This document shows, piece by piece, positions 1 through 24,190 of a stretch of DNA of 24,190 nucleotides. The notes beneath the pieces are model-generated. The model had not been told where the DNA came from and searched no databases. It saw only the letters and a list, made by a program, of their open reading frames with translations. The translations under genes were made by a program, and so were the position numbers. The stretch comes from an uncultured Candidatus Saccharibacteria bacterium (GTDB lineage Bacteria; Patescibacteriota; Dojkabacteria; SC72): positions 1-24,190 of the forward strand of contig CAZCCQ010000001.1 in assembly GCA_964497595.1 (NCBI GenBank), in the 5' to 3' direction. Within the stretch, counting starts at the first letter, position 1. The number at the start of each line of letters is the position of its first letter.

Positions 1-2
1 AC

Positions 3-929
3 AGCCTAATTAACAACAACAGAAATCCTTTGCTAGATAGAACTATTGCGGCTCAGATGCCTCCGGGTTCTACTTTTAAAGTGTTAGTAGCAGCAGCAGC
101 TTTGGATGCTGGGGTACTAAAGAGAAGTACAATATATGTAAGTAGGACAGGGTACACCTTTACTGGAGGAGCTTCTTTCCAAGAGTATGGGAATAACTCT
201 TACGGTTCATTGAACCTCATAGATGCAATATCTGTTTCTTCGAATATATATTTCTGCGAATTGATACGACATTGGGATATGAACAAACTCGTACCGTATC
301 TAGAGAAATTCGGAATTGGAGAAAATACAGGTATTGATCTGTTAGGGGAGATGCCAGGCAGACTCCCTTCCCCTGAAAACAAGATAGCTCTTTCGAAAAG
401 TAGTCCTTGGTTAGAGCCGGTATGGTACCCAGAAGGTGACTCCTGCAACTCAGTCATCGGACAGGGTATAACGCTTGTTACACCTATTCAAATGGTTAAT
501 TGGACTTCAGCTATAGCTAATGGGGGGAAATTGAATACTCCTCACATTGCTAAGTATTTTGAAAATGAGAAAAAAGAGAAAGATATTCTTCAATTTGATC
601 CAATACGAAGCAACATTGTGTCTTCCGATGCTCTTAAAATAGTAAGAGAGGGTATGTGGAATGCAGTAAATGGTCCAAGAGCAACAATTAGAGGTCTTAC
701 AGGTATAAACGGAGTGTCAGTGTCAGCGAAAACAGGTACGGCCGAGTTTGGTAGATTAAATAAAAAAGGAGAATACGAGCATACTCACGCTTGGGTAACA
801 ACATTTTTCCCATATGAGAACCCTAAATACGCTTTAACAATTTTCTTGGAAGATGGTGGACAAAGCTACAATGCAGCTAAATTAGCAAGAGAAATGATTA
901 TTTGGATGAAAGAGAATGGATATATTTAA
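3..929 (+). CDS. mrdA: Class B penicillin-binding protein (PBP2/MrdA-like), transpeptidase domain, truncated by the left window edge
   Basis: Frame is open from base 3 (SLINNNRNPLLDRTIAAQMPPGSTFK). All three PBP motifs are present: STFK (SxxK), SSN (SxN) and KTGT. The start at 30 in the ORF track is internal. Confidence 0.85.
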   Translation, partial: SLINNNRNPLLDRTIAAQMPPGSTFKVLVAAAALDAGVLKRSTIYVSRTGYTFTGGASFQEYGNNSYGSLNLIDAISVSSNIYFCELIRHWDMNKLVPYLEKFGIGENTGIDLLGEMPGRLPSPENKIALSKSSPWLEPVWYPEGDSCNSVIGQGITLVTPIQMVNWTSAIANGGKLNTPHIAKYFENEKKEKDILQFDPIRSNIVSSDALKIVREGMWNAVNGPRATIRGLTGINGVSVSAKTGTAEFGRLNKKGEYEHTHAWVTTFFPYENPKYALTIFLEDGGQSYNAAKLAREMIIWMKENGYI

Positions 930-964
930 TATATTATTCATCTTATTCTTGTATTCTCTTTACT

Positions 965-1651
965 GTGAGAATAATCAGAACTTACTCTAAAACTACCGAC
1001 CATTCCATATATCCTTCTTTATTGTACGAAATACCAGATTTTCCTAAACAGCTATATTGCTACGGTGATACTAATCTACTCAGAGAAAAATGTATAACAG
1101 TTATAGGTACAAGAGACATTAGTCAGTATGGGAAGAATGTAATAGATTTACTCATAAATGAGAAAATGAGAAAGCTAGGAATCGTTGTCGCTAGTGGGTT
1201 AGCGAGAGGTGTAGACTCTTTTGTACACAAAACTTGTCTTCAAAGGGGGATTAAAACTCTAGCTGTAGTGGCGGGGGGAATAGATACGGCAATACCTTAC
1301 AGCAACAGGGAACTTTTGCAGGAAATTATGGGAAAAGGCCTAGTTGTCGCGGAATATCCAAAAGGGACGAAAATGAATAAATATATGTATATTGAGAGAA
1401 ACAGAATTTTAGCTGGGTTGTCAAAGTCTGTTTTAATCATAGAAGCTGGGGAAAAAAGTGGTTCACTTACAACGGCTAGATTGGGGTTGGAGTATAATAG
1501 GGAGATATATGTAGTCCCTGGGAATATAACTAGCAGTGTGTCAAAGGGTTGCAATATTCTTGCAAGAGAAGGCGCAAATATCATTACAGGTCTAGAAGAT
1601 ATTCTTGAAATATTATGCGTGAAAAAGGGACAGAAAATAATAGATTTTTGA
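965..1651 (+). CDS. dprA: DNA-processing protein DprA/Smf, short form (Rossmann-fold core only)
   Basis: YPSLLYEIPDFPKQLYCYGD, VIGTR, VASGLARGVDSFVH, ERNRILAGLS, IIEAGEKSGSLTTA, VPGNITS-SKGCN. GTG at 965 is preferred over ATG 902, which overlaps pbp2 and adds a non-homologous pyrimidine-rich peptide; the start is uncertain. Confidence 0.92.
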   Translation: MRIIRTYSKTTDHSIYPSLLYEIPDFPKQLYCYGDTNLLREKCITVIGTRDISQYGKNVIDLLINEKMRKLGIVVASGLARGVDSFVHKTCLQRGIKTLAVVAGGIDTAIPYSNRELLQEIMGKGLVVAEYPKGTKMNKYMYIERNRILAGLSKSVLIIEAGEKSGSLTTARLGLEYNREIYVVPGNITSSVSKGCNILAREGANIITGLEDILEILCVKKGQKIIDF

Positions 1652-1677
1652 CAAAAGTAACAATGTTAATGTATTTT
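1648..1677 (+). promoter_or_regulatory. Putative sigma70 promoter of topA
   Basis: Perfect TTGACA (1648-1653, overlapping the dprA TGA stop), 18-nt spacer, weak -10 TATTTT (1672-1677). Confidence 0.5.
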
Positions 1678-1687
1678 AAGTAGTATT

Positions 1688-3847
1688 ATGCCAAAGAAAA
1701 TGCCAAAGAAAAGTGAAAAGAAAGGATACAGAAATCTCTTGATTGTCGAGTCTCCTTCTAAAGCGAAGACGATAAATAGGTATTTAGGTAGCGATTTTAA
1801 GGTTATGGCAACAGTTGGTCATATAATTGATCTTCCAAAGAGCAAGTTGGGGGTAGATGTAGAGAATAATTACGAACCTTTGTGGGAGAATATCTATGGG
1901 AAGGGCAAAATTTTAAAGGATCTAAAGAAATCTATTCCAAAAGAGGGGGATGTGTATTTGGCTATGGATCCAGATAGGGAAGGAGAAGCTATTGCTTGGC
2001 ACGTTTCTAACGCTTTGAACTTGAAAATACCTAAGAGAATTACTTTTCACGAAATTACGGAATCAGCGATAAAAGAGGCTGTAAAGAAACCCTCAAAGAT
2101 AGATATAGATCTGGTTGATGCTCAAAAGGCAAGAAGAGTATTGGATAGATTAGTTGGCTACAAACTTTCTGAATTGATATGGAAGAAGATGTGGTACGGA
2201 TTATCGGCAGGAAGGGTGCAGTCAGTAGCTTTGAGATTAATAGTAGAGAAAGAAGAAGAGAGAGAGGCATTTAACTCTGAGGAGTATTGGGATGTAAAAG
2301 TTGTTGTGAAAGATGATGAAAAACACGAGTTAGAGGCTAAATTGGTTAGAAAAGATGGTAAAAAATATATTCCTTCAAAGCAAGAAGAAGTAGAAGAATT
2401 GGAGAAAAAAATAGGAGATAGCAAGTTTGTTGTTAAGAATGTAACAAAAAAGAAAGTTAGTAAACACGCATACCCTCCTTTTACAACGTCTACTATGCAA
2501 CAGTCAGCATACAATTCTTTGGGATATACATCTAGGAAGACAATGAGTACAGCACAGATCCTGTATCAAGCTGGATATATTACATATATGAGAACAGATT
2601 CAGTATTTTTAAGCAAAAAGGCAGTTGAATCTATTAGAGAACTTGTGGAAAAAAGATATGGTAAAGAATATATCCCTTCTTCGCCAAACTATTACAAAAA
2701 TAGGGCAAAAAATGCACAGGAGGCACACGAAGCTATTAGACCTTCTGATTTCTATGTAGATTTGAAGAAAGTAGAAGGAGATCTTGGGAATGCGGCTGCC
2801 AAACTTTATGAATTGATATGGAAGAGAGCAGTTGCAAGTCAGATGAGCAGTAAGGAAGTAGAAGTTTTGACTGTTTCTTTAGTTCCAAAAGAGTTGAAAA
2901 ATCCTGAATACGAGTTTGTGATGGGAGGAGAAAGAGTGTTGTTTGAAGGTTTTAGAAAAGTTATGTGGATTAAGAGTAGTAGTGAGGATTTGCAAGAAAT
3001 GTACAAGATTGAGAAAGGAGATGAATTAGAGAAGGTTAAGTTCATAAATGAGCAGAAATTTACACAGCCTCCTGCTAGATATACAGAGGCTTCTTTGATC
3101 AAAAAATTGGAGAATTTAGGTATTGGGAGGCCTTCAACTTACGCAACTATTATTTCTACTATACTAGCTCGAGGTTATGTTGTGAAAGATGGTAAGGCTT
3201 TAGCACCAGTAGATGTTGGTAGATTGGTTACAAATTTCTTGAAAAAGAATTTTTCTAGATTGGTGGATTATACATATACAGCAAATGTTGAGGATGAGTT
3301 AGATGGGATATCTTTAGGGAAGAAAAAGTACGTTCCTGTAATAGATGAGGAGTACAAAATGCTTGTGAAGGGTATTGATGAGGCTGAGAAGAATGTTAAA
3401 AAGGAAGATGTCGTTATTTTAGGGAAGTCTGAAGAGAAATGTCCTGTTTGTGGGGAAGAAATGGTGGTAAGGGTAGGAAGATACGGTAAGTTCTTGAGTT
3501 GTTCTACTTTCCCTAAATGCAAGGGAATGAAAGATCTTTCTAGTAAAGAGGATTTAGATTTTGAGAAGTATGAGCGACCAGAGAAGTGTCCTAAGTGTGG
3601 GTCTAAATTAGTGTTGAAGAGTGGGAAGTATGGGCGGTTTTGGGCTTGTGAGAGATACCCTGAGTGTAAAGGTATTGTTCCATTACTTTTGAAAGAGAAA
3701 TGTCCTGAGTGTGGGCACAGTTTGGTGGAAAGAAGAAGTAAGTGGGGAAAGGCTTTTATTGGGTGTAGTAACTATCCTGATTGTAAGTACATTAAGAAGG
3801 AATTTAAGAAAAAGAGTAAGGCGAAGAGGAAAAAGGGCGAGGAGTAG
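1688..3847 (+). CDS. topA: DNA topoisomerase I (type IA) with three C-terminal zinc ribbons and a Lys-rich tail
   Basis: TOPRIM LIVESPSKAKTI and AMDPDREGEAIAWH; SAGRVQS; ITYMRTDS (catalytic Tyr); EAHEAIRP; GIGRPSTY; three CPxC...CxxYPxC ribbons. Confidence 0.98.
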   Translation: MPKKMPKKSEKKGYRNLLIVESPSKAKTINRYLGSDFKVMATVGHIIDLPKSKLGVDVENNYEPLWENIYGKGKILKDLKKSIPKEGDVYLAMDPDREGEAIAWHVSNALNLKIPKRITFHEITESAIKEAVKKPSKIDIDLVDAQKARRVLDRLVGYKLSELIWKKMWYGLSAGRVQSVALRLIVEKEEEREAFNSEEYWDVKVVVKDDEKHELEAKLVRKDGKKYIPSKQEEVEELEKKIGDSKFVVKNVTKKKVSKHAYPPFTTSTMQQSAYNSLGYTSRKTMSTAQILYQAGYITYMRTDSVFLSKKAVESIRELVEKRYGKEYIPSSPNYYKNRAKNAQEAHEAIRPSDFYVDLKKVEGDLGNAAAKLYELIWKRAVASQMSSKEVEVLTVSLVPKELKNPEYEFVMGGERVLFEGFRKVMWIKSSSEDLQEMYKIEKGDELEKVKFINEQKFTQPPARYTEASLIKKLENLGIGRPSTYATIISTILARGYVVKDGKALAPVDVGRLVTNFLKKNFSRLVDYTYTANVEDELDGISLGKKKYVPVIDEEYKMLVKGIDEAEKNVKKEDVVILGKSEEKCPVCGEEMVVRVGRYGKFLSCSTFPKCKGMKDLSSKEDLDFEKYERPEKCPKCGSKLVLKSGKYGRFWACERYPECKGIVPLLLKEKCPECGHSLVERRSKWGKAFIGCSNYPDCKYIKKEFKKKSKAKRKKGEE

Positions 3848-3885
3848 TTCATATATTTTTCATTCCTTTTGGTTACTATTTTTTT

Positions 3886-4521
3886 ATGTTTCCTAGAGAA
3901 AAATATTTAGAAAGAGGTATTGATTCTCTTTCAGATATGGAATTGTTGGCCATTATTGTTGGTAGGGGGATTAAGGGGAAGAATTTTCTTTCAGTTTCTA
4001 GGAGTTTGTTGAGCAAGATGAGAAAAGTTTTGGAGACAAAACAGGAGGTTACATTAGAGAGTATTTCGGATATTGATGGGATTGGGGTAGTGACTGGGAT
4101 GAAAATTTTGTGTGGGATAGAATTGGGGAGAAGGCTATATGATTTAGGCGAGGGAGAGAGAAGTTTAGTACGTAATTCACAGGAGGCATTTGCTTTGTTA
4201 AAGTATATATCGAAGAAGAAACAGGAGCATATAGTTGCTCTTTTTTTGAATTCTAGGTTTGAGGTAATATCAAAGAGGGTGATTTGTATTGGGAGTTTGG
4301 ATGGTGTCTCAGTGTTGCCTCGAGATATCATAATTCCAGCTTTGGAGGTTAATGCTAGTAGTGTTGTTATTGCACATAATCATCCGTCAGGGGATAGTAC
4401 TCCTAGTTTAGAGGATATTGATATTACCAAGAGAATTAGTGATGGGTTAGAGTTGGTGGGGTTGTCTTTGCTTGATCATATTGTAATAGGGAAAAATGAG
4501 TGGAAAAGAGTAGAAATTTGA
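3886..4521 (+). CDS. radC: RadC family protein (HhH N-terminal part plus JAB/MPN domain)
   Basis: LSDMELLAII, IDGIG...IELGRRL, IAHNHPSGDSTPSLEDIDIT, LLDHIVIG. Confidence 0.95.
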   Translation: MFPREKYLERGIDSLSDMELLAIIVGRGIKGKNFLSVSRSLLSKMRKVLETKQEVTLESISDIDGIGVVTGMKILCGIELGRRLYDLGEGERSLVRNSQEAFALLKYISKKKQEHIVALFLNSRFEVISKRVICIGSLDGVSVLPRDIIIPALEVNASSVVIAHNHPSGDSTPSLEDIDITKRISDGLELVGLSLLDHIVIGKNEWKRVEI

Positions 4522-4527
4522 AAATGT

Positions 4528-4556
4528 TTGTTTTGGGATCCATTCTTTGCTATGAT
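4528..4556 (+). promoter_or_regulatory. Putative extended -10 promoter of the surface protein gene
   Basis: TTGTTT (4528-4533), 17-nt spacer, TG-c-TATGAT (4548-4556). It lies downstream of the ORF-track start 4500 and so supports ATG 4581. Confidence 0.5.
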
Positions 4557-4580
4557 GAAGGTATAGAAAAAACTGCTATT

Positions 4581-6752
4581 ATGCGAAATAAATCTGGTGT
4601 AAAAAATAAAAGTAAAATCGCCCTCTTTGTTGTGTCATTTACTCTCTTTGTCGTTGGTACATTCTTTTCTTTAAAAAGTATTCAATTGGATAAATTTATA
4701 CAGTTAGTTAATGGTGAAGAAATTCTTCAAGAAATAGAAGAGGTAGCAGAAAAGGTAATAGAAGAATCAGTAAAGGAGGGTGGTGTAGAGCCTAAAGTGG
4801 AAGTAACAGAAGAAAAGACAGGAGAGGAAATTAGTGAGAGTATTCAAGAGGTTGATGGTGGCAAATTAAAAGATGAAGGGAATGATATTGAACAGCCAAG
4901 TGTTGAAAGAATTACGGAAGAGGTTGCGGTTACGGAAGTAACTGATTTAAAGGGGAAAGAGCTAGAAGAAGGCAAAATGAAGTCTCCAACTCTCGAGCTA
5001 GGAATGTCTCCCACAGTTCCTGATGTGGAAAGTAACAAGAGTGATATAATTTTAGAGAATTTGTCTCCTGTGCCAATGGGAGGGAATGATCCGACTTTAA
5101 TTATTGAGAAAACAATTATTAATAACGATGGAGGGACAGCGACTGTAGATGATTTTGCTATTAGGCTAAATGGGGAATTATTAACTTTTGGTCCTCCTGT
5201 GAATTTGTCTGTTGGTAAATTATATCGATCATATCCTTCTGTTGTAACTGGAGTTCCCTATACATTAACAGAAATAGATCATCCAGGGTATGTCGAAGGA
5301 TTTTGGTACTGTGAGGATTCTATGGAAGAGGTGCAAGTACCTATACCTATGCCACTTACTTTTTTAGAAGGACAGGAAATCGTTTGTAGAATAACTAATA
5401 ATGATAGAAATGGACAAGAGTTGGCGAATTTGAAAATAATTACAAATGTTGTAGATTTATTAGGGCTAGGTGTTAAGGCAACTGATTTTAAGATTACGGT
5501 ATCGCAGTATGAACAAAGTCTTTTGGAATTTTGGGGTAGTGAGATTGGTACAGATATGATCTTGGATCCTGGCAATTATGACTTATTTGTTGAGGATGAG
5601 AGCTATAACTATCAAGTAGTAACTGTTTTTAGTCCCGAATGTCCTCGTCCTTATGAGTCTCATTGGGGTCTTGTAAATTTAGAACCAGGGGAGAATAAGG
5701 TGTGTACAATAACTAATTATGTATTTCCTAAGGCTTTTGTTTATGGATATAAGATGTTGCTTAACAGTGAAAATGTTCTTCATACTAATTGGGTCAATAC
5801 GGATATCCCTAATGACATATTTAGTGTTTTGTTAAAAAATGAGAGTGGTGGCTCAGATATTTTGTTAAATTTCCCTGTTTTTGAAGGTAGCGATCCTGCT
5901 GATATAGCTATTGATTACAAAGCTCAAAATTTTCAAGCTATTGCACCAGGTACATATAGAGTAAATGAAGTACAAAAGGATGGATACATATCAAAAGGAT
6001 GTACGATGGCGTGTAAAGGTCGTCTCGAATTTGATTTCCCACCTAGTACAACTGTTATAACAATTGATGACGGAAATTGGGAATGTAAAGTAGAGTGCAC
6101 AAATCAGGTGGTAGAAAATTCTCAATTGGAAGTCACAAAGAGTAATGATTCTCCAGCAACTGGGGTAGAGGTCGGCAGTGATGTTATGTATACAATAAGA
6201 TTGAAGGCGCCTGTGAATAATGAAGACGGAAATTACATAGTTAAAAACGTTGTAACATTTGACAGATTGCCAAAGGGCTTTTTATATAAAAGTGGTAGCT
6301 GGAAAGCAATTTCTACAAAACGAGGGGAGTTAAATATATTGGAGCCAATATATGGAGGAGAGGACTGGGCTAAATGGGATGTTGGGGATATGGTGGAAGG
6401 AGAGGAAGTTACGTTAACATATATTACAAAAGTATCTTCAGGAGTAACTCCTGGAGTGTATCCTGATAGTGCTTGGGCTTCTGGTGGTTCTGTATTGGGA
6501 GCTCGGGTATTAGGTAATGTGTCTACTGGTTCTTCTTCAGAGTTTGTTGAGACGGAGGTGAAAGTGTTGGGTTTGTCAGGACATCTTCCTAGTACTGGTT
6601 CTGACACATTTTTAACAATATTTTCTGTAGTTATTACAGCTATTGGGGTAATACTTTTGTCTTACAATTTTAAAAAAGGCTGTGGCGCCTATAGTGTATT
6701 AAATATCTCTTCTAAACAGCGAAATAGTACATACATACCAAGAGAAAATTGA
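4581..6752 (+). CDS. Large surface protein: N-terminal TM, acidic E/V-rich linker, about three prealbumin/SpaA-like beta domains, DUF11-like domain, LPSTG motif, C-terminal TM and tail
   Basis: MRNKSGVKNKSK followed by a hydrophobic helix; PTLIIEKTIINNDGGTATVDDF...VCRITNND and a second ...VCTITN unit; LEVTKSND...VMYTI...VVTFDRLPKGF-Y..GS...VTLTYITKV (DUF11-like); LPSTG at 6585-6599 followed by a TM and FKK. Domain names are recognised by pattern only. Confidence 0.7.
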   Translation: MRNKSGVKNKSKIALFVVSFTLFVVGTFFSLKSIQLDKFIQLVNGEEILQEIEEVAEKVIEESVKEGGVEPKVEVTEEKTGEEISESIQEVDGGKLKDEGNDIEQPSVERITEEVAVTEVTDLKGKELEEGKMKSPTLELGMSPTVPDVESNKSDIILENLSPVPMGGNDPTLIIEKTIINNDGGTATVDDFAIRLNGELLTFGPPVNLSVGKLYRSYPSVVTGVPYTLTEIDHPGYVEGFWYCEDSMEEVQVPIPMPLTFLEGQEIVCRITNNDRNGQELANLKIITNVVDLLGLGVKATDFKITVSQYEQSLLEFWGSEIGTDMILDPGNYDLFVEDESYNYQVVTVFSPECPRPYESHWGLVNLEPGENKVCTITNYVFPKAFVYGYKMLLNSENVLHTNWVNTDIPNDIFSVLLKNESGGSDILLNFPVFEGSDPADIAIDYKAQNFQAIAPGTYRVNEVQKDGYISKGCTMACKGRLEFDFPPSTTVITIDDGNWECKVECTNQVVENSQLEVTKSNDSPATGVEVGSDVMYTIRLKAPVNNEDGNYIVKNVVTFDRLPKGFLYKSGSWKAISTKRGELNILEPIYGGEDWAKWDVGDMVEGEEVTLTYITKVSSGVTPGVYPDSAWASGGSVLGARVLGNVSTGSSSEFVETEVKVLGLSGHLPSTGSDTFLTIFSVVITAIGVILLSYNFKKGCGAYSVLNISSKQRNSTYIPREN

Positions 6753-6778
6753 CACACCAGCCCAGTGGATAGTATAAT
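6749..6778 (+). promoter_or_regulatory. Consensus sigma70 promoter of the rpsB-tsf operon
   Basis: TTGACA (6749-6754), 18-nt spacer, TATAAT (6773-6778); both hexamers are perfect. Confidence 0.85.
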
Positions 6779-6799
6779 CGCTTGTTTAATATATCTCAT

Positions 6800-6842
6800 A
6801 TATTTCTGGCCTATCCTGGATAGCGATATCCTTCAGAAATAT
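6800..6842 (+). promoter_or_regulatory. Stem-loop in the rpsB 5' UTR, candidate autoregulatory leader
   Basis: ATATTTCTG (6800-6808) pairs with CAGAAATAT (6834-6842); inner helix CTATC-CTG-GATAG (6811-6823); lies just 5' of the AGGA SD-like site. Confidence 0.45.
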
Positions 6843-6866
6843 TCATAAAAGGAAAGGAACAATTAT

Positions 6867-8003
6867 ATGGCAGACGCCAAAAAAGAAGTCTTGGAGAAAA
6901 CTGAGACTAAAAACAAGAGTTTTCAATTACCAGAGTTGTTAGATTTACTTAAGGTGGGAGCTCATTTTGGGCATAAGAAGAGTGCTTGGGATCCTCGTAT
7001 GAAGAAGTATATCTATGAGGTTCGAAACGATACTCATATAATCGATTTGGTAAAAACTTTGGAAAATTTAGATGTTGCTTTAACAAAGTTGCAAAATTAT
7101 GCAGATAAAGGGAGTATTTTGATTGTTGGTACGAAAGGTCAGGCATCTACTATTGTAGAAGATGTGGCTACAAAGTTTGGTATGTTCTACATCAATAGAA
7201 GATGGCCGGGAGGATTATTTACAAACTTTGAGGGTATGAAGAAGAGTGTGCAGTCTTTGGTAAAGATGGAGGAGCAGTTGGCAAGAGGTGCGAAGGGATT
7301 AGTGAAGAAGGAGGCTCTTCTTTTGGAGCAGGAGGTAGAGAGATTGAACAAGATTTATAGAGGTATTAAGTTTATGGATAGACTTCCAGAGGCAATTATA
7401 GTAATTGATAGTCAGGTAGAGAAGAATGCTATTAAGGAATCAATAAATATGCATATTCCTATAATTGCTTTGATTGATACTAATTGCAATCCAGATATTA
7501 TAGATTATCCTATTCCTGCGAATGATGATTCGCTTAAAAGTATTTCTCTTTTCGCAGAGTTGTTTGGTAATGTAGTTGGGAAATCAAAGAAGGCCCTCTC
7601 TCTTCTGTCTTTGAGAAGAGATAATGAAGCAATGTTAGCAAAATTAAGAAAAGATTTTGAAGATGAGAAGGAGAGACAGTCGAAGATGGAGGAAGAAGAT
7701 AGGGAGAGAATGAAAGCTTTAAGAGAAGGCAAAATTAAGACAGTTCATACGGGTTCGGTTATTAGGGTAGTTAAGAAGGATAAAGATATGGATGAGGAGA
7801 TTAAGAAAGCAGAGGAAGTAAAAAAGAAAGAGGATAAAAAGGGAATTGATGGACTGGGTCTTTCTGCAAGAATTGTGAAATCTCTTAACGATGTAGGTAT
7901 TAAAAATGTTGCTGATTTAAAGAAGATGGATAAAGAGGAGATTTTGGCAGTAAAGGGAATTGGTGAAAAAGCAGTTAAGGATATTCAGAAAGCTATTAAA
8001 TAA
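6867..8003 (+). CDS. rpsB: 30S ribosomal protein uS2 with a long C-terminal extension (coiled coil plus alpha-CTD-like HhH domain)
   Basis: GAHFGH, HIIDL, ILIVGTK, YINRRWPGGLFTNF, LPEAIIVID, IIALIDTNCNP, YPIPANDDS; about 140 extra residues follow the core. Confidence 0.97.
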   Translation: MADAKKEVLEKTETKNKSFQLPELLDLLKVGAHFGHKKSAWDPRMKKYIYEVRNDTHIIDLVKTLENLDVALTKLQNYADKGSILIVGTKGQASTIVEDVATKFGMFYINRRWPGGLFTNFEGMKKSVQSLVKMEEQLARGAKGLVKKEALLLEQEVERLNKIYRGIKFMDRLPEAIIVIDSQVEKNAIKESINMHIPIIALIDTNCNPDIIDYPIPANDDSLKSISLFAELFGNVVGKSKKALSLLSLRRDNEAMLAKLRKDFEDEKERQSKMEEEDRERMKALREGKIKTVHTGSVIRVVKKDKDMDEEIKKAEEVKKKEDKKGIDGLGLSARIVKSLNDVGIKNVADLKKMDKEEILAVKGIGEKAVKDIQKAIK

Positions 8004-8023
8004 TTTTAAGTAAAAGAAAGGGT

Positions 8024-8743
8024 ATGGCAAAAGTAACAATAGAGGATATTAAATTGCTAAGAGCAAAGACATCTGCCGGTATGGCTTTGTGTAAAGAGGC
8101 TTTGGAGAAGTCAAAGGGCGATATGAAGAAGGCAATAGAGTATATTAACGAGAGAAGTGATGTTATTGGTAGATTGAGAAACTTGACTGGAGCTAAGATA
8201 GGGCTTTGTAAAATTGCTTTTCAGGATGCTGAGAAAGATTTTGAGAAGGCAGTAGAGCTGATCAAAGAGCGAGGTTGGGATGATCCAATGCAGGGTGATT
8301 CTGAAGGGAAAGCAGAGGGAGTTATAGATGCGTATGTTCACGGAGCAGACAAGAGATTGGTTGCTTTGGTAGAACTTAACTGTAAAACAGATTTTGTTGC
8401 TAAGAACGAAGATTTTAGAACTTTAGCACACGAAATTGCACTTCAGGTAGCTGCTATGAAGCCAGAGTTTGTTTCTAAAGATTCTTTAGATGAAAAGGAA
8501 TTGAAATCATTGAAAGAGACATTTGAGAAGGAAATAGAGGGTGGGAAAAAATCAAAAGAAATGGTTGAGAAAATAGTGGAGGGTAAGTTAAATAAATATC
8601 TGTCTGAAAAGTGTCTTTTGGAGCAGAAGTGGTTTAAGGATGAATCTAAAACAATTTCTGCACTGTTAGACGAAGCTACTCAGAAATTAGGTGAACCTCT
8701 AAAGGTTTCTAGAATTCTTGTGTGGGAGTTAGGCAAAAAGTAG
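8024..8743 (+). CDS. tsf: Elongation factor Ts, short type, with duplicated N-terminal UBA-like domain
   Basis: IKLLRAKTSAGMALCKEAL, AEGVIDAYVH, LVELNCKTDFVAKNEDF, LAHEIALQVAA, LLEQKWFKDESKTI; directly follows rpsB. Confidence 0.95.
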   Translation: MAKVTIEDIKLLRAKTSAGMALCKEALEKSKGDMKKAIEYINERSDVIGRLRNLTGAKIGLCKIAFQDAEKDFEKAVELIKERGWDDPMQGDSEGKAEGVIDAYVHGADKRLVALVELNCKTDFVAKNEDFRTLAHEIALQVAAMKPEFVSKDSLDEKELKSLKETFEKEIEGGKKSKEMVEKIVEGKLNKYLSEKCLLEQKWFKDESKTISALLDEATQKLGEPLKVSRILVWELGKK

Positions 8744-8751
8744 AGTCATTG

Positions 8752-8780
8752 TAGACATCTTTGCTCCATTCATATACAAT
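8752..8780 (+). promoter_or_regulatory. Putative sigma70 promoter of frr-rseP
   Basis: TAGACA (8752-8757), 17-nt spacer, TACAAT (8775-8780); GGAGG SD at 8798-8802 before ATG 8813. Confidence 0.6.
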
Positions 8781-8812
8781 TATCTGTATATAACATTGGA
8801 GGGGGTACTTCT

Positions 8813-9358
8813 ATGGATTTAAATCAATTTAAGGTTGATATCTCTAAGTGTGTAGATCACGTAAGGGAGGATCTTTCTCAGATTCGAACTGGTAGGGCAA
8901 CTCCTGAATTGGTGGAGGAAGTTCTAGTAAACGCATATGAGAGTCAATCTCCTATTAAAAATTTAGCAACAATTAGCGTTGTAGATGCCAAGACAATAAA
9001 TATTCAGCCTTGGGATAAGACGATTTTAGATAATATTAGCAAGGGTATTAGCTCTGCTAACTTAGGTTTTTCTCCAATATTGGAGGGAGATAGAGTTCTT
9101 GTTAAAATTCCTGATTTGACGGAAGAAAGAAGACAGGAGTATGTCAAGATTATGAAAGAGAGAATAGAGGATGGTAGGGTTGCAGTTCGACAGGTAAGGC
9201 AGAAGCAGATGAAAGATATTGATGAGTCTCAGAAGGGTGGGTTATCGGAAGACGAGGCTGATAGATTGAGGGATGAGGCAGAGAAAGTGGTGAAGGATGC
9301 AAATAGTCAGATAGAGAGTATTCGAGAGGAAAAAGAGAAAGAACTTTTAACTATTTAA
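8813..9358 (+). CDS. frr: Ribosome recycling factor
   Basis: IRTGRATPELVEEV, IQPWDKT, KIPDLTEERRQEYVK, EDGRVAVRQVR. Confidence 0.97.
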   Translation: MDLNQFKVDISKCVDHVREDLSQIRTGRATPELVEEVLVNAYESQSPIKNLATISVVDAKTINIQPWDKTILDNISKGISSANLGFSPILEGDRVLVKIPDLTEERRQEYVKIMKERIEDGRVAVRQVRQKQMKDIDESQKGGLSEDEADRLRDEAEKVVKDANSQIESIREEKEKELLTI

Positions 9359-9375
9359 CTTTTTGAAACTTTGAT

Positions 9376-10518
9376 GTGTCGGTAGTAATAAACATACTTC
9401 TTCTTCTGTTAGTTATTGGAGTTCTTACTTTAGTGCACGAGTTGGGGCATTTCATTGCAGCTAAGATAGTTGGAGCAAAGGTTTTTGAGTTTTCTCTTGG
9501 TTTTGGGCCTTTACTTCTTTCTAAGAATTACAAAGGAACGAAGTACAGTATTAGAATTCTACCTTTTGGTGGTTATGTGAAGATATTGGGAGATGGAGAT
9601 CCTTCTGAAGAGGAGTTTAAGAAGGGGGATAAGAAGGGGGATTTGAGTAGAAAACCTAAATATCAACAGATATTTGTGATGTTGGCTGGTGTGACAATGA
9701 ATATTATTTTAGCCATTTTCATATACTACATTGTATTGGGTTTTTCAGGTTGGAAGTTGGAGTTGAGTCAAGAGATGGAGAATTTTAAGCCGGTAGGAGC
9801 TGAGATATACAGAGAAAGAGAGAAGGATGTAGAGTATGTGGAACTTATTGAGGGCGGTGAGGCTTCGAAATCTGGATTGCCAAGTAAGGCAGTAATTAAA
9901 TCAATAGATGGTGTGGAGGTAGAGTATTCTGATGATGTGGGTAAAATTCTGAGAGAAAAAAAGAATGAAGATATTACTATGTTGTTGTGTGTTGATGCTG
10001 TTTGTTCTAACTATACAGTAAGAGTTTCAGAGAATGGGAAGATTGGTATTTTACTGTCTAGTAACTATTCTGTAATTCTTTCATATGAGAAGTACAAGGC
10101 ATTTGCAGGTTTTTCCCATATTAAGAATAGTCTTACTTTGATAGGCTCCAAGCTTTCAGAGATTATTAATAATGCTAGAAGTACTGGAGATTATACTGAG
10201 CTTTCTAATTCTGTTTCTGGTCCCGTTGGTATCTATTTTGTTATTGATTATATTAAGAAATTTGGTGTTATTCCATTTTTGAGTATTATTGCGGATTTGT
10301 CTGTTTCTTTAGCAATTATTAATGTTTTACCAATTCCTGCTTTAGATGGTGGTAGAGTTTTGATATTACTAATAGAGGGTATTTTTAGAAGAGATTTAAA
10401 TGAGAAAGTAGAAGCTGCTATTATTAATATTAGCTTTATTTTATTGATTATTTTAATCTTGTTTATAATGGTAAAAGATATTATAAATATAGATAATATT
10501 AAAAGTATGTTTAGTTAA
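9376..10518 (+). CDS. rseP: Site-2 intramembrane zinc metalloprotease (RseP/RasP, M50B) with a PDZ-like insert
   Basis: VHELGHF (HExxH), FSLGFGP, LPFGGYVKILG, AGVTMN, SGPVGI, NVLPIPALDGGRV. The GTG start is uncertain. Confidence 0.95.
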   Translation: MSVVINILLLLLVIGVLTLVHELGHFIAAKIVGAKVFEFSLGFGPLLLSKNYKGTKYSIRILPFGGYVKILGDGDPSEEEFKKGDKKGDLSRKPKYQQIFVMLAGVTMNIILAIFIYYIVLGFSGWKLELSQEMENFKPVGAEIYREREKDVEYVELIEGGEASKSGLPSKAVIKSIDGVEVEYSDDVGKILREKKNEDITMLLCVDAVCSNYTVRVSENGKIGILLSSNYSVILSYEKYKAFAGFSHIKNSLTLIGSKLSEIINNARSTGDYTELSNSVSGPVGIYFVIDYIKKFGVIPFLSIIADLSVSLAIINVLPIPALDGGRVLILLIEGIFRRDLNEKVEAAIINISFILLIILILFIMVKDIINIDNIKSMFS

Positions 10519-10536
10519 AATTTTTTACTGCTCAAT

Positions 10537-11742
10537 ATGGCGAATGTTAAGTTTCAGGGAGATAGAACAGCTTTGGTAATAGTTCTTTTAGCTGTTTTTT
10601 TGATATTAGGTGGGATGGGTGGTTATTTAATATGGAGGGTTAATCAGGATAAGACATTGAGTCCGACGGATAGTGACGCAGGACAGTGTCCAGAAGGGTG
10701 CTATTGGCATGGTGCTGCAGGTAGATGTACGGGGAGTGGTGGATGTGACTGGAGCGATACATACAAAACTGAACTCATATGCGATCCTTGCGACGCAATT
10801 GATCCAAGTTGTTCTAGTATAGCTAATAGGGGTAGTGTAGGACCTGTGGGTTCTTCTTGTAACTCTTCTAACTGTGGGGGTGATTGTGGGAAATATACAT
10901 ATAAATGTGGCTCTGTTTGTTACGATGCTTCTTGTGGAGATCGTTATTGTAATTATACTCCACCTTCCGAACCAGCTCCTGTTGTTAAATACACTCTTAA
11001 ATACGTGGCTGATACAGGTGGTACTATATCAGGTAATGCTACTCAGACGGTGGAGAAGGGCAAAGGAGGTACATCTGTAACAGCTGTACCAAGTACTAAG
11101 TATAAATTCTCAAAATGGAGTGATAGTTTAACTACTGCAAAAAGAACAGATACGAATATTACTGCCAATAAAACATATACAGCAAGTTTCATACTAGCCT
11201 GTGGAGATAAAATCTGTGATCCTGATGAAAATGCACAGACTTGTCCCTCTGATTGTGCAGCTAACTGTGGAGATGGGTTCTGTACACCACCGGAAAATGC
11301 TCAAACTTGTCCTAAAGATTGTGCCGCAAACTGTGGTGACGGATTCTGTACACACGATGAAGATTCGTCTACCTGTCCTCAAGATTGTCCTGCTAATTGT
11401 GGAGATGGATTATGTACGCCTCCAGAAAATGCTCGAAACTGCCCTAAGGATTGTACAGGAGTGTGTGGAGATGGGTTCTGTACTCATACAGAAGATTCAA
11501 CTACCTGTCCTCAAGACTGTGGTGCTATTCCTCAAACAGGGCTCTTTGATGATTCTAAAAATATAACAATAATGGGAGCAGTATTACTCTTCTTAGGTCT
11601 AGGCTGGTCTTGGATTAGCTCAACAGTAATGTCCTCTTTAAATACACTCTCTGTGAGATACGAAGAGGGAACGAAACAATACAAAGCAATACAAGTAAAA
11701 AGAAACAGAGACAGATTTGAAAGAAAGATAGTAAAAAAGTAA
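10537..11742 (+). CDS. Cysteine-rich surface protein: N-terminal TM, Cys-rich domain, InlB-B/Flg_new-like repeat, five CGDxxC repeats, IPQTG, C-terminal TM and basic tail
   Basis: Hydrophobic helix near the N-terminus; YTLKY.ADTGGTISG...VTAVP...YKFSKWSD...TYTASF; five 22-aa Cys repeats; IPQTG at 11527-11541 followed by a TM. Confidence 0.75.
   Translation: MANVKFQGDRTALVIVLLAVFLILGGMGGYLIWRVNQDKTLSPTDSDAGQCPEGCYWHGAAGRCTGSGGCDWSDTYKTELICDPCDAIDPSCSSIANRGSVGPVGSSCNSSNCGGDCGKYTYKCGSVCYDASCGDRYCNYTPPSEPAPVVKYTLKYVADTGGTISGNATQTVEKGKGGTSVTAVPSTKYKFSKWSDSLTTAKRTDTNITANKTYTASFILACGDKICDPDENAQTCPSDCAANCGDGFCTPPENAQTCPKDCAANCGDGFCTHDEDSSTCPQDCPANCGDGLCTPPENARNCPKDCTGVCGDGFCTHTEDSTTCPQDCGAIPQTGLFDDSKNITIMGAVLLFLGLGWSWISSTVMSSLNTLSVRYEEGTKQYKAIQVKRNRDRFERKIVKK
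11200..11520 (+). repeat. Five tandem 66-bp units encoding CGDxxCxxxExxxxCPxDC
   Basis: Units start at 11200, 11266, 11332, 11398 and 11464, each beginning TGTGGA/TGTGGT. Confidence 0.95.
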
Positions 11743-11747
11743 AAACT

Positions 11748-11758
11748 TGTGATATAAT
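11748..11758 (+). promoter_or_regulatory. Extended -10 promoter of rpsU-yqeY-ybeY-pth
   Basis: TGTGATATAAT (TRTGnTATAAT); strong AAGGAGG SD at 11775-11781 before ATG 11786. Confidence 0.75.
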
Positions 11759-11785
11759 CCACAGTATTAATTTAAAGGAGGTATT

Positions 11786-11986
11786 ATGTCAGTTATAGTG
11801 CATTCAAACGAAAATATAGATAGTGCATTAAAGAGACTTCATAGAGAAGTACTTAGGGAAAAGATTCTTGAGACTTACAAAAACAAGGCTTACAGAATTA
11901 AAAAAGCAGATCTAAAAATTGCAAAGAGGAAAGAATGGGCAAAGATGAAGAGAAGAAGAAGAGCTGCTGCAAGAAGAGCTAGATAA
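11786..11986 (+). CDS. rpsU: 30S ribosomal protein bS21
   Basis: VIVHSNENIDSALKRLHRE...KRRRRAAARR; 66 aa, basic, strong SD, lies upstream of yqeY as in the conserved order. Confidence 0.85.
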   Translation: MSVIVHSNENIDSALKRLHREVLREKILETYKNKAYRIKKADLKIAKRKEWAKMKRRRRAAARRAR

Positions 11987-12004
11987 GTTTAGCTGTAATA
12001 TCCA

Positions 12005-12448
12005 ATGTCATTGATAGAAACTTTAAGAAAGGATATGTTTTCTGCTACTAAAGAGGGTAATTTAGACAAATCAAATATTCTTAAAATAGCCATAGCTTCA
12101 GTGAAAAATGCTGAGATAGAAGTGGGAAAAGAATTAGAAGATGTTGAGATAGTAAAAATATTGAGAAAAGAGGTTAAAAAGATTGAAGATTCCATTGAAC
12201 AGTATGAGAAAATGGATAGGAAAGATTTGCTAAATAGAGAAAAAGCTCAATTATCTGTTTTGAATGAATATCTACCTCAGCTAATGAGTGAGGAGGATAT
12301 TAAAAAGGTTGTCAAGGAAAAGATAGAGGAGCTAAAAGTGGATAGTCAGAGAGATTTTGGTAGAGTAATAGGTGTGGTTATGAAAGAATTAAGTGGTAAG
12401 GCAGATGGGTCTGTAGTTAAGGATATAGTGCAATCCTTACTAAAATAG
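12005..12448 (+). CDS. yqeY: GatB/YqeY domain protein
   Basis: KEVKKIEDSIEQYEK.DR.DL...EK.QL.VL.EYLPQLMSEE, DFGRVIGVVMKELSGKADG..V. Confidence 0.92.
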   Translation: MSLIETLRKDMFSATKEGNLDKSNILKIAIASVKNAEIEVGKELEDVEIVKILRKEVKKIEDSIEQYEKMDRKDLLNREKAQLSVLNEYLPQLMSEEDIKKVVKEKIEELKVDSQRDFGRVIGVVMKELSGKADGSVVKDIVQSLLK

Positions 12449-12450
12449 GT

Positions 12451-12915
12451 ATGAGAGTACACTTTTTTAACTGGTCGGCTTTTAAAGAAATTTCCCTTAA
12501 TATCTCTTTGTCTAAGAAAAAACTTCAAGAAAGTATTATTAAACACTTTGATGTATACAACATTTCAGAGGTGAGTATCATTTTTATAAAAAGTAAGGAT
12601 ATTAAGAAGTTGAATAAACAGTACAGAGGAGCGAATTCTGTTACGGATGTGTTATCCTTTGTGATTGATAGAACGCCATTACTCGCTGAAGTGTATGTTT
12701 GCCTTGAGTATATTAAAGAAAATACACCTGCTAATTTGTACTGTGAAGAAGTACTAAGAAATATTGTGCACGGTTTACTGCATATCGCAGGGTATGATCA
12801 TAAAGGCAACTTCTCTAATGAGAAAGGGGATATAGAAAAAATGTTTGTAAAACAAGAAGATATATTGCACAATATAGTTAATGAAATTGATAACGGCACT
12901 GGGCAATCCAGGTAG
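12451..12915 (+). CDS. ybeY: rRNA maturation endoribonuclease YbeY
   Basis: IKKLNKQYRGANSVTDVLSF and IVHGLLHIAGYDH (HxxxHxxGxDH). Confidence 0.93.
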   Translation: MRVHFFNWSAFKEISLNISLSKKKLQESIIKHFDVYNISEVSIIFIKSKDIKKLNKQYRGANSVTDVLSFVIDRTPLLAEVYVCLEYIKENTPANLYCEEVLRNIVHGLLHIAGYDHKGNFSNEKGDIEKMFVKQEDILHNIVNEIDNGTGQSR

Positions 12916-13444
12916 AAAATACAGCAAAAGTAGGCATAACACAGGCTTTCTCTTCCTTGATAGGTTAAGAGAAAAATTTCTTTTTCAGAAGAATCTTACA
13001 GTAACAGATTGGGAAGAAGAAAAAATATTTATGTCTGAACTATCATTTCTAAAAAAAGGTTCTAAAGTCTTGGCTATCTTTCAAAAACCTCTTACTTTTA
13101 TGAATAACTCAGGACAAGCAATCAGCAAAGTAATTAAAAAGTATGGAATTGAAGATCTAGAAGAAGACTTTGTGCTTGTACACGATGATTTAGACTTAAA
13201 ATTGGGTAAATACAAAATACAATCAGCAAAATCTCCGCAAGGGCATAATGGAGTTAAAGATGTAGAGAACAAGCTTAAAAAGAATTGTTTTAGAAGAGTT
13301 AGGATAGGGGTTGAAAGCAGAACTAACAAAAACATCTCTGGAGAGGAGTATGTGCTAATGAATTTTACAGAAGACGAACGACTGGTGCTAGATGAGGTTT
13401 TAGAAGATGCAGTGAAAAGCCTCTTATCAGAGATACTTTTTTAG
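12881..13444 (+). CDS. pth: Peptidyl-tRNA hydrolase
   Basis: LGNPGRKYSKSRHNTGF, KPLTFMNNSG, VHDDLDL, GHNGV, RVRIGV, YVL.NF; overlaps ybeY by 35 bp. Confidence 0.96.
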   Translation: MKLITALGNPGRKYSKSRHNTGFLFLDRLREKFLFQKNLTVTDWEEEKIFMSELSFLKKGSKVLAIFQKPLTFMNNSGQAISKVIKKYGIEDLEEDFVLVHDDLDLKLGKYKIQSAKSPQGHNGVKDVENKLKKNCFRRVRIGVESRTNKNISGEEYVLMNFTEDERLVLDEVLEDAVKSLLSEILF

Positions 13445-14683
13445 CTATTTCTGGATGTATATCTTTTGAATTCTCTCTCTGTAATATTCCTTAACATCAG
13501 CATAGCTGTGCATTTCTAAATATCTATCATCTTCCAGTACAGTGGCCAAGAAATTCCCCTCAAGAGTAATTCCCATATTGATAATATCGTTATTTTTATC
13601 CATTAAGAAAAACAGCTTACCATACGGCAAAGATATCCCAAGCTCCATATTTAGGTCAATCAGCATATTCTTTTTCTGCAAATACTCGAGCAAAACAGTA
13701 TCTAATTTCATCTCCTGAGTATCATATGAACGAGTATTGGTTCTTTTGTAAAAATCAGCAAGAACAGGCTCAATGGGGTAATGAATATTAAAGTAGCTTT
13801 GAGAGACTACCCTATATGAGTTCATTGCACCAAATTTCTTTTGCATCTTTGCTATAATACCAGTTTTGTATGTATATACGGTCCACTTCTTAGAATTCAC
13901 TATATTCAGGGCAGCATCCGACAACTCACCAGCCCTAGCATTCTCTATATTATCCAAACCATTATTTCCAATATACATATCATCCGTATCAATTTTCTTG
14001 TCATAATCTGTGTCGTAGTTCATATTTCCTTTTGAATCATACATATAGCTGTTGCAGTAAATATTCATAGACAAAAAGACAGTGAAGACAAAGTAGAAGA
14101 GAGAGAAAAGTATGGAAGCGTAAAGGAAACCCCGAATAATGCTATTTTTCTTTAAGAATTTGTTAGAAAACATAAGCAAAAAGAGAGGGATTGATACCAA
14201 TTCCAATGCCATCATCGGACCCCAAGTGTAACCTCCACTTAATGTATATTCCAGAATATCCTTTAGAAGGAAGTATTTGGTAGTAGAAATGGGGTAGAAA
14301 AGCATAATATTAGTGGTAAGAACATCCATAATGATATGTGAGACCGTTGCAATCAAGAAAGTATTGACTACTACTTGCAGGAAGAATATAGATATTAGTG
14401 ATTGCAGTTTCTTCCCAAAAAGGGCGTAGATTGGTTTAATGAAAACTCTAAGAATAATCCAGAAAAGAATATAAAAAATGAGTGTATGGGTAAGAAGGTT
14501 GTGATGCAGAAAAGAAGGCAACCCTTTCAAGATTAGGAAGAAAAAATCAAAATCAGGGAGGATTGCGAAAAAAATCGAAAGAAAAGCGATGACTACTTGC
14601 TCGCCGAATTTAAGCTTCTCTATCTGCTTTTTCTGGATTAGCTCATTTGCAATATATCCTACAGGTCCGTGTGCGATTAACAT
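13445..14683 (-). CDS. YdjM-like membrane metal-dependent hydrolase fused to a ~200-aa soluble domain of unknown function
   Basis: N-terminal AHG, AILPDFD, HHNLLTHTL and SHIIMDVLT match the YdjM/DUF457 His/Asp pattern; several TM helices; DTDYDKKIDTDD loop opens the C-terminal domain. Confidence 0.7.
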   Translation of the reverse strand: MLIAHGPVGYIANELIQKKQIEKLKFGEQVVIAFLSIFFAILPDFDFFFLILKGLPSFLHHNLLTHTLIFYILFWIILRVFIKPIYALFGKKLQSLISIFFLQVVVNTFLIATVSHIIMDVLTTNIMLFYPISTTKYFLLKDILEYTLSGGYTWGPMMALELVSIPLFLLMFSNKFLKKNSIIRGFLYASILFSLFYFVFTVFLSMNIYCNSYMYDSKGNMNYDTDYDKKIDTDDMYIGNNGLDNIENARAGELSDAALNIVNSKKWTVYTYKTGIIAKMQKKFGAMNSYRVVSQSYFNIHYPIEPVLADFYKRTNTRSYDTQEMKLDTVLLEYLQKKNMLIDLNMELGISLPYGKLFFLMDKNNDIINMGITLEGNFLATVLEDDRYLEMHSYADVKEYYRERIQKIYIQK

Positions 14684-14712
14684 ATCTTAAACAGGGTTGG
14701 TTTGTACAAATT

Positions 14713-14736
14713 TAATAGTCTACATATAGACTATTA
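14713..14736. promoter_or_regulatory. Perfect 10-4-10 inverted repeat, candidate operator
   Basis: TAATAGTCTA-CATA-TAGACTATTA. Confidence 0.6.
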
Positions 14737-14751
14737 TCACTTTTTTGTCAA
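14723..14751 (-). promoter_or_regulatory. Putative sigma70 promoter of the hydrolase gene
   Basis: Minus strand TTGACA (14751-14746), 17-nt spacer, imperfect -10 TATATG (14728-14723) lying in the centre of the palindrome. Confidence 0.45.
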
Positions 14752-14811
14752 AGAGTTCATATCTTATAGGGCTACTTAGTCCTCTAGTATATTAAATCTT
14801 CCATTAAAAAC

Positions 14812-14820
14812 TGATATAGT
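14812..14820 (+). promoter_or_regulatory. Extended -10 promoter of mfd
   Basis: TG-a-TATAGT; AAAGGA SD-like site at 14831-14836 before ATG 14844. Confidence 0.55.
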
Positions 14821-14843
14821 CTATTCGTAGAAAGGAAAAACAT

Positions 14844-17264
14844 ATGGCACCAGCCCTGCTGGAAGAACTGGCTAGTTCGATCAGAGAGCTAGAGAGTTCA
14901 ATATTAGAAAAAAAGGTGGTTACAAGAGTAGATAGCGAATATTATGAGGTTGTCGCGGAGGTCTTGGGGCAACTTTTAGGGAAAGCTGTGTGGTTGTCGA
15001 TAGGCAGGGACAGAGATGAGGGTAATTGTGTCTCTAGCAGGAAGATTTTTACAGTAGAAGTGGAAGACACATTTGATCTTGATTCATATTTAGAGTTAGG
15101 TCTGACTCGCGTTGAGAGAGTCTGGAATGAAGGAGAAATCTCGATCCTGGGGGATGTAGTAGTAATGTGGCCTTTTAGTATGAAAAACCTTGTTAGGTTG
15201 AGTCTTCTGGGGAAGCAGATAGAGAGTATTGATATTGTTGAGTCTACGTCGAGGAAAAGGATTGAAAGTGTTAAAAAAAAGACGATTATTGATTCTTCGT
15301 CTTCGCTTTTAGTGGGAAATGAGGATGCTTCTAATTCTGTTAACATCTCTGTTGATGAGGAGATAGGTGGAGATAGTGATGGTGTAGGTCTGGGGATTAG
15401 GAATATTCCTGGTATAGAAGTATATTCAAGCAAAAAGGCGATATTGGAGATTCTCCGAAACTTTAAAACTCGAGGCTACAAGATTCTCTATGTCTCTAAC
15501 AGTATAAATAGGTATCAGGAAGATGTAGACAAGTCATTAAAAAAGCAAATAGACGAGATTTACGAGGTAAAGGGTGAGTATGCGAATCTTTTTCGGAGAG
15601 GATTTGTCTTTACTGCGGGGAAAATAGTTCTTTTAACGGATTTAGAGGTTTTGGGTGAGATAGATTTGTCGGAATTTTGGGAAAGGAATAGTAGTATGGA
15701 TCCGGGTTCTGTAGAGATTCTAAAGAAAATAATTCCTGGAGATTATGTTGTACATACTGATCACGGGATTGGTAGGTATGTTGATGTTCAAGTGAGGGAG
15801 GGTGGTTACTATATCCAGATAGCTTATGCTGGTAAGGATAGGCTTTATGTACCACTTACAGCTAGTGAGAAAATAACGAAATATATTGGGGCAGGGAAGG
15901 GGAAGCCAGTACTTACTGGATTAAATAGTGGTGTTTGGAAGAGAATCTCTAAGAATGCGAAAGAAAAGGCTGAAGATATCGCCAAAGAGCTTTTGCAACT
16001 TTATGCAGTAAGGGAAACTGTGAGTATAACTCCTTGTTTGTCAGAGGAGTCTGATTTGAGTGAGTTTGATTCATTTGTGAGTAAATTTCGGTTTAGAGAT
16101 ACAGATGACCAGTTGTTAGCAACCCAGCACTTGGTTAAAGACTTGCAGAGTGGTAAACCTATGGATCGACTATTAGTTGGTGATGTTGGGTATGGGAAGA
16201 CAGAGATAGCAATGAGGGCCATTTTCGCAGTAGTAAACGCAGGCTATCAAGTGGCTTTTTTAGCTCCTACTACGATACTAGTTGAGCAGCACCTGTCAGT
16301 TCTTGCAGAAAGATTTAATGAATATTTTTTTAATGTGTCTTCTCTTTCTAGAATGACACCTGCAGAGGAGAAAGAGTCTGTAATTGTAGGCTTAGAGAAA
16401 GGTTCTGTAGATATAGTTGTGGGGACTCATTCATTGCTTAGTGAAAGTATAAAATTTAAGAATTTAGGGCTTTTAGTAGTTGATGAGGAGCAGAAGTTTG
16501 GTGTTAAGCAGAAAGAGAAGATCAAAGGGAGAAAACTTAATTGTAATGTACTTTCTCTTACTGCGACGCCGATTCCTAGGACTTTGAATATGGCTTTGCT
16601 TGGTATTAGAGATATATCAGTGTTGGCAACGCCTCCTAGTGGTAGGTTAGAGATTAAGAATACTTTTAGTCGGTTTAATTGGGAAAGTGTAGGGGAAGCG
16701 ATTAAAAATGAATTGGATAGGGGTGGGCAGGTTTATTATCTTCACAACAGAGTGGAAACGATAGATGCTGTTTTTGAAAAATTGAATAATATGTTTCCAC
16801 AGGCAAACACTACTATTGTACACGGCCAGATGAATGTTCAAACTTTGTCTAAAAATATGTCAGATTTCATCAAGGGGAAGTCGAAAATTCTTCTTTGTAC
16901 CACGATAATTGAGAATGGGTTAGATATTACTTCTGTTAATACTTTGGTGGTAGATGATGCAACTATGTTGGGTCTTTCACAAATGTATCAAATTCGAGGG
17001 AGGGTAGGAAGATCAGAAAAGCAAGCATATGCACACTTTTTCTATGATACTTTAAAGGGAGATTCCGCTCTACGAATTTCTGCACTAAAGAATTCTCAAG
17101 AATTGGGTTCAGGTTTTCTTCTGTCAAACAGAGACTTAGAGATTAGAGGCTCAGGAGACATACTTGGGAAAAATCAGTCAGGGACTATCAATTCTGTTGG
17201 CTACGGTCTTTACTCTCAGCTACTCGGAGAAGCTGTAGAAAAACTGAAATCATTGGGTAAATAA
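14844..17264 (+). CDS. mfd: Transcription-repair coupling factor Mfd, shortened form lacking the C-terminal D7 domain
   Basis: UvrB-like D2 remnant (LGLTRVERV...EIS...VRL...IESI); RID/CarD-like PGDYVVHTDHGIG; DRLLVGDVGYGKTE; DEEQKFGV; LTATPIPRTL; TTIIENGLD; QMYQIRGRVGRS; TRG motif DLEIRGSGDILG. Confidence 0.93.
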   Translation: MAPALLEELASSIRELESSILEKKVVTRVDSEYYEVVAEVLGQLLGKAVWLSIGRDRDEGNCVSSRKIFTVEVEDTFDLDSYLELGLTRVERVWNEGEISILGDVVVMWPFSMKNLVRLSLLGKQIESIDIVESTSRKRIESVKKKTIIDSSSSLLVGNEDASNSVNISVDEEIGGDSDGVGLGIRNIPGIEVYSSKKAILEILRNFKTRGYKILYVSNSINRYQEDVDKSLKKQIDEIYEVKGEYANLFRRGFVFTAGKIVLLTDLEVLGEIDLSEFWERNSSMDPGSVEILKKIIPGDYVVHTDHGIGRYVDVQVREGGYYIQIAYAGKDRLYVPLTASEKITKYIGAGKGKPVLTGLNSGVWKRISKNAKEKAEDIAKELLQLYAVRETVSITPCLSEESDLSEFDSFVSKFRFRDTDDQLLATQHLVKDLQSGKPMDRLLVGDVGYGKTEIAMRAIFAVVNAGYQVAFLAPTTILVEQHLSVLAERFNEYFFNVSSLSRMTPAEEKESVIVGLEKGSVDIVVGTHSLLSESIKFKNLGLLVVDEEQKFGVKQKEKIKGRKLNCNVLSLTATPIPRTLNMALLGIRDISVLATPPSGRLEIKNTFSRFNWESVGEAIKNELDRGGQVYYLHNRVETIDAVFEKLNNMFPQANTTIVHGQMNVQTLSKNMSDFIKGKSKILLCTTIIENGLDITSVNTLVVDDATMLGLSQMYQIRGRVGRSEKQAYAHFFYDTLKGDSALRISALKNSQELGSGFLLSNRDLEIRGSGDILGKNQSGTINSVGYGLYSQLLGEAVEKLKSLGK

Positions 17265-17271
17265 TTTTCAC

Positions 17272-17300
17272 TTGGCAAGCAAGAGTCTTTAGACTAGTAT
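17272..17300 (+). promoter_or_regulatory. Putative sigma70 promoter of dnaX, probably giving a leaderless mRNA
   Basis: TTGGCA (17272-17277), 17-nt spacer, TAGTAT (17295-17300), only 5 nt before ATG 17306, no SD. Confidence 0.55.
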
Positions 17301-17305
17301 AGAGT

Positions 17306-18871
17306 ATGTCTTCCGTATTGTATCAAAAATATAGATCTCAAGATTTTGACCAGATAATAGGGCAGGAGAATGTCACAAAACTGCTTAAGAATGCTGTTAA
17401 AAAAGAGCAATTAGCACACGCGTATCTTTTTGTAGGTTCTAGAGGTACTGGAAAGACCTCTGCTGCAAGGATTTTAGCAAAAGCTGTTAATTGTAAGAAT
17501 ATAAAGAAGGACGGGAATCCTTGTTTGGAATGTGAAAATTGTGTAAGCATTGCAGAAGGGAAGTTTTTAGACTTGGTAGAGATAGATGCAGCTTCTAACA
17601 GAGGAATAGATCAGATCAGGGAGTTGAAGGAGAAGATAGAGTTTTCGCCCTCTTTGGGCAAGTACAAGGTATATATCATAGATGAAGTGCATATGCTGAC
17701 TACGGAGGCCTTTAATGCGCTTCTAAAGACACTAGAGGAGCCACCAGCCCATATTATATTCATCTTAGCAACAACAGATGTTCATAAACTTCCACCTACG
17801 ATACTTTCTAGGTGTCAGAGATATGATTTTAAGCTGGGTACAGACGACGAAATTAAAGATTTAATTAAGGACATTTGTAAAAAAGAGAAAATTATTATAA
17901 AAGAAGATGCTTTAGATGTATTAGTGCAGAATGCAAAAGGTAGTTACCGAGACGCTTTGTCTCTTTTAGATGTAGTATATAGTGGGCAAGAGCAAAACAA
18001 ATCTGAGATTACCTTAGATGAAGTTAGAAAGACACTGGGTCTTCCCGACTCTGAGAAAGTTTTACTATTGTTACGCTATCTTTTAGATGGAGATGGGAGT
18101 AAAGCGCTGGAGATAATTGAGAGTTTGGAGGAGAGTGGAGTTAACCTACAGCAATTTACTAGCTACGTTTTAGATATTCTAAGAAGGATTTTAGGTGGAA
18201 AAATAAAGGGTGATTTAGAGAAAGAGTATGGCTTTGTAAGAGATTTAGAAATGAAGGATATTCATAAGTTGATTAACCTTTTCTTGGAGGCAGAAAATAG
18301 AATAAGGTATGCCAATAATCAGGCTTTAGTTCTTGAGATGATTATTCCCGAGATGATGAGACCAAACGTTAATAGCGAGATAAAGATGGTAAACAGAGAT
18401 GTTAAGAAGCAGATTCCAACCACGAATCCTGATGAGAAGGAGATAGTTAAAACAGATGTTAATGAAGAATCTAAAGACGTCTCATTGGAGGAAATTAAAG
18501 AGAAATGGGAGCAGATTATTGAAGAAATTCGACCATTTAATGGACATCTTTACGCTTTTGTTGGTGGAGGGCATATTCGTTCATTTGAAAATGGGACTTT
18601 ACATTTAGAAGTACCATTTAGTTTTCATAAAGACAGGATAGAAACTCCTAAAAGCCGAAATATTATCTCTCAGGTATTTATGAAAATTTATGGTGTTGCT
18701 TGCAATATTGAGTGTGATGTAAATCCAGCAATAAAGCCTGTTGAGAAATCCGATGCAGAGCTAGTTTTGAAGAACATCCCAACTCCCAGACCTTCGCAGA
18801 AAGCAGAACCGAAGTACCATTCTAAAAGAAGAACAAACAAAGAAATAGAAGCAATCTTTGCTGGAGTTTAA
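17306..18871 (+). CDS. dnaX: DNA polymerase III subunit gamma/tau
   Basis: LYQKYRSQDF, GSRGTGKTS (Walker A), PCLECENC, EIDAASNRG, IIDEVHML, LKTLEEPP, SRCQ; C-terminal tau-like domain. Confidence 0.97.
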   Translation: MSSVLYQKYRSQDFDQIIGQENVTKLLKNAVKKEQLAHAYLFVGSRGTGKTSAARILAKAVNCKNIKKDGNPCLECENCVSIAEGKFLDLVEIDAASNRGIDQIRELKEKIEFSPSLGKYKVYIIDEVHMLTTEAFNALLKTLEEPPAHIIFILATTDVHKLPPTILSRCQRYDFKLGTDDEIKDLIKDICKKEKIIIKEDALDVLVQNAKGSYRDALSLLDVVYSGQEQNKSEITLDEVRKTLGLPDSEKVLLLLRYLLDGDGSKALEIIESLEESGVNLQQFTSYVLDILRRILGGKIKGDLEKEYGFVRDLEMKDIHKLINLFLEAENRIRYANNQALVLEMIIPEMMRPNVNSEIKMVNRDVKKQIPTTNPDEKEIVKTDVNEESKDVSLEEIKEKWEQIIEEIRPFNGHLYAFVGGGHIRSFENGTLHLEVPFSFHKDRIETPKSRNIISQVFMKIYGVACNIECDVNPAIKPVEKSDAELVLKNIPTPRPSQKAEPKYHSKRRTNKEIEAIFAGV

Positions 18872-18888
18872 TTTCCTACAATTTCTAC

Positions 18889-19469
18889 AGTTGAGGTCTA
18901 CACCTCACCCTCATTCATCATTTGTTCATCGATTTCCATTATTGGCTTCCTACGTCGCTTTTGCGATGTACTTCTGAGATAGAACCACCTGTAGCTTTCG
19001 ACTGGTGCTCCTCCAATCAAGTCAGCCTCCAACGGATTGTTTCTCAAATAAGAGATTATTGATTCCAAATCTCTAATCCCAACGATTCTTCTTACCTGAA
19101 AAGGACCTTGAAATAGGCGACCAACCTTTTTGTATTCTCGATTGGAATATGCCACATAGGAGATCATAAATCCTTGCATACACTTAGATATTGATTCTGT
19201 ATCTACACCATTCTTTAGAAGCAAATGGTAATGATTGGGTAAAAAACAGTAGGAAATAATAGTTAATCCATATTTTTTGCAATATCTATGCAGTAAACTG
19301 CAGAAGACCTTGTAATCTTTCTCTCTTCTGAAAATATTCTCTTTATGGTTCCCCCTATTATAAATATGGTAAAAAGAATTCCTTCTGTAAATCAGCTTAT
19401 TCCTTAATTTCGGCATATTGAAAGTATATTTGAATAATATTAAAAAGTTTTGAACAGAGTCGAGGTCTA
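18889..19469 (-). mobile_element. Putative RAYT-carrying insertion bounded by 12-bp near-identical direct repeats
   Basis: AGTTGAGGTCTA (18889-18900) and AGTCGAGGTCTA (19458-19469); interrupts the conserved dnaX-ybaB-recR order in opposite orientation. Boundaries are inferred. Confidence 0.4.
18898..19416 (-). CDS. REP-associated tyrosine transposase-like HUH (Y1) nuclease
   Basis: FYHIYNRG, ENIF, YCFLPNHYHLL (HUH), GRLFQGPF, YLRNNP (catalytic Tyr), YRW. Confidence 0.88.
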   Translation of the reverse strand: MPKLRNKLIYRRNSFYHIYNRGNHKENIFRREKDYKVFCSLLHRYCKKYGLTIISYCFLPNHYHLLLKNGVDTESISKCMQGFMISYVAYSNREYKKVGRLFQGPFQVRRIVGIRDLESIISYLRNNPLEADLIGGAPVESYRWFYLRSTSQKRRRKPIMEIDEQMMNEGEV

Positions 19470-19487
19470 GTCCAGGACTTTGGAGGC

Positions 19488-19498
19488 TGTGATATAAT
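19488..19498 (+). promoter_or_regulatory. Extended -10 promoter of ybaB-recR-cysS-rnhC
   Basis: TGTGATATAAT, the same 11-mer as the rpsU promoter. Confidence 0.7.
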
Positions 19499-19528
19499 GG
19501 CAGTATCTAATTTGATTGTTTTGCTTGT

Positions 19529-19819
19529 ATGTTAAACCCCATTGAGATATTGAAGATGCAGAGTGAAGCTAAGAAGCTTCAGAATAAGTTGAGAGAGAGG
19601 AAAATTAAAGGAGAGTCGAGAAACGGTATGGTAAGAATCTATATGAATGGAGCCCAAGAGTTCGAGGATGTACGAATTGATGAATCATATCTTTCGCCAG
19701 ATATGGAAGATGACTTGAGAAAAGCTTTTAAGGAAGCCTTTAAAGACTATCAGAAGAAACTACAGAAAGATATGGTTCAGGATATGGATTTAGATCAGTT
19801 GAAGAATATGTTTAAGTAA
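19529..19819 (+). CDS. ybaB: YbaB/EbfC nucleoid-associated protein
   Basis: KMQ.EAKKLQ.KL...GESRNGMVRIYMNG.QE...VRID...L...KEAF; sits between dnaX and recR. Confidence 0.88.
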   Translation: MLNPIEILKMQSEAKKLQNKLRERKIKGESRNGMVRIYMNGAQEFEDVRIDESYLSPDMEDDLRKAFKEAFKDYQKKLQKDMVQDMDLDQLKNMFK

Positions 19820-19820
19820 A

Positions 19821-20444
19821 ATGTCAGTACTACCCAAGAGTGTTGAAAAAGTAATAGAGGAGTTTTCACATCTCCCAGGAGTGGGGCCTAAATCAGCCTC
19901 TAGGATGGCGTATCATTACTTAAGATCTCCAAATAAGGATGCAACAAATCTTGCAAATGCTCTGCAAGAAATGGATGAGAAGGTTGTGAACTGTGAGAAA
20001 TGTTTTAATGTGTCGGAATTAAAGATTTGTGATATATGCTCTAGTCCTTTGAGGAAAAAGGAGAGGATTTGTGTGGTGGAAGAGCCTTTAGATGTTGTAG
20101 CATTTGAAAATTCGGCTGTTTTTGATGGAATATACTTTGTTCTCGGTGGAGTAATATCTCCAGCTGATGGCATTACTTCGGAGGAATTACGATTCAAAGA
20201 GTTAAAAGAAAGAGTTAATGAATTACTAAAAGAAGTTCCTGAAGTGGAGGTGATTATAGCGACGAATCCTAGCTTGGAGGGTGAGGCCACCGCCAGCTAT
20301 ATTCTAGATTTATTCAAAAATCATCTCAAAGAGGGTAAAATAAAGATAACTAGGTTAGCAATGGGATTGCCAACAGGTGCTGACTTAGAGTATGCGGACA
20401 GATTAACTTTAAAGAAAGCATTGGAAGGAAGGAGAGATATTTAA
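19821..20444 (+). CDS. recR: Recombination mediator RecR
   Basis: LPGVGPKSASR, CEKC...CDIC zinc finger, ICVVEEPLD, EVIIATNPSLEGEATA, ITRLAMGLPTGADLEYAD. Confidence 0.97.
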   Translation: MSVLPKSVEKVIEEFSHLPGVGPKSASRMAYHYLRSPNKDATNLANALQEMDEKVVNCEKCFNVSELKICDICSSPLRKKERICVVEEPLDVVAFENSAVFDGIYFVLGGVISPADGITSEELRFKELKERVNELLKEVPEVEVIIATNPSLEGEATASYILDLFKNHLKEGKIKITRLAMGLPTGADLEYADRLTLKKALEGRRDI

Positions 20445-21889
20445 TGAAGCTTTACTCGACATTGGATAGGAAAGTTGTAGACATAGTTCCTCTAAAAAAG
20501 GGGGAGATTAGTATGTATAGCTGTGGTCTTACGGTGTATTCTAGAATGCATATAGGGAATGCTAGGTCATATATTAACTGGGATGTTTTACATAGAGCGC
20601 TATTGTACTTGGGATTCAAGGTAAACAGAATTATGAATATTACTGATGTTGGACATATGACATCGGATGATGATTTCGGGAATGAAAAGTTTGATAAACA
20701 GGCAGAGAAAGAGGGGATACAACCGATTGATATTGCAAATAAATATACAGATACGATGTTGGAAGATTTTAGAGCGTTAAATATCCTTGCCCCTAATGGA
20801 AAGAGGATACCAGAGAATCTCACTTATAAGGATGTGGCAGAATTTGGCTGGACAAGGGCTACAGAGTATGTAGAAGCGATGATTGAGTTGATTAAGAAGG
20901 CTGAGGCTAGAGGCTATACATATGAGACGAAACAGGCATTGTATTTTGATGTAACTAAGGTTGAAGATTACACGATCTTTACAGGTCAGAAGTTGGAAGA
21001 GAAGTCGGAAGGTGTACGAGATGAGGTTAATGTGGATCCAGAAAAGAGAAATCCAGCAGATTTTGTTCTTTGGATGAAGAAAGTAGGTAAATATGAAAAT
21101 CATATTATGAATTGGTCTTCTCCTTGGGGAGAGGGTTTTCCTGGTTGGCACATAGAGTGTTCGGCTATGGGAACAGCCATACTAGGAGAGAAATTTGATA
21201 TCCATACTGGAGGTATAGATCACGCCTCTGTTCATCATCCTAATGAAAGAGCTCAGAATATTGGTGCTTTTGGTCATCCAGTTGTTAGTTACTGGGTACA
21301 TAATGAATGGTTAGTGGACAAAGAGGATGAGAAGCTCTCAAAAAGTGCTGGAGCATTATCTTTACCAGAGATTATGGATATGGGATTTGATCCTATGGAT
21401 ATTAGGTATCTTTTTGTTTCGGTTAATTACAGGACAAGAATTAGTTTTTCCAAACAGAGTCTTAAAGGAGCAAGAAGTTCCAGATTCGCCTTAATTCGGA
21501 GATTAAAAGAATTAGGTAGAAAGAGTGGAAAAGTTCTGCCTAGCTATGTAAAGGCGTTTAAAGAAGAGTTAGAGGACAATTTAAACCTATCAGGTGCTTT
21601 AGCTTTAGTAAATGAGCTTCTAAAATCTGATGAGAAGAGTGAAGACAAACTAGCTACTGTGCTTGATTTTGATAAAGTCTTTGGATTGGATTTAAGTGAG
21701 GAGATTACAAAAGAGGGGAATGATTACAAGGATGGGGAGAACAGAGCTCTTGATGAGCTTTTAGAAAAGAGATTAGTAGCAAAGAAAGAGAAGAATTTCG
21801 CAGAGTCAGACAAAATTAGAGATCAAATATTGGAATTGGGGTACTCTGTAGTGGATTCTTCTGATGGACAAAAAGTTGTTAAAATTTAA
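20444..21889 (+). CDS. cysS: Cysteine--tRNA ligase
   Basis: [42 protein letters not shown]...HH.NE.AQ, KLSKS; TAATG stop/start overlap with recR. Confidence 0.97.
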
Positions 21890-21892
21890 TCT

Positions 21893-22798
21893 ATGCCTCA
21901 GCAGACAGTTTCATTAAAATTAAATCAGAAAGAGCAGAAGTCTTTAGAGCAGGTCTTGTTAAAGGCAGGATGGTTTTTTGATCCTATTGCAAATGAGTAT
22001 GTTGCTTTAAGAATGAAGAATGATGATGGTTCTGTATGCACTCTATATACAAGTGGAAAAGTTGTTTTTCAGGGTAATGAAGACTTTACGTACATTGTTA
22101 ATTCTGTACAAGGAGAGACAGAGAATTCAAAGGATTCTGTTGTTGTTCCTCACATTGGAGTTGATGAAGTGGGGAAAGGTGATTATTTTGGTCCTTTAGT
22201 TGTTGTGTCTTGTTTTGTAGATGAGAAGTTTAGTGAAAAAGTAAAAAAACTGGGAGTAGGGGATTCTAAAAAATTTTCTGATAGAAAGATTATGAGTATG
22301 TATTCTGAAATGAGAAATTACGAGTATTACTATGTTTCTGTAGTAAGCCCGAAAGAGTACAACGGATTAGTAAAAGAATTAAAGAATGTGGGTATTCTCC
22401 TTGCTAAGGAGCATTCAAAAGTTATTGAAATGGCATTAAAAGATTTGAAAGCAAAAGGTATTACTCCAAAAAGTGTTGTGATAGATCAGTTCTCAAGTAG
22501 AAAGGATAGAGTGATAAATGAATTGGGTGAATTAGGAAGAAGTATTGATTTTAAGCAATTTCATAAAGGGGAGTCCGATTTTGCTGTTGCCTCAGCTTCG
22601 GTTTTAGCTAGAGGAGTGTTTTTAGAGAAGATGAGTGAAATGTCCAGGGAGTATGGTTTTGATTTCCCAAAGGGTTCTTCTAATGTAATTAGTGAGGGGA
22701 GGGAGTTTGTCGAGAAATTCGGAGAAAAAGAGCTTGAAAAAGTGGCAAAGATATCATTTAGGACGACTAAAAGTGTTCTAAACAAGTCATTTATTTAG
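21893..22798 (+). CDS. rnhC: Ribonuclease HIII
   Basis: N-terminal TBP-like domain (TLYTSGKVVFQG); IGVDEVGKGDYFGPLVV, GDSKK, IDQF, KGES...VASASVLAR. Confidence 0.93.
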   Translation: MPQQTVSLKLNQKEQKSLEQVLLKAGWFFDPIANEYVALRMKNDDGSVCTLYTSGKVVFQGNEDFTYIVNSVQGETENSKDSVVVPHIGVDEVGKGDYFGPLVVVSCFVDEKFSEKVKKLGVGDSKKFSDRKIMSMYSEMRNYEYYYVSVVSPKEYNGLVKELKNVGILLAKEHSKVIEMALKDLKAKGITPKSVVIDQFSSRKDRVINELGELGRSIDFKQFHKGESDFAVASASVLARGVFLEKMSEMSREYGFDFPKGSSNVISEGREFVEKFGEKELEKVAKISFRTTKSVLNKSFI

Positions 22799-23693
22799 AC
22801 TTTTTCTTTTTCTGTCGTGCAAAGTAGAGTACTGTTAGCACAATTATTTCTAGTAGGATTACGACTGCAGCAAAGGGTAGGAGGAATTGAGGTTGTTGAG
22901 TGATAGTAGCTGTTTGTTCCTTTTGGTAGAGGCCATTGTAAAATTTCCCTAGAATATTTCTTTCATATATGAGGTTTGATATACTCCATTTCTCTATACT
23001 TATCTCTTCCTCTATTGTTTTATTTGGATAAAGCTTTTTCTCCTCTGGGTTTACTTTAATGTATATGGGTTTTTCTCTGTTATTTTTATCACTAAAGATA
23101 ACAATTTCTCCAAGAGGATTTAATACAAAGTTGCTTTTGTTAGTAATGGTATATTTGATTTTTGTAGGTAGAAGAAAAGGGATGCCATTCTGTGTAATTC
23201 GAAGATCGACTTCAAGAAGCTCTCCACTTGTATTTTCAAGGTTTTCTTTAGAATCAACGATGTTAAGAACTACTAGTTGAGATACATTGGCACTCATTGC
23301 TACATTACTATTACTACTAAGTGTTTGCTGTACAATAATTAGGTTGAAGTAGGTACCATTTAGCGTATCTTTCTCAGGAGCCATTTCATAATTGAATACT
23401 TTGCTTTCGCCAGGATTCACTGAGACAGTTGCTTGGGATATTTTGACAAATACTTTCCCATCTTTGAGAATTTGTTGGTTTTCTGCATCGTAATTCACAA
23501 CTTGAGGTTGAACAGTAACAGAATAGTTATTGTCATTCTTGAAGGTAAAGCTACCTTTGGTACTTTCTCTTGTTGTAACTGTAGTTTCTTGTTTATATGG
23601 ATAGAGTGATACTGAAGCGTATGTACGAGTAGAGTAGGCCGAAAAAAACAAGATAGCTGTTAAAATTGTAAAAAGAATATTTCGTACTTTCAT
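22791..23693 (-). CDS. Secreted/membrane protein with two Ig-like domains and a C-terminal TM anchor (PapD/WxL-interacting-protein-like)
   Basis: Signal peptide ending ..TYA; F.F.N.NN..V.V.P.V; ITNKSNFVLNPLGEIVI; C-terminal TM followed by RQKKKKSK. Family assignment is by resemblance only. Confidence 0.6.
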   Translation of the reverse strand: MKVRNILFTILTAILFFSAYSTRTYASVSLYPYKQETTVTTRESTKGSFTFKNDNNYSVTVQPQVVNYDAENQQILKDGKVFVKISQATVSVNPGESKVFNYEMAPEKDTLNGTYFNLIIVQQTLSSNSNVAMSANVSQLVVLNIVDSKENLENTSGELLEVDLRITQNGIPFLLPTKIKYTITNKSNFVLNPLGEIVIFSDKNNREKPIYIKVNPEEKKLYPNKTIEEEISIEKWSISNLIYERNILGKFYNGLYQKEQTATITQQPQFLLPFAAVVILLEIIVLTVLYFARQKKKKSK

Positions 23694-23694
23694 T

Positions 23695-24189
23695 TTATCT
23701 CCCTTCTTGGTTTTTCTTTTTTCGTTTCTTTCTGATTTCCGTGATAGTAATAACGATTACTACTATTAGTAATAGTAGTCCTAGAATATATTTCCAAGGT
23801 ACTATCCAAAAGGAAGTCTCAGCTAGTAGTGGTGCAAATCCTGGTTGGAAACTTCGATATGTACTTACAAGACTTGCTTTCATAGGTCCAAAGGCTATAT
23901 CTTTGTTTTCTGTGAGTAGTGAGTCTTTCCAGTTAGTAATGTATTCTGCACTGTTTCCTCTAAGTAGACTGTGTGAGTTATCATTGAATTTGAGTCGAGC
24001 AACTTCTTTGTCGAAGATGTTTTTAACAATAATTTCTCCCGTAGGAGTAATGTGTGTTTCGCCACTATTTTTAAGTTCTGTTCCGAATGTAACATTCGGA
24101 TATTCATACCATTCTTGTTCTGTATAGAAATTTAGTAATTCTGCTTCTTCTCTTAAGTTATCTCCTATTTTGATTAGGATAGGTAAACC
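23695..24189 (-). CDS. C-terminal part of a paralogous Ig-like, C-terminally anchored membrane protein, running off the right edge
   Basis: The frame of the 62-aa track ORF is stop-free back to the window edge: GLPILIKIG...FGTELKNSGETHITPTGEIIVKNIFDKEV...SFWIVPWKYILGLLLLIVV...RKKRKKK. Confidence 0.8.
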   Translation of the reverse strand, partial: GLPILIKIGDNLREEAELLNFYTEQEWYEYPNVTFGTELKNSGETHITPTGEIIVKNIFDKEVARLKFNDNSHSLLRGNSAEYITNWKDSLLTENKDIAFGPMKASLVSTYRSFQPGFAPLLAETSFWIVPWKYILGLLLLIVVIVITITEIRKKRKKKNQEGR

Positions 24190-24190
24190 T

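Follow-up and report, generated by a model that had tools for sequence, protein, structure and literature searches.

A tandemly doubled N-terminal domain in elongation factor Ts of the Dojkabacteria

The tsf locus and its product

The stretch of DNA analyzed here (24,190 nucleotides, hereafter the window) carries a cluster of translation-factor genes in the order rpsB-tsf-frr. The middle gene, tsf (positions 8024..8743, + strand; 239 aa plus stop), encodes a short, Thermus-type elongation factor Ts (EF-Ts) whose N-terminal domain is doubled. Directly upstream lies rpsB (6867..8003, + strand), encoding a ribosomal protein uS2 of 378 aa (PF00318, 241.8 bits) with a tail that consists of a charged segment followed by a helix-hairpin-helix resembling the C-terminal domain of the RNA polymerase alpha subunit (aa 316-377; PF03118, 48.4 bits). 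Directly downstream lies frr, encoding ribosome recycling factor (8813..9358, + strand; PF01765, 164.7 bits). Of 80 related loci, 79 likewise have rpsB upstream of tsf. A gene for EF-Tu was absent both from the window and from those 80 loci, each searched over ±10 kb. Other genes in the window are ordinary housekeeping genes, namely topA, dprA, radC, mfd, dnaX, recR, cysS, pth, and ybeY. We conclude that the window holds the one, genuine tsf gene of a bacterium of the Dojkabacteria (candidate division WS6, Patescibacteria/CPR). The communities from which the bacterium derives are sludge or bioreactor communities.

The assignment of the gene product to EF-Ts, made in a preliminary description of this DNA, is supported by four results that agree with one another. 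The protein scored 156.8 bits against TIGR00116 (tsf; cut-off, 104.05) and 113.3 bits against the Pfam family PF00889 (EF_TS; cut-off, 27). Its closest solved relative is EF-Ts of Thermus thermophilus (1aip_C, 196 aa; E = 5.4e-37), residues 4-195 of which are collinear with aa 45-237 of the window protein. Foldseek searches with a full-length AlphaFold2 model (25-sequence alignment; pLDDT 85.6) likewise returned 1aip_C first (E = 4e-15), with TMt values of 0.70 to 1aip_C and 0.92 to 1tfe, and superposed the core on 1tfe at an rmsd of 1.5 Å over 142 columns. The PF00889 match is a single stretch, i.e., one core, and aligned aa 97-237 with profile positions 78-203 only; because the match is restricted to this part of the profile, we assign the protein to the short EF-Ts type. 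The core and C-terminal part of this type, as delimited by PF00889 and by Foldseek to 1tfe, extend over aa 98-237 (8315..8734, + strand).

In E. coli EF-Ts, a wedge formed by Asp80 and Phe81 destabilizes Mg2+/GDP in EF-Tu. Its equivalent in the window protein is the motif TDFV (T122, D123, F124, and V125; 8387..8398, + strand), which lies opposite "cetdfva" of Thermus EF-Ts and is unchanged in 25 of 25 aligned relatives (alignment A1). PMC3556154, citing Kawashima et al. 1996, describes the wedge role of F81 in E. coli EF-Ts. Judged by its sequence, tsf in the window encodes a working-type EF-Ts with a Thermus-like short core and an intact TDFV wedge, and GDP expulsion is the predicted activity.

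A tandem repeat conserved across the class

EF-Ts normally carries one N-terminal domain of the UBA-like kind. The window protein carries two such domains with the LRxxTGAGxxxCKxAL hairpin. Copy 1 (aa 7-44; 8042..8155, + strand) and copy 2 (aa 46-83; 8159..8272, + strand) are separated by the single residue S45 (8156..8158, + strand), such that the repeat occupies exactly 8042..8272, in frame. Aligned without gaps, the copies are identical at 16 of 38 positions, with an ungapped BLOSUM62 score of 69. Not one of 100,000 shuffles of copy 2 reached the real score or identity, nor did any of 5,000 reach the local alignment score. A canonical profile, built solely from 119 single-domain EF-Ts N-termini, matched copy 1 at 61.3 bits and copy 2 at 41.6 bits. 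The gap-free alignment, the shuffles, and the profile matches together bear out the tandem duplication of the N-terminal domain that had been proposed from the sequence. A domain scan, which the preliminary description had also suggested, gave a mixed outcome: Pfam EF-Ts_N was recovered as two stretches and UBA_8 at aa 48-79, but the Pfam scores fell under the gathering cut-offs. The nucleotide sequences of the copies agree at only 63 of 114 bases, so the repeat is old and neither recent nor made by the assembly.

Database searches place the doubled domain in a single class. Among clusters at 90% identity, the best 120 all comprise proteins of 233-259 aa that cover the full query, and wherever a taxon is named it is Dojkabacteria or WS6. 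A second search, started from P0121 (at 61% identity the most divergent member), likewise retrieved only such proteins, from 2,381 significant clusters, and the canonical profile matched twice in each of the 204 clusters retrieved. In a scan of one genome per GTDB species, 98 species were found and 80 loci were kept; all 80 encode proteins of 235-239 aa with both copies and with a start codon just before copy 1. Every record whose title names a class refers to Dojkabacteria/WS6. We also compared the best 150 of 9,126 matches from an exhaustive HMMER search of 1.84 billion proteins, taken as 50%-identity cluster representatives. Adjacent copies occurred in only three of these (P0121, P0122, and P0129), two of them fragments; each of the other 147 has one N-domain or is a long polyprotein with two or more non-adjacent N-domains, mostly ~240 aa apart. 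The doubled EF-Ts N-domain is real and class-wide in the Dojkabacteria and, as far as can be seen from the best 150 of 9,126 matches, appears to be class-specific.

In the full-length model, two successive three-helix units precede a beta-rich core. Copy 1 is composed of helices 6-16, 20-29, and 34-44 (pLDDT 79-89), and copy 2 of helices 47-55, 59-68, and 73-82 (pLDDT 84-88). Foldseek matches of this model to UBA structures (2cp9, 1tr8, and 5nnr) were weak (E = 0.2-1.3), at an rmsd of 1.7-1.8 Å over 39-43 columns. Copy 1, which matches the canonical profile strongly, is a compact three-helix UBA-like bundle in the full-length model. For copy 2, a model of the isolated region (aa 44-91, 24 sequences; pLDDT 89.5) disagrees with the full-length model in that helices 1 and 2 are fused (model residues 2-25) and followed by a second helix at model residues 30-40; this model gave only weak Foldseek matches to UBA structures (E > 4, rmsd 7-10 Å). 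A three-helix fold for copy 2 is likely but not settled; it is supported by the full-length model, by the resemblance of copy 2 to the profiles, and by the T-G residues that its turn retains.

S45 lies within the motif N42-x-R44-S45-D46, in which S45 is found in 81 of 81 sequences and D46 and N42 each in 80 of 81. In the full-length model, the gap between helix 34-44 and helix 47-55 is just two non-helical residues long, at a pLDDT of about 84. The linker to the core (aa 84-97; 8273..8314, + strand) begins with GW[DN]xP and continues as an acidic, variable stretch with a pLDDT of 67-75 in the same model. All 81 sequences have G84 and W85, and P88 is unchanged in the 25-sequence alignment A1. 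Canonical EF-Ts has the linker AKxAKKAxR at this place, with basic columns that hold K in 99 of 119, K/R in 116 of 119, and R/K in 112 of 119 sequences. This basic linker is absent after both copies, and GW[DN]xP with its acidic stretch stands in its place after copy 2. These alignments show that the linker to the core was rebuilt in Dojkabacteria EF-Ts.

Divergence of the two copies

The outermost domain, copy 1, has the hairpin LRxKTSAGMxLCKEAL...GD, which is of the canonical EF-Tu-binding type. R13, K15, T16, S17, G19, C23, K24, A26, and L27 are unchanged in 81 sequences. Copy 2 lies in the canonical position beside the core, aligned with residues 4-42 of Thermus EF-Ts, and has a clade-specific turn, TGAKIG[LH]CK; T55, G56, K58, I59, G60, C62, and K63 are unchanged in the same 81 sequences. 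The Gly of TGAG is retained in copy 1, while an unchanging Lys (K58) takes its place in copy 2. The canonical profile scored copy 1 above copy 2 in 204 of 204 clusters. These comparisons go a step beyond the preliminary description and show that, of the two domains, the outer copy 1 has better preserved the canonical hairpin that binds EF-Tu. Because Thermus residues 4-195 align to aa 45-237, copy 1 is the addition and copy 2 the domain in the orthologous position, but copy 2 has evolved an unchanging turn of its own, TGAKIG, in that canonical position.

The residues by which E. coli EF-Ts contacts EF-Tu are reportedly R12, M19, M20, and K23 (Kawashima et al. 1996); a literature search for these contact residues returned nothing usable. 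By that list, R12 corresponds to R13 in copy 1 (81/81) and to R52 in copy 2, where the clade is divided among Arg (40 of 81), His (38), and Lys (3). The equivalents of M19 are M20 in copy 1 (79/81) and I59 in copy 2 (81/81), and those of M20 are A or G in copy 1 and G60 in copy 2 (81/81). K23 is matched by K24 in copy 1 and K63 in copy 2, both in 81 of 81 sequences. It had been stated that both copies keep the Arg and the Lys and that copy 1 keeps one Met and copy 2 none. This is true of the window sequence; for the clade as a whole it is qualified by the variable Arg of copy 2, beside the unchanged R13 of copy 1.

Conservation in copy 2 extends to exposed charged residues: R50, K58, K63, and E74 are unchanged in 81 sequences, and K75 is found in 79 of 81. 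Since these residues are exposed and unchanged, we argue that copy 2 may be an interface rather than a passive spacer.

The origin of the repeat can be considered in two ways. Both copies have Leu in place of a canonical Asp/Glu and Ile in place of a canonical Leu, states that are rare in canonical domains. Because these two rare states are common to both copies, duplication within the lineage would fit. It is also possible that the doubled domain arose by fusion with a 5' fragment of a foreign tsf gene, and the identity between the copies (16/38), which is no higher than their identity to N-domains of other phyla (11-23/38), would agree with such a fusion.

Proposed roles of the two copies and relation to known systems

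Few translation factors are as conserved or as well understood as EF-Ts, in which the N-terminal domain is the part that moves helix D of EF-Tu when GDP is released. The N-terminal UBA-like domain was most likely duplicated in tandem in an ancestor of the class, and both copies have been retained since. In the explanation that we consider best, with a probability of about 0.5, it is copy 1 that would touch helix D in the G domain of EF-Tu in the classical way. Copy 2 would have taken on a new, clade-specific task as an adaptor that holds copy 1 in position, and it may add a second contact, either with EF-Tu or, in an (EF-Tu·EF-Ts)2 complex, with the partner subunit. Instead of two beads on a string, the copies would together form one fairly rigid, two-faced module, as the invariance of the sequence and the pLDDT values suggest. 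Nucleotide exchange would proceed by the same catalytic mechanism as in other EF-Ts. We infer that copy 1 is the copy that touches EF-Tu. If copy 1 does contact helix D, the geometry of the complex must differ from those that have been solved, since copy 2 sits at the canonical distance from the core.

Alternatively, the roles may be reversed. Copy 2 could bind helix D of an EF-Tu with which it has co-evolved and which has itself changed, leaving copy 1 as a free second hand. That hand could take hold of a second EF-Tu (bivalent capture, by which EF-Tu would be locally enriched), or it could bind a different partner with an affinity for hairpins of this type, for instance the ribosome or another translational GTPase. 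Bivalent EF-Tu capture and a second partner had both been raised in the preliminary description. The alignment of Thermus EF-Ts residues 4-195 with aa 45-237, with a linker of equal length, favors this arrangement. The turn of copy 2 and its Lys are unchanging, and exposed residues are conserved in both copies. PMC4739770, citing Wieden et al. 2001, describes the hairpin of the EF-Ts N-domain as an EF-Tu-binding element common to bL12, and since bL12 binds EF-Tu by the same type of hairpin, a free hairpin could plausibly bind a GTPase. However, copy 2 has no constant residue at the place of E. coli R12 (R40/H38/K3) and carries K-I-G where the motif has G-M-M, and the unchanging one-residue junction is difficult to reconcile with a second hand that swings freely. 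On balance, we regard reversed roles as possible but rather doubtful.

The doubled hairpin might also alter the organization of nucleotide exchange in the class: one EF-Ts protomer might engage two GTPases simultaneously, meaning two EF-Tu molecules or EF-Tu plus another translational GTPase, or it might hand over EF-Tu at the ribosome in the manner of multi-copy bL12. We think either unlikely. If true, it would mean that the elongation cycle has been rewired in this one lineage, among bacteria whose ribosomes are reduced.

Much less probable is that one copy is a functionless relic or a structural spacer left by neutral duplication. Copy 2 has lost several canonical motif residues and scores ~20 bits below copy 1 on the canonical profile, as might be expected of a relic. 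We calculated dN/dS from codon alignments of 81 genes, using 50 pairs with pS < 0.6. The values for copy 1 (0.076) and copy 2 (0.093) are below that for the catalytic core (0.122), while the linker, the least conserved region, has the highest (0.174). Unchanged positions number 15 of 38 in copy 1 and 11 of 38 in copy 2, exposed charged residues among them, and neither copy has been lost in any of the 204 clusters or 80 species. These codon-level values indicate that both copies are under strong purifying selection and that neither is decaying. The conservation data thus contradict, and appear largely to refute, the idea of a relic or spacer. Both copies occur in every one of the 80 species loci and of the 204 clusters, and this, together with the two dN/dS values, agrees with the earlier view that the duplication is old and selected. 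Two such domains have been retained throughout a class that numbers at least 80-98 GTDB species and some 2,000 clusters. Their retention, at a constraint above that on the catalytic core, makes the doubled domain a natural experiment on how the helix-D contact between EF-Ts and EF-Tu works.

The extended uS2 encoded next door had been named as a further candidate partner. The extra EF-Ts domain would then dock on the C-terminal extension of uS2 and couple EF-Ts to the 30S subunit. The two genes adjoin, and local tblastn recovered the helix-hairpin-helix tail in 73 of 80 related loci; a word-index search with the extension as query returned 11 fragments only. To our knowledge, however, adjacency of rpsB and tsf is near-universal in bacteria, and because of this it offers no evidence of a special link. 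Furthermore, in six of the 80 species (loci L039, L044, L057, L069, L072, and L074), uS2 stops before the helix-hairpin-helix or has a Lys/Ala-rich tail instead, yet both EF-Ts copies are intact in all six. These comparisons weaken the case for the extended uS2 as a partner: an obligate partnership between EF-Ts and the uS2 tail seems unlikely, and we give docking on that extension very little credence.

An assembly error or a wrongly extended start codon that hides a single-domain protein is negligibly probable, given that positions 7800-8800 recur with 0 differences and no joints in Logan contigs from four runs, which belong to three studies (two of these contigs are equal in length and depth and may be the same data), that 80 independent species assemblies have the same architecture with the start codon just before copy 1, that copy 1 is under purifying selection at the codon level, and that the window protein offers no Met between M34 and M88 for an internal start. 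The possibility of an assembly artefact, which the preliminary description had itself named, was in this way checked against both the Logan contigs and the assemblies of 80 relatives, and the duplication was supported by both. The Logan runs derive from bioreactor, activated sludge, and other metagenomes.

Among known systems, the short, dimeric EF-Ts of Thermus thermophilus (1AIP and 1TFE) is most directly comparable with the window protein. The Thermus type of EF-Ts is a homodimer that assembles into an (EF-Tu·EF-Ts)2 heterotetramer. The two proteins have in common the core and C-terminal part and the TDFV wedge, with ~40% identity over aa 45-237 and a linker of equal length between N-domain and core. 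Thermus EF-Ts differs in having one N-terminal domain and a basic linker (AMKAAKKADREAREG), whereas the window protein has an extra 44-aa domain in front and the acidic GW[DN]xP linker. The long EF-Ts of the E. coli type (1EFU, ~283 aa) belongs to the same function class and likewise has TDFV and a hairpin at its N-terminus that binds EF-Tu. Its core is duplicated internally, into subdomains N and C, and it also has a coiled-coil; the window protein has neither. In the E. coli type it is the core that was duplicated, and in the window protein the N-terminal domain.

More than one EF-Ts N-terminal domain per polypeptide is also found in a group of matches (P0123-P0134 and similar) that we take to be plant and algal plastid polyproteins of the PETs type, with two complete EF-Ts units. 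In PETs-type polyproteins, the EF-Ts units are usually preceded by S1 domains. The entire EF-Ts unit is repeated in these proteins (470-1130 aa), with N-domains ~240 aa apart (P0123-P0142), whereas in the window protein only a 39-aa domain is repeated, back to back, in front of a single core. An identity as a PETs-type polyprotein was ruled out by the one PF00889 stretch and by N-domains that lie 39 aa apart.

The class of three-helix UBA-like folds is shared with eukaryotic tandem UBA proteins, NAC, and HYPK. The matches to 2cp9 (UBA of human mitochondrial EF-Ts), 1tr8 (NAC), and 5nnr (HYPK) are weak and represent a likeness of fold only. Unlike the UBA domains of the ubiquitin pathway, those of the window protein are specifically of the EF-Ts N-domain type in sequence, and there is no ubiquitin system in the context of the window. 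An alpha-hairpin of the same type in the C-terminal domain of bL12 binds helix D of EF-Tu (Wieden et al. 2001, as cited in PMC4739770; Kothe et al. 2004, as cited in PMC3299993), although bL12 is a different protein with a different fold context. With multiple copies per ribosome, bL12 provides a precedent for multivalent presentation of this hairpin.

The doubled domain joins the peculiarities of the translation machinery in CPR/Patescibacteria. A paper on CPR ribosome biogenesis (PMC12641178) describes the loss of der, era, rbfA, and H78 in Dojkabacteria and does not mention EF-Ts. Searches of the searchable full-text literature turned up no account of an EF-Ts whose N-domain is doubled, nor of anything peculiar about EF-Ts in CPR, in keeping with the earlier supposition that this architecture is undescribed. 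The doubled domain opens no long-standing question; its value is moderate, with a clear experimental path. Set beside the systems above, it is a new, class-specific, and modest twist on a well-known protein rather than a new kind of system.

Paired positions in the second EF-Ts N-terminal domain

Comparison of relatives revealed a pairing of residues 52 and 61 (window 8177..8179 and 8204..8206) within copy 2 (aa 46-83), the second of the two tandem UBA-like domains of this EF-Ts; these positions are the counterparts of R12 and D21 in E. coli EF-Ts. Among the relatives compared, His61 was seen only alongside His52 or Lys52; it never accompanied Arg52, either in the species set of one tsf locus per related Dojkabacteria species (0 of 40) or in the set of family protein clusters (0 of 89). 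The coupling has a Fisher p value of 6e-8, uncorrected for phylogeny, and may be the product of one single lineage. Packing of helix 1 on helix 2 of copy 2 would fit the same coupling.

The tsf neighborhood and the uS2 extension

The gene directly 3′ of tsf is frr, and pyrH, encoding UMP kinase, is absent from the gap between them (window 8743..8813). The order rpsB-tsf-pyrH-frr is found in many bacteria. Downstream of tsf-frr, domain matches identified genes for an M50 (RseP-like) protease and for a protein with a Flg_new_2 repeat. Upstream, on the forward strand, rpsB (6867..8003) encodes a uS2 with a C-terminal extension of ~140 aa (aa 240-378; 7584..8000), in which a K/E-rich segment is followed by a domain resembling the RNA polymerase alpha-subunit C-terminal domain. 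In a Pfam profile search, this distal helix-hairpin-helix (HhH) domain (aa 316-377; 7812..7997) matched PF03118 at 48.4 bits, and HHH_5 was also matched. The tail was present in 73 of the 80 related Dojkabacteria species and lacking in 6. A putative alpha-CTD-like domain carried by the 30S subunit might have a bearing on contacts between ribosome and polymerase or on contacts with nucleic acids.

Other genes and occurrence in public runs

A predicted surface protein of 750 aa (4500..6752) carries SpaA-like prealbumin and DUF11 domains and has a C-terminal LPSTG motif, after which comes a hydrophobic segment; it resembles a pilin or adhesin of the sortase-anchored kind. A gene for an IS200-like Y1 transposase (18898..19416, reverse strand; PF01797, E = 4e-10) is flanked by dnaX and ybaB-recR. 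The exact sequence of window 7800..8800 was found in bioreactor, activated-sludge, and other public metagenome runs, and partial matches to it came from sludge and anaerobic-digester runs; the habitat of this organism is therefore engineered anaerobic or sludge systems.

Comparison with long EF-Ts polyproteins

Among the matches listed from a HMMER search with the window EF-Ts, one cluster representative, P0124, is a long EF-Ts polyprotein of 597 aa. The profile for the EF-Ts N-terminal domain matched it three times (62-94, 141-186, and 383-428), compared with two matches in the other long polyproteins listed. The N-terminal domains of P0124 are spaced apart, unlike the adjacent copies in the window EF-Ts.
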